Assembly: GCA_002296225.1 (NCBI GenBank)
Contig: DBHR01000080.1
Location: forward strand, 13,362 to 77,361
Length of the DNA: 64,000 bases
From: Acidobacteria bacterium UBA823
Lineage (GTDB): Bacteria; Acidobacteriota; Vicinamibacteria; Vicinamibacterales; UBA823
Direction: 5' to 3'
Part shown: in pieces, positions 1 to 64,000 of the stretch
Numbering within the stretch: position 1 is the first letter of the stretch
Layout of the letters: the number at the start of each line of letters is the position of its first letter
Notes under the pieces: model-generated
What the model was told of the DNA's origin: nothing
Databases searched by the model: none
What the model saw: only the letters and a program-made list of their open reading frames with translations
Made by a program: the position numbers and the translations under genes

Positions 1-1865
1 TCCGCAATTGACAGGCGGGCATCGGCGTTCTCTTCACGCTCGGCTCGCGTCAGTGCAAAGGGGAAATATGACCCGATCTCGCTCGATAACCGATCCGGCG
101 CGCCGATACTGGGATGGCGATAATTCCAGCCGGTCTGCGTGGCCAAAGGGACCACGATTTCCGGTAACCGAATACCGGCACGGTCGTTCCCGTTCTTGTC
201 AACGGCGGGCACGAGCTGGACGAACGGGTCACCAATGAGTGGCGGCTCATTCGACACAATGCCTACAGACCAATCGGGGCCGAAATCGAGACGAAGTGCC
301 GTTAGCGGTGCCTGTGGCAGGCCAACGCCCGTTCCATGTGGCCAGCCGGTCTCGGCGGGCGGCGTCAGCGTCCCGTCCGCCAGGCGTGGATGTCGGTTAG
401 GCGGCGGCTCGTGACCGTCGACAACCCAGGCATCAAGCGCATCGAACAGCGCTCGGACCACCGGTGCGTAGACCAGGGGATTCATCGAGGCCTGGCCCAA
501 GAATGCTGCCGACGGATTCGGCGCCGGGGGAAAACGACCGATGATATGCGGTGCCGACGCGATCATGTAGATACGACTTGTGTCGGGCGGTGCAACGTCC
601 CGCACGCCAGTCGGGTCGGTATGGATCAGCGAGCCAGCCCGGTTGAAGTACTCCGAGTTGGTCAGTAGGTGAAACACCTTCGGGACCGTGCCGCTGCTTT
701 CGGCCCGTCGCAACAACCCGTCGGTCGTGCCGGTCACCGGGTCGGTCAACGTTGCGTCGGCGAACGGAAACATGTCCACTGGAAAGAGAAAGTTGAAATG
801 CTGCAGTGCGTCGCGTGAAGCTTGGCCGAAGCGGTGGTTGAACGACCCACGGCCGGCGCCACCGACCTGATCGAAGACGCCGTCGAAGACCTGCCGACCT
901 GTTTCATCCTCGTTGAATCCTTGATAGAGGAAGTGGCGGAGAAACCGCCCGGTTTGTGACACTCCCCACCCGAGCGCGTAGTCAATGCCGGGCAACGGGT
1001 TGTCTGCACTCTCCTCGTACTTGAAAAAGCTAACGATATCGCGCGTGCCAGCGAGACCCGTGCCGACGACACGCGGGCCTTCACTGAGGTAGATGACGTC
1101 ATAAATTCTTCCCGGTACAAACCCGCCGTCGAGCTCAACGGTGCCCGGGTCGGTGAACTGCCAGCGAGCACGTGGCACGATTTCCGGTGGATCGGTCGGC
1201 AGCGTCTTACCCATCATTACGTGCTCGTCGCTCGCAGGGTCGACAACCGAGTAGGCTCGGTGTCCCCGGTCAGCGACGAGCGCGGTCGATCCAACCGGAC
1301 CCACGAAATTGCCACGGACGAAACCGGTGATTGGTTGGCCATCGTTCGTCGCAATCGGCATCGACATTCGCATCCGCCCGTCCGGCACGTCCCACTGCCA
1401 GCCCATCCAGAGGAACGCGAAGCCGCGTCGCATGAGCGCGCCGTCTCCGAAGTCTTCAGCGATTGTCGGGTCAGCAGACCTACTCGCCTTCTGGAAGGTT
1501 TGGAGAATTCGCTTGCTGCCACGGTTCCCCGCTTCGTAGAAGAGTCGACCGTTACCGCGGTTCGGGTCCACCGGCTTCAGGAGGTAGAAGTCAGCGCTGA
1601 ACTTGACTTTGCCGCGCACGTTTCGCGGTGCGAGCTTCAGGTCGACAACGATGTCGTTTTTGGGCAGGTTGGGATCGAGTTCGAAATGAGCGATGCCCAC
1701 GAGCTTCTCGTACGGTCCAGCGAGGCCAAACGGTCGGCCGTTGAGGATGACCTCGCGCCGCTCGATTTCGAGTCGTACTAGCCGCGCTTCGGCAGGTCTT
1801 GCGAAAGCCAGGAACACCGAGATACCGACCCAAGTGTTGACGATCAGAAATCGGGGTAGAGTCAT
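1..1865 (-). CDS. Secreted alpha/beta-hydrolase-domain family protein (C-terminus cut by window edge)
   Basis: Absent from the ORF track because it runs off the edge. The minus frame is open from the ATG at 1865 to position 1. Hand translation: MTLPRFLIVNTWVGISVFLAFARPAEA (signal-like) ... GRLFYEAGNRGSK ... RRGFAFLWMGWQWD ... FALTRAEREENADARLSIAE. From memory this resembles large uncharacterised 'alpha/beta hydrolase domain' proteins of soil bacteria. The other ORFs listed in 1..1830 look like shadow frames. Confidence 0.6.
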   Translation of the reverse strand, partial: MTLPRFLIVNTWVGISVFLAFARPAEARLVRLEIERREVILNGRPFGLAGPYEKLVGIAHFELDPNLPKNDIVVDLKLAPRNVRGKVKFSADFYLLKPVDPNRGNGRLFYEAGNRGSKRILQTFQKASRSADPTIAEDFGDGALMRRGFAFLWMGWQWDVPDGRMRMSMPIATNDGQPITGFVRGNFVGPVGSTALVADRGHRAYSVVDPASDEHVMMGKTLPTDPPEIVPRARWQFTDPGTVELDGGFVPGRIYDVIYLSEGPRVVGTGLAGTRDIVSFFKYEESADNPLPGIDYALGWGVSQTGRFLRHFLYQGFNEDETGRQVFDGVFDQVGGAGRGSFNHRFGQASRDALQHFNFLFPVDMFPFADATLTDPVTGTTDGLLRRAESSGTVPKVFHLLTNSEYFNRAGSLIHTDPTGVRDVAPPDTSRIYMIASAPHIIGRFPPAPNPSAAFLGQASMNPLVYAPVVRALFDALDAWVVDGHEPPPNRHPRLADGTLTPPAETGWPHGTGVGLPQAPLTALRLDFGPDWSVGIVSNEPPLIGDPFVQLVPAVDKNGNDRAGIRLPEIVVPLATQTGWNYRHPSIGAPDRLSSEIGSYFPFALTRAEREENADARLSIA

Positions 1866-2089
1866 CTCATTACCTCTTCGTTCATCGAATCCTATATCCT
1901 GCTGGCAACTTCAGGGTTGAAATTAAGCGGGTGCGCAGCCTGTCCGGCGTGGGGTGCGGCCGACCAGGTGCAGCGACCGCGAAGTGCGCACATGCCACTT
2001 ATCCAGCATTTGTCGATTTGGCTGTCAGGATTAGTCGTCATGTGGGAGTGCGTTGCGTACGTGACAGCGTTTCTCGATGGAACAGGTGA

Positions 2090-2530
2090 GTGATGCGATT
2101 CATGCTAACTATCCCCGTCCTGGTGGTGTGGCTCGTGGTTGGGGTCGTCGCCCAGGTTGACGACGAGAAGGTGCTCCGCGCTCTCGAACGGGCGCAGGCC
2201 GATGCAGTGGTGGCGCTGGACTTCGACGTGCTGAAGCGGATCTACGCGGACGACTTCGTCTTTACCCACGGCACTGGCGAGGTGCATGATGCCACGGGAT
2301 GGCTCGACGCACTGCGAGCTGGGCGTGAATACTTGTCGCGCGAGCACGAGACGATTGAGGTGGAGTTGCACGGCGACCTGGCGGTTGTCTACGGCGTGCT
2401 CCGCGTGCATGCCAATATAAACGGACTCGGCGGCCGATTCCTGGCTCGTTATGTGCGCGTCTACGAGCGACGTGAGGGTCGGTGGCAACTCGTTTCGCAT
2501 CGTACCGTCGAGCAAACGGAGATCACTTGA
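2090..2530 (+). CDS. NTF2-like / SnoaL-like (DUF4440-type) small protein with N-terminal hydrophobic segment
   Basis: 146-aa ORF. The pattern ...LERAQADAVVALDFDVLKRIYADDFVFTHGTGEV...RYVRVYERREGRWQLVSHR is typical of the NTF2-like cone fold. N-terminal TM/signal LTIPVLVVWLVVGVVA. Confidence 0.6.
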   Translation: MMRFMLTIPVLVVWLVVGVVAQVDDEKVLRALERAQADAVVALDFDVLKRIYADDFVFTHGTGEVHDATGWLDALRAGREYLSREHETIEVELHGDLAVVYGVLRVHANINGLGGRFLARYVRVYERREGRWQLVSHRTVEQTEIT

Positions 2531-2750
2531 CCTCCGTAGCGGTGAGGACCAAGGTTGCCACAGTCCGGCATTGCCTCGGGGGGTCTTGACGGAGTATCGT
2601 ATAAGGGCTCGCCTAGGACTTCAGCGTTCCAGTTTGATCATCTCGGGTAAGATCAGCGGACGACGTTGAGACCGGTTCGAGGGTCGTGTGCGACCTGTCG
2701 GCCGCCGAGGCGCCGTTGAATCGCTAGGGAGGTAGCTCATTTCTAACAGA

Positions 2751-3110
2751 GTGTTCGTCGGCAATCTGAATTACGAAACCACACAGCAAGACCTCGAGAC
2801 CTTGTTCTCTGGGGTCGGACCAATCTCAGAGGTTTTCCTCCCAACCGATCGGGCGACGGGCCAGCCACGCGGCTTCGCATTTGTGGAGTTTACCGACTCC
2901 GCCACCGTCCCGCTGGCAATTGAAAAGCTAGATGCAGCGGAGTTGAAGGGACGCAGCATCCGGGTGAGCGAGGCGCGCGCGCGCGCGCCGCGCAGTCCCG
3001 ATATGCCGTTCGAGTCGTCACCGTGGGGCGATGACCGGCCAAAACGCGGCGCGGGCGGAAAGCCGAAGGGCAGTCGTCGTGGCCTTCGTGGCCGGAAGCG
3101 TGGATTCTGA
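2751..3110 (+). CDS. RRM-type RNA-binding protein with Arg/Gly-rich tail
   Basis: RNP2 FVGNL and RNP1 RGFAFVEF motifs. C-terminal tail KRGAGGKPKGSRRGLRGRKRGF. GTG start as called by the track. Confidence 0.85.
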   Translation: MFVGNLNYETTQQDLETLFSGVGPISEVFLPTDRATGQPRGFAFVEFTDSATVPLAIEKLDAAELKGRSIRVSEARARAPRSPDMPFESSPWGDDRPKRGAGGKPKGSRRGLRGRKRGF

Positions 3111-3142
3111 TCCCGCGTTTTTTGACCTCTGGAGACGATTCG

Positions 3143-3424
3143 ATGCCCACCGCACGTGCACGGCACATTCTCGTGAAGACCGAAGACGCATGTACCGCCC
3201 TGAAGATAGAGATCGAAGGCGGTGCCGATTTTGCGGCAATTGCCAAACAGCACTCTCAATGTCCATCGGGCCAGCAAGGCGGTGACCTAGGTGAGTTTAG
3301 CGCAGGGCAGATGGTGCCCGAGTTTGACAAGGTCGTCTTTAACGAGGCAGTGGGCAAAGTGCACGGCCCGATCAAGACTGAATTTGGATATCACCTAATC
3401 AAGATCACCGAGCGTACGGTGTAG
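3143..3424 (+). CDS. ppiC: Parvulin-type peptidyl-prolyl cis-trans isomerase
   Basis: ARHILVK...GADFAAIAKQHSQCPSGQQGGDLGEFSAGQMVPEFDKVVF...FGYHLIKI is near-collinear with E. coli PpiC. I prefer the ATG at 3143 (GGAG 8 nt upstream) to the TTG at 3122. Confidence 0.85.
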   Translation: MPTARARHILVKTEDACTALKIEIEGGADFAAIAKQHSQCPSGQQGGDLGEFSAGQMVPEFDKVVFNEAVGKVHGPIKTEFGYHLIKITERTV

Positions 3425-3727
3425 CCACGGATGTCTTCAAGTGTTCCACGTCTTCCTCTCCTCGCGGTAAGCCTCTCAGAGTCTTGGTAGCTTGCAGCTG
3501 GCCGACCGGTTAGCGTCGCTCACTCACTGAACTACCGTGCTTTCTAGACACCCGGGGCCTCGGGTTATCGGCGATGGGTCTGAGACAACCCGTCATCCAA
3601 GAGTGCTTCCTTCACGGGCGAGCGAATCGGCTCATAGTCAAGAGCCCACTGTCTGCCTTTTCCGTTGGTTCCGCGTTAGAGTATAGGCTGGTCGGCAGTT
3701 CACTTTACCGCTGAAGGGAAGGTTGTC

Positions 3728-4909
3728 ATGATTCTTTTCCGGATTTTTCTTGCATCGGTTGCCACCAGCCTTGTTCTCGGCGGTTCCTCCGTGTCGGCGC
3801 AAGCGCCGTACTATCCACCGCCAGGGGAATGGGAGCGAAAGGCACCCGAGGAAGTTGGCATGGATGCGACACTTCTGGCCGAGGCGATCGCCTTTGCTGA
3901 GGCTGGCGAGACGAGCAAGCCGATGGACTTCTCGGATCAAGAGCAAATCTTCGGCCAGCCGCTCGGACCGCTGCCGAAACGCCGGGCCCACACCAATGGG
4001 CTCGTGATCCGGCGCGGCTATATCGTCGCGGAATTCGGCGAAACCGACAAGGTCGATCCAACTTACAGTGCGGCTAAGAGTTATCTCTCAACGATTGCCG
4101 GGCTGGCGTACGACCGAGGTCTGTTTACTGATGTACATCATCCGGTCGGACAGTACGTGAAGGACGGTGGTTATGACTCGCCGCACAACGCCCAGGTGAC
4201 TTGGCATCACCATCTGCAGCAGACCACCGAGTGGGAAGGCACGCTGTGGGATCGTCGCAGCGACTTCATCGGCAGTGTGGAGTTTGGTAGCGCCGAGCGG
4301 AGGCCGCGTGAGCTGCAGGCACCGGGCACTTACTACGAGTACAACGACGTGCGGATCAATAGACTCGCGCTGGCGTTACTGCGCCTGTTCGAGAAGCCGC
4401 TACCGCTTGTGCTGCGCGACGAAATCATGGACCCGATCGGCGCATCTAGCACTTGGTCGTACCATGGGTACTCCAACTCCGACGTCGTCATCAACCACCA
4501 AGTGATCAAATCGGTCACCGGTGGTACGCGCTGGGGCGGAGGTCTCTGGATCAATTCCTTTGACCATGCCCGGTTTGGCTTGCTGTTCCTGCGCAACGGA
4601 AAGTGGAAGAACCAGCAGCTCCTCTCAGAGGAATGGATCGAGACGGCGCTCACCCGCGGCGACGTCGGGCCCGACTATGGCTACCTGTGGTGGTTGAACA
4701 CGGAGGGCCGCGCCTGGCCCGACGCACCCCGCACCGCGTACCGCGCGAGCGGCCACGGATCAAACACGGTCTGGGTCGACCCGGAGCACGACCTGGTAGT
4801 CGTTTGGCGCTGGCACCAGGGACGCGCCAGTAACGAGTTCTACAAGCGGATCATCGCGTCGATTGGTTTGGAGACGACTGACCAGGCCCTAGCGGCCGTT
4901 CGTCCGTGA
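3728..4909 (+). CDS. Secreted serine hydrolase, beta-lactamase/transpeptidase-like family
   Basis: Signal peptide [26 protein letters not shown]. SxxK motif (YSAAKSY). C-terminal [21 protein letters not shown] is typical of the family. Confidence 0.7.
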
Positions 4910-4919
4910 CGTAGCCGTC

Positions 4920-6860
4920 ATGAAACCCGTTGAATCGACGGAGGCTGGTCAGACCGGTCCGGTCGTGCCGGCTTGGCAGACGCTACCGGAGATCACGGCC
5001 AAGGCCGTGGTGCTCGGCGTTGTGTTGTCGATCGTCTTAGCTGCGGCCAATGCCTACCTCGGCCTATTCGCCGGTATGACCGTCTCGGCGTCGATCCCAG
5101 CCGCCGTCATCTCGATGGCCGTGCTGCGGCTGTTTGCGCGGTCGAACATCCTTGAGAACAACATCGTGCAAACGGCAGCGTCGGCCGGTGAGAGCTTGGC
5201 GGCCGGAGTCGTCTTTACGATTCCGGCGCTCATCATCCTAGAGACATGGACGGCCTTTCGGTACTGGGAGGTGACGATCATTGCGGCCTTCGGTGGTTTG
5301 TTGGGCGTGTTGTTCACCATTCCGCTCCGCCGAGCGTTCATCGTCGAACAACCACTGAGATATCCGGAGGGTGTCGCCACCGCTGAGGTACTGAAGGTGG
5401 CCGACGCAGGCGGCGGCGGTGTGGGATACCTGGCGACGGCGGGCGGCCTTGGCGCGCTGTTCAAACTCGGCGGCCTTGGCCTGAAACTCTGGCACGAGGT
5501 GATCGAATACGCGCGGCTCGCTGGCGGGTCGATTGCCTACATCGGGACCAACCTGTCGCCGGCACTCGTCGGCGTGGGCTATATCGTGGGTCTCAACATC
5601 GCGGTCCTCATTTTCATCGGTGGGGCACTGAACTGGTGGGTTGCGATTCCGGTGTTGGTGGCCACCGGCGCGGCACCGGACGGCGACCCCGTGGCGATCG
5701 CGGGAACACTCTGGAGTACCCAGACCCGCTATCTTGGAGTTGGGGCGATGGTCGTCGGCGGCCTCTGGATGCTCGTTCGCCTGCGGGGCAGTTTGGTCTC
5801 TGGCGTCCGCTCTGGCATCGAGGCCTATCACCGGATGCGCACTGGAGGAGGTGCCGAGGTGCCCCGCACCGAGACCGATACGCCGATGCCTTGGGTCGGC
5901 TGGGCGCTGGTGGCGTCGGTCGTGCCGCTGTTTCTCATTTTCAACTTCTTCACCGGCATCGTCTGGGTGTCGGCCGTGATGGCCATCGTCATGCTGGTGG
6001 CGGGGTTTCTGTTCTCAGCCGTGGCCGGCTACATGTCCGGGCTGGTCGGGTCGTCGAATAATCCAATTTCTGGCGTCACCATTGCAACGTTGCTCGTCTC
6101 ATCGCTTTTGCTAGTCGCCATGATCGGCGCGGATTCGCCGATTGGGCCGGCCGCCGCGCTCTTCATTGCCGCCGTGGTCGCATGCGCCGGCGCAATCGCC
6201 GGCGACAACATGCAGGATCTCAAGGCCGGCTATCTCGTTGGTGCCACACCATACAAACAGCAGATCATGCAGGCCATCGGTGTGATCGCGGCGGCCACCG
6301 TGATGGCACCGATCCTAACGCTGCTCTTGCGTGCCTACGGCATCGGCGGCCCGACGGTCGAGCAGCCCAATCCGCTGGCGGCGCCGCAGGCGACGCTAAT
6401 GGCGTCGGTGGCGCGCGGTGTGTTCGGCGGCGAACTCCCGTGGACGATGGTGTTTATTGGCATGGCGATCGCAGTTATCGTCATCGTGATCGACCTGATG
6501 CTTGAACGGCGCGCTGCGTCCTTCCGGGTGCCGGTGCTGGCGGTATCAGTGGGGATCTACTTGCCGTTCGAACTTGAGGTGCCCATTTTCGTTGGCGGCC
6601 TAATCGCTTGGGCGGCCGAACGAACGCGCCGTCGGCGCGGCGCGGCGCCGGGGGAGCGCTATGGACTGCTCTTCGCGGCGGGCCTCATTACGGGCGAGGC
6701 GCTCGTAGGGATTCTAATGGCGATCCCGATCGTTGTGACGAGCAACCCTGAGGTCTTGGCTGTCGGCCTGGCGCCGCAGACCTGGCTCGGCTTCTTGCTG
6801 CTTGTCAGCATTGCGGTAGGGCTGTATCGCAGTGCGACGAGTGGCGCCGTAAGTGACTAA
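4920..6860 (+). CDS. OPT-family oligopeptide transporter
   Basis: 646-aa polytopic membrane protein. [24 protein letters not shown] and [12 protein letters not shown] are typical of bacterial OPT-superfamily proteins. Confidence 0.85.
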
Positions 6861-6944
6861 AGCGCCGGCTTACGTAAGGGTTCCCTGAAGTTCACGGTGT
6901 TACGCGCGGTTCATGCACGCGCTGCGTTACGGAAGGGGTAGTAC

Positions 6945-8000
6945 ATGACCAAGACAGTGGCAGAAATTGCGAAGAGCCTCGGTGCTGAACTTGTGGGCGA
7001 CGCGTCTCACCTCATCACCGGCGTGGCGTCGCTGACGCAAGCGGGCTCCGATCAGATCGCGTTTGTCGATGCACCTGAACGGGTCGAAGCGGCGCTCGCA
7101 TCAGCGGCCGGCTGTTTGATCGTCCCGCCCGGCGTGAAATCGGGTTCCAAGACGCTCATTCACTCCAAGAACCCGAAGCTGGCCTTCGCTCGAGCGATCC
7201 AATTCTTCCACGTTGCCAAACCGATCGTCCCAGGGGTGCATCCGTCAGCAGTCGTTGGTACTGGCGTGAACCTCGGCGAGGGTGTCCGCATTGGGCCTTT
7301 TGCGGTGATCGAAGCTGGTGTTCGAATTGGCGCTCAAACTGATGTCGGTCCAGGTGTTTACGTCGGTGAGCGGTGTGTGCTCGGCGCTGCCTGTGTGCTC
7401 CACCCGCACGTCGTGCTATACGCCAACGTCACGCTTGGCGATCGGGTCACCGTCCATGCGGGTGCGGTGTTGGGAAGTGACGGCTTCGGCTATGTTGTCG
7501 ACGAGGGTGTCCACCACAAGTTTCCACAAATCGGGCGGCTGGATATCGCCAACGATGTCGAAATTGGTGCGAACACGACGATTGACCGGGGCGCACTCGA
7601 CGCAACCATGATTCAGGAAGGTGTGAAAGTCGACAACCTCGTACAGATCGGCCATAACGTGACCATTGGCGAGCACTGTATCCTATCGGCGCAGGTTGGT
7701 GTAGCCGGCAGCGCCCGTATCGAACGCGAGGTGCTCTTGGCCGGTCAGGTCGGTGTTGCGGATCACGTTACGATCGGACGAGGTGCTAGGGTCGGCGCAC
7801 AAGCCGGTGTGTTTGCCGGCAAGAAAATTCGTCCGAAGCAGGTCGTTGGAGGGACGCCGGCGCGACCGCTCAGTGACTGGAAGACCCAACATGCCACAGC
7901 CAGTCGATTGCCGAAGTGGAAGGCCGAGTTGGATGCGCTGCGGATACGGATTGCCGAGTTGGAGGCACAGGCCGACCAAGGGTCCTCGCCCCAACTATAA
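6945..8000 (+). CDS. lpxD: UDP-3-O-acylglucosamine N-acyltransferase
   Basis: N-terminal IAKSLGAELVGD...AFVD domain, then a long run of hexapeptide (left-handed beta-helix) repeats and a C-terminal helical tail. Size is 351 aa. Confidence 0.9.
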   Translation: MTKTVAEIAKSLGAELVGDASHLITGVASLTQAGSDQIAFVDAPERVEAALASAAGCLIVPPGVKSGSKTLIHSKNPKLAFARAIQFFHVAKPIVPGVHPSAVVGTGVNLGEGVRIGPFAVIEAGVRIGAQTDVGPGVYVGERCVLGAACVLHPHVVLYANVTLGDRVTVHAGAVLGSDGFGYVVDEGVHHKFPQIGRLDIANDVEIGANTTIDRGALDATMIQEGVKVDNLVQIGHNVTIGEHCILSAQVGVAGSARIEREVLLAGQVGVADHVTIGRGARVGAQAGVFAGKKIRPKQVVGGTPARPLSDWKTQHATASRLPKWKAELDALRIRIAELEAQADQGSSPQL

Positions 8001-8045
8001 TTGGTCCTTCCGTTCGCTTTATTGATTCTGAATGGAGGTTTGGGT

Positions 8046-8480
8046 ATGTCCAGTGAAAAACCAACGTATAAAGATGCCGACCTGATGCTGCGCGTGTATG
8101 AGCTCCGACGCGAAACCGTCACACGGGCGGCGCGCGACAAGATTAACTTCGGGTTTTGGCCGAAGAGCTATGACGATGTAAAGGCACTCAGTGCTTTCGA
8201 TCATCCAATGAACGCCGCGTGGCGTCAGGTCACCTCATATTGGGAGATGGTCTACGGCATGGCCCATCAGGGCATCGTGCATGTCGACTACTGGATTGAG
8301 AACAACGGCGAAGGGTTGTTCCTATTTGCCAAAGTGGCGCCCTACCTGACCGAGATACGGGCCGACGGTTCACCGATATCGTTCCAGCACCTTGAATGGG
8401 CGGCCACCGAGACCGACAAGGGAAAGCAGTACTTCGAGATGCTTCAAGGTATCGTGAAGAAGCGGCTCGCCTCCGAATAG
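8046..8480 (+). CDS. Hypothetical cytoplasmic protein, unknown function
   Basis: ORF with normal amino-acid composition (MSSEKPTYKDADLMLRVYELRRETVTRAARDKINFGFWP...). The ATG at 8046 is preceded by GGAGG with 7-nt spacing. No motif I can assign. Confidence 0.5.
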   Translation: MSSEKPTYKDADLMLRVYELRRETVTRAARDKINFGFWPKSYDDVKALSAFDHPMNAAWRQVTSYWEMVYGMAHQGIVHVDYWIENNGEGLFLFAKVAPYLTEIRADGSPISFQHLEWAATETDKGKQYFEMLQGIVKKRLASE

Positions 8481-8534
8481 TCCTTGGGGTTGGAGCCGCG
8501 ACCGTTGATCCGTGTGCGCTAGAAGACCAGAACC

Positions 8535-9662
8535 TTGAGGTCGTCCGTGAGGTCGCGATTCTTCCAGAAGTATCTACTGCCCGGGTGCATCTTTCAGTCG
8601 CTCATCATCGCTGGTGGGTACGGCACGGGCCGTGAGCTGGTGGAGTTCTTTCTCAGCCTTGGTCCCCTCACCGGATTGCTCGCGATGGGGCTGGCGACAC
8701 TGATCTGGAGTGCAGTCGCGGCTTCGAGTTTCGAACTGGCTCGGCTGACCCGGAGCTACGACTACCGGACGTTTTTCATTCGCCTGTTCGCGCCCTTCCA
8801 CCGCTTGTGGTTCGTTTTCGAGGTCCTCTATATTCTCCAAGCGTTTCTGGTGCTTGCCGTGGTCGCTGCGGCGGCGGGCGCGATTTTGCTCGAGACGTTC
8901 GGTGTGCCGCCGCTCGTCGGTGTCGTCGGAATGATGGCTGCGATTGGCTTCCTCACACTTCGTGGGACACCGGCGATCGAACGGTTTCTAGCGAGTTGGT
9001 CGTTCGTGCTGTACGCGGTCTACGGCGCGTTTTTCATCTTGTGCTGGACTCATTTTGGCGATGAGATAGCGACGGGGCTGAGCGGGTCGGTGGTCGAGGT
9101 GAGTTTAGTCTTTAAAAACGGCGTGGGATACGCCGGCTACAACCTGGCAATGATTCCCGCCATCCTGTTCTGCATGCGGCATTCGGAGACGCGCACCGAG
9201 GCCCTCGGTGCTGGCGTACTGACGGGACCGATCGCGATGCTGCCGGGTTTGTTGTTCTACATTGCGATGGTCGGCCAGTATCCGGAGATCGTGGGCGAAG
9301 AGGTGCCGGCGAACGTCCTGCTTGAGCTGATCGGCTCGCGCGGCTTCCAAGTTACATTCCAAGTCGTGCTCTTTGGCACGCTGGTCGAAACAGGCGCCGG
9401 ACTGGTGCATGCGGTCAATGAGCGGCTGGCGGCGACCTACGCCGAACACGATCGCGAGATGCCGGACCGCCTGCGTCCAGTGATCGCGATCGGGATGCTG
9501 TCTATCGGCGCCGTATCGGCTCAGGTCGGGCTGATGGATCTGATCGCACGCGGTTACGGCACGATCACGTGGGGCTTCGTTGTTATCTTCGTGATTCCGG
9601 TCTTGACGCTCGGGGTCTGGAGAATTCTAAAGTCAGCTCGTGCTCTGCCTTTTGGGCCTTAG
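8535..9662 (+). CDS. Polytopic membrane protein, YkvI-like / transporter-like
   Basis: About 10-11 hydrophobic helices. The N-terminal IIAGGYGTGRELVEFF resembles the YkvI-type membrane protein signature (from memory). TTG start as in the track. Confidence 0.5.
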   Translation: MRSSVRSRFFQKYLLPGCIFQSLIIAGGYGTGRELVEFFLSLGPLTGLLAMGLATLIWSAVAASSFELARLTRSYDYRTFFIRLFAPFHRLWFVFEVLYILQAFLVLAVVAAAAGAILLETFGVPPLVGVVGMMAAIGFLTLRGTPAIERFLASWSFVLYAVYGAFFILCWTHFGDEIATGLSGSVVEVSLVFKNGVGYAGYNLAMIPAILFCMRHSETRTEALGAGVLTGPIAMLPGLLFYIAMVGQYPEIVGEEVPANVLLELIGSRGFQVTFQVVLFGTLVETGAGLVHAVNERLAATYAEHDREMPDRLRPVIAIGMLSIGAVSAQVGLMDLIARGYGTITWGFVVIFVIPVLTLGVWRILKSARALPFGP

Positions 9663-10960
9663 TCTCTGGTTTTTCCCTGGGTTCCGCCACGCTGCTTCGT
9701 GGCCTGCGATTGATAGCCAGGCCGGAGTTCCTCGATCGCAGCGCACGCTACGTCGAGTGGGCGGTCGGCGTGCGCTTGCGCCGCCACGCGGCGGCAGGCT
9801 GCGGCGACGTTCGGGCTCGTCGTCAGGTGCGCCAGCGCCGCCGCGATAGCGGGCGCGCGATAGGCGCTGGGTCGGAGCGAGCGAGCCACCCCGAGTTGAC
9901 GCAGCCGTTCGGCGTTATCGGGTTGGTCGTAGGCCATCGGTTTGACGAGCTGGGGCACGCCCGCGGCGAGCCCCTGCGCTAGGGTACCGATGCCGCCATG
10001 GTGGACCAGCGCGCTGCAATGGGGCAGCAGTCGGCTAAGCGGCACGTAGTCAGCGTGGATCACGGATGTCGGCAGCGACGTGGGCACCTGTTCAGTGAAC
10101 GGCGTAAGCAGGATCCCTCGGTAGCCGAGCCGGTTACAGGCCATCACCGACGCTTCGAAGAACCGGCTGCCGTGACGCATCGCTGACCCCGGTGTGAAGA
10201 CAACCGGCGGGGGTCCGGTACTCAGAAAGGTTTCGACTGCCTCCGGAACGTCTCGCAATGCACTCTCGTCGTAACGCGGAAACCCGGCGCAGACGAGCTG
10301 TGCGGGCCAATCCGGCTGCGGTCGGGCGAACCACTCGGGAAAGAATCCGATGATCAATTCTGGGGAGTTCCACCAGACGTCGTAGAACTTTGAGGTCGAT
10401 TCAAGGCCGAGCGAGCGGCGGAATCGGTTCATACTGGGTCCCACCACGCGGTCGATCGCAAGATTCACCAACCCGAACAGCGCACGTTTCATCGGACGGG
10501 GCCATGTGTTGATGCCCGTGAGCCACGGGTGCAACACCGGTGACTCAAATTCACTGCGGAAGGAGACCGGCTGCAGCTGTACGGTGGCGAGTGGAAAGCC
10601 GTGCGCTTCGTGAGCCACGCGCGCGCCGAATGCCAGCGCTCCGGCTACCACCACGCTCTCGTGTGCGTGGGCATGGGCGCAGACGAGGCGATACAACTCG
10701 GGCGTCGCGTCGACAATCTTCCTGGCGATGATCTCGATGCCCTTGCGAGGATTCCAAATATCGGGATTGCTCGTGATGGTCTCGAATTCCTCGGCGGTGC
10801 CAGACCGCACGAATTCGAATCCCATCTGGCGGACCAGTGGCTCGAAGTAACTGTTGACGACCACTGTCACTGAGTGTCCGCGCGTTGCGAGCGCCGCTCC
10901 GAGTCCCATGAAGGGATGGATGTCTCCGGCACTGCCTACCGGAATGAGCAGAACGTGCAT
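9659..10960 (-). CDS. GT1-family (GT-B, MGT/RhlB/UGT-like) glycosyltransferase
   Basis: MHVLLIPVGSAGDIHPFMGLGAAL N-terminus and the C-terminal nucleotide-sugar motif HHGGIGTLAQGLAAGVPQLVKPMAYDQPDNAERL. Confidence 0.8.
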   Translation of the reverse strand: MHVLLIPVGSAGDIHPFMGLGAALATRGHSVTVVVNSYFEPLVRQMGFEFVRSGTAEEFETITSNPDIWNPRKGIEIIARKIVDATPELYRLVCAHAHAHESVVVAGALAFGARVAHEAHGFPLATVQLQPVSFRSEFESPVLHPWLTGINTWPRPMKRALFGLVNLAIDRVVGPSMNRFRRSLGLESTSKFYDVWWNSPELIIGFFPEWFARPQPDWPAQLVCAGFPRYDESALRDVPEAVETFLSTGPPPVVFTPGSAMRHGSRFFEASVMACNRLGYRGILLTPFTEQVPTSLPTSVIHADYVPLSRLLPHCSALVHHGGIGTLAQGLAAGVPQLVKPMAYDQPDNAERLRQLGVARSLRPSAYRAPAIAAALAHLTTSPNVAAACRRVAAQAHADRPLDVACAAIEELRPGYQSQATKQRGGTQGKTRD

Positions 10961-10981
10961 TCTTGGGAGGTTTCGGATTCG

Positions 10982-11917
10982 TCAGGTGTAGTAGGTGACC
11001 ACCTGCTCCGCCGCGTGTACATAACGGCCGCCGAAGAGGTTCACGTGTACCAGGAGCGGGTAGAGTTGGTAGAGTGGCACCCGCTCGGACGCCCCGGCGG
11101 CAAGTGGGAATACCTCGTCGTATGCGTGCGCGAACTGCTCGCTCAGAGTTCCGAACAGTTTCAACATAGCCAAATCGATTTCACGATGACCGCCATAGGC
11201 GGCGGGGTCGAGGATGCAAGGGCTCCCGTTGATATCCACGTGCAGGTTTCCGCTCCAGAGGTCCCCGTGCAGCCGGGCGGGAGGCTCTTCCGGGCCGACA
11301 AGGTCGGGGAGTCGACTTAGGAGCGACCCGAAAGTCTGTGTCCACGCCGTCGGAGCGGCCTGACGGTCGACGGCCAGGCGGACTTGTGGCTCGATTCGTC
11401 GCATGGCGTAGAACTCCGCCCAGGTCAGGCACGCGGCGTTGGTCTGCGCCAACGTCCCGATGAAGTTGTCATGAGCCAGACCGTAAGTGTCTGCTCCGCT
11501 TGCGTGTAGTGCGGCCAGCCTGCGTCCGAGCTGTTCGTCGAAATTTGTGGCGGGCGAGGCCGACGCGATGAACTCGAGTGCTAGGAATGGCGGCGACGTC
11601 TCCGAGCTGTCGCTTACGGCTAGCACCTTCGGCACCCGAATCGCTTTGGCGTCACTCAACCAGGCCAGGCCGAGCGCTTCAGTCGGAAACATACGTCGGT
11701 CGGCTCGAGCGTTCGTCTTGACGAATACCTCGCGTCGATCATCGAGCTGGACAGCGAAAGCCTCGTTGATGCTGCCACCGGGCAGCTGCCGTGTCGATGT
11801 GATGTTGGCGCCGAGCGCTAGTGCCACCGCCCGTTGGGCATCGACTCGCATGTTGGTCAGTTGAACTGATACTCCGCGCGGATCGTCTGGAGCAATCCTT
11901 GGCAGGCTACTTGACAC
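10982..11917 (-). CDS. Fructosamine/ketosamine-3-kinase family protein
   Basis: FVKTN..., LHGDLWSGN and DPAAYGGHREIDLAMLKLFG motifs. The alternative ATG at 11851 would remove the 61-nt overlap with the upstream gene. Confidence 0.85.
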   Translation of the reverse strand: MSSSLPRIAPDDPRGVSVQLTNMRVDAQRAVALALGANITSTRQLPGGSINEAFAVQLDDRREVFVKTNARADRRMFPTEALGLAWLSDAKAIRVPKVLAVSDSSETSPPFLALEFIASASPATNFDEQLGRRLAALHASGADTYGLAHDNFIGTLAQTNAACLTWAEFYAMRRIEPQVRLAVDRQAAPTAWTQTFGSLLSRLPDLVGPEEPPARLHGDLWSGNLHVDINGSPCILDPAAYGGHREIDLAMLKLFGTLSEQFAHAYDEVFPLAAGASERVPLYQLYPLLVHVNLFGGRYVHAAEQVVTYYT

Positions 11918-12339
11918 ATGTCGAACACGTTGTCGAATCCGTGTGGTCCGCCGTAATAGGGGTCGGGCACCTCCGCGTCGGCTGGCGCGGTAAGGTCGAA
12001 CACACGCAGAAGATGGACCTTCGCGCGCGCCTCGCCATCGGGTGCGAGATTGAGCAGGTCCTGCCGATTTTCAGCGTCCATGGCGATCACGTAGTCGAAG
12101 CTTGAAAAATCTTCGGCGGTGAATTGGCGTGCGCGACTGTTGAGCCCGATGCCCCTTGCCTCCGAGGCTTCCTTGGCACGCCGGTCCGGGGGGGCGCCCA
12201 CGTGGTAGGCGCCAAGCCCGGCGCTGTCGACGTCGATTTGTTCGTGCAAATGAGCGTCACGAATTAGCGATTGCATGATGCCTTCGGCCGTCGGTGACCG
12301 GCAGATATTACCGAGGCAGACAAAGCAAACCCTGACCAT
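11857..12339 (-). CDS. Low-molecular-weight protein-tyrosine phosphatase family
   Basis: P-loop VCFVCLGNICRSP (CX5R-S) directly after the ATG at 12339, and a DPYYG acid loop. The track's 232-aa ORF has an implausible 72-aa leader. Confidence 0.85.
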   Translation of the reverse strand: MVRVCFVCLGNICRSPTAEGIMQSLIRDAHLHEQIDVDSAGLGAYHVGAPPDRRAKEASEARGIGLNSRARQFTAEDFSSFDYVIAMDAENRQDLLNLAPDGEARAKVHLLRVFDLTAPADAEVPDPYYGGPHGFDNVFDMCQVACQGLLQTIRAEYQFN

Positions 12340-12576
12340 CTCACGTTTCAGAATACTGGATCTTTCACTGCGATATAATCCTGGTCTTTCCCTCAGACCC
12401 TGGAACTCACCGGCATTGCAGTAGCGACAAGCCGTCTGCAAGCTTCGCGAGATCGAGGAGATGGATGGAGCGGCCGCAGACCGGTCGTTGAGGCGCGTGC
12501 TGCCGTCGATGTATTTGGCCTGCACCTCAGACACGCAGAGTCGGTGAGCGAACAAACGAAGAAAAGGTGGTAGCGC

Positions 12577-13440
12577 ATGAGAGAGATCTCCAGACGTGCA
12601 GCGATTGGAACAGTCGGGGCGGCGTTGGGGGCGACGGCGCTCGGTTCGTCGGTTGGCTTGGCCCAGGGCCGGGTTGTGCGCAATGGCCGGTTGAAGCAGT
12701 CAGTCTCGCGGTGGCCCTACCGCGACATTCCATTGCGCACGTTCTGCGAAGCCGTTGCGGAAATGGGCCTGCCGGCGATCGACCTTCTGGAAGAGGACGA
12801 ATGGGACATCGTTGCTGAGTACGGCCTCGTTTGCTCGATGGGTTACGGTGGCGGCGGTACGATCGAAAACGGCCTGAACGTGCGCGCGAATCACGACGAG
12901 CTTGTCGCGAATCTTCAGCAAGCAATGCCGCGCGCGGTTGAGCGTAACGTGCCGAACCTCATCACGTTCTTCGGCAACCGGCGCGGTATGGGTGATCCCG
13001 AGGCCATCCGCAACTGCGTGGACGGTCTGCGGCGACTAGGGCCGGCGGCTGAGGAGCATGGCGTTACGATTTGCGTCGAATTGCTCAACAGTAAGATTGA
13101 CCATCCTGACTATCAGGGGGACCGTACGCCGTTCGGCGCCGAGATTATTCGCCGTGTCGATTCCCCACGTGTCAAGCTACTGAACGATATTTATCATATG
13201 CAGATCATGGAAGGTGACATCATCCGGACGATCCGCGACTATGCTGAGGACATTGCGCACTACCACACAGGCGGTGTGCCGGGGCGGAACGAGCTAGATG
13301 AGAACCAGGAGCTCCAGTGGCCGGCGATCTGCCGGGCGATCGTTGAGACGGGCTTTACGGGCTATGTTGCGCATGAGTTCGTGCCGACGCGTGACCCGCT
13401 GACGTCGCTACGTGAGGCCGTGGCGCTCTGCGACGTGTGA
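12577..13440 (+). CDS. Xylose-isomerase-like TIM-barrel protein (hydroxypyruvate-isomerase-like) with Tat signal
   Basis: Twin-arginine signal MREISRRAAIGTVGAALGATALG. The body VELLNSKIDHPDYQGD...DIYHMQIMEGD...HYHTGG...GYVAHEF is typical of the sugar-phosphate isomerase/epimerase family. Confidence 0.8.
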   Translation: MREISRRAAIGTVGAALGATALGSSVGLAQGRVVRNGRLKQSVSRWPYRDIPLRTFCEAVAEMGLPAIDLLEEDEWDIVAEYGLVCSMGYGGGGTIENGLNVRANHDELVANLQQAMPRAVERNVPNLITFFGNRRGMGDPEAIRNCVDGLRRLGPAAEEHGVTICVELLNSKIDHPDYQGDRTPFGAEIIRRVDSPRVKLLNDIYHMQIMEGDIIRTIRDYAEDIAHYHTGGVPGRNELDENQELQWPAICRAIVETGFTGYVAHEFVPTRDPLTSLREAVALCDV

Positions 13441-13467
13441 GACGAGTGGCCGCGTCACAGACAGACG

Positions 13468-14640
13468 ATGCTCGCTGTTGACTCCCGACTTGCCACGACC
13501 GTCCTGCAGGACTTAATCCGTATCCCGTCCGTCAATCCCGATCTTGTGTCCGGCGCTGAGGGGGAAACCCAAATCGCCGGCTACATCGCGGACAAACTGC
13601 GCGGATGGGGGCTGGCTGTTCAGGTGCAGGAGACTGCCGAACGCCGACCGAACGTCATCGCAACACTAAAGGGTTCGGGCGGTGGCCGGACGCTTCTTTT
13701 CAACGGCCATATGGACACCGTAGGTGTCGAGGGGATGGCGGAACCGTATTCCGGGAAGGTGCGTGACGGCCGTGTGTACGGCCGCGGCGCAATTGACATG
13801 AAGGGATCGCTCGCCGCCACGATGGCAGCCACGAAAGGTCTCATCGACGGAGGGCCGACCCTTCGCGGCAACGTTATCTTCACTTATGTAACCGACGAGG
13901 AATACGCGAGCGTCGGCACGACTGCGATAGCTGACGACATCCGCCAAGGTCGGTTGCCACGTCCCGACGGGGCAGTGAACACCGAGGCAACCGGCCTTCG
14001 GGTCGGCGTTGGTCACAAGGGGTTCGTTTGGCTCGAGGTTGTGACGGAAGGGAAGGCCGCTCACGGTTCCCGGCCAGACCTCGGCGTGGACGCGATTACG
14101 CATATGGGGAAGGTGCTTGTTGAGCTCGGCCGACTGCAGGAGCGGCTCACCACTGGCGATCGGCACCCGCTTCTCGGCGTTGGGTCGGTGCATGCGTCGC
14201 TGGTTGACGGCGGCCGCGAGATGTCGTCTTACCCTGATCACTGCACATTGAAGCTCGAGCGCCGGACCGTACCCCCGGAGACGGCCGACGGCGTTGCCGA
14301 TGAGCTTAAGCAGATTGTTTTCCGACTCTCAACCGAAGACCCAACGTTCCGTGCCAGGTCTAGGGTGACGTTGGTTCGCAATCCGTGGCAGGCCGATCCC
14401 CGGTCAGAAATCGTTCGAACGACGGCTGCGGCCATTGAGGCGGTCACAGGTGAACCAGCCGAGACGATGACGACAACAGGTTGGCTCGATTCGGCGTTGT
14501 TGGGTGAAGCTGGCATTCCCACCGTGATCTGCGGACCGTGCGGCGAGGGACTACATGCCGCAGTCGAATCGATCGATGTAGCTTCGCTCGGGACGTGCGC
14601 CGAGGTCTACGCGGAAATAATCCAACAGTTCTGTTCCTAG
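13468..14640 (+). CDS. M20-family metallopeptidase (ArgE/DapE/acetylornithine deacetylase-like)
   Basis: LIRIPSVNP, NGHMDTVG, GRGAIDMKG and TDEE motifs. Size is 390 aa. Confidence 0.8.
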   Translation: MLAVDSRLATTVLQDLIRIPSVNPDLVSGAEGETQIAGYIADKLRGWGLAVQVQETAERRPNVIATLKGSGGGRTLLFNGHMDTVGVEGMAEPYSGKVRDGRVYGRGAIDMKGSLAATMAATKGLIDGGPTLRGNVIFTYVTDEEYASVGTTAIADDIRQGRLPRPDGAVNTEATGLRVGVGHKGFVWLEVVTEGKAAHGSRPDLGVDAITHMGKVLVELGRLQERLTTGDRHPLLGVGSVHASLVDGGREMSSYPDHCTLKLERRTVPPETADGVADELKQIVFRLSTEDPTFRARSRVTLVRNPWQADPRSEIVRTTAAAIEAVTGEPAETMTTTGWLDSALLGEAGIPTVICGPCGEGLHAAVESIDVASLGTCAEVYAEIIQQFCS

Positions 14641-14729
14641 GATGTCATGCCACTGCTGGTCATGCTGCACCACCGACGGTTGGCGGCAGGGCGCACTTCT
14701 GCATTAGCCGCTATAGACGTCGCTGAGGC

Positions 14730-15203
14730 TCACTCGCCGACGGTTGCGAAACATTCAATTTCGAGGGCCGCGCCCAGTGCAAGTCCAGTCGAACCGAACG
14801 CGCTACGGGCCGGGAGGTGGTCCGGGAAGAACGTGACGTAAACCTCGTTCATTGCTGGCCATTGGCTCATATCGGCCATGAAGACACTGCACTTAACCAC
14901 GTGGTTCATGGACGACCCAGCGCGTTCGAGGACGCCACGAATGTTCTCGAGCGTCTGCCGTGTTTCTGCTTGGACGCCGCCCTGCGCGAGGCCGCCACCT
15001 GGCACGTTGCCGAGCTGCCCAGAAAGGTAGAGCATGTCGTCCACCCTCACGTAGGACGAGAAGGGGAGCCCGTCTTCGGCGGACGCGTATTCGACATCGG
15101 GACCCGACCGCTGGGCGCGGGTCGTGAACGAGCCAAGCGCGAACGAAACCACCGTGGCAACGACGATGAAGGTACGGATGGGCAAAGTCATGGTCGAGAA
15201 CAC
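14730..15203 (-). CDS. RidA/YjgF-family protein with N-terminal signal-like segment
   Basis: LYLSGQLG...QTRQTLENIRGVLERAGSSMNHVVKCSVFMADM...ARSAFGSTGLALGAALEIE is the RidA fold signature. The N-terminus LPIRTFIVVATVVSFALG is hydrophobic. Confidence 0.8.
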   Translation of the reverse strand: MFSTMTLPIRTFIVVATVVSFALGSFTTRAQRSGPDVEYASAEDGLPFSSYVRVDDMLYLSGQLGNVPGGGLAQGGVQAETRQTLENIRGVLERAGSSMNHVVKCSVFMADMSQWPAMNEVYVTFFPDHLPARSAFGSTGLALGAALEIECFATVGE

Positions 15204-15446
15204 TCCTTAGGCAAGGGTGAACGGTTGCAGGCCACCCGCGGCCGCACAAGGGCTATCAAACGCCATTAGACACTCGAGATCAAGCGACTGCTCGCAATCC
15301 TGGCCAGCCTCGGTGAGACACCTGTCGTCGCAGAAAGCCAGTGTGTGGGCGGGCCGGGGGCGTCCCAGGTTCGCTGGGCCTGATAGAATGCGAAGAGGTT
15401 TCGTCTCGCCTGTGGGTTCACCTCCTCGACCGACGAATTCGCTGTT

Positions 15447-18400
15447 ATGAAAATCATTCAGCACGCAGTTCGCTATCCCGTCACAACGGCAGTCGGCGTA
15501 ATTTTACTCGTACTGTTCGGCATGATCGCGCTCTTCGGCTTGCCGGTGCAGCTCACGCCAGACATCACAAAGCCAGAAGTTTCGGTGATGACGGTCTGGC
15601 CGGGTGCGAGTCCAGAGGAAGTGGAACGGGAGATCATTGACGAGCAGGAAGAGCAACTGAAGACGCTCGAAGGGCTGGAGAAAATGTTCAGCTCAAGTGC
15701 CGACAGTGTAGGCACGCTGACGCTGCGGTTCCACGTTGGTGTCGACATTGACGCAGCGCTGCTGCGGGTCTCGAATCGTCTTGAACAGGTACCGAGCTAT
15801 CCGGACGACGTCGACAAGCCCATCATTTCGTCGGAGGGATTTCGGCCGGTCGCCGTAGCCTATTTCTCTCTCGAGCCATTACCCGAGAACGGCTTTGAGG
15901 GTGACATCTCAACGCTCTGGGACCTAGCCGACGACTTCATCAAGCCGGAGTTCGAGCGGATTCCAGGCGTGGCATCGTCACAGATCTTCGGCGGACGCGA
16001 GCGCGAGTTGCAGGTGATCGTTGACCCGGCCAAACTCGCCGCGCGACAGATCACGTTTAACGAGCTGGCTGCCGCGCTCGACCGTGAGAACCGGAACTAC
16101 AGTGGGGGCGATTTCTATGAGGGCAAACGCCGCTACATTGTCCGTACGGTCGGTGAGTACCAGTCAGCCGAGGACGTCAATAACATCGTCGTGGCGATGC
16201 GGGACAGTGTGCCGGTCTACCTCCGAGATGTCGGCAAGGCGGTGCTCGGCCATCGCAAGGCATCTGACCGCGTGTTCGGGACGACCGGTCAGGTTTTAAT
16301 TCTCCCCGTCATTAAACAGGCGGGCGCTAACGTTCTGGAGATCATGGATGAGCTGCAGCTCGCCGTCGAGCGACTGAACACAGAGCGGCTCACCCCGCTC
16401 GGCCTTCAACTCACTCAGAACTACGATGAGACCGTCTACCTACGTAGCGCGATCAGCGTGGTGCAGAGCAGCCTGTTCATCGGTGCGTTGTTGGCGATTA
16501 TCGTGCTCTTGCTCTTCCTTCGGAGCGCGACGAGCACCCTTGTCATCGCGGTAGCGATTCCGACCAGCCTAATCGGGACGTTCCTCATGATGTCGTGGTT
16601 GGGACGGACGTTGAACGTCATTAGCCTTGCCGGCTTGGCCTTCGCTGTCGGCATGGCGGTCGATAACTCTATCGTCGTGCTTGAGAATATCTACCGCCAC
16701 CGGCAGATGGGAAAGCCTCGGAGTGTTGCGGCGGTCGACGGTGCCAAAGAGGTCTGGGGCGCGGTCCTCGCGAGCACCTTGACGACGGTTGCCGTTTTTG
16801 TGCCAATCGCGTTCATCGAAGAGGAAGCAGGTCAACTGTTCGGCGACATCGCCATCGCCATCAGTTGCACCGTTGGGCTCAGTTTGATCGTTGCCATCAC
16901 CTTGATTCCGAGTTTATCCGCAAGGATTCTCCGCGTTGTGCAGCCCAACGATACGCGGAGAGGTGTCCGGAACCTGTGGAGGGCTACCCACGTGGCGAGC
17001 GCCTTCAGTAACACCGTATCAGCCGGGGTGGGCTGGGTCATCGGCTCGACCGTGCGGCGTGTGGTGATCGTCGTTGTCCTGTTTGGGTCTTCAATCGGTT
17101 TGAGCGCGTGGCTTATGCCGCCCACGGAGTATCTTCCAGTTGGCAATCAGAACTTCCTGTTTGGGATTTTGTTGCCACCACCGGGCTACAACGTCGACGA
17201 GATGACCGACATCTTCTACTTGTATGAGGAGGAATTGCGTCCGCTGTGGGAGAGCGAGTCCGGTTCACCGGAAGCGTTACAGCAGCCTGGTGGTGGCATT
17301 GAGGAGTTTTTCTTCGCTGCGGTGCCGGCGATGGGGTTCATGGGTGTGTCGGCGAGGGACCCGATGCGTGTCCGTGAGCTTGTGCCGCCGTTCTTCGCGC
17401 TGAATGCCAAGGTGCCAGGTGCGATCATTGTGGCGCAGCAATTCAGCATCTTTATGTCGGGCCAGGGTGAAGGGCGGAACATTGACGTCGAATTGACCGG
17501 TCCGGACCTGGAGCGGTTGATCGGTCTCGGCGCGCGGGTCTTCGGACAGGTGATGGAGAAGCTACCTGGTGCGCAGGCGCAGCCAATCCCCGGCCTGGAC
17601 CTGGGGAACCCCGAGGTTCGGGTGGTAACTGATCGCCGCCGGGCTGCCGAGGCGGGACTGTCGAACCGCGAACTCGGTTTTGTTGTGAGCACGCTCGTGG
17701 ACGGCACGAAGGTGAGTGACTACCGGGTCGAAGGGAAAGAGATCGATCTCCGCCTAATGGCTGAGCAGAGTTCCACGCATCGAACTCACCTGCTGGAGCA
17801 AATGCCGATCGCGACCCCCGAAGGACGGGTTGTGACTCTCGGTTCGGTCGCTAACGTGTCACAGACCAGCGGCCCGGTGTCCATCGATCATCGGAATCGC
17901 GAGCGAGCAATCACTATTCAGATTACGCCCGAAGAGGAGATGCCGCTCGAAGTGGCGATGGAGATCATCCAGAATGACATTATTGGGCCGCTCCGGGAAT
18001 CTGGGCAGATGAACCATTTGGAGCGTGCAACCCTGAGCGGAAGTGCCGACAAGCTTACGCAGACGTTCAATGTGATGCAGTTCAACTTTGTGCTGGCGAT
18101 CGTGATCACGTATCTCTTGATGGCAGCGTTGTTCGAGAGCTTTCTGTATCCGTTCGTCATTATGTTCAGTGTGCCACTTGCGGCGCTCGGGGGATTTCTT
18201 GGCTTGGCGGTATTCAACGCGTTCGTGACCTATCAGGCCCTGGACGTGTTGACCATGCTCGGGTTCATCGTGCTCGTGGGCATTACGGTGAATAATGCGA
18301 TCCTCCTCGTCCATCAATCGCTGAATCACATGCGGGAGGAAGGGATGAAGGCCCAGGAGGCGATCCGCGAGTCGGTGCGTAACCGTATTCGTCCGATTTT

Positions 18401-18605
18401 CATGACGGTAACCACGACGGTGTTTGCCATGATGCCACTGGTGCTGTTTCCGGGCGCGGGGTCAGAGCTCTATCGCGGGTTGGGGAGCGTGGTCGTTGGT
18501 GGGCTGATTGTCTCGACCGTTTTCACCTTGTTCCTTGTGCCAGCGCTTTTGAGCTTGGCACTCGATTTTCGTGCGGCGATCGGACGCTGGCTGCGTCCGG
18601 TGTGA
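15447..18605 (+). CDS. RND efflux transporter permease (AcrB/HAE-type)
   Basis: 1052 aa with 12-TM/2-large-loop organisation. N-terminus MKIIQHAVRYPVTTAVGVILLVLFG..., plus AVGMAVDNSIVVLENI and VGITVNNAILLV motifs. Confidence 0.9.
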   Translation: MKIIQHAVRYPVTTAVGVILLVLFGMIALFGLPVQLTPDITKPEVSVMTVWPGASPEEVEREIIDEQEEQLKTLEGLEKMFSSSADSVGTLTLRFHVGVDIDAALLRVSNRLEQVPSYPDDVDKPIISSEGFRPVAVAYFSLEPLPENGFEGDISTLWDLADDFIKPEFERIPGVASSQIFGGRERELQVIVDPAKLAARQITFNELAAALDRENRNYSGGDFYEGKRRYIVRTVGEYQSAEDVNNIVVAMRDSVPVYLRDVGKAVLGHRKASDRVFGTTGQVLILPVIKQAGANVLEIMDELQLAVERLNTERLTPLGLQLTQNYDETVYLRSAISVVQSSLFIGALLAIIVLLLFLRSATSTLVIAVAIPTSLIGTFLMMSWLGRTLNVISLAGLAFAVGMAVDNSIVVLENIYRHRQMGKPRSVAAVDGAKEVWGAVLASTLTTVAVFVPIAFIEEEAGQLFGDIAIAISCTVGLSLIVAITLIPSLSARILRVVQPNDTRRGVRNLWRATHVASAFSNTVSAGVGWVIGSTVRRVVIVVVLFGSSIGLSAWLMPPTEYLPVGNQNFLFGILLPPPGYNVDEMTDIFYLYEEELRPLWESESGSPEALQQPGGGIEEFFFAAVPAMGFMGVSARDPMRVRELVPPFFALNAKVPGAIIVAQQFSIFMSGQGEGRNIDVELTGPDLERLIGLGARVFGQVMEKLPGAQAQPIPGLDLGNPEVRVVTDRRRAAEAGLSNRELGFVVSTLVDGTKVSDYRVEGKEIDLRLMAEQSSTHRTHLLEQMPIATPEGRVVTLGSVANVSQTSGPVSIDHRNRERAITIQITPEEEMPLEVAMEIIQNDIIGPLRESGQMNHLERATLSGSADKLTQTFNVMQFNFVLAIVITYLLMAALFESFLYPFVIMFSVPLAALGGFLGLAVFNAFVTYQALDVLTMLGFIVLVGITVNNAILLVHQSLNHMREEGMKAQEAIRESVRNRIRPIFMTVTTTVFAMMPLVLFPGAGSELYRGLGSVVVGGLIVSTVFTLFLVPALLSLALDFRAAIGRWLRPV

Positions 18606-18640
18606 CATACGCCGGGACACTGAGCCGGTAAGGGGGACCG

Positions 18641-19381
18641 ATGGCCGTCGTCCTAACCGTTCTAGGCTGCGGCGACGCTTTCGGGAGCGGCGGTCGTTTT
18701 CAGACCTGCTTCGCGATTGAAGCTGGAGATACCCGAGTCTTGCTCGATTGCGGCGCGTCGTCACTAGTTGCGATGCGGCAGGCAGGTCTTGAGCCCCGCG
18801 CGGTCGACGCCATCATTCTGACCCATCTTCACGGAGACCATTTCGGCGGCCTGCCGTTCTTTATTCTTGATGCGCAGTTCGTGTCGGAGCGCACGGCGCC
18901 GTTGACCATCGCTGGACCGCCAGGAACCGAGTCGCGTGTCCTGCAGGCAATGGAGACCTTCTTTCCAGGGTCGTCTCGCTCGCCGCGGACGTTCGAGACT
19001 CGCTATGTCGAGATGCCAGCGATGCGACCGACGATGGTCGGGGTGGTCCAAGTGACGCCCGCCGAGGTGCGACATGGGAACGGGATGCCGGCCTACGCCC
19101 TGCGGCTTGAGCTCGAAGGCCGAACGATCAGCTATTCGGGCGACACCGAATGGACCGACACGCTACTTCCGATCGCGCGCGACGCCGACCTCTTCATCTG
19201 CGAGGCGTCGGTCTTCGATAAGCGCGTCAAGGGGCACATCGCCTACACGACGCTTCTCGCGCGCCGCGAGGCGCTTGGGTGCCGGCGACTGCTCTTGACC
19301 CACATGGGACCCGACGTGCTTGCACGGCTCGAGGAGCTCGAGATCGATGCGGCAACCGACGGCCAAGTCATCACGCTATAG
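18641..19381 (+). CDS. MBL-fold metallo-hydrolase (RNase Z / phosphodiesterase-like)
   Basis: VLGCGDAF...LLDCG...ILTHLHGDHFGG (HxHxDH) motif. Size is 246 aa. Confidence 0.75.
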   Translation: MAVVLTVLGCGDAFGSGGRFQTCFAIEAGDTRVLLDCGASSLVAMRQAGLEPRAVDAIILTHLHGDHFGGLPFFILDAQFVSERTAPLTIAGPPGTESRVLQAMETFFPGSSRSPRTFETRYVEMPAMRPTMVGVVQVTPAEVRHGNGMPAYALRLELEGRTISYSGDTEWTDTLLPIARDADLFICEASVFDKRVKGHIAYTTLLARREALGCRRLLLTHMGPDVLARLEELEIDAATDGQVITL

Positions 19382-19390
19382 AATGATGCC

Positions 19391-21127
19391 ATGACCCCAC
19401 CGGCCAAGGGGCCCGCCGGCACGTCGGACCTCCCCGAAGAGGATACGGGCTCCGCATCGCCGCTCGATTTCATTCGCGCGATTGTTGCCGCCGATCTCGC
19501 TGCAAAGAAATACAAGGGCCGCGTCGCGACGCGCTTTCCACCGGAGCCCAACGGCTACTTGCATATTGGCCACGCCAAATCGATCTGTCTGAACTTCGGG
19601 GTGGCGGCGGAACATGGTGGCACTTGCAACATGAGGTTCGACGACACGAATCCTGCCGCGGAGGACATCGAATACGTTGATGCCATTCAGGCCGATATCC
19701 GGTGGCTCGGCTTCGATTGGGGTGATCGGCTTCGCTACGCCTCGGACTATTTTGAGCGGTTGTATGGCTATGCCATGCGCCTCATCGAGCGGGGGACGGC
19801 GTATGTCGATGACCTGACTGCCGAGCAGATTCGCGCATACCGTGGCACGCTGACCACGCCTGGCCGGGAGAGCCCGCATCGCGATCGGTCAGTTGAGGAG
19901 AACCTGGACCTGTTCACGCGGATGCGCGCCGGTGAGTTTCCTGACGAGTCGAAGGTGCTGCGTGCCAAGATTGATATGGCGTCCGGAAATATAAACATGC
20001 GCGATCCGGTCTTGTATCGGATCCGGCGCGCCACCCATCATCGGACTGGTGACCGATGGTGCATCTATCCGATGTACGATTTCACTCACGCACTGTCGGA
20101 TTCTATTGAAGACATCACACATTCGCTGTGCACACTGGAGTTTGAGGATCACCGACCACTCTACGACTGGGTACTCGATGAGTTGGCGGTAGCGTGTCAT
20201 CCGCAGCAGATTGAATTTGCCCGGTTGAATCTTTCCTACACAGTCCTCAGTAAGCGGAAGCTGTTGACGCTGGTCAAGGAGGGATACGTTTCTGGATGGG
20301 ACGACCCGCGCATGCCGACCTTGGTTGGGATGCGTCGGCGTGGGTACCCGCCGGAAGCCATCCGCACATTCTGTGACCGGATTGGGATGGCCAAACGCGA
20401 GAACGTTGTCGACGTTGCCGTACTCGAGCATGCTGTTCGCGAAGAACTCAACCGAACATCACCGCGCGTAATGGCGGTCTTACGACCGCTCAAGGTTGTC
20501 ATCCAGAACTACCCGGAGGGGCAGGTCGAAGAGGTCGATGCTATTAATAACCCCGAAGATCCCGCCGCTGGCACGCGCAAGGTGCCGTTTTCACGAGTGT
20601 TGTATCTGGAGCGCGATGATTTTTGCGAAGACCCGCCAAAAAAGTTCTTTCGTTTAGCACCTGGTCGGGAAGTACGGCTCCGGTGCGCGTATTTCATTAC
20701 CTGTGTTGATGTTGTGAAGAATGATCAGGGTGAGATCGTTGAGTTAAAGTGCACCTATGACCCGGCCACCCGCGGCGGGTCCGCTCCAGACGGCCGAAAG
20801 GTGAAGGCGACCCTGCACTGGGTCTCGGCCTCGCACGCACTTGTGGCCCGCGTACGGCTCTACGACCGATTATTTCTTGACGAACATCCTGGGGAACGCC
20901 GAGATTCTCTCGAGGCGCTCAACCCGGACTCTCTGGAGGTAATTGACACGTGCCGCGTTGAGCCGAGCGTAGCGTCGGTGGCTACGGGCGACCGCTACCA
21001 GTTTGAGCGCCTCGGTTACTTCTGCGTCGACCCGGATTCGACGGACGATTCACTCGTCTTTAATCGCACTGTGTCGCTGCGCGACGTATGGGCGAGAATC
21101 GCACGAACGATGAAGGCAAGGGGATGA
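19391..21127 (+). CDS. glnS: Glutamine--tRNA ligase
   Basis: [17 protein letters not shown] (HIGH), YTVLSKRKL (KMSKS-equivalent) and a C-terminal anticodon-binding domain ending [13 protein letters not shown]. Confidence 0.9.
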
Positions 21128-21176
21128 GGCACACTCACGCCGGCTCACCCCGGTCCAGGTTTGAGGAGGTGACTCC

Positions 21177-21617
21177 ATGACCGGCTTGCTGCTTTTTGCG
21201 CTGCTCGTAGGTCTCGTGCTGCCGTTGCAGGCGGGCATCAACTCCCAGCTTAGAACCCACATCGGTCACCCGCTGTGGGCCGCGCTCATTTCGTTCAGCG
21301 TCGGTACGGGCATGCTCGCCGTGGTCCTAGCCGTGACCCGCGCCGGGTGGCCGGTTGTCGGGTGGGTCGGCCGTGTGCCTTGGTGGCAGTGGACGGGTGG
21401 TGTACTCGGCGCCACGTTCGTCACGTCCGCTGTCGTCCTGGCGCCCCGATTGGGTGCAGCCACGCTGGTCGCCGCCGTTGTGGCTGGCCAGATGATCGGC
21501 TCGCTCCTCATCGATCACTATGGCATTGTCGGCTATCCGCAGCACTCGGTGAGTGTCGAGCGCGTCATAGGTGTGGCGCTGGTCATGGCCGGTGTGGCAC
21601 TCATTCAGTACCGATGA
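21177..21617 (+). CDS. DMT-superfamily small membrane protein (DUF606/YdcZ-like)
   Basis: 146 aa with 4-5 TM helices. N-terminus LPLQAGINSQLR is typical of DUF606. Confidence 0.7.
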   Translation: MTGLLLFALLVGLVLPLQAGINSQLRTHIGHPLWAALISFSVGTGMLAVVLAVTRAGWPVVGWVGRVPWWQWTGGVLGATFVTSAVVLAPRLGAATLVAAVVAGQMIGSLLIDHYGIVGYPQHSVSVERVIGVALVMAGVALIQYR

Positions 21618-21711
21618 CAACCTCGCAAATTTCTAACCGGATTATCTGCGCTGTAAGCGCTGCTTACGCTGCCGACCTGTCGGTGTGCCAAGCCCAGTCG
21701 AGTTGAAGCGC

Positions 21712-22452
21712 ATGTCTGAGGCCAAACATACCGTGCAGCTTTTCGCCACCTGTCTGGTCGACGTAATCCGGCCGATGGCCGGCCTGGCTACGCTCCAAGT
21801 GCTTGAGCGGCTTGGCGTGACGGTCACGGTGCCGACCGGTCAGACCTGTTGTGGCCAGCCGGCGTTCAATACCGGATGTCTGGATGATGCACGTGCGATG
21901 GCGCGCTATACCATCGATCTGTTGGAACGATCGCCGGTTCCGATCGTCGTACCTTCCGGGTCATGTGGCGACATGATCGTGCACCGCTATCGCGAACTAC
22001 TTGCTGACGATCCGGCCTATGCTCCGAAGGCCGAACGCGTGGCAGCGCGGACATACGAGCTCAGCCAGTATCTTGTGGAGGTGCTGAAAGTTGAGGATGT
22101 CGGTGCACAATGCCGGCGAACGATTGCCTACCATCCGTCGTGCCATCTGCTGCGTGGTCTTGGTGTTCGTGCGGCGCCAGCCCGCCTGCTCGAGGGCATT
22201 TCCGGCGCGTGCTGTGTGCCGCTGTCGGGAGCCGAAGACTGCTGCGGGTTCGGCGGCGCATTTGCGGTGAAGATGGGGGAGCTCTCAAGCGCCATCCTCA
22301 GTCGCAAGCTCGACGCGATCGTGAAATCCGGGGCCGACACCGTCGTCGCGTGCGACGCCGGCTGTTTATTGCACATTGAGGGAGGACTGCGGCGTCGTGG
22401 CTCGTCCGTGGAAGTCCGACACCTCGCCGAGGTCTTGGCAGAATCCGAATGA
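21712..22452 (+). CDS. lutA: L-lactate utilisation protein LutA ((Fe-S)-binding, CCG-domain)
   Basis: VQLFATCLVD start region and two Cys-rich CCG-type motifs (TGQTCCGQP; EDCCGFGG). I prefer the ATG at 21712 to the GTG at 21685. Confidence 0.85.
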   Translation: MSEAKHTVQLFATCLVDVIRPMAGLATLQVLERLGVTVTVPTGQTCCGQPAFNTGCLDDARAMARYTIDLLERSPVPIVVPSGSCGDMIVHRYRELLADDPAYAPKAERVAARTYELSQYLVEVLKVEDVGAQCRRTIAYHPSCHLLRGLGVRAAPARLLEGISGACCVPLSGAEDCCGFGGAFAVKMGELSSAILSRKLDAIVKSGADTVVACDAGCLLHIEGGLRRRGSSVEVRHLAEVLAESE

Positions 22453-23858
22453 ATTCCCAACCGATGTCATTCCATCGGCGGATTTCGCACGCGTTGGCAG
22501 ACGGCGCACTCCGCGTTGCGCTCGACCGGACAACTGAGCGGTTTACGTTGAAGCGCGCCGCTGGCTTGGCGTCACTGCCAGACTCCGACGAGGTTCGCGA
22601 CCGTGCGCGGGCGATCCGTCTGCACACGCTGTCTAGACTCGACGAGTATTTGGAGCAGTTCGACGCAGCTGTCACGTTGGTGGGTGGCCGGGTGCACTGG
22701 GCCGCCGACGGACAAGAAGCGAACGCGATCGTTCTCGATCTCGCCAGGTCGCACTCGGTCGAACGCATTGTCAAATCGAAGTCGATGGTGAGCGAGGAGG
22801 TCCATCTCAACCACACGTTGCTCGCGGCTGGCCTCGACGTCGTTGAATCAGACCTCGGCGAATACATCATCCAGCTTGCGGGCGAAACGCCGTCCCACAT
22901 CATCGCGCCGGCGGTGCACAAAACACGTGAGCAGATTGGACAACTGCTAGCGGACAAGCTAGGCGTGCCGGTAACAGACGACCCTGCTGAGATGACGGCG
23001 ACCGCCAGAGCCGCCCTGCGAGATGTGTTCTTGCGGGCCGAGATGGGAGTGAGTGGCGTCAACTTCGGGGTCGCATCGACCGGTTCACTGGCGATCGTCA
23101 CGAACGAGGGCAACGCGTCGCTCGCTGTTACCGCGCCTCGCATCCATGTGGCGATGATGGGGATCGAACGCCTCGTCCCAACGCTTGACGACCTCACGGT
23201 GATGCTGCAGATTCTCGCACGGTCGGCGACCGGACAAAAGCTGACGGTCTACACAGATCTACTCACGGGACCGCGCCGCGGAGATCTCGATGGCCCGGAA
23301 GAACTGCATGTTGTTCTAATCGACAACGGTCGAAGCCACCTTGTCGGAACTGAGGTCGGTGAAATCCTTGCGTGCATTCGATGTGGGGCTTGCTTGAACG
23401 CGTGTCCGGTCTATCAACAGGTTGGCGGGCACGCTTACGGCAGCGTGTATTCGGGACCGATCGGTGCTGTCCTCACGCCGAGCCTCGATCGCGGAGGCCC
23501 ATGGCATTCCTTGCCTGACGCTAGTTCGTTGTGCGGTGCCTGCCGTGAGGTGTGCCCGGTTCGGATCGATATTCCGCGGATGCTACTGGCGCTCCGCGCG
23601 CGGGCTGTTCACTCCGGCAAGACCGGTCGCTGGGTTCGGATTGCGTTCCGGTTGTATCGCATGGCGGCCACGCGTCCTTGGCTGTTCAGGCGTACCGTGT
23701 CGGTCGGACGTTGGCTGATGGAGTTGTTTGCCGTCGATGGCTGGCTGCACCGGCTCCCCCCGCCGCTGTCAGGCTGGACGCTATCCAGAGAGTTTCCGGT
23801 GATCGCCGGCCGTACTTTTAGCGAGCGGATGCGGGATAGGCTTGAGGCCAGCGGATGA
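22449..23858 (+). CDS. lutB: L-lactate utilisation protein LutB (4Fe-4S ferredoxin-type)
   Basis: CIRCGACLNACPVY and CGACREVCPVRI cluster motifs. LUD-type N-terminal region. Start overlaps the lutA stop (ATGA). Confidence 0.85.
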   Translation: MNSQPMSFHRRISHALADGALRVALDRTTERFTLKRAAGLASLPDSDEVRDRARAIRLHTLSRLDEYLEQFDAAVTLVGGRVHWAADGQEANAIVLDLARSHSVERIVKSKSMVSEEVHLNHTLLAAGLDVVESDLGEYIIQLAGETPSHIIAPAVHKTREQIGQLLADKLGVPVTDDPAEMTATARAALRDVFLRAEMGVSGVNFGVASTGSLAIVTNEGNASLAVTAPRIHVAMMGIERLVPTLDDLTVMLQILARSATGQKLTVYTDLLTGPRRGDLDGPEELHVVLIDNGRSHLVGTEVGEILACIRCGACLNACPVYQQVGGHAYGSVYSGPIGAVLTPSLDRGGPWHSLPDASSLCGACREVCPVRIDIPRMLLALRARAVHSGKTGRWVRIAFRLYRMAATRPWLFRRTVSVGRWLMELFAVDGWLHRLPPPLSGWTLSREFPVIAGRTFSERMRDRLEASG

Positions 23859-24592
23859 GAGATAGTCGGACAGCCATCCTGGAGCGGATTCGGTCGGGTC
23901 GGTCTGGAGCGCCGGTTCAGTCGGTGCCTGTACCCGTTTCGCTATCGCCTCGGCCTGCAATGGAGCCGTCAGTCGTCGTCGACCAATTCGTGCGGGAAGC
24001 CGAGGCGGTTGGGGCCATCGTGCATCGCACCGACGGCCGCGACATCGCCGTAGAGATCGTGCTTGGGATCTTGGCCGACGCGGGCGTCAACCGGTTCGTC
24101 AGTTGGGAACCCGCCGACCTGCCGATTCCGGAGCTGGTGGAAGCTGTCATTGACCGTGGCATTCGCTTGGTCGAGGCACCCTCGCTGGCCGCATCGAAGG
24201 AACTCGTTCGCGATTGGACGGCGGTAGCGGGTGCGGAGGCGGGACTCACCGGCGCTGTTGGTGGATTGGCAGATACTGGCACGGTCATTCTTCGTAGTGG
24301 CCCGGGCCGGGCGCGTTTGGCGTGGCTGCTACCGCCTCTGCATGTCGTCGTGCTGCACTCACCGTTCATCTATCCGACCCTCCAGGCGTTCATGGGTGCG
24401 CGCGGTGAAATGGTCGGGCGCAGCAGCCATGTCGCGTTCGTGACCGGGCCGAGCCGAACGGCGGACATTGAGCAAACTCTCACCATCGGCGTGCACGGAC
24501 CGAAAGAGGTCCGTATCGTGCTCGTCGATCACGACCGCGACACACCCGCTGTGGGCGGGGCACGAGCGCGCGCGGATGATGCCGACCGATAG
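23855..24592 (+). CDS. lutC: L-lactate utilisation protein LutC (LUD domain)
   Basis: Position after lutB with ATGA overlap. GLTGAVGGLADTGTVIL...HVVVL is typical of the LUD/YkgG family. Confidence 0.75.
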   Translation: MRDSRTAILERIRSGRSGAPVQSVPVPVSLSPRPAMEPSVVVDQFVREAEAVGAIVHRTDGRDIAVEIVLGILADAGVNRFVSWEPADLPIPELVEAVIDRGIRLVEAPSLAASKELVRDWTAVAGAEAGLTGAVGGLADTGTVILRSGPGRARLAWLLPPLHVVVLHSPFIYPTLQAFMGARGEMVGRSSHVAFVTGPSRTADIEQTLTIGVHGPKEVRIVLVDHDRDTPAVGGARARADDADR

Positions 24593-25688
24593 AACGCTTG
24601 GTGTTGGGCTCGTCGGTACAGGGTGGGTGGCGGCATCCCACGTGCGCGCGATCCAAGCGAACCCCCATGTCCGGCTCGTCCGAATGTGTGGTCGGCAGGA
24701 GGCACGCGCTCGGGAGAAACTGACGCGCTTCGGTGCTGACGTATCCGACGTTGGTTTTACTCGTCGGTATCAGGACCTGCTCGACGAATCCGACATTGAC
24801 ATCGTCGTCATCGCCACACCGAATCACCTGCACGCCGAGCAAGCGGTAGCCGCTGCCTCAGCGAAGAAGCATATTCTGCTCGAGAAGCCCACCGGGCTCG
24901 ACGTCCGCGAGCTCATCCGGATTCGCGATGCGGTGCGCCGCACCAAGGTGCGAACGATCGTGTCGTTTGTACTGCATTACAACCCGTTCGTCCGCTTCGC
25001 GCATTGGATGCGCGAAGCGGGCTGGCTCGGCACGATTCGTTATGCGCGCTTCCAGTACTTGTCCCGCATTCTCAACGAGTATCCGGGCTGGTCGTGGGTG
25101 AGACGTGCGGACAGCGGCCGAAGCCACCTACTCGCGGCGGGTTGTCACGCAGTGGACGCGCTGCGGTGGTGCACCGGATTGGAACCAACCGAGGTGAGCG
25201 CGTATCACACGCGGTTCACGAAGGGGTATCAGTGGCCGACCTCGATCGTCGTAAATGTCAAGCTGGGTCGCCGGGCGGTCGGACAAATGGTCAGCTCGAC
25301 CGACTTCATGATGCCATACACATTTGGGGTTGAGCTGATGGGAGACCGCGCCACGCTCGTCGATGGTCTGATTCTCTGGAAGGACACGCCGGTGGCATTG
25401 GCGGCGCTCCGTCGCGCGAACCCGTTCCCCGAGGTGGTGCTCCGAGAGGCGCGCGCGCTCGACGGTAGCCCAGCCATCCGCGTCGAGTGCGAGATGCCAG
25501 CCTCAGCTGACGCCCGCCAGCATCCGTTTCAAGGAGAGGTGAACGAGCTTGTGGACTGTATCCGCGCGGGCCGAGAGTCGCATCTGAACGTCTTCGATGC
25601 GCAGAAGACCATGGAAGTTTGCCTGGCGGCTGACCGATCAGCCGCGCGCGGCGGCCGGCCGGTAAGCCTGCCGCTCATCCGGCCCTGA
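24576..25688 (+). CDS. Gfo/Idh/MocA-family NAD(P)-dependent oxidoreductase
   Basis: Rossmann start LGVGLVGTGWVAASH..., IATPNHLHAEQ, and EKP. I prefer the ATG at 24576 to the upstream ATG at 24468, which lies inside lutC. Confidence 0.8.
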   Translation: MMPTDRTLGVGLVGTGWVAASHVRAIQANPHVRLVRMCGRQEARAREKLTRFGADVSDVGFTRRYQDLLDESDIDIVVIATPNHLHAEQAVAAASAKKHILLEKPTGLDVRELIRIRDAVRRTKVRTIVSFVLHYNPFVRFAHWMREAGWLGTIRYARFQYLSRILNEYPGWSWVRRADSGRSHLLAAGCHAVDALRWCTGLEPTEVSAYHTRFTKGYQWPTSIVVNVKLGRRAVGQMVSSTDFMMPYTFGVELMGDRATLVDGLILWKDTPVALAALRRANPFPEVVLREARALDGSPAIRVECEMPASADARQHPFQGEVNELVDCIRAGRESHLNVFDAQKTMEVCLAADRSAARGGRPVSLPLIRP

Positions 25689-25702
25689 GGACGATTTCTC
25701 CC

Positions 25703-27181
25703 GTGTCAGGCAAGTGTTACATCGCCGTTGACCTTGGGGCCAGCAGCGGCCGGGTCATCGTCGGCCATGTTGACAGCGGCCGCATTTCGCTCAACGTCGT
25801 GCACCGCTTTCCGGTCACGTCCCTCGTCTCAGCGGGCCACGAGCGATGGCCCCTTTCGGTGCTAATCGCGGAGGTGAGAAAAGGACTTACCAAGGCCGCG
25901 TGTGCTGAGGGTGAGTTGGTGAGTCTCGGCGTCGACACGTGGGGAGTCGATTACGGCCTGACCGATGCTGACGGCCGTTTGCTTGAGGACCCGGTGTGCT
26001 ACCGAGATCGGCGCGCCGATGGCATCGTCGAGCGGGTACTCGAGACTGTGCCGGCCGATGAGCTGTTCAGGTTGACTGGTGTGCAGATTCTGCCATTCAA
26101 CACCCTGTATCAGCTCATGGCACAGCGCGTCGCGGGGGAGTGGCCGGCTAAAGCCGCACGGTTGCTCATGATGCCTGATCTCATCCACCACGATCTCTGC
26201 GGTAGCCTGACCGGTGAGGTGACGATGGCGAGCACCACACAGCTGACAGCGGCTGCCACTCGGCAATGGGCGAACGAACTTTTTGATCGATTGGATCTTC
26301 CGATTGCCATGATGCCAGAGCTGGTGCAGCCCGGAGTACGACTTGGCCAGCTTCGTCCCAACGTGCGCGAGGCGCTGGCGCTTCCGGATATGGCAATTGT
26401 GGCGCCTGCTACACACGATACTGCGAGCGCCGTGGCTGGCGCGCCGATTGCTGACGGGTGGGCCTATCTGAGTTCTGGCACGTGGTCGCTCCTTGGCGTT
26501 GAGACCGAGGCGCCCGTGCTGACCGACGCCGTTCGAGAAGCGCGCCTAACGAATGAGTGTGGCACGGAGGGCAGGAATCGTTTACTCAAGCACATCGCGG
26601 GCATGTGGATCCTCGAATCCTGCCGAAAAACGTGGGCAGCACAAGGTGCCTCATTAGGGTTCGATGCCCTCAACCGCGCGATCGCCTCGGTGCCGGCCCG
26701 TCGGGCATTCATTCTGCCAGACGACTCTAGGTTCTTTAACCCACCGGAGATGCTTGGGGCGATTTCGACCTTCTTGCAGGAGTCTGACCAGTCGGTGCCC
26801 ACCGACCACGGTGGATACGCGCGCGTCATCCTCGAATCGCTGGCCCTGCGCTACGCATCGGTGGTCGAGGCGATCGAACGAGTGACGGGTCGGTCGATCG
26901 TCGGCATCCGGATTATCGGCGGCGGTTCGCAGAACCGCTTTCTCAATCAGGCGACGGCGGATGCGACCGGCCGGGAGGTTCGAACTGGGCCAGTCGAGGC
27001 GACGGCGCTTGGCAACGTGATCGTTCAAGCAATCGCAGACGGCTGCTTTGGGAGTGTTGGTGAGGCTCGGGTGGCCGTGGCCCGTGACACGGGAGGCGAC
27101 ATCTACGAGCCCGTCGAGTCAGAGGCTTGGGCTGAAGCACGCACGCGATACGCACGCCTCGAACGGGAATGGGGACGTTAA
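25703..27181 (+). CDS. rhaB: Rhamnulokinase (FGGY carbohydrate kinase)
   Basis: The N-terminus CYIAVDLGASSGRVIVG...VHRF closely parallels E. coli RhaB (CVAVDLGASSGRVM...IHRF). FGGY C-terminal domain (IIGGGSQNRFLNQ). Confidence 0.75.
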   Translation: MSGKCYIAVDLGASSGRVIVGHVDSGRISLNVVHRFPVTSLVSAGHERWPLSVLIAEVRKGLTKAACAEGELVSLGVDTWGVDYGLTDADGRLLEDPVCYRDRRADGIVERVLETVPADELFRLTGVQILPFNTLYQLMAQRVAGEWPAKAARLLMMPDLIHHDLCGSLTGEVTMASTTQLTAAATRQWANELFDRLDLPIAMMPELVQPGVRLGQLRPNVREALALPDMAIVAPATHDTASAVAGAPIADGWAYLSSGTWSLLGVETEAPVLTDAVREARLTNECGTEGRNRLLKHIAGMWILESCRKTWAAQGASLGFDALNRAIASVPARRAFILPDDSRFFNPPEMLGAISTFLQESDQSVPTDHGGYARVILESLALRYASVVEAIERVTGRSIVGIRIIGGGSQNRFLNQATADATGREVRTGPVEATALGNVIVQAIADGCFGSVGEARVAVARDTGGDIYEPVESEAWAEARTRYARLEREWGR

Positions 27182-27211
27182 GACGTTGATGGAACCGGTG
27201 CGACTCGTTGG

Positions 27212-28744
27212 CTAGGGTGTGTCGCTGTTGCTACCCCCGACCGTCTCGATCGACCAATTCTGCCTAATCATCGTCAGATACGCCTTTTGACTAAACAGTG
27301 ATTCCGTTACCGGATGGCGCGCGATGCCGTCACGCCAGACTTCCAACGCCGCTCCGTCGTCACCCGCACGGAAGTAAAGCCAGCCACGCAGGTAGTGCGC
27401 CTCGCCAGCATCGACGTGATCCGGATAACGTGCTAGGAAGGCATCAAGCACTTCTTGCGCTACCGCCGAGTCGCCGCGCTCGAAGGCGATCCGCGCGTGC
27501 TCGATATCGGTGGCAGGCCCCGCCGGCGCTGACTCAAGCGCAGCCACAGCGTCAGTCCATCGCTCCTGCAGGCGTAGTGCGCGGGCCCGTGCCAGCGCCG
27601 TGCGTGCTGGAAGTCCAGAAGTGGCATCCAGGATCTCTAGCGCCTGGTCCGCTGCCCCCTCATCGAGTAGGAGCTCCGCGCGCTGGAGTCGGGACGACGA
27701 GTCAGTTGCGACCTTGAGACGCGCCAACTCCGGCCACTCGTGATCGAGGTGGAAATGCCTGCCCAAAAACTTGATCATCTCCTGCTGAAGAAACCAAGGG
27801 TCGAGGACGTGCGTGTTCTCTGCCGCTACCGGCCCGTCGTGTCCATCGCTCCATCCGTAGGTGATGCTTTCGACTTCTGGACCGCCTGGAATCTCAGGGG
27901 TTTCAAGAATGAAATATGCATCTTCGTGGCCCGGGGGCATGTTGTAGCGGACGCCAGAGCCGTCGAGGTTGTTCAGGTGCACCGGCACGAAGTAGCGATT
28001 GATTAGTGTAGCCACGACCGGATCTGAGAACGGACCCGTTCTCATGAAGAGGCCGCCTTCTCAAGTACCGGCGGTCGGAAAGAGCATGAGTGGCTTTCGC
28101 GAACGGGTCGCCTCTTGGCGCGCGGTCGCTTCGTCAGACCGCCACTCCACGCCGCCGGTGGCCCAGTACAGGTCGAGTGCTTCTAGGCCGTCATACCGAT
28201 CGGTGAGGACGACGTCTTCGAAGGCGTCGGTACCACCGAGGTCGCCGATGGTCGCCTCGCCGTCAGCATCGATCCGAAACCGCAACCGGCCTTTGGCGCG
28301 GTAGTCGACGACTGACCAGTCGCTAACAAACGGGCGGCGCGCTAGGGTTTGGCCCAACGGTTCCTCGGCGCAGAAGAAACAGACACCCGCGTTCATCTGG
28401 AAGATCGTGTGGGCACCGATCGCCACGCCGTCGCGCTCGAGGTGGGCTCCCGGCGCGTGCTCGGCGAGCACAGCTGCTACGTCACGCACACTAACCTCGG
28501 CGCCTGGGGTGACCTTGACACTCAGTTCGTTTCCGTCGAATGAGGCAGCCGCTATTCCTGGCATCTGTTCGATAGCCGCTAGAACATGGTCATCGAGTGG
28601 CGCGCCGGTAATTAGCAGCTCGATGGCTGGGCCCGGAATCGCACTCAGGGAACCCGCTAGTAGTGTTGCGAAGAGAAAATTCAACATGATGCCGCGGATC
28701 GTACCGTCCACCATCAGACGTGTCAACGTGAGGCTCGTTAGCAA
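27212..28744 (-). CDS. Candidate selenoprotein: signal/HMA-like x2 (CFFC)/thioredoxin-like (in-frame TGA)/TPR protein; alternatively a Cys->stop pseudogene
   Basis: Track ORFs 28061..28744 and 27212..28045 are in one frame, interrupted only by TGA at 28063..28061. The junction ...KPLMLFPTAGT-TGA-EGGLFMRTGPFSDPVVATLINRYFVPVHLN is a thioredoxin-fold active-site region with the TGA at the first CxxC Cys. The real start may be the ATG at 28687 (MLNFLFATLLAGSLSA). Confidence 0.5.
28025..28044 (-). promoter_or_regulatory. SECIS-like mRNA hairpin (8-bp stem, GGUC loop) downstream of the in-frame UGA
   Basis: mRNA 5'-U GAGAACG GGUC CGUUCUC A-3', a perfect inverted repeat seen directly. It starts 16 nt after the UGA. 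The loop sequence matches, from memory, the apical loop of the E. coli fdhF SECIS. Confidence 0.4.
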
Positions 28745-28876
28745 CGCCGAGGGCGTCGGTTACGCGGGTGATGTAGTTGAACCAAGTAGAAATGGGGCTC
28801 ATCCTACACGATATTGTTGTCGTCGAATCTAGTCAGCCTCGGCTTCATGCTACGCTCGTGTTAAAATGCGTGGAAC

Positions 28877-30145
28877 ATGTTTTGGTTCAACCACTTAGTC
28901 GTAGTCGTGATTGCGGCTTGGCTGGCGTCGGTCGGGTGTGCCAGTCCGGAGCCAGCGCCCACGCCAGCGCAGAGCCGGGTCGTCGACATTGACCTACCGG
29001 TGGAATCGACGGTCGTGGAGGGCACCGTCCCCCGTAACGCGACCTTCGCCGGCCTCCTCGAATCCCACGGCTTCTCCAACAATGTCGTCGTTGCGATCGT
29101 CGATCAAACCCGCGACGTGTTTGACCCGAAACGTCTGCGGGCGGCCAATGCCTATCGGATCACCACGACGCTTGACGGGGGTCTGCGTCAACTCAAATAC
29201 CATATCGATTCGGATAGTTTCCTGGAGATTCAGGCACTTGGGAACGGCCGGTTCGAGGCGGCGGTCGTCCCGTATGTCAAGCAGCGGGCCGTTATCGCGA
29301 TGGGCGGCCACATCGACCGTACCCGTTCCTCGCTGGTGGCGGCGGTCAACGACGCGGGCGAACAGGTGCAGCTTGCCATGGTCATGGCCGACGTCCTAGG
29401 TGGCGAAATCGATTTTAACAATGACCTCCGGCTCGGCGATTCGTTTCGTGTGCTCTTTGAACGGTTCCTGCGTGAGGACCACTACGACAATTACGGCAAC
29501 GTACTAGCAACCGAGTTCACTAACGACCGACGGCGTGTTAGGGCCACCCGGTTCACGCCCCCTGGTAGTGAGCCCGGCTACTACGACGACGAAGGACGGT
29601 CGCTCAAGCGGATGTTCCTGAGATCGCCTTTGCGGTTCGAGCCCAGGATCACGTCGCGTTTCTCGCGTAATCGCATGCATCCGATTCTCGGCGAGCGTCG
29701 GGCACATCTCGGTGTGGACTACGGCGCGGCCGCCGGCACGCCGGTAATCGCGGTGGCGAATGGAACGGTAGTGTCGGCCGGCTGGAGCGGGGGATCCGGC
29801 CGAATGGTGCGGTTGCGCCACAGTGGTGGCTACGAGACTTACTACTTGCACCTGTCATCTTTCACCAAAGGGATTCGGCCAGGCGCGCGGATTACCCAGG
29901 GCCAACTCATCGGCCGGGTCGGATCGACTGGGCTCACCACGGGACCTCATCTGGACTACCGGCTCAAAAAGAACGGCATCTTCGTGAATCCACTCGTGGA
30001 GCATCGTAAGATGCCGCCTGGGGACCCGATTCCCACGGAACATCTGGAGGTGTTCCACGCGGAACGCGAACGTGTGTTCGGATTGCTCGTCGAGTCGACC
30101 CCGACTGTGGGTACGGCTGACGACGATGCCGCCGGCGCATCCTGA
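28877..30145 (+). CDS. M23-family peptidoglycan metalloendopeptidase, lipoprotein
   Basis: Lipobox LASVGC. HLGVDYGAAAGTPV and GSTGLTTGPHLDYR zinc-site motifs. Confidence 0.85.
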   Translation: MFWFNHLVVVVIAAWLASVGCASPEPAPTPAQSRVVDIDLPVESTVVEGTVPRNATFAGLLESHGFSNNVVVAIVDQTRDVFDPKRLRAANAYRITTTLDGGLRQLKYHIDSDSFLEIQALGNGRFEAAVVPYVKQRAVIAMGGHIDRTRSSLVAAVNDAGEQVQLAMVMADVLGGEIDFNNDLRLGDSFRVLFERFLREDHYDNYGNVLATEFTNDRRRVRATRFTPPGSEPGYYDDEGRSLKRMFLRSPLRFEPRITSRFSRNRMHPILGERRAHLGVDYGAAAGTPVIAVANGTVVSAGWSGGSGRMVRLRHSGGYETYYLHLSSFTKGIRPGARITQGQLIGRVGSTGLTTGPHLDYRLKKNGIFVNPLVEHRKMPPGDPIPTEHLEVFHAERERVFGLLVESTPTVGTADDDAAGAS

Positions 30146-30237
30146 CGGCTGAACATCCAACTCTTTCTACTAATCGCGTATCGCTTCCTCGCGGGCGAGC
30201 GTCAAGAAACGTTCCGCTTGTGCGCTAAGATACCGGG

Positions 30238-31467
30238 ATGGCCGTGATCCGCCCGTTTCGAGCCCTCAGGCCGGTGCCGGACGCCGCGCCACGGGTCGCA
30301 TCGGTTCCCTATGACGTCGTGAGCTCTGACGAAGCTCGCGAGCTGGCGGATGGCGAGCCGCTGAGTTTCCTGCGCGTATCGCGGGCGGAAATCGAACTAC
30401 CGGTTGGGACCGATCCGCACGCCGATGCGGTCTACGCGCGAGCTACTGAGAATTTCAGGACGATTCGAAACGCGGCGCCGTTTGTGCGAGAAGCCGAGGC
30501 TTCCCTTTACTGCTATCGCTTGCAGGCCAACGGGCGCGAACAGACTGGACTGACGGCGTGTTGTTCACTCGACGAGTACGACAGAGGATTAATTAAGAAA
30601 CACGAACACACTCGCCGGAACAAGGAGGATGACCGTACGCGTCACATGGTCGAGTTGGGCGCGCAAACTGGACTCGTCTTCCTCACCTACCGCTCGAGGG
30701 AAGAGATCGATGTGCTCATGGACCGGGTGTGCACAGGGACACCGCTGTTCGACTTTGAAGCGCCAGACAACGTGAAGCATACCGTTTGGCGGGTCTCATC
30801 GCCAGACGTCGACCTGCTGGTGAAGGCGTTCAAAGCCGTGCCGGCTCTATATATTGCCGACGGTCACCACCGCGCGGCGGGCGCTGCTCGGGTACGGGCC
30901 GAGTTCGCGCGTCGTGACCGACTAACGGTGCCGTCAGAGGCTGATACGGTCATCGCCGTGGCCTTTCCGTCTACGCAGGTTCGCATCCTGCCTTACAACC
31001 GTGTTGTCAAGGATCTCAACGGGCGTTCACCGCGGGAATTTCTGGATCAGATTGCAGCGACGTTTCCCGTGTGTGCTGGGGGTCCCGCGCCAGCCCAAGC
31101 CGGCGAGGTATCGATTTACCTTGACGGGACTTGGCACAACGTAACCTTGGCAGACTTCAGCGTCGACTCGTCGGATCGCGCGGCCGCCCTCGATGTGGCA
31201 CGGCTCGATCAGGGCATCTTGGCGCCGCTACTCGGCATCGAGGACGTTCGTAGGGACCCGCGTATCGACTTCATCGGTGGAATCCGTGGGGCAGCAGTGC
31301 TGCAGGCACAGGTGGATCGAGGTGAGGCGGCGGTCGCGTTCTCGATGTTTCCGGTGACCGTCGACGATTTGATGAGGATCGCCGACGAAGGCGGCATCAT
31401 GCCGCCGAAGTCCACTTGGTTTGAGCCGAAACTTCGCGACGGACTATTGATCCACTTGATCGCGTGA
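30238..31467 (+). CDS. DUF1015-family protein
   Basis: Signature N-terminus MAVIRPFRALRP, YIADGHHR, and size of 409 aa. Confidence 0.8.
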   Translation: MAVIRPFRALRPVPDAAPRVASVPYDVVSSDEARELADGEPLSFLRVSRAEIELPVGTDPHADAVYARATENFRTIRNAAPFVREAEASLYCYRLQANGREQTGLTACCSLDEYDRGLIKKHEHTRRNKEDDRTRHMVELGAQTGLVFLTYRSREEIDVLMDRVCTGTPLFDFEAPDNVKHTVWRVSSPDVDLLVKAFKAVPALYIADGHHRAAGAARVRAEFARRDRLTVPSEADTVIAVAFPSTQVRILPYNRVVKDLNGRSPREFLDQIAATFPVCAGGPAPAQAGEVSIYLDGTWHNVTLADFSVDSSDRAAALDVARLDQGILAPLLGIEDVRRDPRIDFIGGIRGAAVLQAQVDRGEAAVAFSMFPVTVDDLMRIADEGGIMPPKSTWFEPKLRDGLLIHLIA

Positions 31468-31491
31468 ACGCTAGCCGTATTGGTTGACAAC

Positions 31492-32580
31492 ATGACGACC
31501 CACCGCATCTTCAATTTCAGCGCTGGCCCGGCAGTGCTGCCGGAGGTCGTACTTGACGCTGTTCAGCGAGACCTGATGGCGTTACCCGGCGTCGGTATGT
31601 CAGCGCTTGAGATCAGCCACCGCTCAAGCAATTTCGACGCAATTCTGGAGAACGCCGAACGTGAGCTACGGGAGTTGGCCGGCGTGCCGGCGGACTATCG
31701 CGTGTTATTTCTGCAAGGCGGGGCCAGTCTGCAGTTTGCGATGGTGCCGATGAACCTCCTCCCCTCAGGTGGAGTAGCTGACTATTTAGTGACAGGGGCG
31801 TGGTCGAAGAAGGCCGTTAAGGAGGCCGAGAAGATCGGCCAGGTGCACGTGGCCGCGTCGACGGAACCAACCGCCTTCGCGCGCCTTCCCTTGTCCGACG
31901 AGGTCGAGCTTTCCCCGGGCGCGGCTTACGTACACATGACATCGAATAACACGATCTACGGGACGCAGTGGACGCACCTGCCCGAGACGGGTCCCGTGCC
32001 GCTCGTGAGCGACATGTCGTCCGACATTGTGAGTCGGCCGATCTCGGTCGATCGGTTCGGCATCATCTATGCCGGCGCGCAGAAGAATCTTGGCCCGGCT
32101 GGGGTCACGCTCGTTATCATCCGGGAAGATCTACTCGCGCAATCGCCAGCCGCTTTGCCGTCCATGCTGAGTTACCGTGTGCTCGCCGACGGCGGCTCAC
32201 GCTACAACACGCCGCCCGTCTTTGGTATCTACATTCTTCGCTTGGTGCTCGGATGGCTAGGCAGACAGGGCGGCCTCGCGGTCATGGCGGCACGCAATGA
32301 CAGGAAGGCGGCCATTCTCTATGAAGAGCTTGACCGCAGCGAGTTTTACCGGGGTGTCGCCGATGCCACGAGTCGCTCTCGCATGAACGTTACGTTTCGT
32401 CTACCTAGCCGAGACCTAGACGTCAGGTTCGTACAAGGAGCCACGGCCGCTGGTCTAGATGGCCTTGAGGGCCATCGAATGGTCGGTGGCCTGCGCGCGT
32501 CGATCTACAACGCAATGCCAGAAGCTGGCGTGACGGCACTCAGGGAATTTATGCGGGAGTTCGAACGCACGCACGGCTGA
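31492..32580 (+). CDS. serC: Phosphoserine aminotransferase
   Basis: FNFSAGPAVLP N-terminus and the GAQKNLGPAGVTLVI PLP-lysine region. I prefer the ATG at 31492 to the TTG at 31480. Confidence 0.9.
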   Translation: MTTHRIFNFSAGPAVLPEVVLDAVQRDLMALPGVGMSALEISHRSSNFDAILENAERELRELAGVPADYRVLFLQGGASLQFAMVPMNLLPSGGVADYLVTGAWSKKAVKEAEKIGQVHVAASTEPTAFARLPLSDEVELSPGAAYVHMTSNNTIYGTQWTHLPETGPVPLVSDMSSDIVSRPISVDRFGIIYAGAQKNLGPAGVTLVIIREDLLAQSPAALPSMLSYRVLADGGSRYNTPPVFGIYILRLVLGWLGRQGGLAVMAARNDRKAAILYEELDRSEFYRGVADATSRSRMNVTFRLPSRDLDVRFVQGATAAGLDGLEGHRMVGGLRASIYNAMPEAGVTALREFMREFERTHG

Positions 32581-32723
32581 GCGGAGATGTTGTGTGAAAA
32601 TGTGCAAAAGGAGCTAGTTTTTTGCGCGCCGAAGTCTATTGTGCTAGTCTGAGCGGTCCATCGTTCGGTGCTTTGTTGTTGCTGGGGTAGTATCCTCGGT
32701 TCAAAAACGTCGAAGGTGTTTAC

Positions 32724-33473
32724 TTGCCCTCTCCCTTGATTCTGACGCTCATCGCGACTGCTATCATCGTTCAGATCGCCGTGTTCAGCACGACGGTTTA
32801 CCTGCATCGTAGCATCACACATCGCGCGGTCGTTCTGGTTCCGGTCGTGGCGCTTGGCTTTCGCTTGGCCTTGTGGTTGACGACAGGCATCGTCGTCAAG
32901 GAATGGGTAGCGGTCCATCGTAAGCACCATGCATTCCCCGACGAAGAGGGCGATCCGCACAGCCCGCATCTCGCAGGCTTCTGGTCGGTGCAGCTCGGCA
33001 ATATCTTTCATTACGTGCGTGAAGCCAAGAATCCGGACGTGATCGAGAAATACGCCAAGGACCTCAAGGACGACGCGTGGGACCGCTATCTGCTGAATCA
33101 TGGGTCGGTCGGGCTGATCATCGGAATCACTGTGCTGTGTACCGTGTTGGGCATCGGTTGGGGGCTGCTGGCCGGCGTATTGCACGCGATCCTTTACGTG
33201 TTCATCCTATCCCCATCGATCAACGGGCTCTGCCACTATTTTGGTTACAAGAATTTTGACAACACCGCGACCAACTTGCAGTCGATTGCGTTTTTGACCG
33301 GCGGCGAAGGCCTCCACAACAACCATCACGGGTTCCAACGAAGTCCAAAGTTTAGCTATCGCGCTAACGAGTTCGATCCGGCCTGGCCGGTCATCTGGAC
33401 GCTGACGAAACTTCGTCTGGCGAGGCGGTACAAGACGATCGACGAAGCGTTGGCACAACCTCAAGAATCCTAA
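32724..33473 (+). CDS. Acyl-CoA (delta-9 type) fatty-acid desaturase family protein
   Basis: Three His boxes: HRSITH, HRKHH and HNNHH. Membrane helices at the N-terminus. TTG start as in the track. Confidence 0.8.
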   Translation: MPSPLILTLIATAIIVQIAVFSTTVYLHRSITHRAVVLVPVVALGFRLALWLTTGIVVKEWVAVHRKHHAFPDEEGDPHSPHLAGFWSVQLGNIFHYVREAKNPDVIEKYAKDLKDDAWDRYLLNHGSVGLIIGITVLCTVLGIGWGLLAGVLHAILYVFILSPSINGLCHYFGYKNFDNTATNLQSIAFLTGGEGLHNNHHGFQRSPKFSYRANEFDPAWPVIWTLTKLRLARRYKTIDEALAQPQES

Positions 33474-33594
33474 GTTTCGACTCGGCAGATGCCCTGGGCA
33501 AGTGGCGGTGGACTAGCCGCAGGGGCATCGGTCAACCTGCGACGATACCTGACCGGGCGCGAGACGCCATTCGGAATGGCACCGAGGACTTTGG

Positions 33595-35949
33595 TTGGCT
33601 ACGCAAGACATACAAACAGACAACGAGTGGAATAGTCACGTGGTTGCCTTGTTGGTGTGCTTGTCGCTCTTCGGTGGAGCGGCGGTTCCGATCGCCGAAG
33701 CCCAGACCGGACAGGGCGCTATTCAGGGAGCGATTCGTGATGAAACCAACGCGGTTGTGCCTGGGGTGACCGTGACGGCCACAAATCTCGAAACAGATAT
33801 TTCCAGTAGCGTTGCAAGCGACGGGCAGGGACGCTTCCAACTGCTTCAGTTGCCAGCCGGTGACTACGAGGTCAACGCAATCGTGCCGGGGTTTAGAACC
33901 CAGACGGCGACGATCACGGTCGTCGTGGGTGGCATGCAGACGTTGGACATCACGTTGGAAATCTTGCCGCTTGCCGAATCCGTGACAGTGACACGGACCC
34001 TGCAAGAGCGACGCGCGGTACCAACTGCGGTTACTGTCATTGAAGGTGACGAAATTCAATTCGCTCAGCGCCAAGAGGCTCTGGCTGAAACGTTACGAGG
34101 TGTTCCGGGTCTGTTTGCTGAAAACCGGCGCAACTTCAGCCTTGCGGGCGGTGTGCAGGCCACGATCCGAGCACCCATGGTCGGATTCGGGATGCGAGGC
34201 ATTCAGGTGCTTCAGGACGGTATTCCGCTTACCACCGCGGATGGCACGACGCAACCAACGAACCTTGACCTCGGCTCCGCCGACCGGATTGAAATCATCC
34301 GAGGTCCTAATTCTGTGCTGTATGGCAATGCGGCCGGCGGGGTGATCAGTCTCTGGACGGCGTTCCCTTCCTCCACGCCGCTTGAGATCCAGCCCGATAT
34401 CCAGTTCGGTAGCTACGGATACAACCGACAACAGGTCAAGGTCCACGGGACGTCTGGTCGGACGAGCTATCTGTTCAACGCTAACCGGATTAAGACCGAT
34501 GGCTACCGCGAACACAGCAAAGCCGAAGTTCGTCGGGCCAACCTGGTTGTGCGCAGAGCCGTATCTTCGAACACTGAGATACGGGGGGTGTTTAATTTCT
34601 TTGACATGCCGTTTGGAGAGAGCGCCAGCACGCTCAACGAGGCAGACGCTCGCAATAATCCGCGGAGCGTGCGAGGCTTGGCCATCACTCAGGGGTGGGG
34701 CGAGGCGGCGACCCAGGGGCAGGGTGGCGTCACACTCGAGCATGAGTTTGACGGGGGGCAGGTGTTTCGTGGAACGGGTTGGGCTGCCTGGCGGAACCTC
34801 TACAATCCCATTCCGTTTCGGATTATCGACCTCAGCCGAAAGGCCGCCGGGTTCCGCTCGGAATTGGCGGGCGTCGGCCAGGCAGGTTCGGTGCCGATGC
34901 AATGGACCACCGGGTTTGACGTGTCGTCTCAGCGGGACGACCGTTCCGAATTTGGCAATGCGGGGGTGCCGGCCGGCGGGTCGTCTGCCCAGCGAGGCAC
35001 CCTGCGGCTCAAGCAGTTGGAAGAGGTGCTCTCCCTCGCGCCGTTCGCGCAGGTGACGCTCACGCTTCACCCGCGCTGGCTCGCCACTGCCGGCGTGCGT
35101 TACGACCACTACGATTTCCGCGCAACGGACAGCTTCCTGACCGACGGCGATCAGTCCGGCAGTCGGACTCTCGACGCTTTCAGCCCAATGGCGGGTTTGA
35201 CCTTCGTGGCTTCCGACGAGTTGAATTTCTACACCAATTTTTCGACGGCCTACCAGACGCCGACGACCGTTGAGTTGTCGAATAAGCCGACCGGAGAGGG
35301 GGGCTTTAACGAGGACCTCAATCCCGAAGATCTGCGGAGCGTTGAGGTCGGTGCTCGTGGCACGGCCGGAGAAGGCCGCGTGCGGTACGAGTTCGCCGCT
35401 TACTTTTCCACATTGGATAATGCGTTTGTCGAGTTGCAGCGGATCGACGAGCAGACCTACTTCCGAAACGCTGCGGAATCGTCGCGTAACGGGCTTGAGG
35501 CCCGCGTTGACTGGAGCCCCACGCCGCAGATGCGCACCTACCTCTCGTACACGCATCAAGATTTTAAGTTCGTCCGCTTTGAGACGGACGACAACAACTT
35601 TTCTGGCAACATTGAGCCGGGCGCGCCGCCCCACCAGCTGTTCTTCGGTGGCAGCTACGAAACCGCCTTCGGCCTCCGGTCAGTCGCGCAGTTTCGATGG
35701 GTGGATGCGTTTCCAGTTAATAACGCCAATACGGCGTTGAACTGGTCGTATGAAGTTGTGGATCTTCGATTCGGTTGGGATGGCAAGTGGAATGGCGTGG
35801 CGATCCAGCCGTTCTTCGGCATCGACAATCTGTTCAACAAACGATACAACGCGTCCACGATCCCGAATGCGTTCGGGAGTCGCTTCTACGAGCCAGCCCC
35901 AGGCCGTGAGGTGTATGTGGGGTTCAGAATCGGCGGGGGACGGCAGTAG
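33595..35949 (+). CDS. TonB-dependent receptor with N-terminal carboxypeptidase-regulatory-like domain
   Basis: GAIRDETNAVVPGVTVTATN (CarboxypepD_reg-like), a plug (IEIIRGPNSVLYGNAAGGVISL) and a long beta-barrel region. The exact start is uncertain (TTG 33595 or GTG 33640). Confidence 0.8.
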   Translation: MATQDIQTDNEWNSHVVALLVCLSLFGGAAVPIAEAQTGQGAIQGAIRDETNAVVPGVTVTATNLETDISSSVASDGQGRFQLLQLPAGDYEVNAIVPGFRTQTATITVVVGGMQTLDITLEILPLAESVTVTRTLQERRAVPTAVTVIEGDEIQFAQRQEALAETLRGVPGLFAENRRNFSLAGGVQATIRAPMVGFGMRGIQVLQDGIPLTTADGTTQPTNLDLGSADRIEIIRGPNSVLYGNAAGGVISLWTAFPSSTPLEIQPDIQFGSYGYNRQQVKVHGTSGRTSYLFNANRIKTDGYREHSKAEVRRANLVVRRAVSSNTEIRGVFNFFDMPFGESASTLNEADARNNPRSVRGLAITQGWGEAATQGQGGVTLEHEFDGGQVFRGTGWAAWRNLYNPIPFRIIDLSRKAAGFRSELAGVGQAGSVPMQWTTGFDVSSQRDDRSEFGNAGVPAGGSSAQRGTLRLKQLEEVLSLAPFAQVTLTLHPRWLATAGVRYDHYDFRATDSFLTDGDQSGSRTLDAFSPMAGLTFVASDELNFYTNFSTAYQTPTTVELSNKPTGEGGFNEDLNPEDLRSVEVGARGTAGEGRVRYEFAAYFSTLDNAFVELQRIDEQTYFRNAAESSRNGLEARVDWSPTPQMRTYLSYTHQDFKFVRFETDDNNFSGNIEPGAPPHQLFFGGSYETAFGLRSVAQFRWVDAFPVNNANTALNWSYEVVDLRFGWDGKWNGVAIQPFFGIDNLFNKRYNASTIPNAFGSRFYEPAPGREVYVGFRIGGGRQ

Positions 35950-36031
35950 CCTCCGTCGTGGGCGTACCGGTTCCGCCGGCCGGCATCCGTGGCCGCCGGT
36001 CGCTGACCGCATTGTTCTCTGAATCATTCCC

Positions 36032-36862
36032 ATGCGTCAGACACAAGGGTCCCTGGTCTGTGCTCACTGCGGGAACCTGGTCGGCATCAACGAGCCGACC
36101 TGTCCGTTTTGCGGGGCGTGGCGCCCCGGCCTCTACGGGTGGGCACCGGTCCTCCAGCGCCTCGTCGGACGGCAACTTGACCTCTTCTCGTTGATCGTTG
36201 CGACCTGCGTCACCCTCTACGCGATTGCGCTGCTCCTCGAGCCTGACGCGATCATGCAGCCGCGAGGCATGCTGTCGTTCCTCTCGCCTGGCACACGAGC
36301 GCTCTATCAACTTGGCATGACCGGAGGTGTCGCGTGGCAACTCGGCTGGTGGTGGACGCTGTTCACCGCCATCTATCTCCACGGCGGTGTGCTACACATC
36401 TTGTTCAACGTGATGTGGATTCGAAACCTCGGGCCCACCGTGTCGGACGTTTTCGGCCCTGGTCGCGCGTTCGTCCTCTTCAACGTGGCGGGGGCGTTCG
36501 GGTTTCTGATCTCGAACATGATGAGCGGCACGCCGACGATTGGTGCGTCCGGTAGCATCTTCGGACTCCTCGGGGCGCTGATCGTCTACGGCCGTCGGCG
36601 CGGTAGCTCAATGATGTCGCAGCAGCTCTGGCAATGGGCGATCGTGCTGTTCGTGTTTGGCTTCCTCATGCCCGGGATCAACAACTGGGCCCACGCCGGC
36701 GGGTTCGCCGGTGGTTGGGTCGGTGCCTACCTTATGGGGTTTATCGATGAGCAGCGGGAGAGTACCGCGATGGTGTTGCTTGCACTCGCCTTTATCGCCA
36801 TCACGGCGGTCGGAATCATTCTGTCCTTCACGAAAGTCACTGGTATGTTGCTTGCCGGCTAG
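36032..36862 (+). CDS. Rhomboid-family intramembrane serine protease with N-terminal zinc-ribbon
   Basis: CAHCGN...CPFCG ribbon. HGGVLHILFNVMW and the catalytic GASGSIFGLLGA motif. Confidence 0.8.
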   Translation: MRQTQGSLVCAHCGNLVGINEPTCPFCGAWRPGLYGWAPVLQRLVGRQLDLFSLIVATCVTLYAIALLLEPDAIMQPRGMLSFLSPGTRALYQLGMTGGVAWQLGWWWTLFTAIYLHGGVLHILFNVMWIRNLGPTVSDVFGPGRAFVLFNVAGAFGFLISNMMSGTPTIGASGSIFGLLGALIVYGRRRGSSMMSQQLWQWAIVLFVFGFLMPGINNWAHAGGFAGGWVGAYLMGFIDEQRESTAMVLLALAFIAITAVGIILSFTKVTGMLLAG

Positions 36863-36869
36863 GGCAAGG

Positions 36870-38120
36870 TTACTTGGTAGTCGAACGGGGTTTTCGCCGG
36901 CGCCGCCGTCGACGGCGAGTCTTGGCGGCGACCGGTCGCTCGCCCATGTGGGCGACGAAGTCCCGCCAGCGCACGAGCGCTACGGGCGCACCCCCATGGA
37001 TTTCCAGCCAGGTGAGCGCTTCGTCGAATACGCTGCGAAGGGTCAGTCCTCGTTTCGCGTGCTCTGGCAGCTTTGGGTCAAACAACCGCCGTTGCAGGTT
37101 GACGATCTGACGGAGACTCTCGACTTGTCCACGGGCGATCGGCAGGGCGCCCAGTGTGAGCGGAGCGTCCTGCCGTCCTGGCAAGAGCCCAGTTGGGACT
37201 ACGAGTGACCCCAGCAGGATCGGATTCGTTAACGTGGCTGGCGCGGAATCAAAGCGCACGCGATAGGCGTCAAGCGCGCGAAGCGATTGCCACAACGCGT
37301 CGGAGCGCCGGCGGTGGAGTTCGGGGCTGATCTGAGCAAGAAGGCGCGCTTCGCCGAGGTCTCGAAACGTGCGTTCGGCTGAACCGCTCCGCAGAATCTT
37401 GTAGAGTTCCTCCAGCATGCGCGGCGGCGCGGCCTGCCGGATTTCTGCACGATGTTTCGCGATCGCGTCCACGATCGGCCGTTCGATCTTGAAATCGAGC
37501 CGCGCGGCCAGCGCGATCGCCCGCAGCATCCGCACAGGATCTTCCACGAAGCGCTCCCCGGGTTCGCCGATGCAGCGGATCAGTCTAGCTTCCAGATCTT
37601 GTAGCCCGCCGACGTAATCGAGAATCGAGAACGTCCCGATATCGTAGAAGAGCGCATTCACGGTGAAGTCGCGTCGGAACGCGTCTTCTTCGGGAGTACC
37701 GAAGGTGTTGTCTCGGTGAATAACTCGGTTACCTGACTCGCGCTCTCGCACTTCGCGTTCCGACGCTGAACCCTCGGGTTGGGCGGGGTCAGGATCCCGC
37801 TCCGACCCCGGCGTCACGAGTCGACGAAAGGTCGCGACCTCGATCGTCTTGGGACCAAACTTCACGTGCGCGAGACGGAAGCGGCGGCCGATGATCCAGC
37901 AGTTACGAAACAGTCGCTTGACTTGATTCGGATGGGCGGAGGTGCCGATGTCGAAGTCCTTTGGCCGTCGTCCGATGAGTAGATCGCGCACACTCCCACC
38001 GACCAGATAGGCGATGTGGTTGAACTTGTGGAGGCGATACAGGACCTTGAGTGCGTCTGGGTCGATATGGCGTCTGGAGAGCGAATGTTCCGCACGCGGA
38101 ACGATGACCGGATTACCCAT
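36870..38120 (-). CDS. pcnB: Poly(A) polymerase / tRNA nucleotidyltransferase family (PcnB-like)
   Basis: LVGGSVRDLLIGRRPKDFDIGT nucleotidyltransferase motif, RDFTVNALFYD, and a basic C-terminal tail (RRRRRRRKPR). Confidence 0.8.
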   Translation of the reverse strand: MGNPVIVPRAEHSLSRRHIDPDALKVLYRLHKFNHIAYLVGGSVRDLLIGRRPKDFDIGTSAHPNQVKRLFRNCWIIGRRFRLAHVKFGPKTIEVATFRRLVTPGSERDPDPAQPEGSASEREVRERESGNRVIHRDNTFGTPEEDAFRRDFTVNALFYDIGTFSILDYVGGLQDLEARLIRCIGEPGERFVEDPVRMLRAIALAARLDFKIERPIVDAIAKHRAEIRQAAPPRMLEELYKILRSGSAERTFRDLGEARLLAQISPELHRRRSDALWQSLRALDAYRVRFDSAPATLTNPILLGSLVVPTGLLPGRQDAPLTLGALPIARGQVESLRQIVNLQRRLFDPKLPEHAKRGLTLRSVFDEALTWLEIHGGAPVALVRWRDFVAHMGERPVAAKTRRRRRRRRKPRSTTK

Positions 38121-38173
38121 GTGCTGGGACTAATGATAGCAAACGGGCCAAATGGGGAAGCGGCGGGCGAGGC

Positions 38174-40861
38174 CTAGGGCTTGGCTTCCTTCCAGGTGCG
38201 TCCGACACCGACGTCCACCGTCAATGGCACCCTGAGGTCTGCGGCATGCTCCATCCGGTTCTTGACTAACTCCGATAGCGCGTCGGCTGACGCTTTTCGG
38301 ACTTCAAACACTAGTTCATCGTGGACGGTCAGAATCATCCTCGCGTCGTCGCGATCCGCGAGGTCCGTGTGCAGTGCGATCATGGCGCGCTTGAGAATAT
38401 CCGCCGCTGTGCCCTGGATGGGCATGTTCACTGTCACGCGTTCCGCCGCCGATCGGATCTGCCGGTTGCGACTGTTGAGCTCTGGAACGAGGCGACGGCG
38501 GCCGGACATCGTCTTGACGACGCCGGTTTCTCTCGCCGTTGCGATCGTATTGTCGAGGAACTGACGGACCGCCGGAAAGCCATCGAAATAGGCGTCAATG
38601 AATTGCTGTGCGGCCTGCTGAGTCACACCTATGTCTTTGGCCAGCGTGAAAGCAGTCTTGCCGTAGAGTAACGCGTAGTTAACGATTTTTGCCCTTCGCC
38701 GGAGTTCTTGCGGGTCCAGGTTGCTCTCGGTCCCAAAAATTCTTAACGCGGTTTGATCGTGGATGTCGTCACCGCGCTGGAATGCGGCGATCAGCGTGTC
38801 GTCCGCGGACTGGTGTGCTAGGACGCGCAGTTCGATCTGCGAATAGTCGGCTGAAATCAAAAGGCAGCCTGGATCCGCGACGAAGGCCTCGCGGATCCGT
38901 CGCCCGATCTCGGTGCGGACTGGAATGTTTTGCAAATTCGGATCGCTGCTACTTAGCCGGCCGGTTGCGGCAACGGCCTGATTAAACGACGTATGCACAC
39001 GCCCGGTGTCGGGATGCACGAGTTGTGGCAGTGCATCAACGTAAGTCCCCTTGAGTTTCTGTAGCGACCGCCAGTCCAGCACTAAACGCGGCAATTTGTG
39101 CGTGAGCGCGAGCTCTTCGAGCACCCCCACCGCGGTGGAAGCGGCTCGTGTCTTGCCGGTGCGCTTCAACGTGGGCAACCCAAGTTTCTCAAACAAAATC
39201 GCCGCGAGCTGCTTCGGTGAGTTGATGTTGAACTCCTCGCCAGCCAGTTCGAAAATCCGCGCACGGTAGCCGTCTAACTTGTCCTTCAGCTGAGCGGATT
39301 GGTCAGCGAGTGCAGCAGTATCGATCCGGATGCCTGCCTGTTCGATGTTGACGAGGCCTTGCACAAGCGGCAGTTCTAATTCGCGATACACCGCGAACAG
39401 CCCCTCGCGCTGCAACGCCTTCTGTAGATGGTCGCTCACTTGGAGCGCCAGATCCGCGCGCTCGGCCGCGAACGGTGTCGCCACATCGACAGGGAGTTCG
39501 CTAAACGGCGTTGCCTTCGCGCCTTTGCCCCGGATCGACTCCTCTGTCATCGCCTGGTAGCCCGTTTCATCGAGCGCAGCATCTTCGAGCCGGTGCGCTG
39601 ACTTAGTGGCATCGAGCACGTAGCTGGCGAGCATCGGGTCGTCGGCGAGGCCGGCCAATTTGATACCGTGGCGTTGCAGCACGATCGTCGTGAATTTCAG
39701 GTTGTGGCCGACCATGGCAATCTCTGGATCTTCCAGCACGGGTTTCAGGAGCGCCAAGGCTTCAGTTGAACTGAATTCCGTAGGGGTGTCGAGCGCTGCA
39801 TGGCCAAGTGGTACGTATCGTGCTGACCGCGACGCAGTCGAAAATGCCATGCCGACGAGCGAGCTTCGCATGGGGTCCGACGTGTCGGTCAGTAAGTGGA
39901 GCGCACAACGGCCCGAGCTCCGAAGCATCGTGGCGAGTGATTTGAGCTCTTCCGCACTAGAGACGGTACGGTAATCGGTTGCGGTCGTATCGGCGGTCGG
40001 TGCGTAATCGCCGAGTAGAGTCCGGAACCCAAGTTTAGAGAACAGGTCGAAGCAGCGCTGGGACTGCGCGCCGTTAAATCGTGCCTGGGCGAGAGCGAGC
40101 TGGACCGGAGCGTCGGTGCGGATCCGCACTAGGTCACGGCTCTGGAGCGCCGATTCGGCGTGCTCGGTAAGCGCGATGCGGTATTTACGCTGTGTGAGCT
40201 GGGGGGCCTTGGCCAGAAGTGCGTCGAGCGTACCGTGCTCGCCGATGAGCGTTCGGGCGCCTTTTTCACCGATCCCTGGCACGCCCTTCACGTTGTCGAC
40301 AGCATCACCCATGAGCGCCAGCATATCCACGACTTGATCGGGACGAACCCCGAACTTACTCTCAACACCGTCGGCATCAAACCATGTGCCCTCATCCCTC
40401 GGGTTGAACACCGTTACGCCATCACGTACAAGCTGGAAGAAATCCTTGTCGCCCGTAACGATGACAATTTCGAGGCTCTCGTCGGCCATTGTGCGCGCGA
40501 GGGTACCGATTACATCGTCGGCTTCGTAGCCTTGCAGCGTAACGACAGGAACACCCAGCGCTTCGCACGCCTCGTGTATCCAGGGGACTTGCTCAACGAG
40601 ATCGTCTGGCATGGGAGCGCGGTTAGCCTTGTACTCGGCGTCAAGCTCTTCGCGGAAGGTCGGACCAGCGACGTCGAATGCGGCGGCGATGTACTCGGGC
40701 CGCTGATCGTTAAGTAGTTTCCGAAGCATTGTGACGAAACCGTAGACGGCGTTGGTTGACCGGCCAGCAGGTCCGGTTAGGCCACGGATGGCATGGTAGG
40801 CTCGGTACATTTGCGAGCTACCGTCAATCAACAGCAACCGTGGGTGCGTAGATCGATTCAT
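38174..40861 (-). CDS. polA: DNA polymerase I
   Basis: 5'-nuclease N-terminus (LLLIDGSSQMYRAYHA). Pol motifs DYSQIELRVLAH, RRRAKIVNYALLYG and ILTVHDELVFE. Size is 895 aa. Confidence 0.95.
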   Translation of the reverse strand: MNRSTHPRLLLIDGSSQMYRAYHAIRGLTGPAGRSTNAVYGFVTMLRKLLNDQRPEYIAAAFDVAGPTFREELDAEYKANRAPMPDDLVEQVPWIHEACEALGVPVVTLQGYEADDVIGTLARTMADESLEIVIVTGDKDFFQLVRDGVTVFNPRDEGTWFDADGVESKFGVRPDQVVDMLALMGDAVDNVKGVPGIGEKGARTLIGEHGTLDALLAKAPQLTQRKYRIALTEHAESALQSRDLVRIRTDAPVQLALAQARFNGAQSQRCFDLFSKLGFRTLLGDYAPTADTTATDYRTVSSAEELKSLATMLRSSGRCALHLLTDTSDPMRSSLVGMAFSTASRSARYVPLGHAALDTPTEFSSTEALALLKPVLEDPEIAMVGHNLKFTTIVLQRHGIKLAGLADDPMLASYVLDATKSAHRLEDAALDETGYQAMTEESIRGKGAKATPFSELPVDVATPFAAERADLALQVSDHLQKALQREGLFAVYRELELPLVQGLVNIEQAGIRIDTAALADQSAQLKDKLDGYRARIFELAGEEFNINSPKQLAAILFEKLGLPTLKRTGKTRAASTAVGVLEELALTHKLPRLVLDWRSLQKLKGTYVDALPQLVHPDTGRVHTSFNQAVAATGRLSSSDPNLQNIPVRTEIGRRIREAFVADPGCLLISADYSQIELRVLAHQSADDTLIAAFQRGDDIHDQTALRIFGTESNLDPQELRRRAKIVNYALLYGKTAFTLAKDIGVTQQAAQQFIDAYFDGFPAVRQFLDNTIATARETGVVKTMSGRRRLVPELNSRNRQIRSAAERVTVNMPIQGTAADILKRAMIALHTDLADRDDARMILTVHDELVFEVRKASADALSELVKNRMEHAADLRVPLTVDVGVGRTWKEAKP

Positions 40862-41034
40862 CGTGGGTTCGACTTGGCAGAGTTGGCAGTGAATGTCATG
40901 AGGTGTGGTTGACCTGCGGACGATTCGAGATTACAGATATGATGGCATTGCTCTTCACAAAAGCCCCGCCATTACCGCGAACTATTCCACCGCGCGCCGG
41001 CGATAGGCCTCGCCGGGCCGCGTGCAATTGACGC

Positions 41035-41769
41035 TCACAGCGCCAGAATCGTTCCAACGCCCGCGCCAATGAGCAGAACTTGTCTAACGGCGCCGCTCCC
41101 GATTACCTCACCTTTATGGAGGTGCGGAATCAGATCGGCCATCGCGACGTAGAGAAAGCTGCCGGCGGCGACCGCCAGGAGATAGGGCAGCGTATTCGGC
41201 AGGGTTTCGGCTGCAGCGTACACGATGATTGCGCCTCCGACCGCGCTTGATGCCGAGAGCGCATTGAGTAAGAGCGCTCGCCGACGCGAGAAGCCGGCAT
41301 TCAGCAGGACTGCGAAATCACCAACCTCTTGCGGAATCTGATGCGCGGCAACGGCCAGCGCGGTGCTAATGCCGAGTGGGATCGAAATGAGTACCGACGC
41401 GGCGATGACCGCGCCGTCGGCGAGATTGTGCAGGGCACCGCCGATAAGAATGAGGGTAGCGCTCGCGTCGTGGACGTCGCAATCTTCGGTATGGCAGTGG
41501 CGCCACAGCACGAGTTTCTCGACTACGAAGAGCATGAGAATGCCGGCGAGTAGCGCACCGAGAACCGATGCAGGAGCGAGCTGATCGAGCGCTTCAGGAA
41601 CGAGGGCCAGCAAGGCCACGCCGAGAAGCGTTCCAACCGCATAGCTCAGTAGCCAGGGAACTATCCGGTTGCGAAATTCGGAAGAGAGCGGCAGCAGCAG
41701 CGAGGCGACGAGCAGGCCGCCTAGGGTTCCGACTAGGCTGAGCGCGGTCGCTGTTACAAGTAATCGCAC
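41035..41769 (-). CDS. ZIP-family divalent metal transporter (ZupT-like)
   Basis: 8 predicted TM helices. HNLADG and HQIPQEVGDFAVLL motifs. Confidence 0.8.
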   Translation of the reverse strand: MRLLVTATALSLVGTLGGLLVASLLLPLSSEFRNRIVPWLLSYAVGTLLGVALLALVPEALDQLAPASVLGALLAGILMLFVVEKLVLWRHCHTEDCDVHDASATLILIGGALHNLADGAVIAASVLISIPLGISTALAVAAHQIPQEVGDFAVLLNAGFSRRRALLLNALSASSAVGGAIIVYAAAETLPNTLPYLLAVAAGSFLYVAMADLIPHLHKGEVIGSGAVRQVLLIGAGVGTILAL

Positions 41770-41916
41770 GCTTGGGATGATAGACCAACGGCCGGGGAAG
41801 AGTCGAAGCGTGTCAGGCGCTTGTTTACCTCAGGCGTAATCGCAGATGGACTAATTTTTCTCTTGGCACCCGGTAGTGCAGCCGTTTTGGCGCTCGGTCG
41901 AGGTCAGCGCCGAGGA

Positions 41917-42477
41917 CTAGAGGACCGGCTTAATGCCTTCGGTGAAGGCCAAGCCATTCCGCTTAGCGAGGCATCGGACGGCCTTGAAGCCCTCGGCGTC
42001 GAGTGCGCGTTCAGCGCCACCAGAGGTCGTGTAGGTCGGGTCGAGTTTTGGTCCGCCCAGTAATGCGCCCAGGCCACCCCGAGGCACCCGCTCAATGACT
42101 ACGCACCGCCCGCCTCGGCGGAGGACCTTCAGGGTTTGCTGCAGGCATGCACATCGGCGCTCTGGGGCGAGGCCACCGATGAGATCCCAGAGCACTACAA
42201 CGTCGTACGAAGTGTCGTCGTCGGGGAGTGCGCCATATTGTGCATGGACGACTGTTACTAGGACTCCTTCTTTAGCCGCGATTTTTCTCCCACGCTCACA
42301 CCCCGCCAGGTCGTCATCGATCGCACAAGCCTGACCCGTGAGCCCGACCTTGGCCGCGATGGCAGCAAACATCTTGCCGTCACCACACCGCAACTGCAGG
42401 AAGCGATTACCCATCTTCACACCGGCCATCGATACTTCGAGCGCGTGCGGACCCAACCCTGCGCGAAATAACTGCAT
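41917..42477 (-). CDS. Small class I SAM-dependent methyltransferase-like protein
   Basis: Motif I-like FLQLRCGDGKM, YDVVVLWDL and VLRRGGRCVVIE. The start may be an internal Met. Confidence 0.55.
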   Translation of the reverse strand: MQLFRAGLGPHALEVSMAGVKMGNRFLQLRCGDGKMFAAIAAKVGLTGQACAIDDDLAGCERGRKIAAKEGVLVTVVHAQYGALPDDDTSYDVVVLWDLIGGLAPERRCACLQQTLKVLRRGGRCVVIERVPRGGLGALLGGPKLDPTYTTSGGAERALDAEGFKAVRCLAKRNGLAFTEGIKPVL

Positions 42478-42506
42478 TGATTCACGCCATGATATAGTTT
42501 TGCGCC

Positions 42507-43820
42507 GTGAACGATGTGTCGAAAATCACACCTGCACAAGGCAAGTTGGGAATACTACTGGTCGGCCTCGGCGCCGTCAGTACGACTTTCATTGCCGGCG
42601 TCCACGCCGTCCGTAGAGGGCTTGCTGCGCCCATCGGTTCTTTGACGCAGATGGGGACGGTTCGGCTTGGCAAGCGGACCGACGACCGCTCTCCGCTCAT
42701 CAAGGATTTCGTGCCACTCGCCTCGCTCGACGACCTCGTGTTCGGAGCTTGGGACATCTTCGAAGACGACTGCTATGAGGCGGCGCGTACGGCTGGTGTG
42801 ATCGGAGCAGACATGTTGGGTCAGCTAAAGGATGAGCTCTCGGCGATTAAGCCGTGGCCTGCTGTCTTCGACCGCCGCTACGTCAAACGGCTTGACGGCC
42901 CAAATCTCAAAGAAGGTCCGACCAAGCGCCACCTAGCCGAACAAGTGCGCGCCGACATTCAGCAGTTCAAGCAAGCTAACAGCGTCGACCGACTCGTTAT
43001 GGTCTGGTGCGGGAGCACCGAGGTCTTTATGACCGCAGGCGACGCTCACGCGTCGCTCGCGGCGTTTGAACGCGCACTCGACGAGAATGACCCATCCGTG
43101 CCCTCCAGTATGGTTTACGCCTATGCAGCGTTGAAGGAAGGCATACCGTTCGCGAACGCTGCGCCAAACCTGACCGTCGACACGTCAGCAATGCTCGAGT
43201 TAGCTGCGGAGACCGGGTCGCCGCTTGCCGGCAAGGATTTGAAGACCGGCCAGACGCTCATCAAGACGATCGTGGCACCCGGGCTGAAGGCCAGGTTGCT
43301 CGGTGTGTCGGGTTGGTATTCAACAAATATTCTTGGAAACCGGGACGGCGAGGTGCTAGACGATCCCGAATCGTTCAAGACGAAGGAAGAGAGCAAGAAG
43401 TCGGTACTCGACTACATTTTTCAGCCCAAGTTGTACCCGTCGCTCTACGACGACCTGTGTCACGTCGTGCGCATCAACTACTACCCACCGCGTGGTGACA
43501 ACAAGGAAGGTTGGGACAACGTCGATCTGTTTGGTTGGCTTGGCTATCCAATGCAGCTCAAGATTAATTTCCTTTGCCGGGATAGTGTGTTGGCGGCGCC
43601 GATCGTTCTCGATGTCGCGTTATTTTTGGATCTCGCGCAACGCGCTGGGATGAGCGGCACTCAGGAGTGGCTGTCGTTCTACTTTAAAAGCCCGATGCAC
43701 GCCCCCGAGGTCTATCCAGAACACGACCTATTCATACAGCTAATGAAACTGAAGAACACCCTGCGGTATCTTCGGGGTGAGGAACTGATCACGCACCTCG
43801 GCCTCGAATACTACGATTGA
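42507..43820 (+). CDS. ino1: myo-Inositol-1-phosphate synthase
   Basis: LLVGLGAVSTTFIAG, WCGSTE, SGWYSTNILGNRDG and LGYPMQLKINFLCRDS are characteristic of bacterial/archaeal MIPS. Confidence 0.9.
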   Translation: MNDVSKITPAQGKLGILLVGLGAVSTTFIAGVHAVRRGLAAPIGSLTQMGTVRLGKRTDDRSPLIKDFVPLASLDDLVFGAWDIFEDDCYEAARTAGVIGADMLGQLKDELSAIKPWPAVFDRRYVKRLDGPNLKEGPTKRHLAEQVRADIQQFKQANSVDRLVMVWCGSTEVFMTAGDAHASLAAFERALDENDPSVPSSMVYAYAALKEGIPFANAAPNLTVDTSAMLELAAETGSPLAGKDLKTGQTLIKTIVAPGLKARLLGVSGWYSTNILGNRDGEVLDDPESFKTKEESKKSVLDYIFQPKLYPSLYDDLCHVVRINYYPPRGDNKEGWDNVDLFGWLGYPMQLKINFLCRDSVLAAPIVLDVALFLDLAQRAGMSGTQEWLSFYFKSPMHAPEVYPEHDLFIQLMKLKNTLRYLRGEELITHLGLEYYD

Positions 43821-43947
43821 GCGCGGTCGCGCCACCGATGTCCAAGCCTCTGCTGCCGTTAGCCTGGGCGTTGACGTCTCGGTTTACCACTAGATGAGTC
43901 GGCCCTAATCTCCGGTGCCCCCGGAGGAAGCGGCCGGAGAAGATTCA

Positions 43948-45921
43948 ATGGCCAAGACCCCACACCCCAAGCCACAGGAAATCGAGGCGCTCCTTGACGA
44001 GCGACGTACATTCGCGCCGCCCGAGGCGTTCCGTGATTCTGCGAACGTGTCCGATTCCGGAATCTACGATCGTGCGGCGGCGGATCCCGAGGCATTCTGG
44101 GAGAGTTTCGCCCATGAACTTGAGTGGATCGAGCCGTGGAGGAAGGTGCTCGAGTGGGAGCCGCCAAGCGCCAAGTGGTTCGTCGGCGGCAAGATCAATG
44201 CTAGCGTCAACTGCATCGATCGCCACGTTCGCACCGCCCGGCGCAACAAGGCAGCGCTCATTTGGGAAGGCGAGCCTGGCGACCGCCGGACTCTGACTTA
44301 CTTCGACTTGTACCGCGAGGTTAATGCCTTTGCCGGCGGGCTGAAGTCGCTCGGCGTGCGGCGCGGCGACCGAGTGGCGCTCTACATGCCTCTCGTGCCG
44401 GAATTGGCGATCGCCATGCTGGCTTGCGCGCGGATCGGCGCCGTGCACAGCGTCGTATTCGGTGGCTTCAGTGCCGAGTCGCTGCGCGACCGGATCAATG
44501 ATGCGGAAGCCGTCGTACTCGTGACGGCCGACGGCGGCTATCGCCGTGGGCAGGTCGTGCCTCTGAAACAGATGGCTGATGATGCCCTGCGTGAAACACC
44601 ATCCATCAGGCACGTTGTGGTCGTGCGGCGCCAGGCACACGACCCGCTTCCAGTGACGATGCAGCGGGACCGTGACCATTGGTATCACGAACTGCTAGCG
44701 AAGGCACCGCTGACCTGCGAGCCAGAAGCGATGGACTCCGAGGACCTGCTTTACATCCTCTATACGTCTGGCACCACCGGAAAGCCGAAGGGAATCGTTC
44801 ACACCACTGGCGGCTATCTTGTCGGGACCTATGCCACGACGAAATGGGTCTTCGATCTGAAAGAGGACGATGTTTACTGGTGCACCGCCGATATCGGCTG
44901 GGTGACCGGTCATAGCTATCTGGTCTACGGCCCGCTCGCCAACGGCGCGACCGCCGTTATGTACGAAGGTGCGCCAGACTGGCCCGCGCCGGACCGGCTC
45001 TGGGAGGTCGTCGAGCGCTACGGTGTTTCTATCTTCTACACGGCACCGACAGCAGTCCGGGCGTTCATGCGGTGGGGAACAGAATGGCCGGCGAAGCGGG
45101 ACCTATCAAGCTTGCGTTTGTTGGGGTCGGTGGGAGAGCCGATCAATCCGGAAGCTTGGATTTGGTACCACGAGCATATCGGTCGGAAGGGTTGCCCGAT
45201 CGTGGATACGTGGTGGCAGACCGAGACCGGTGCCATTCTAATCACTCCGCTCCCTGGACTGACGACACTCAAACCCGGGTCGGCCACGCGTCCGTTCCCA
45301 GGCGTTATCGCAGAGATTCGGACCGCTGACGGTCAGAGGGTGGATGAAGGTGGCGGATTACTCGCCATTACCAAGCCATGGCCGTCGATGCTACGCGGGG
45401 TCTACGGCGACCCGGATCGGTTCGTTAAGCAATACTGGAGCCAGTGGACTGACGGTGCGTACTTCACAGGTGACGGTGCCAAGTTGGATGCTGATGGCTA
45501 CTTTTGGCTGCTCGGCCGGGTGGACGACGTACTTAACGTCGCTGGTCATCGGATCGGCACGATGGAAGTCGAGAGCGCGCTGGTCGATCACCCGGATGTG
45601 ACTGAAGCGGCCGTCGTTGGACGGACCCACGAGATCAAAGGGCAGGCGGTTGCTGCTTTTGTCACAGTCCACGAGGGTGTGTCTACCTCTGACGGTCTAG
45701 TTGAACAGCTCAAGGCGCACGTGGTGAAGAAAATCGGTGCGATCGCCAGGCCCGATCTAATCCTGTTTGCTTCCGACCTACCGAAGACCCGCTCGGGCAA
45801 GATCATGCGGCGACTCCTGCGCGACATCGCGGACGGCAAGACGCCTGGCGACACGACGACGCTCGCCGACCCAGCAATCGTGGCCAAGCTCAAGGACGAG
45901 TACGCGGACGAGGAAGACTAG
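43948..45921 (+). CDS. acs: Acetyl-CoA synthetase
   Basis: [18 protein letters not shown], the C-terminal SGKIMRR lysine motif, and the N-terminal FWE...L.W region. I prefer the ATG at 43948 to the GTG at 43915. Confidence 0.9.
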
Positions 45922-46148
45922 GTGGCCTGGTCAGGCGTCTTTTAGTCTTTGGCTTGAGAGACTGTCAGCGATTCTAGGGTCGGTCCAGTATCAGAGCTGA
46001 GAGCCCGTCGACTAGGCTTCGGTTGCACTGTTGTCCAATAGTCAGAGGCAGTCGTGGTCGCCAGCGCCGACCATGGTCGGGAGCCAACCGAACTCCAGGA
46101 GTTGCCTAGTCTTACTTGCCGGGGTACGTGACGGCGGCGCTGTCGACA

Positions 46149-47714
46149 TTACTCGAAGCCGACTTCGCGGTGTTCCCCGAAGACTGCACGGAGAGAGTCG
46201 GTGATCTCGCCGACCGTCGATCCCGCCTCGACCGCATCGATGATCGGCGGAAGAAGGTTTGCTTTGCCCCGAGCCGTGGCACCGACGGTGTTGAGGGCGG
46301 CTCGGGATCGGGCCTCATCCCGGTGCGCACGGTGACGACGTACACGTTCGATTTGCGCTCCCTCGATGGCGGGATCAACCCGCAGGCCGGTGATGGCAGT
46401 TGCGCTGTCGTCAATGAAGTGATTGACGCCCACGACCACCTGCTCGCCGCGGTCAATTGCCAGTTGCTCCCGGTACGCGGCCTCGTGAATCTCGCGTTGC
46501 ACGAAGCCTGCTTCGATCGCGGCCAGGGTGCCGCCCTGTTCGTCGATCGTTGCCAACATCGCGCGAGCTTCAGCCTCGATTGCCGATGTCCGTTGTTCGA
46601 TGGCGTATGACCCGGCGACCGGGTCCACTGTGTTCGCGATGCCAGTTTCCGAGGCGAGAATCTGCTGAGTACGAAGCGCCAAACGCGCGGAGTCCTCAGT
46701 GGGGAGACCCAGCGCCTCGTCCCGGCCATTGCAGTGGAGCGATTGGGTGCCCCCGAGTACTGCCGCGATCGCTTGCAGGGCGACGCGCACGGCATTATTG
46801 TCTGGCTGTTGGGCGGTCAATGTGCTGCCCGCTGTCTGCGTGTGGAACCGCAGGTGCTGAGCGGCTGGATTTGTTACGCTGAACCGGTCGCGCATGAGGC
46901 GCGCCCAGAGACGACGGGCCGCGCGAAACTTTGCCACCTCTTCCAGAACGTTGTTATGTGCGGCGAAAAAGAACGAGAGCCGTTGTCCGAACTGGTTCAC
47001 GTCCAATCCTTCCGCCATGGCAGCCTCCACGTACGAGATCGCATTGGCGAAGGTGAACGCCACTTCTTGGGCTGCCGTCGAACCGGCTTCACGGATGTGA
47101 TAACCGCTTACTGAGATCGCGTGCCAACGAGGCAGTTCTTTCGTGCAGTAGGCGAAAATGTCAGTAACGATTCGCAGCGCGGCCCGTGGCGGAAAGATGT
47201 AAGTGCCGCGGGCGACGTACTCCTTGAGGATATCGTTTTGCACTGTGCCGCCAAGCGCGCTGGCAGGCACGCCCCGCCGGCGAGCCAGCGCCACGTACAA
47301 CGCGAGCAAGATGCACGCCGTTGCATTAATCGTCATTGACGAAGTCACTTGGTTAAGCGGGATGCCGTCGAAGAGGTCGGCCATATCGTCGAGTGAATCG
47401 ATCGCCACGCCGACACGTCCTACTTCGCCGGCCGCGAGTGGATGATCAGAGTCGTAACCCATCTGCGTTGGCAAGTCGAATGCCACGCTGAGGCCCGTAA
47501 CGCCCTGTTCGAGGAGGTACCGGTAGCGTAGGTTGGATTCGACGGCGGTGCCGAATCCGGCGTACTGGCGCATGGTCCAGAGGCGTCGTCGATACATGTC
47601 GTCATGGATCCCTCGCGTAAACGGAAACTTACCGGGCGCGCCGAGATCGCGGTCGGGATCCCAATCCGCTAGATCGTCGTATCGAACCGCCGACGTGGCC
47701 ATGATGCGTTGCAT
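46149..47714 (-). CDS. Methylmalonyl-CoA mutase-family catalytic (large, B12-domain-less) subunit
   Basis: [25 protein letters not shown] and the TIM-barrel substrate-binding region. At 521 aa it ends before any B12-binding (DxHxxG) domain. Confidence 0.85.
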
Positions 47715-47772
47715 TGTAATGTAGGTAACACGGTAGCTATACGATCATGTCAGCGCCCGTATGCGCCTCGTC

Positions 47773-47801
47773 TTGACACTCCCGGATCGCGCATTTAGAA
47801 T
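47773..47801 (+). promoter_or_regulatory. Near-consensus sigma70-type promoter TTGACA-N17-TAGAAT
   Basis: TTGACA at 47773..47778, a 17-nt spacer, and TAGAAT at 47796..47801. It lies 42 nt upstream of the ATG at 47844, which has an AAGGAGG SD at 47828..47834. Confidence 0.5.
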
Positions 47802-47843
47802 GCGCTCGGTTCGTTGAGACCTCACCCAAGGAGGGTTTTCAGT

Positions 47844-48161
47844 ATGGACGAAGTCGTCAATCGACTCGCACGGGAGTTGGCCGAAGCCATTGCCGTAGCC
47901 GCAGCCACCGATCCTAAGGTGGAAGCTTGCCGTGAGAAGTCCCGTGCGGCAGGTTACGAGATGCGGGTATCCCTCGAAGCGACGATCGGTTTCGCGACCC
48001 GGCCCAATGTTACCGCGGTTGCCAAGGTCAGCACGGCTCGCGACGCGGCGCCCCGCCAGGGAACGGAGATCAGCGCCACCGACCGTCGGTTCCTTCGCTC
48101 GTTGCGGATTGCGGTTGACGAAGCCCCAGAGAACAACGGGGAGGACGGGGTCATCCACTGA
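47844..48161 (+). CDS. Small (105 aa) soluble hypothetical protein
   Basis: ATG with a strong SD and a consensus promoter upstream. Sequence MDEVVNRLARELAEAIAVAAATDPKVEACREKSRAAGYEMRVSLEATIGF...TDRRFLRSLRIAVDE. No family recognised. Confidence 0.55.
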   Translation: MDEVVNRLARELAEAIAVAAATDPKVEACREKSRAAGYEMRVSLEATIGFATRPNVTAVAKVSTARDAAPRQGTEISATDRRFLRSLRIAVDEAPENNGEDGVIH

Positions 48162-48174
48162 GTTGATTAGTACG

Positions 48175-49722
48175 TCAGCGCGGGACCCGCAGATCGTGTC
48201 CGGTCATCTCCGCCGTTGGCTTGATGCCCAACAGTGCGAGCAGCGTTGGCGCCACATCGCGTAACGATCCGTCACGTAGTTGCCACTCGCGTCCCTCCCC
48301 GCCGTCGATCAAAACAAGCGGTACGGTGTTCATGGTGTGCGCGGTGTGGGGGCACTGACGCTCGACATTCCACAGCAGCTCCGCGTTGCCGTGATCGGCG
48401 GTCAGGACGACCGTCCCGCCAGCGGCCTGGACAGCCGTGACGATCCGGCCGAGACAGCCGTCCAGCGTGCTGACCGCGCCAATCGTCGCGTCGAGTTTCC
48501 CGGTATGGCCGACCATGTCCGCGTTCGCGAAATTGCAGATGATGACTCGGTGCCGCCCCGCCTCGATATCCTGCACGAGCTGGTCGGTGATGCCGAGCGC
48601 GCTCATCTCGGGCTGCAAGTCGTAGGTTGGGACCCGAGGCGACGGTATCAGGATACGGTCCTCTCCGGCGTAGGGTCGCTCCTCCCCCGTGTTGAAGAAA
48701 TAGGTCACGTGCGCGTATTTCTCGGTTTCCGCCAGGCGGAGGTTGGTCACGCTGTGGCTTGCTAATACTTGGGCTAGATTGTTCGAAAATTCCTGCGGCG
48801 GAAATAACGCCGGCAGTCCAAATGTTGCGTCATACTCTGTCAACGTGGTGCAGTGGAGCCGTGGGTGTCGGCGTCTCACAAACCCGTCGAAATCCGAAAA
48901 GGCCAGCGCGCGTGTCAACTGACGGACGCGATCCGCTCTGAAGTTGAAGAGGATTACGGAATCCTCTTCTTCCATTCGGCCGATCTGGCGGTTGTCGGCG
49001 TCGACGAGAACCGCAGGTTCGATGAATTCATCGGTGACACCTTCAGCGTAAGACGACGCCAATAGATCGGTTGAGAAGCGAGCGCTTGGTGCTTTGCCAG
49101 AAACGATGGCTTCGTAAGCACGCTTCGTTCGCGGCCAGCGCCGGTCGCGGTCCATTGCAAAGTACCGACCGCAGACGCTAGCGATTCGTCCGACGCCCAT
49201 GCGGTCCATCGTCCGTTCCAGTACTGCCAAGTATTCCACGCCCGCGTTGGGTGGCGTGTCCCTCCCGTCGGTAATGGCGTGCACGAACACGCGCTTTACA
49301 TCTAGGCTGGAGGCTCGCTTGAGTAGGGCATCCAGATGGCGCTGATGGCTGTGGACTCCGCCGTCGGATACGAGTCCGATCAGGTGAAGCGCATGATGAT
49401 CCGCGCACCGGCCGATCGCCGCGTTTAAGGTCGCGTTCGTAGCGAATGCCCCGTCTCGGATCGCGGAGTCGATACGGCTAATATCCTGGTAGACGACGCG
49501 CCCGGCCCCAAGATTCATATGGCCCACTTCGGAATTGCCCATCTGATTGGCAGGAAGTCCAACGGCTTCACCGCTCGCAACCAGTGAGGCATGTGGAAAC
49601 CGGTCGCGCAGTTCGTCGTAGATTGGCGTGTTGGCCAGCGCTACGGCATTGTGCTCGCGCGCTGTCCTGAGGCCCCAGCCATCAAATATGACCAGGACGA
49701 GCGGCGATAGTTGAGTGGGCAT
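48175..49722 (-). CDS. gpmI: 2,3-bisphosphoglycerate-independent phosphoglycerate mutase
   Basis: PLVLVIFDGWG, GNSEVGHMNLGAGR, LVSDGGVHSH and ADHGNAE motifs. I prefer the ATG at 49722 to the GTG at 49749, which overlaps eno. Confidence 0.9.
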   Translation of the reverse strand: MPTQLSPLVLVIFDGWGLRTAREHNAVALANTPIYDELRDRFPHASLVASGEAVGLPANQMGNSEVGHMNLGAGRVVYQDISRIDSAIRDGAFATNATLNAAIGRCADHHALHLIGLVSDGGVHSHQRHLDALLKRASSLDVKRVFVHAITDGRDTPPNAGVEYLAVLERTMDRMGVGRIASVCGRYFAMDRDRRWPRTKRAYEAIVSGKAPSARFSTDLLASSYAEGVTDEFIEPAVLVDADNRQIGRMEEEDSVILFNFRADRVRQLTRALAFSDFDGFVRRRHPRLHCTTLTEYDATFGLPALFPPQEFSNNLAQVLASHSVTNLRLAETEKYAHVTYFFNTGEERPYAGEDRILIPSPRVPTYDLQPEMSALGITDQLVQDIEAGRHRVIICNFANADMVGHTGKLDATIGAVSTLDGCLGRIVTAVQAAGGTVVLTADHGNAELLWNVERQCPHTAHTMNTVPLVLIDGGEGREWQLRDGSLRDVAPTLLALLGIKPTAEMTGHDLRVPR

Positions 49723-49741
49723 ATCGAGTGCGACGGCGCGG

Positions 49742-51049
49742 TTACGCACCTAGGTGTTTAAGCGCGGAGCGGCCAGCATATCGGCTCGAGCCGACGCTGG
49801 TTTCAATTCGTAACAGTTGGTTGTACTTAGCAACCCGATCTGTGCGACAAGCCGAACCGGTTTTGATTTGACCTGCAGCAGTCGCCACTACGAGGTCAGC
49901 GATCGTTGTGTCCTCAGTTTCCCCAGAGCGATGCGAGACGATCGATGCATAGCCCGCAGACTTTGCCATCGCCATCGCCTGGAACGTTTCGGTCAGCGTG
50001 CCGATCTGATTCAGCTTGACCAGAAGCGCGTTTCCGACGCCCTCCGCGATCCCGCGCTCGAGGATTGCCGGGTTCGTCACAAAGACGTCGTCACCGACCA
50101 ACTGGACTCGGTCTCCCAGCTCGCGTGTCAGAAGCTGCCAGCCTGCCCAATCTTGTTCTGAGAGGCCGTCTTCGATCGAGGCGATCGGATACTCGGTAAT
50201 CCAGTCGCGGTAAAGGGCCACGAGTTCTTCGGCTGACTTCGTGCCTCCACCCGACTTCTTTAGTGTGTAGCGGTCTGGCGAAGCCTCATCCCACAGTTCG
50301 CTCGCTGCTATGTCGAGTGCGAGGTAAATGTCTCGGCCCGCGGTGAATCCGGCTTCGGTGATTGCTTCGAGAACGAGATCGACCGCCTCCCGATTCGACT
50401 GCAGATTGGGTACGAAGCCGCCCTCGTCGCCGACGCCGGTGGCGAGGCCTCGCCGCTTGAGTCCGCCCCGAAGCGCTTGGAAGATCTCGCTACCGGCGCG
50501 GAGTGCATCCGCGAACGTCGAGACGCCGACCGGCATCACCATGAACTCTTGAAAATCGACGTTCGTGTCGGCGTGCGCACCTCCGTTGAGGATGTTCATC
50601 ATCGGTACGGGCAGAAGCGGCGAAGTGTCGGCCCCGTGGTGAAACAAGGATGCCAGATGGGCGTAGAGTGGCAGGCCGGCGTGCGTGGCGGACGCCTTCG
50701 CCGCTGCCAAGGAGACGCCAAGGATGGCGTTTGCCCCGAGGCGACTCTTATTGGGTGTGCCGTCCAATTCGATCAGGCGCCGATCGAGTGCAGCCTGGTC
50801 TAGTTCTGCGCCGGTGAAGGCCGTGGCGATTTCACCGTTGATGTGACCGACGGCTCGCAGCACGCCCTTGCCGCGGTATCGACTAGTGTCGTCGTCGCGT
50901 AACTCGACCGCTTCCCGGATTCCCGTGGAGGCACCCGAGGGCACCGCAGCCCTACCCATCGCACCATCTTTGAGCGTGACGTCAACTTCGACGGTGGGAT
51001 TTCCCCGCGAATCTAAGATCTCCCGGCCGATCACTTGTTTGATATGCAC
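49742..51049 (-). CDS. eno: Enolase
   Basis: [31 protein letters not shown] and [21 protein letters not shown]. Confidence 0.95.
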
Positions 51050-51242
51050 GAGTTTGCTCGAAGAAGTGGTAGCGCCGAAAGCCTGGTTCAGCCGCGGCCG
51101 TGAACGTGGCGGGCGGAATCATATCACGCGAACTGGATGTCTTCAGTGGCTGCCAGATGGCAAAACACCAGCAGAATCATGGGTTTGGCTTGCCTCGCCA
51201 GGGTTGCCTATCTTGGCTGGCTCCCTGTACACTTCCAGAGGT

Positions 51243-52367
51243 TTGTCGCGACAATTCCTTGGTAGTCGGAAAGCCCGTGCGCTGTTCGCAAGCCGTCACG
51301 GAGCGACCCTGCGGGTCGTCACGCTGGGCGTGAGCCTGTTCGCTGCGGCGGTTACCGTATTTGCCCAGACCGCCGGCCAGGATGCGCCGCTGGCGCCCGA
51401 GCCGAGCCTCACTGAGGCGGAGAACGCGGAGGGGTTGAGACTGCTCGGGCTGATGGACGCCGCGCTTTCTAGGGAACCAGTACCCTCCGACATTCGTACC
51501 GATTTGAGCTGGCACTTCATTAGGACCCGGGATGGGCAGGTCTACGTGCCCTTCACCCTCAAACTCGATCCAGAGACGGTCGGCCAGTCGGTGACGATCG
51601 GCGTTCGGTTGGTGCCGATGGGCATGGTACTGATGCCGCCAGCTGCGCCCGAACCGGGTGAAACGGGGGCGGAACGGACACCGGTGGAGCCACCGTCCTA
51701 TCCCTTCGAGGACCTTCACTTTGTCAACCTGCAGCCTTCCCAGAGCGGCGACTATATCGTCCGACGCGCACTCATGGCTCGACCGGGTTCTTACGATCTC
51801 TACATCGGAATCAAGGATTCGGAGCAGGTGGAGACGCTGTCGGAGGAGACCAGGCGAGGTGTGGTCAAGCGCACGGTGAACGTGCCTGACTTGTGGGATG
51901 GTCGGTTAACGACAAGCTCGGTCATCGTCCTTGAGGGACAGTGGGAAGAGATTCCCGTGCCGCTCTCACCTGCCCAGCAGCGTTCCAATCCGTATTCGTT
52001 CGGTGGTATGCGGCTCGTGCCACGAGATGGGCTGCAGTACGAGAAGACCGAGACGCTCTCGTTTCTGTTCTTCATCAACAATTCGCAGCTTGTCGAGGAT
52101 AAGCCGAATGTCACGGTCGAGTACAATTTTTATCAGCGGCTCGTCGGTGGCGAGCAGTTTTTCAACCGCTCGGAGCCGCAGACTCTTAGCGCCGAGACAT
52201 TACCGAAATTTTTCAATGTAGCGGCGGGATACCCGTTATCGGCAGGCCAGAACGTTCCCCTCAGCACATTTCCGGAGGGGGTGTTCCGACTAGAGATCGA
52301 GATCACTGATAACGAGGCAGCGACCTCGATCTCGCGCGAGGTGAATTTTAGCATCGTCGGATCCTGA
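51243..52367 (+). CDS. Secreted hypothetical protein (two beta-sandwich-like halves)
   Basis: The 3' part of track ORF 50868..52367; the 5' part is antisense to eno. Signal-like RVVTLGVSLFAAAVTVFAQ. No in-frame ATG after eno, so only TTG candidates remain (51204, 51213, 51243) and the start is uncertain. C-terminus LSTFPEGVFRLEIEITDNEAATSISREVNFSI. Confidence 0.5.
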   Translation: MSRQFLGSRKARALFASRHGATLRVVTLGVSLFAAAVTVFAQTAGQDAPLAPEPSLTEAENAEGLRLLGLMDAALSREPVPSDIRTDLSWHFIRTRDGQVYVPFTLKLDPETVGQSVTIGVRLVPMGMVLMPPAAPEPGETGAERTPVEPPSYPFEDLHFVNLQPSQSGDYIVRRALMARPGSYDLYIGIKDSEQVETLSEETRRGVVKRTVNVPDLWDGRLTTSSVIVLEGQWEEIPVPLSPAQQRSNPYSFGGMRLVPRDGLQYEKTETLSFLFFINNSQLVEDKPNVTVEYNFYQRLVGGEQFFNRSEPQTLSAETLPKFFNVAAGYPLSAGQNVPLSTFPEGVFRLEIEITDNEAATSISREVNFSIVGS

Positions 52368-52387
52368 AGACATCAACCAGAGGAACG

Positions 52388-52765
52388 ATGAGTCGTCGCC
52401 GCCATGTTTTCGCTGTCGTTGTTGCCGGCGTGCTGGTCGGTGTGTGCGATCCATTCTCGGCTCAAAGCGGCGACATGCCAGCGGCCCAGATAACCGTCGT
52501 TGGCAATAGTGTCGTGCGTGGGGTCGTCACCGATATCGTCAATCGTCAGTTCGAGTTTGCGGTTGCCCTACACCGGGACACCGATAATGCCGTCACGCAA
52601 TTTGGAGTGATCGCAACGGAATTCGTCCCGACGATGCAAAGTGCCGGCGTTGCTGATTTCTTGGACGAAAGCGTGACTAGCGACGAAAGCACTGGTGCCG
52701 AAGGACACGCCCACGACGAGTTGGCCTGGCGGCTTCGCCACGTTCGTCGCAGCGTGCTCAAGTAG
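52388..52765 (+). CDS. Small secreted hypothetical protein
   Basis: 125-aa ORF with signal-like MSRRRHVFAVVVAGVLVGVCDPFSAQ, 20 nt after the preceding gene. No recognisable motif. Confidence 0.4.
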   Translation: MSRRRHVFAVVVAGVLVGVCDPFSAQSGDMPAAQITVVGNSVVRGVVTDIVNRQFEFAVALHRDTDNAVTQFGVIATEFVPTMQSAGVADFLDESVTSDESTGAEGHAHDELAWRLRHVRRSVLK

Positions 52766-52806
52766 ATTCTCGAAATCGATCAACAGACCAGGCAGGAATC
52801 TGAACT

Positions 52807-52826
52807 GAGGGCGGCACCCTTTTTTT
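52807..52826 (+). terminator. Weak candidate intrinsic terminator
   Basis: GAGGG-CGGCA-CCCUU short stem followed by a run of 7 T (52820..52826), 40 nt after the stop at 52765. The stem is only about 5 bp, so this is weak. Confidence 0.3.
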
Positions 52827-53043
52827 GAGCGATTGTGAATTCAATTTATTGAAAAACCAGTACGGTTAATTGGATGCTTGGCCAATTTTTTGAAGATCTT
52901 TCCAGAATCATAGTGGATATCGGGCGAGCGAGTTGGATGACTGATGATGATGTCTAGTAAAACGACGATTAGTTTTGGATGGGCGACAACGATTCCGCTG
53001 CCGGACGGTGCCATCGTTCTTAAACTGGCGCCGGTTCAGTGAT

Positions 53044-55947
53044 ATGCGAACGGCGTTGAAGCACGGCGCGACCGCTCGGTCCCGGCATGGTTCGCGGGGA
53101 CAAGGCATGCTCGCCGTGTCGGTCGTCGTTGCACTTCTCGGCCTAGCCGTTGCGAACATTGCGGTTCGCTCGAGTTGGAGCGAGGTTGAAGACGGTGTGT
53201 TGTGGGTGTCACGGCCGGAAGGGGTCGTCGCGGCCCAGGTAAGCGGACGATCGGCCGCCGCCGATGCTGGCATTCACTTAGGTGACGTGCTCATAGCGGT
53301 CGATGGAGAATCGGTCGAGTCGCCTGACGCCCTAATCACCAAGTTCCACGATGCTGTCATCGGGGATCGTCTTGAATATGTCGTGGCGCGTCTCGGGTCG
53401 GAAGAACTGCTCGAAGTAACGCTACGGCCGATTCCCGCTGGGAACCGCACTCTGTATTTTGTACTGGCTGCGATCGGCATCTTCACGCTGCTCGTGGGGG
53501 TGTCGGTGCGACTGCGCCGGCCGACGGCGCAGGCCACGCTGCATTTCTTTTGGTTGACGGTTGCCTTCTTTGGTGTCCTAACGTTTTCCTTCAGTGGTCG
53601 GCTTGACCGTCTGGATTGGGTTTTCTACTGGGCCGATGTGTTTGCGACACTCATGCTGCCGCCGCTGTTTATGCACTTCGCGCTGGTTTTTCCAGGGCGA
53701 GTGCTGGACGGGATGCAGAAACAGTTACGGACGTTCCTGTTCACCGCGATTTATCTACCAGCGTTCCTATTTGGTGGCGTGCGCGCGGTTGCCATAACAG
53801 GCTCTGGAACCGAAGGTGCTCAGGTCGTTGCCACGGTTCAAGCCGTGGAGCGTTTCGAACTGGGCTACCTCGCGATCTGCATGGTCGGCGGCGCGGCAGT
53901 TATGTTCTGGGCGTTACATCGAGCCGGGTCAGTGACAGGACGTCGACAGCTCCGCTGGATTCTCTGGGGAACGATTTTGGGCGGCTTGCCGTTCCTGGTC
54001 GGTTACCTCGTGCCGTTTGCACTTGGCTTCAACCCGTCGCCGCAGATGGAACTAACCACAATTCCGCTTGGTCTCATCCCCTTGGCGTTTGCGTCAGCGG
54101 TAATCCGTTACCGTCTGATGGACGTTGAGGTGATCATCAGGCGGGCGGTGGTCTACACCACGGCGGTTCTAGCAATGGTGGTGATATACGCCGTGCTGCT
54201 TCGGATCGCAAGCGAGGTTCTGCTCGGTGGATCCGAGCAGCACAATTCGATCATCGCGATGCTCGCGACCTTAGTCGTTGTCTTACTGGCGAGTCCGGTC
54301 AAAGACGCGATTCAGTCAGCCCTTGACCGAGCCTACTACCGCGATCGCTACGACTATCGGCAGGCTCTAGTCGGGTTTGCGCGCGACCTCAGCCGCGATC
54401 TAGATCTCGCTCGTTTGAGTGAACGGCTTGTCACGAGAGTGATGGATACGTTCGTTGTTGATCGGATGGCACTCATGCTCGCACCCCCGGATGGTGACCC
54501 AGATGCTGACCTTCGGGCGATTCATGCGGTCGGTCTAGACAACGAAGTGCCGACGCTCTCGCGTCACTCGTCGCTCGGCGAGTGGCTCTGGGCGTCGCGT
54601 ACGGTTGTCCTGGACGACGCAGCGCAGCGCTTGAGCGACGATGACATCGACGCCTGGCGAGGGATCGGGATCCATTATCTGGTGCCGAGTGTTTCAAAGG
54701 ACGGGACGACGGCCGTGCTGGCGATTGGGCGCACGGATAACGGCGAACCGCTCAGCAGTGAGGATCTTGCATTACTCGCTGCGGTCGCTGCACAGGTGGC
54801 GACGGCGCTCGAGAACGGTCGTCTCTACGGACAGCTGCGCACGAAAGCGGCTGAGCTCGATCGGCTGCGCGAATTCAGCGAGAACGTCATTGAATCGCTC
54901 AACGACGGTCTGGCCGTCGTGGGATTTGATGATCGCGTCGTACGGTGGAACCGCGGCTTAGAGCAGCTCTACGGTATAGGTCGCGACGAGGCACTGGGCG
55001 AAAAGCTTAATTCGCTGTTCGAGCCGGGATTTATCCAAATGCTTCACGACGCTCGTGACAAGGAGCCCGCGGGCGCCGTGCGGTATCGAGTGCCCATCCA
55101 GTCTCGACACCCCGACGGCCCACGTCGGTTACTCCTCAATGCGGCGATTGCGCCACTGCGGACGCCCCAGGGCGAGGGCGCCGGCACCATCGTGATTTTG
55201 GAGAACATCACTGAGCGTGTTCAGCTCGAAGAGCAGTTGCAGATTTCTGAAAAGATGGCGTCAATTGGGCTGCTGGCGGCCGGTGTGGCCCACGAGGTTA
55301 ACACGCCGCTGACCGGTATTTCGAGCTTCACGCAGATGTTATTGGAGGGTGCGGAGTCCGACGATCCGAAAACGCGGTTGCTTAAGAAGATCGAGCGACA
55401 AACGTTTCGGGCGGCGAAGATCGTGAACGGTCTACTTAATCTAGCGCGCCCAGCACGTGCGGAAACGGGTCCTGTCGACGTCAATGCGGTTATCAATGAC
55501 GTCCTATCGTTACTGGAACATCAGTTGAAGGCGTCACATATCAGCGTCCGTAAGGAGCTGGCCACATCTAAGCCGATAGCGCTAGGGCTTGACTATAAAC
55601 TTCAGCAAGTGTTTCTGAATTTATTTTTGAATGCCCACGATGCTATGCCCAAGGGCGGATGGCTGAGGATCACGACACGGCGGGACGATAACCGCACCGT
55701 GATCGAGATCGCCGACACGGGTTCGGGTATTTCCGGGGAGAATCTCTCACGCATTTATGATCCGTTCTTCACGACTAAATCGCTGAGGCGGGGCTCGGGA
55801 TTGGGCCTATCGATTACCTACGGTATCGTTCAGGAGCACGGTGGTTCGATCGAGTGTGACAGTGTTGAAGGACAGGGTACCAGGTTCACGGTTGAACTGC
55901 CGCTTGCGAACGCGGTCCTGACGCGCTCGAGAGAAGCGGCCCAGTGA
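53044..55947 (+). CDS. Sensor histidine kinase: TM - periplasmic PDZ - ~9 TM - GAF-like - PAS-like - HisKA - HATPase
   Basis: PDZ-like GRSAAADAGIHLGDVLIAVDGESVES...LEVTLRP, multiple TM helices, H-box AGVAHEVNTPLTGI, N box NLFLNAHDAM, and G boxes DTGSGI / GSGLGLSI. Start uncertain (ATG 53044 or 53107; TTG 52975 in the track). Confidence 0.85.
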   Translation: MRTALKHGATARSRHGSRGQGMLAVSVVVALLGLAVANIAVRSSWSEVEDGVLWVSRPEGVVAAQVSGRSAAADAGIHLGDVLIAVDGESVESPDALITKFHDAVIGDRLEYVVARLGSEELLEVTLRPIPAGNRTLYFVLAAIGIFTLLVGVSVRLRRPTAQATLHFFWLTVAFFGVLTFSFSGRLDRLDWVFYWADVFATLMLPPLFMHFALVFPGRVLDGMQKQLRTFLFTAIYLPAFLFGGVRAVAITGSGTEGAQVVATVQAVERFELGYLAICMVGGAAVMFWALHRAGSVTGRRQLRWILWGTILGGLPFLVGYLVPFALGFNPSPQMELTTIPLGLIPLAFASAVIRYRLMDVEVIIRRAVVYTTAVLAMVVIYAVLLRIASEVLLGGSEQHNSIIAMLATLVVVLLASPVKDAIQSALDRAYYRDRYDYRQALVGFARDLSRDLDLARLSERLVTRVMDTFVVDRMALMLAPPDGDPDADLRAIHAVGLDNEVPTLSRHSSLGEWLWASRTVVLDDAAQRLSDDDIDAWRGIGIHYLVPSVSKDGTTAVLAIGRTDNGEPLSSEDLALLAAVAAQVATALENGRLYGQLRTKAAELDRLREFSENVIESLNDGLAVVGFDDRVVRWNRGLEQLYGIGRDEALGEKLNSLFEPGFIQMLHDARDKEPAGAVRYRVPIQSRHPDGPRRLLLNAAIAPLRTPQGEGAGTIVILENITERVQLEEQLQISEKMASIGLLAAGVAHEVNTPLTGISSFTQMLLEGAESDDPKTRLLKKIERQTFRAAKIVNGLLNLARPARAETGPVDVNAVINDVLSLLEHQLKASHISVRKELATSKPIALGLDYKLQQVFLNLFLNAHDAMPKGGWLRITTRRDDNRTVIEIADTGSGISGENLSRIYDPFFTTKSLRRGSGLGLSITYGIVQEHGGSIECDSVEGQGTRFTVELPLANAVLTRSREAAQ

Positions 55948-55963
55948 GTAGCAGGACATCTAC

Positions 55964-57460
55964 GTGACTGATAAACGCACGATTCTTGTTGTTGACGACG
56001 AAGAGGTGATGCGCGAGGTCCTTACCACGCTTCTCGCCCAGTCGGGCTACTTGGTTCAGACGGCCTCGACCGGGGAGGAAGGCGTGGAGATCGCACGCGT
56101 GGAGTCGCTGGACGCCGCCATCTTGGACGTGATGATGCCAGGCCAGGGCGGCATGGCGACGCTCGACGATCTACAAAAGCTCGACAGCGAGCTTCCGGTC
56201 ATCATGCTCACTGCCCACGGATCGGTCGAGAGCGCGAAAAAGGCGATCAAGGCAGGCGCGTTCGACTACATCACCAAACCGTTTAAGCACGACGAAGTGT
56301 TGATGGTATTGCGGAACGCCGTCGAGCGCCGACGTCTGTCGCTGGAGAACCGGGCGCTGCGCCAGAACCTGCAGGCGCGTAGTCACAATTTCAGTGACAT
56401 CATCGGCCGCAGTCCGCGCCTGCGCCAGATGTTCGATCTAATCATGCAGGCGGCGCCCAGCCGCTCGACGATTCTCATCCAAGGGGAGAGCGGCACGGGT
56501 AAGGAGTTGGTGGCGCGAGCGATCCACATGCATTCGACCAGAACGGAGTTTCCGTTTATCACCGTCAATGCGGGCAATTTGCCACACGACCTGCTTGAGT
56601 CGAATCTCTTCGGGCACGTCAAGGGCGCGTTCACTGGGGCGCAGTCGACGAAGAAAGGGCTCTTCGAGCTAGCCGACACCGGCAGCATCTTCTTCGATGA
56701 GATCGGCAATTTGCCCTTCGAAACCCAGGCCAAGTTGCTCGGCGTGATGCAGGAGCGCCAGTTCATGCGCTTAGGTGGTGTCGAAACCATCAAAGTCGAT
56801 GTGCGCATCATCGCCGCGACGAACGTCGATCTGAAGCGGATGGTCGACGAGGGACGATTCCGGGAGGATCTGTACTATCGTCTGCACGTCATTACCGTAG
56901 ATTTGCCACCGCTGCGCGAACGCAAGGAGGACATCCCATTACTTGTGCAGCATTTTCTCAACAAATACGGTGGCGAGAACGAACGGTCGGGTCTCGAGAT
57001 CACGCCAGAAGCCCTAGATCTCCTAGTGGAGTACGACTGGCCAGGAAACGTCCGAGAACTTGAGAATGTGATCGAACGAGCGGTCGTATTATCCTCAGAA
57101 CCGCGCATCGGCCTGGAACTTATCCCTGATCACGTGCGTACCTCGGGGCCCTTCCAAGTGCCGAAAATCGTTGTTCCGCCTGCCGGTATTTCATTTAGAG
57201 AAGTAATTGCGAACTCGGAACGGCAACTAATTGAATCGGCGCTGCATGAAGCGGGTGGTGTGCAGAAACGGGCTGCCGAACTGCTGCGGATCAAGCCAAC
57301 GACGCTGAACGAAATGATCAAGCGATACGCGATCCAATCGCATCGCCGGCGGGGCGGCAACGGGCGGAAGCGGCAATCGGAACCGCCGGTCAAGTCCGCC
57401 ACTGGGTCCCGGAAGGTCGTTCCCCCGCCCTTTGTGCCAGGTACCAGCCGGGACAACTGA
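55964..57460 (+). CDS. Sigma54-dependent response regulator (NtrC family)
   Basis: REC domain (ILVVDDEE...LDVMMPG), an AAA+ activator domain with GESGTGKE, GAFTGA and ESNLFGH, and a C-terminal Fis-type HTH (KRAAELLRIKPTTLNEMIKRY). Confidence 0.9.
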   Translation: MTDKRTILVVDDEEVMREVLTTLLAQSGYLVQTASTGEEGVEIARVESLDAAILDVMMPGQGGMATLDDLQKLDSELPVIMLTAHGSVESAKKAIKAGAFDYITKPFKHDEVLMVLRNAVERRRLSLENRALRQNLQARSHNFSDIIGRSPRLRQMFDLIMQAAPSRSTILIQGESGTGKELVARAIHMHSTRTEFPFITVNAGNLPHDLLESNLFGHVKGAFTGAQSTKKGLFELADTGSIFFDEIGNLPFETQAKLLGVMQERQFMRLGGVETIKVDVRIIAATNVDLKRMVDEGRFREDLYYRLHVITVDLPPLRERKEDIPLLVQHFLNKYGGENERSGLEITPEALDLLVEYDWPGNVRELENVIERAVVLSSEPRIGLELIPDHVRTSGPFQVPKIVVPPAGISFREVIANSERQLIESALHEAGGVQKRAAELLRIKPTTLNEMIKRYAIQSHRRRGGNGRKRQSEPPVKSATGSRKVVPPPFVPGTSRDN

Positions 57461-57530
57461 ACCAGAATGTCTTGTCCGTCTAACGCCCTAGTTCAGAGAC
57501 TAGAGACCCCAGGGCTGTCCCGTCCAACGT

Positions 57531-58853
57531 CTAACGGTGTCCCCGACGGTTGCCGTCGCTCCCGGCCGGTCCGCGGATCGTTGACATCAACTGCTCGTAC
57601 TTGGCGAGAATAATTTCCCAGCGATAGTGGTGGTTGACGTAGCTCTGTCCGTTGCGGCCCATGGCCGCACGCAGCTTTGTATCGGCCAGTAGGAGTTTGA
57701 GGCATTCGACAAATTCGTCTTGGTTGCCATAGTAAAGGCCGGCGTTGCTAATTCGGCAGTGATCCGCCACAACCTCGCTCCGACCGTTCGCCAGAATCGG
57801 GGTGCCAACGGCGAAGGCTTCCAAAGCTAGCAGTGACAGGCTCTCAAATGGCGACGGTACGACCACGACCGTAGCGGCCTCGAGTGCGTCAAGCCGCTCC
57901 TGCTCCGAGAGCCTACCGGCGAAGTGGATGAACGACTCTTCGGGCAATGGCATGAGTTTTACACCCATAAGGGTCAACATCGCGTCGCCGCCGCCGCTCG
58001 CGTAGGCGCTGAAGCACTCGATCAACTCCTCGCAGCCTTTACCCGGCTCGATCCTGCCACCGTAGAGTACGACTGGACCATGGAGGCGATGGCGCCGACG
58101 AAATACCGCTCCCCGCTTGTGAAGGGGGCTGTCATACTCACTGCCGTTGGTCGATTTTTGACTCGGGTTCGCCGCCCGTCGGCGGTTACCGCCGCGGGGA
58201 AGGGACCGTCCGATGCGTTTGGGCGGATCATCCATTGGTGGTGGCAGAAGGTCTACGCCGCAGCCGATGGTGTCTTCCGCCACGGTTCGAATGTCGAACG
58301 TTGACCTCAGAAACGCGCGCTCGGCAGCCGTGTTGTAGGCTAGGCCAGCCGGCAGGCTGAACACATCCCGGTAGAGACCGAGGTGGATCGCCGGCTCGTC
58401 ATGGGCGGTCGGTACGAGGATGCTGCGACCCGGCGCGACGGCGATGCCGAGGACGGTCGGAGCGTAGAGATATGTGAAGAAGATTAGGATGTCGTAACTT
58501 GATGCATGCCGTTCGAGGTGCTCGAGTAGCGCTGGGCACCAGGGCCCCTGGCGTCGCAGCCACTCCATCTCGTCATCCCGCGTGTGGGGGTTATTGAAGA
58601 TCCAGTCGGAATACCGATTGAATGATTCGATGTCCCGCGTCTGCGCGTTGGCGAATCGTTGAACCGTTACCCCGCGGACACGGTCGGTGCCCTCTGGATA
58701 CGCATTTTTCCACGTGACGTAATCCTGCGCGCATGTGGTGAGAACGTTGACATCGTGTTGCGCCGCCAACTGCTCGGCGATGAGCCGGCAATGATATTCG
58801 GAGCCTCCGAGGATTTCGGTGCCGTAACGCTGAACGACGAAGGCAATTTTCAC
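57531..58853 (-). CDS. GT4-type (GT-B) glycosyltransferase, paralogue A'
   Basis: VKIAFVVQRYGTEILGGSEYHCR N-terminus (GTG at 58853) and C-terminal PSPFESLSLLALEAFAVGTPILAN (EX7E-like). Collinear with the 61286..62599 product. The upstream part of the track ORF overlaps the preceding gene. Confidence 0.8.
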   Translation of the reverse strand: MKIAFVVQRYGTEILGGSEYHCRLIAEQLAAQHDVNVLTTCAQDYVTWKNAYPEGTDRVRGVTVQRFANAQTRDIESFNRYSDWIFNNPHTRDDEMEWLRRQGPWCPALLEHLERHASSYDILIFFTYLYAPTVLGIAVAPGRSILVPTAHDEPAIHLGLYRDVFSLPAGLAYNTAAERAFLRSTFDIRTVAEDTIGCGVDLLPPPMDDPPKRIGRSLPRGGNRRRAANPSQKSTNGSEYDSPLHKRGAVFRRRHRLHGPVVLYGGRIEPGKGCEELIECFSAYASGGGDAMLTLMGVKLMPLPEESFIHFAGRLSEQERLDALEAATVVVVPSPFESLSLLALEAFAVGTPILANGRSEVVADHCRISNAGLYYGNQDEFVECLKLLLADTKLRAAMGRNGQSYVNHHYRWEIILAKYEQLMSTIRGPAGSDGNRRGHR

Positions 58854-58893
58854 GATAGCATGCGTCCTGACGGTCGTCCGCCTACCTTGCACC

Positions 58894-58940
58894 GCGAGGT
58901 CCCGGACCAGGCAGGACCTCGCTGGATGATCATATCCAGC
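58894..58940. repeat. Two abutting perfect inverted repeats in the GT B'-A' intergenic gap
   Basis: GCGAGGTCC (58894..58902) pairs with GGACCTCGC (58914..58922), giving a 9-bp stem. GCTGGAT (58921..58927) pairs with ATCCAGC (58934..58940), giving a 7-bp stem. The two share 2 nt. Confidence 0.6.
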
Positions 58941-58959
58941 GAATGGGATAACGACGTTC

Positions 58960-60033
58960 TCACGAAAAACGCGCAACGAGTTGCGCCAGTCGCTCACGCA
59001 TCGCTGCATCGCTGAAGTTCATTAAGCGAGCGCGCTGACCTTCTAGCACTGCAGCTCGTAGAGCCTCATCGTACACTAGGAGGCCGAGAAGCTCGGCCGC
59101 ATATTCGAAATTCTTTGGCGCGAACTGCACACCGGCATCCCCCATCGTCTCCGGCACGGCCGCGGCCGAATAGGCCAGCACGGGCACGTCAGCGGCCATG
59201 GCTTCAAGAAGGGGCACGCAGAAGCCCTCGTGCTCGCTGAGCGAAACGTATGCGCTGGCAGTGCGATAGAAGGTCGCCAGGTCTTCGTCCGGCACACTCC
59301 CGGTGAACCAGAACCTCGCTACTTCACCAGGGCTTGAGTTGAACTCGGACACGAGCGAACGAATCATTGTGAAGTAGCGCGGCACGGCATCGTGCCGACC
59401 GACAAAGATGAATCGGCAATTGGCGTCGACGTACCGTCTATAGTGCTCGGCAAGAAGGATGTGATCCTCGATTTTCTTGTTAGGTGCCAGCCGGCCGACG
59501 AAAAGGATGTTCGTGAGACCGTCGTCGAGCACCCGCTCCAGCGCCGGCCGCCGTGCCAACTGGTTCAGGCGCTTCGTGTCAACCGCAATTGGCAGCACAC
59601 CGGTGTTGCCGAATCCGACCTTTTCTAGCTCGCGACGGTTGTATTCGGAATCGCCCAGCGCGAGGTCCACGCGGCCGGCGAGCGTCGCCAGTTCGCGTCG
59701 GCCCAGCACGGCCAGCCGGAACAGCGCCGGCTCATAAGGCGTAAAAAAATGAGCCGGCGTGATGTTGTGGTATTGCAGCACACGGCCGCCCGAAAGCGAC
59801 ACGAACGCTTCCGTCATCGGTGACGGCAGTGCGTAGTGGAAAATCGTGAGGTCCCCCCGCGTCGCACCGTCGGCATCGAACGGTCGGATATCATTTCGCA
59901 GCGAGTCGTCGATCGTGATGGCGAAAACGTCCGCGGTATGCCCGAGTGCGCGCAGCATGTCGCGGGTCCGCCGCGCGCTGTCACCAACCGCGTCGCCCCG
60001 GTGTGCAGCTGGGACCCACTGATTGACGATCAT
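58960..60033 (-). CDS. GT-B glycosyltransferase (group 1), paralogue B'
   Basis: MIVNQWVPAAHRGDAVGD N-terminus, NILFVGRLAPNKKIED and SLSEHEGFCVPLLEAMAADVPVLAY. Collinear with the 60050..61282 product. Confidence 0.8.
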   Translation of the reverse strand: MIVNQWVPAAHRGDAVGDSARRTRDMLRALGHTADVFAITIDDSLRNDIRPFDADGATRGDLTIFHYALPSPMTEAFVSLSGGRVLQYHNITPAHFFTPYEPALFRLAVLGRRELATLAGRVDLALGDSEYNRRELEKVGFGNTGVLPIAVDTKRLNQLARRPALERVLDDGLTNILFVGRLAPNKKIEDHILLAEHYRRYVDANCRFIFVGRHDAVPRYFTMIRSLVSEFNSSPGEVARFWFTGSVPDEDLATFYRTASAYVSLSEHEGFCVPLLEAMAADVPVLAYSAAAVPETMGDAGVQFAPKNFEYAAELLGLLVYDEALRAAVLEGQRARLMNFSDAAMRERLAQLVARFS

Positions 60034-60049
60034 GCTTCACTGCACCCGT

Positions 60050-61282
60050 TCACGATGTCGAGTTAAGGCGCCACGGACGGGGCATTCTGGAGCGCTTGAT
60101 AGATCGAGAGCTGGTCAATCCTGAGCATCTCGCGTCGAATTGTTGCCAGAAATCTGGGCTGACATCCCACGGCGGTCTGTGTGGCCTCCGGCGAATCTCA
60201 TCTACGAAGCCAAGCAGTGTTGCCGCGAAATCTCGGTCCAGGAATCGGTTCAGTGCAGCGTCCTGCGCATCGAGAATCGTCTCGCACAGCGCCTGGTTTG
60301 ACACGATCGCGTCGATGAGAGCGGCGATGAAGGACGGATCCTTGTCGTTGTAGAGTACGCCGCCGCCATCCATGGTGTCTGGCACTGCAGTGGCGGCATG
60401 AGCGATCACCGGCAAGCGCTCGTGGAACGCCTCAAGCAGCGGGACACAGAACCCTTCGTGCTCGCTGGCGCAGAGAAAAACGTCGGCGACGTTGTAGAAG
60501 GCAACCAGCTCGGCATCTGTGACTTGACCAACGAAATAGACATCGGGTGTGCGCAGTCTCGCGGTGAGGTCGTCGAGCATTGTCAGGTAATCTTCGAATC
60601 CTGCGTAAGAGCCGACGATGAGTAGCCGTGAACGAGGATTATGCGCCACACGATACGCGTGAAAGAAACGGATCAAATCTTCGATCCGCTTGTGGGGAAT
60701 GACCCGGCCGACAAAAAGGATATTGGTCCACCCGTCGTTAAGCTGCGACGCCAGATTCCAGTCTGGCTCGAGGTCGAGATGAGCGAAGTTCGGCACCACA
60801 GGTAGGACAGCGGTCTGCGAAAAGCCGAAGGTCTCGAGTTCCTGACGATTAAACTCGGAGTCGCCAAGCGCTAGGTCGCACCTCGGTACGAAGGCGCCCA
60901 GTTCGCGCCGGCCTTCCCAGCACCGTAGCGCCAGGGATGGATGCACGTCGATGAGATATTCTGGTGGCGTAATGTTGTGGTAGATGAGTGCCATCCGGCT
61001 CGGCAGTGCATAGGCGGTGCGAGAGGCCCTCGATGCCAGCGAGAAGTGATGAATGAGCAGGTCATTTGCCGTTGCTTCGTCGGGTAGCTCCCAAAACTCT
61101 CGGGTTAGACACTCCAGACTCGGGTCGGCCGTCTCGACAAAAATCTCGGAGGAATAGCCTGCATCACGCAAAACCTGCTGAATGCCAAGCACCTCGTGTC
61201 CGATAGCATCGCCGTAGCTAAGAGTCGCGAGCACCTGATGGGCCACGGGCCGATCGGCGCGCGGTTTAATCGTTGGGGTCAC
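60050..61282 (-). CDS. GT-B glycosyltransferase (group 1), paralogue B
   Basis: LATLSYGDAIGHE, NILFVGRVIPHKRIED and CASEHEGFCVPLLEAFHERLPVIAH. GTG start 3 nt after the upstream stop. Confidence 0.8.
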   Translation of the reverse strand: MTPTIKPRADRPVAHQVLATLSYGDAIGHEVLGIQQVLRDAGYSSEIFVETADPSLECLTREFWELPDEATANDLLIHHFSLASRASRTAYALPSRMALIYHNITPPEYLIDVHPSLALRCWEGRRELGAFVPRCDLALGDSEFNRQELETFGFSQTAVLPVVPNFAHLDLEPDWNLASQLNDGWTNILFVGRVIPHKRIEDLIRFFHAYRVAHNPRSRLLIVGSYAGFEDYLTMLDDLTARLRTPDVYFVGQVTDAELVAFYNVADVFLCASEHEGFCVPLLEAFHERLPVIAHAATAVPDTMDGGGVLYNDKDPSFIAALIDAIVSNQALCETILDAQDAALNRFLDRDFAATLLGFVDEIRRRPHRPPWDVSPDFWQQFDARCSGLTSSRSIKRSRMPRPWRLNSTS

Positions 61283-61285
61283 AAG

Positions 61286-62599
61286 TTACCTCCGCCGCAC
61301 AGTTCGCTGGCCGCGGACGGATTTTAGCGCTGGCCCGGTCGGTAGTGCATCAACGATCTCTCGCGTCGGCGCCACGTTTCTACGCTGTCGGCCAAACCAG
61401 CCTGGCAGTGGTTCCATTGGCTTCGGCGCTTCGTGCTTTAAGTGCTCGAGCACTTCGAGGTATTTTCGTTCGATGACCGGCCAGGCGTAATGTCGTCGAA
61501 AGTACTGTGATCCGTTTCGGCTCAGCGCGGCGTGCAGCGGACGATTTGTCTCGAGTGCATGTAGCGTTTCCGCGAACTCTTCGTAGTTCTTGTAGTAAAG
61601 CCCAGCGTTGCTCCTGATGCATTGTCCCTGAAGGACATCGCAGCAGCCGTTGGCCAGCACCGGTCGGCTCATCGCCCATGCTTCAAGCGTAACCATTGAA
61701 AGACTTTCGAATTGCGATGGCATCACGAGCGCGTGCGCAGCTGCTAGGGCATCAAACTTATCCTGATCTGATACGAATCCCAGATGACGGATCCGTGAGT
61801 GCGAGGGAACCTTAAGAATCGATCGTCCTATCAGAACCAGCTGAAGTGACTTTGAGACCCGTGCCGCATAATTCTTGAAAAAATCGAAGAGTTCTAGACA
61901 GCCCTTATTTTCGTCGATGCGGCCGACATAAACGATGAAGGGCTGTTGGATTTCGAATTTCTGTCGGAACCGATTGGGATCACTGTCAGTTGGAATCTCT
62001 GAGCCGACTCCGACCACGGCATGCCGGACGCTGGCGTTTCCGGTAATCGCCTGGATCATCGCACGTTCTTCGAACGAGTTGTACATGATGCCGCGGACGC
62101 CCCGAAAAATCGGCCCGAAGATTGACAGGCCAATTGCGGGATCACGCTCGGCTGTTGGTACAAGAACCGCGTGAGGAGCGACCGCGCGACATCCATGGTA
62201 GGCGTGGTAGTAGCGGTAGCTGAAGAACAGGCAGAAATCGTAGCTACTACCGTGTCGCCGCAGGTAACGGATTAGTTTGGGACTGGTCGGGCCTTCGCTG
62301 TCGAGCCACGCGAGTTCGTGGGCAACCGAATGCCGATGCTCAAACACACGAGTTGACCACTGGTCGAAGTTCTCCAGGTCTCTCGGTCGCTTGACGGGAA
62401 ATCGGCGGACTAAGAGATTACCCACACGGCTTTCGCCGGGATCGAATTCGTTGCTCCAGAAAATATAGTCCTTGGCGCACGTGGTCAGCACCTCGACCTC
62501 AGCGTGTTTGGCGAGATGCTCGGCTACATACCGGGCGTGGAGCTCGGCACCGCCATTCACGTCGGCGCCATACCGCTGAACGACGACGGCCAGCTTCAC
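61286..62599 (-). CDS. GT4-type (GT-B) glycosyltransferase, paralogue A
   Basis: KLAVVVQRYGADVNGGAELHARYVAEHL, VYVGRIDENKG and PSQFESLSMVTLEAWAMSRPVLAN. The GTG start overlaps the upstream stop (GTGA). Confidence 0.8.
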   Translation of the reverse strand: MKLAVVVQRYGADVNGGAELHARYVAEHLAKHAEVEVLTTCAKDYIFWSNEFDPGESRVGNLLVRRFPVKRPRDLENFDQWSTRVFEHRHSVAHELAWLDSEGPTSPKLIRYLRRHGSSYDFCLFFSYRYYHAYHGCRAVAPHAVLVPTAERDPAIGLSIFGPIFRGVRGIMYNSFEERAMIQAITGNASVRHAVVGVGSEIPTDSDPNRFRQKFEIQQPFIVYVGRIDENKGCLELFDFFKNYAARVSKSLQLVLIGRSILKVPSHSRIRHLGFVSDQDKFDALAAAHALVMPSQFESLSMVTLEAWAMSRPVLANGCCDVLQGQCIRSNAGLYYKNYEEFAETLHALETNRPLHAALSRNGSQYFRRHYAWPVIERKYLEVLEHLKHEAPKPMEPLPGWFGRQRRNVAPTREIVDALPTGPALKSVRGQRTVRRR

Positions 62600-63435
62600 G
62601 ATTCAGGCGTGTCGGCAGCCCCGTCGTCAGGTGCGCGTGGGGTGGCCGCCTCGGGACGTGTCGCCTCTTCAGTTGACGACTCGGTGCCTTGAGTGGGCGC
62701 TGGGCTAGCCGCGACCTCAGCGTCCGGTGAGGGGGCTTGGCCTTGGGGTTCCGCGGTCGTCGTCTCGGCTTCGACGGCCTGATTCGCCTTGCCACTTTGA
62801 GTGGTTCGGCGCCGACCGCCACGCCGTCGCCGTCGCCGGCGCGGGCTCGACGAACCGTCGCCAGGTTCTTCCACATCGGATTGGGTCTTGCGTTTCGTGG
62901 GCGCGCCGGCGACCGGTGGGTTGACTAAACCTTCGAGAGCACGGGCACGGCGCTCATCGAAGTCGAGACGGCTGTTCACCGACTGCACCTGCATCTTTAG
63001 GCTCTTGACCTCGATGCCCAGGCGCGTGATTTCGACGACGAGATTATTGAGGATCTCGTAGTGCAGCGTGTCGAACTCATCTTTTGCAGCAAATCTCGTC
63101 TCAATGTGAGAGTTAATGGCGTTCTGATGGTAGAACAGGAGCCTCAGAAACGGTCGAAGCAAGCGCCGAATAAATATGAGCAGCCGCCGCTTCGCGCTGC
63201 CAGCGATCGGGTAGTTCTCCTCGGGCCACTTCGTCTTGGGCCGCTCGCGGAAATGCTTCAGCAAATCCGAGCGCACGCCGGTGGGATCGAGAATCCGCTC
63301 CAGCTTAACGTTGGCGAGTTCTCGGATCTCCTGTTCGGTGTAGTCGACACCGCGCTTGTCCCGGATCCGCGTCCGGATGTGCCGCATGATCTCTTCAACG
63401 TTGATGGAACCTGCTCGAATCGCAAAGTCAGCCAT
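62596..63435 (-). CDS. Hypothetical protein: conserved-looking N-terminal helical region, coiled coil, Arg-rich/disordered acidic tail
   Basis: MADFAIRAGSINVEEIMRHIRTRIRDKR..., a heptad-like LVVEITRLGIEVKSLKMQVQSVNSRLD, then SSSPRRRRRRRGGRRR and a Pro/Ala/Glu/Thr-rich end. Translationally coupled to GT A. Confidence 0.6.
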   Translation of the reverse strand: MADFAIRAGSINVEEIMRHIRTRIRDKRGVDYTEQEIRELANVKLERILDPTGVRSDLLKHFRERPKTKWPEENYPIAGSAKRRLLIFIRRLLRPFLRLLFYHQNAINSHIETRFAAKDEFDTLHYEILNNLVVEITRLGIEVKSLKMQVQSVNSRLDFDERRARALEGLVNPPVAGAPTKRKTQSDVEEPGDGSSSPRRRRRRRGGRRRTTQSGKANQAVEAETTTAEPQGQAPSPDAEVAASPAPTQGTESSTEEATRPEAATPRAPDDGAADTPES

Positions 63436-63483
63436 GAGCTCTCGATTTCTGGCCTGACGGCGCTGAGCCGCCGGCGGAAAACG

Positions 63484-64000
63484 TCACCAGGGTCGATACA
63501 CGATGAGGACTACCGCCACGGCCCACAGTGCGACGCAGCCCAGCAAGGGCCGGTCTGCCAAGAGTAACTCGGCGGGATCGCCCCCGCTCGCCTTTTGGTG
63601 CACGAGATACAAATACCGAAAAATACCGTACAACGGCAACGGAATCGTCAGACCAAGCCAAGCCGTGCCGAGGCGTGTCTCAACTTCCGGGCTGATGGTG
63701 TAGAAACTGTATGCGATTAGCGTGGCTGCCGTTACCACGCCAATCATCTGATCCAGAAGATACGGGCTGTATTCATCTAGACTCGGCCGATGCTCGGTGG
63801 CGTGCTCGGCGAGCACCAGGATTTCGTGCCGACGTTTACTAAGCGCTAAAAACAAGGCCAGCAAGCTCGTGCAGATCAGTAGCCAGGCGCTGATTGGAAC
63901 CCCGATGACTACGCCGCCCGCTACCACCCGCAAGATGAAACCGACTGCGACCGTCATCACGTCCACGATGACCACGTGCTTCAGCACCGCCGTGTAGAGC
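63484..64000 (-). CDS. UbiA-family prenyltransferase, decaprenyl-phosphate phosphoribosyltransferase (DPPR synthase)-like; N-terminus outside window
   Basis: KHVVIVDVMTVAVGFILRVVAGGVVIGVPISAWLL...SKRRHE...SLDEYS...LPLYGIFRYLYLVHQKASGGDPAELLLADRPLL closely parallels, from memory, the C-terminal two-thirds of mycobacterial Rv3806c-type enzymes. The frame stays open to position 64000. Confidence 0.8.
   Translation of the reverse strand, partial: LYTAVLKHVVIVDVMTVAVGFILRVVAGGVVIGVPISAWLLICTSLLALFLALSKRRHEILVLAEHATEHRPSLDEYSPYLLDQMIGVVTAATLIAYSFYTISPEVETRLGTAWLGLTIPLPLYGIFRYLYLVHQKASGGDPAELLLADRPLLGCVALWAVAVVLIVYRPW

Follow-up and report, generated by a model that had tools for sequence, protein, structure and literature searches.

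Selenocysteine as the probable reading of a conserved in-frame TGA in a thioredoxin-like protein family of marine Acidobacteria

A single reading frame interrupted by TGA

Two neighbouring open reading frames on the minus strand of a 64-kb window (the whole stretch of 64,000 nucleotides analysed here, from Acidobacteria bacterium UBA823) raise the question of whether they represent two genes or one gene with an internal TGA that is decoded as an amino acid. As recognised in the initial annotation of this DNA, the ORFs 28744..28061 and 28045..27212 share one frame, and the gap between them consists only of the TGA at 28063..28061 and five sense codons (GAA GGC GGC CTC TTC). Read through, the junction is ...KPLMLFPTAGT-[TGA]-EGGLFMRTGPFSDPVVATLINRYFVPVHLNN. 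The two "hypothetical" genes are almost certainly a single gene with an internal TGA, and the UGA at 28063..28061 is very probably recoded as selenocysteine (Sec), which would yield one selenoprotein of 491 residues. The following features describe the gene and its junction:

27212..28687, minus strand: candidate selenoprotein gene, 491 codons plus a TAG stop, split into two ORFs in the databases
28061..28063, minus strand: in-frame TGA, probably read as Sec (residue 209), invariant in 31 loci and aligned with the first Cys of CxxC
28046..28060, minus strand: spacer of five codons (E-G-G-L-F) that separates the TGA from the ATG/GTG chosen as start by gene callers

In the databases this gene appears as two ORFs, one N-terminal (~210 aa) and one C-terminal (277 aa). 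The same division is found throughout the family; each of the 81 homologues in the databases is a fragment, ~200 aa or ~270 aa long, that is broken at the TGA. The copies that were found are split "hypothetical" or "TPR" proteins, and reading the TGA as Sec would mend their annotation family-wide in marine Acidobacteriota MAGs. The TTG at 28744, where the upstream ORF begins, is unlikely to be the true start, and orthologues point to the ATG at 28687 (MLNFLF...) instead. Because orthologues carry in-frame stops just upstream, the start was placed at this ATG, whose Met is aligned across orthologues and which is probably the genuine initiation codon; the ATG at 28714 is possibly an alternative.

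Conservation of the TGA and of the adjoining spacer

Related loci were obtained from MAGs labelled Vicinamibacterales, Marinacidobacterales or Acidobacteria and from marine metagenomes. A comparison of orthologues had been suggested as a check on recoding, and it showed that each of the 31 related loci (27 distinct junction sequences) has a TGA in this column. The TGA is still kept in loci that diverge to ~35% protein identity. Full-length proteins in a set of 10 sequences show 46-78% pairwise identity to the window gene, and for C-terminal fragments the identity to the window protein is as low as 33%.

The five codons behind the TGA were compared in the 27 distinct sequences. The spacer is fixed at 15 nt with no indels, contains zero in-frame start codons and varies at codon position 3 only, always synonymously. 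Its five variable columns are all five third positions, an arrangement with a chance of 1/3003. Because the length is constant and the changes are confined to synonymous third positions, the spacer appears to be translated, which requires read-through of the TGA. Both halves had been described as intact coding sequence, and the flanks together with the five-codon spacer do evolve as coding sequence in a single frame.

Orthologues with Cys in place of Sec were searched for in three collections, using a word-indexed protein search, an exhaustive HMMER search and the metagenome DNA pattern TGH, and none was detected. Six TGY matches and two TGA matches from the metagenome pattern search turned out to be unrelated sequences. 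The absence of a Cys form is atypical for selenoprotein families, and with it the usual within-family confirmation by Sec/Cys exchange is lost. That none of these collections holds a Cys form suggests that Cys cannot substitute at this position, and the family could help to explain why some proteins use Sec and not Cys.

A candidate SECIS hairpin behind the TGA

Downstream of the spacer the mRNA can form a stem-loop with the properties of a bacterial selenocysteine insertion element (SECIS):

28025..28044, minus strand: candidate bacterial SECIS hairpin, U-GAGAACG-GGUC-CGUUCUC-A (core 28043..28026, loop 28036..28033)

The perfect hairpin UGAGAACG-GGUC-CGUUCUCA that was first reported at 28044..28025 is present, its first base lying 16 nt past the UGA, and it has a folding energy of -9.9 kcal/mol, of which the 7-bp core alone reaches -8.3 kcal/mol. 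The distance given for its loop, 25-28 nt from the U of UGA, was slightly off; the GGUC at 28036..28033 occupies 27-30 nt, and the gap between UGA and loop amounts to 24 nt. The published bSECIS model describes a loop of 3-9 nt with G at the first two sites and then G or U, a stem of 4-16 bp, a spacing of 16-37 nt and an MFE of -7.5 kcal/mol or lower. With its GGUC loop, a stem of 7-8 bp, a spacing of 24 nt and an energy between -8.3 and -9.9 kcal/mol, the hairpin lies within every one of these limits.

The hairpin was expected to be kept in TGA-bearing orthologues, and its core is indeed identical in 26 of the 27 distinct sequences. The sole core change, AGA to AGG in L024/L025, converts an A-U pair into G-U and retains pairing. 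A codon test was then applied to ten full-length orthologues, which have 126 columns with an invariant amino acid and a degenerate codon. Just seven of these columns use a single codon, and five of the seven, AGA ACG GGT CCG TTC, follow one another in the hairpin (R-T-G-P-F, positions +7 to +11). Elsewhere in the ten orthologues the third-position identity at 4-fold sites is 0.26-0.46, and synonymous sites are saturated. The hairpin is hence conserved at synonymous sites beyond what the protein sequence needs. The pattern is one of invariance; compensatory covariation was not observed. As an 18-nt hairpin frozen at synonymous sites, it would be a clean natural example of a SECIS beyond the usual model phyla. 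It would also illustrate a SECIS dictating the encoded peptide, with R-T-G-P-F following the active site here versus E-R-E-S-F in Cys homologues.

Perfect 8-bp hairpins are not rare in this DNA (17 per strand in the window versus ~9.5 in shuffles), and the chance of such a hairpin inside the SECIS zone of a given TGA is ~0.6%. The signal is far beyond chance because the hairpin is conserved across species and not on account of the hairpin by itself. The isolated 71-nt region favours a longer rival helix, in which the UGA-proximal UGAGAAGG is paired with UUCUCA, and the z-score of this region is only -1.84. Rfam searches returned nothing relevant at gathering and permissive thresholds alike.

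A resemblance to the SECIS of E. coli fdhF had also been proposed, and part of it stands. Both elements are stem-loops that lie in coding sequence a short way 3' of the UGA, with a four-base GGUC loop, the loop sequence of the fdhF SECIS too. In fdhF, the loop bases G23 and U24 contact SelB. Compared with fdhF, however, the loop described here is ~5-6 nt farther from the UGA, and the stem is without the bulged U and unrelated in sequence. The likeness extends to the GGUC loop and the fit to the bSECIS model and does not extend to spacing, bulge or stem sequence. By its sequence, the hairpin is a candidate for a SECIS of the SelB type.

Alignment of the TGA with the catalytic Cys of thioredoxin-like domains

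The codons around the TGA encode a domain with the following position:

27758..28171 (approximate), minus strand: thioredoxin-like domain of the DUF255/Thioredoxin_7 type (PF03190, PF13899), with the motif F-P-T-A-G-T-U-E-G-G and profile matches

The assertion that the TGA occupies the first Cys of CxxC in DUF255/Thioredoxin_7-type folds was supported by a PDB profile search and by hhalign. When the family profile was compared with the whole PDB, only 3ira_A (E 0.0025), 3f9u_A and 7tkv_A were matched. All of these are thioredoxin folds, and the TGA column falls on the first Cys of CxxC in all three alike. hhalign against DUF255 domains gave a probability of 98%, a value inflated by a comparison set that was picked via the shared word INRYFVPV. 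Pfam Thioredox_DsbH matched with E 1.1e-4 and 22.6 bits, under the cut-off of 27, and Thioredoxin_7 (PF13899) with 15 bits, likewise under the cut-off of 27. The assignment to the thioredoxin fold draws on these Pfam scores below the cut-offs and on profile matches whose E-values are weak.

The DUF255/Thioredox_DsbH/Thioredoxin_7 domains (3ira, 7tkv, 3f9u; YyaL/SPATA20-type) share with this family the pattern V-x-W...KP-hhh...[C/U]-x-x-x-x-x-M...F-x-D/N...INRYFVPV, and the U column corresponds to the first Cys of C-H-W-C in DUF255-type domains. Cys is found in this column in the distant DUF255/Thioredoxin_7 homologues, and both U and C in a sister family described below. Unlike DUF255 proteins, the present proteins carry no C-terminal six-hairpin glycosidase-like domain and have HMA-like and TPR flanks instead. 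The second Cys of CxxC is replaced by Gly (U-E-G-G), as had been pointed out, and no resolving Cys is present within the motif. Invariant residues near the site comprise a His, an Asn, an Arg-Tyr pair and a Pro-Gly-x-Glu-x-Ala-Tyr stretch.

Separate models of the two halves show alpha0 and an unpaired beta1 in one and alpha1, beta3, beta4 and alpha3 in the other, as would be compatible with a thioredoxin fold (beta1-alpha1-beta2...cis-Pro-beta3-beta4-alpha3). In the PDB profile search the break fell on the catalytic residue itself, between beta1 and alpha1, in agreement with the initial annotation.

These observations bear on the possibility of two genuine genes, in which translation would stop at the TGA and a translationally coupled restart would occur at the ATG or GTG 16 nt on. 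The SD-like GA(A/G)GG would then serve as ribosome-binding site, and the chains would remain separate or reassemble a split thioredoxin fold. It is true that every gene caller splits the gene at this point, as the 81 of 81 fragmentary homologues attest, and that an ATG or GTG is always located six codons past the TGA with a purine-rich GA(A/G)GG before it. As Sec insertion is usually inefficient, a shortened N-terminal chain is probably made alongside the full-length protein. Two genes are nevertheless hard to reconcile with a start-less spacer that is conserved as E-G-G-L-F through synonymous-only changes and no indels in 27 distinct sequences, or with a break that lands exactly on the catalytic residue between beta1 and alpha1. 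The M or V of the supposed start matches the Met that homologues conserve in CxxCxxM, and an untranslated spacer needs no hairpin frozen at synonymous sites. Two separate genes are therefore regarded as quite unlikely.

Decoding of the UGA

In the proposed reading as a selenoprotein, the UGA at 28063..28061 would be decoded as Sec and not as stop. The GGUC-loop hairpin of 7-8 bp located 16 nt downstream would act as a bacterial SECIS and recruit SelB-GTP with Sec-tRNA(Sec) to a ribosome that has paused at this codon, a step that we infer from the anatomy and conservation of the hairpin. Reassignment of the genetic code was considered and rejected, because TGA terminates most other genes; of 38 further ORFs with 200 aa or more, 21 stop at TGA, among them 6 of 10 neighbouring genes with Pfam matches, and TGA is the ordinary stop in this genome.

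Genes for Sec decoding were searched for in the vicinity. ARAGORN found no tRNA, and so no tRNA-Sec, in the 64-kb window and no tRNA-Sec in the flanks of 10 related loci. No selA or selD was found by tblastn in the window and 23 related loci with approximate E. coli SelA and SelD queries. In total, none of selA, selB, selC and selD was found within the window or the flanks of related loci, which extended 10 kb to either side. A second selenoprotein was not detected either, as TGA-split ORFs in the window and redox-motif TGAs in related loci proved to be gene ends or noise. Selenoproteins have been documented in Acidobacteria (PMC1794560), and decoding of this family with Sec would imply selenium use by abundant marine Acidobacteria.

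Read-through without Sec would require that a near-cognate tRNA adds Trp, Cys or Arg at the UGA, with the hairpin as a generic stimulator. The Sec machinery is seen in neither the window nor the related flanks, which is in keeping with this explanation, as is a member of the sister family, L053, that has TGG yet keeps the hairpin. Trp or Arg at the thioredoxin nucleophile, however, would abolish the chemistry, and Cys is attainable via a plain TGC or TGT, which is used by 0 of 31 loci. The geometry and the GGUC loop of the hairpin fit the SelB-type SECIS model, and we know of no established bacterial mechanism of hairpin-stimulated stop-codon read-through. Such decoding is judged highly unlikely. 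The last alternative, a pseudogene or sequencing error (TGC/TGT to TGA), which would be the simplest account of a lone sequence with an in-frame stop and which had been set against recoding from the outset, is excluded to a vanishingly small probability by the comparative data, since the same TGA recurs in 31 loci that were assembled independently and belong to different studies and lineages, and since purifying selection acts on both flanks, where synonymous divergence is saturated.

A sister family and the catalogued selenoprotein families

A sister family, represented by L014 and L052 from a MAG labelled Planctomycetia, has a TGA at the same structural position that is again followed by a hairpin. 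The hairpin loops are AGUAU or GGUCG, and in L014 the hairpin begins 16 nt past the TGA. A Cys-form member (P0088/L051, T-C-S-N-G) is without that hairpin. In L053, the equivalent column is occupied by TGG (Trp) and the hairpin is retained. The prediction that the hairpin should occur only together with TGA was thus borne out in part, by one Cys-form sequence of the sister family; the family under study offers no Cys form for this comparison.

Among catalogued families, NCBIfam NF041383 (VPGUxxT thioredoxin-like (seleno)protein type 2, OS_HP5) gave a local match to residues 177-240 (E 8.4e-6). Both are thioredoxin-like selenoproteins in which Sec would occupy the first position of CxxC and a non-Cys residue the fourth, but length and architecture differ. 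Membership in NF041383 was ruled out by a score of 25.6 bits versus a cut-off of 275 and by the motif, which is TAGT-U-EGG and not VPG-U-xx-T. No model of NCBIfam release 20 reaches its cut-off, and Table 1 of a 2026 review, which covers 119 selenoprotein families, has no entry with a matching domain or motif (PMC13188914). The proteins apparently form a small, uncatalogued selenoprotein family of marine Acidobacteria, by which the prokaryotic selenoproteome would gain a family. That a thioredoxin fold may carry Sec at its CxxC position and a SECIS directly downstream of it is already textbook knowledge, and this family is an extension and not a surprise.

Domain architecture and possible function

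Apart from the thioredoxin-like domain, four regions were distinguished in the predicted product:

28640..28687, minus strand: hydrophobic leader MLNFLFATLLAGSLSA
28439..28627, minus strand: HMA-like domain 1, without Cys, ferredoxin-like beta-alpha-beta-beta-alpha-beta fold
28205..28408, minus strand: HMA-like domain 2 with an invariant CxxC (C103 at 28381..28379, C106 at 28372..28370)
27257..27733, minus strand: C-terminal TPR domain of ~4-5 repeats

The N-terminus is hydrophobic in each of the 36 N-terminal fragments that are intact. In the AlphaFold model, the leader forms a low-confidence helix ahead of the first folded domain, and it is atypical in that a basic n-region is missing in most orthologues. 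It is a probable signal peptide, which makes export plausible. Export had been considered unusual for a bacterial selenoprotein, a view that does not hold, as exported kinds appear in the 2026 review, where selenoproteins include DsbA-, DsbG- and TlpA-like proteins, a TonB-dependent receptor and substrate-binding proteins (PMC13188914).

The AlphaFold model of the N-terminal fragment shows HMA-like domain 1 with pLDDT >95 and places the CxxC of domain 2 at the beta1-alpha1 junction. HMA domains bind metal through a CxxC at this very junction. The A, G, C and C of the domain 2 motif are invariant in 38 sequences. Pfam HMA (PF00403) matched weakly (E 0.2, 12.5 bits versus a cut-off of 24.8). The best single-domain Foldseek matches, which may concern either HMA-like domain, were Ccc2a (1fvq), 4a48_B and rice HMA domains, with probabilities of 0.98-1.0 and TM 0.6-0.7 but E values of at least 0.065. 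The likeness to HMA domains (Ccc2a, Atx1/CopZ, MerP) lies in the predicted fold and the position of the CxxC in domain 2, whereas the motif is AG-x-C-F-x-C and not GMxCxxC, domain 1 is without Cys and metal binding is putative.

In the C-terminal part, Pfam TPR_14 (31.8 bits versus a cut-off of 23.5) and TPR_6 (30 versus 26.3) score above threshold, and AlphaFold predicts an all-helical repeat for the C-terminal half (pLDDT 86-97). Foldseek and PDB profile matches of this half were TPR proteins, and the Foldseek matches, which TPR proteins dominated, carry no information on the thioredoxin-like part. Trx-TPR chaperedoxins (E. coli YbbN/CnoX) are analogous in that a thioredoxin fold with an incomplete CxxC is followed by TPR. 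CnoX is cytoplasmic and has neither Sec nor HMA-like domains, and CnoX/YbbN gave no sequence or profile match in the PDB searches.

The product would thus be ordered as leader, two HMA-like domains, thioredoxin-like domain and TPR domain, and Sec209 would stand in for the nucleophilic first Cys of CxxC (T-U-E-G-G). Because C103, C106 and U209 are the only Cys/Sec residues of the whole protein, Sec209 is the presumed attacking nucleophile; the case for a redox nucleophile is evenly balanced in our estimation. The protein may be an extracytoplasmic redox or soft-metal handler in which Sec209 attacks and the HMA-like CxxC acts as a resolving or relay dithiol or shares in ligating Cu(I) or Hg(II), and the TPR domain may dock a partner. 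A specific partnership between the CxxC and Sec209 is suggested tentatively. It is conceivable, if rather doubtful, that the protein is an obligately Se-dependent exported enzyme with its active centre between domains, formed by Sec209 and the HMA-like CxxC, and with the TPR arm holding the client. Such an interdomain centre could be a Cys2-Sec site for Cu(I)/Hg(II) or a selenenylsulfide relay. The invariant residues round the site hint at a defined catalytic pocket and not a generic disulfide exchanger. If this picture is true, this family and the sister family would constitute a group of marine bacterial selenoproteins that has gone unrecognised, thioredoxin-like proteins with a leader and a U-x-x-G motif.

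No functional clue was provided by the neighbouring genes in the window, which include LutA/LutB, a GFO oxidoreductase, an FGGY kinase, an M23 peptidase, DUF1015 and others, and gene neighbours vary between lineages.

A single reading frame across an in-frame TGA

The minus strand from 28744 to 27212 (27212..28744) was found to be a single reading frame with one interruption, along which the following features were located.

28744..28061, minus strand: upstream ORF, terminating in TGA at 28063..28061
Directly after the TGA, minus strand: spacer of five sense codons (GAA GGC GGC CTC TTC) between the two ORFs
28045..27212, minus strand: downstream ORF with an ATG start
28044..28025, minus strand: hairpin U-GAGAACG-GGUC-CGUUCUC-A, a perfect stem with a GGUC loop

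Read through, the junction is ...KPLMLFPTAGT-TGA-EGGLFMRTGPFSDPVVATLINRYFVPVHLNN, which bears out the initial annotation of two ORFs in one frame parted only by the TGA and five sense codons. The TTG at 28744 used in that annotation is probably not the real start; the gene begins at ATG 28687 or, possibly, at ATG 28714.

A first protein search retrieved two C-terminal fragments, and their contigs were found to share the in-frame TGA and the coding sequence upstream of it. Scanning one genome per species yielded full-length copies in nine MAGs (labelled Acidobacteria, Vicinamibacterales, Marinacidobacterales and, for two bins, Woeseiaceae), all of which have TGA at this column and share 49-81% identity over the queried thioredoxin-like and TPR region. 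The TGA is also kept in four more divergent loci (L024-L027). A metagenome scan with a DNA pattern permitting TGA, TGC or TGT returned 15 true family members, 15/15 with TGA; eight further pattern matches (six TGY, two TGA) were rejected because their context is unrelated. The family comprises 31 loci with 27 distinct junction sequences, and checking homologues for the codon at this column revealed TGA in all family loci found.

Every family locus has an ATG or GTG six codons past the TGA, with a purine-rich GA(A/G)GG ahead of it (28043-28060, minus strand, in the window), and reinitiation at this codon may occur when selenium is limiting. All gene calls examined begin the second ORF there, and each database copy found is therefore recorded as two unnamed or 'TPR repeat' proteins. 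That these are two independent genes, the second starting after the TGA, is strongly argued against by the intervening spacer: from the TGA to the annotated downstream start it is 15 nt long in every case and always encodes EGGLF, with variation confined to codon position 3, yet it contains no in-frame start codon and can be translated only via read-through of the TGA. This synonymous-only variation agrees with the earlier claim that both halves and the spacer form one translated frame, and the comparison of sequences supports translation across the TGA. The fixed length, the kept peptide and the restriction of changes to position 3 rule out a pseudogene. A reassigned genetic code was excluded since TGA serves as an ordinary stop in the window, where it terminates 21 of the 38 other ORFs that are 200 aa or longer (counted from the ORF list) and 6 of 10 neighbouring genes with Pfam matches.

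Absence of Cys forms and range of the family

When the thioredoxin-domain profile was used in a word-indexed search, 81 proteins came back, and each was a fragment: either an N-terminal piece ending in ...FPTAGT or a C-terminal piece starting with (M/V)RTGPF. Exhaustive HMMER searching of the N-terminal piece against 1.84 billion cluster representatives gave eight matches of at most 205 residues, six of which align up to the last query residue before the TGA. No Cys form was present among the 81 proteins, the eight HMMER matches or the family members from the TGA/TGC/TGT metagenome scan. Judged from the collected sequences, the family is small, marine, essentially acidobacterial and always of the Sec type.

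Two Woeseiaceae-labelled loci (L007 and L009; Gammaproteobacteria) and the Acidobacteria-labelled locus L008 are nearly identical in the gene and its flanks, which points to conflicting binning or taxonomy labels for one or more of the MAGs. Two N-terminal fragments (P0073, P0083) and one C-terminal fragment (P0029) switch abruptly to unrelated sequence part-way; these breaks look like assembly-error frameshifts and not real variants.

A conserved hairpin as candidate SECIS

The 8-bp GGUC hairpin was confirmed, with a fold energy of -9.9 kcal/mol (-8.3 kcal/mol for its 7-bp core). The gap from codon to loop is 24 nt, which puts the loop 27-30 nt past the U of UGA and corrects the position of 25-28 nt initially assigned. 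In the SECIS of E. coli fdhF the apical loop is likewise GGUC. Perfect 8-bp hairpins number 17 per strand in the window against approximately 9.5 in shuffles, so the hairpin alone is only mildly unusual.

Codon conservation was analyzed in ten full-length orthologues, at the 126 columns where the amino acid is invariant and its codon degenerate. A single codon is kept at only 7 of the 126 columns, and five of these seven are the consecutive hairpin codons AGA ACG GGT CCG TTC at +7 to +11 past the TGA; 4-fold third-position identity outside the hairpin is 0.26-0.46. Among 27 distinct sequences, the only variant of the 18-nt core has AGG in place of AGA, by which an A-U pair becomes G-U. The family peptide over the hairpin, R-T-G-P-F, is nearly invariant, whereas Cys-containing DUF255 homologues have E-R-E-S-F-like residues there, the pattern that would be expected of a coding-region SECIS dictating the peptide. 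Selection on a putative RNA element at the SECIS position is supported. No compensatory covariation was seen in the hairpin among family sequences, and Rfam holds no model for it. The published bacterial SECIS model specifies a loop of 3-9 nt with G at its first two positions and then G or U, a stem of 4-16 bp, a spacing of 16-37 nt and an MFE of at most -7.5 kcal/mol (PMC13188914). The hairpin agrees with all four criteria of this model, and the resemblance to bacterial SECIS geometry proposed at the outset holds.

When the region was folded alone, it preferred an extended helix that competes with the hairpin and takes in the UGA, and the z-score was only -1.84. A GAGAAGG right after the U of UGA partly repeats the hairpin 5' arm GAGAACG (28025-28063, minus strand), so that the isolated RNA can form this helix and bury the UGA (-17.8 kcal/mol in the window and as low as -21.6 kcal/mol in the related locus L001). 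The 5' strand of the helix is variable at synonymous sites, and the helix may mask the hairpin or the UGA until the ribosome comes. SelB with Sec-tRNA(Sec) would bind the GGUC hairpin as the ribosome arrives at the UGA; the competing 5' strand would then be inside the ribosome, leaving the apical hairpin free to form.

Domain architecture and predicted function

Pfam detected TPR repeats in the C-terminus above cut-off. The profile of the thioredoxin-like region, compared with all PDB sequences, matched three chains only (3ira_A, E 0.0025; 3f9u_A; 7tkv_A), all DUF255/Thioredoxin_7-type thioredoxin folds in which the TGA column is the first Cys of CxxC. These matches agree with the initial placement of the TGA at that Cys in such a domain, the Pfam thioredoxin scores being sub-threshold (Thioredox_DsbH, E 1.1e-4; Thioredoxin_7, E 0.028). 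The hhalign probability of 98% against DUF255 domains is inflated because the domains compared had been picked for having the word INRYFVPV in common with the family. Membership of NF041383 ('VPGUxxT thioredoxin-like (seleno)protein'), a weak local NCBIfam match, was rejected, the score being 25.6 bits where the cut-off is 275.

AlphaFold predicted the N-terminal half (a 217-residue fragment) as two beta-alpha-beta-beta-alpha-beta domains, with pLDDT >95 over most of residues 30-175 and an invariant CxxC at the beta1-alpha1 junction of the second domain; HMA domains give the best single-domain structural matches (probability ~1, E-values weak). The C-terminal half was modelled as a helix, two strands and two more helices followed by a TPR superhelix, and the part before the TPR fits, as modelled, the rest of a thioredoxin fold. 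C103, C106 and U209 are the only Cys or Sec residues of the whole protein. A short hydrophobic leader is conserved, usually without a basic n-region, and the selenoprotein is likely exported; a TonB-dependent receptor encoded in the window implies an outer membrane and thus a periplasm. The view that export would be unusual for a bacterial selenoprotein was not upheld, as exported selenoproteins are already catalogued in a 2026 review (PMC13188914).

The product would be a redox or soft-metal protein, probably extracytoplasmic, in which Sec209 would be the nucleophile and cooperate with the HMA-like domain's CxxC, and partners would be bound by the TPR domain. Thioredoxin folds with Sec at the CxxC position and a downstream SECIS are the commonest kind of selenoprotein. 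This family stands out by having no Cys form at all, by its U-x-x-G motif and exceptionally frozen SECIS, and by an unusual combination of HMA-like, Trx and TPR domains. The family is found neither in NCBIfam release 20 nor in Table 1 (119 families) of the 2026 review (PMC13188914).

Sec machinery and genomic surroundings

Neither the 64-kb window nor the flanks of related loci yielded selA, selB, selC or selD; selenoproteins have been found in Acidobacteria, a precedent at the phylum level (PMC1794560). LutA-like (CCG domain) and LutB-like (LUD and 4Fe-4S) lactate-utilisation genes lie a few kb away (21685-23858, plus strand), with a GFO/IDH/MocA oxidoreductase and an FGGY sugar kinase between them and the selenoprotein gene. 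The linkage with the Lut genes is not conserved in other lineages.

A sister family with in-frame TGA

On a Planctomycetia-labelled MAG contig (CAZSFH010000106.1), the distantly related thioredoxin-like ORF L014:208-1527 bears a leader and has, at the equivalent position, an in-frame TGA (G-H-T-U-N-N-G), and the hairpin CCAGGC-AGUAU-GCCUGG starts 16 nt past it. Among 48 database relatives of this sister family, 45 begin after the TGA position. L052 is a further Sec member (C-V-U-N-N-G) with the downstream hairpin CCAGGC-GGUCG-GUCUGG, and the full-length protein P0088 has Cys (T-C-S-N-G) and lacks the hairpin. The sister family appears to reproduce the expected Sec/Cys exchange, with one Cys-form sequence in the comparison; the prediction that the hairpin occurs only with TGA held here, while the window gene's own family has no Cys form. 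In L053:1501-2715 (Logan ERR14373513 contig), TGG (Trp) occupies the TGA column (A-C-V-W-N-N-G) and the hairpin CCAGAC-GGUCG-GUCUGG is kept, which could be a genuine Trp variant, the outcome of a recent mutation from TGA to TGG, or an error of assembly. L014, L051, L052 and L053 probably represent another uncatalogued selenoprotein family.

Approximately 1.5 kb downstream of the L014 TGA gene, L014:3040-4059 is an ORF that looks radical SAM-like, with C-N-L-E-C-V-H-C close to its N-terminus and many Cys residues at the C-terminal end (CFGCTAGAGSSCGGS). It recalls 'Radical SAM domain protein TIGR04167', which the 2026 review (PMC13188914) counts among the selenoprotein families.
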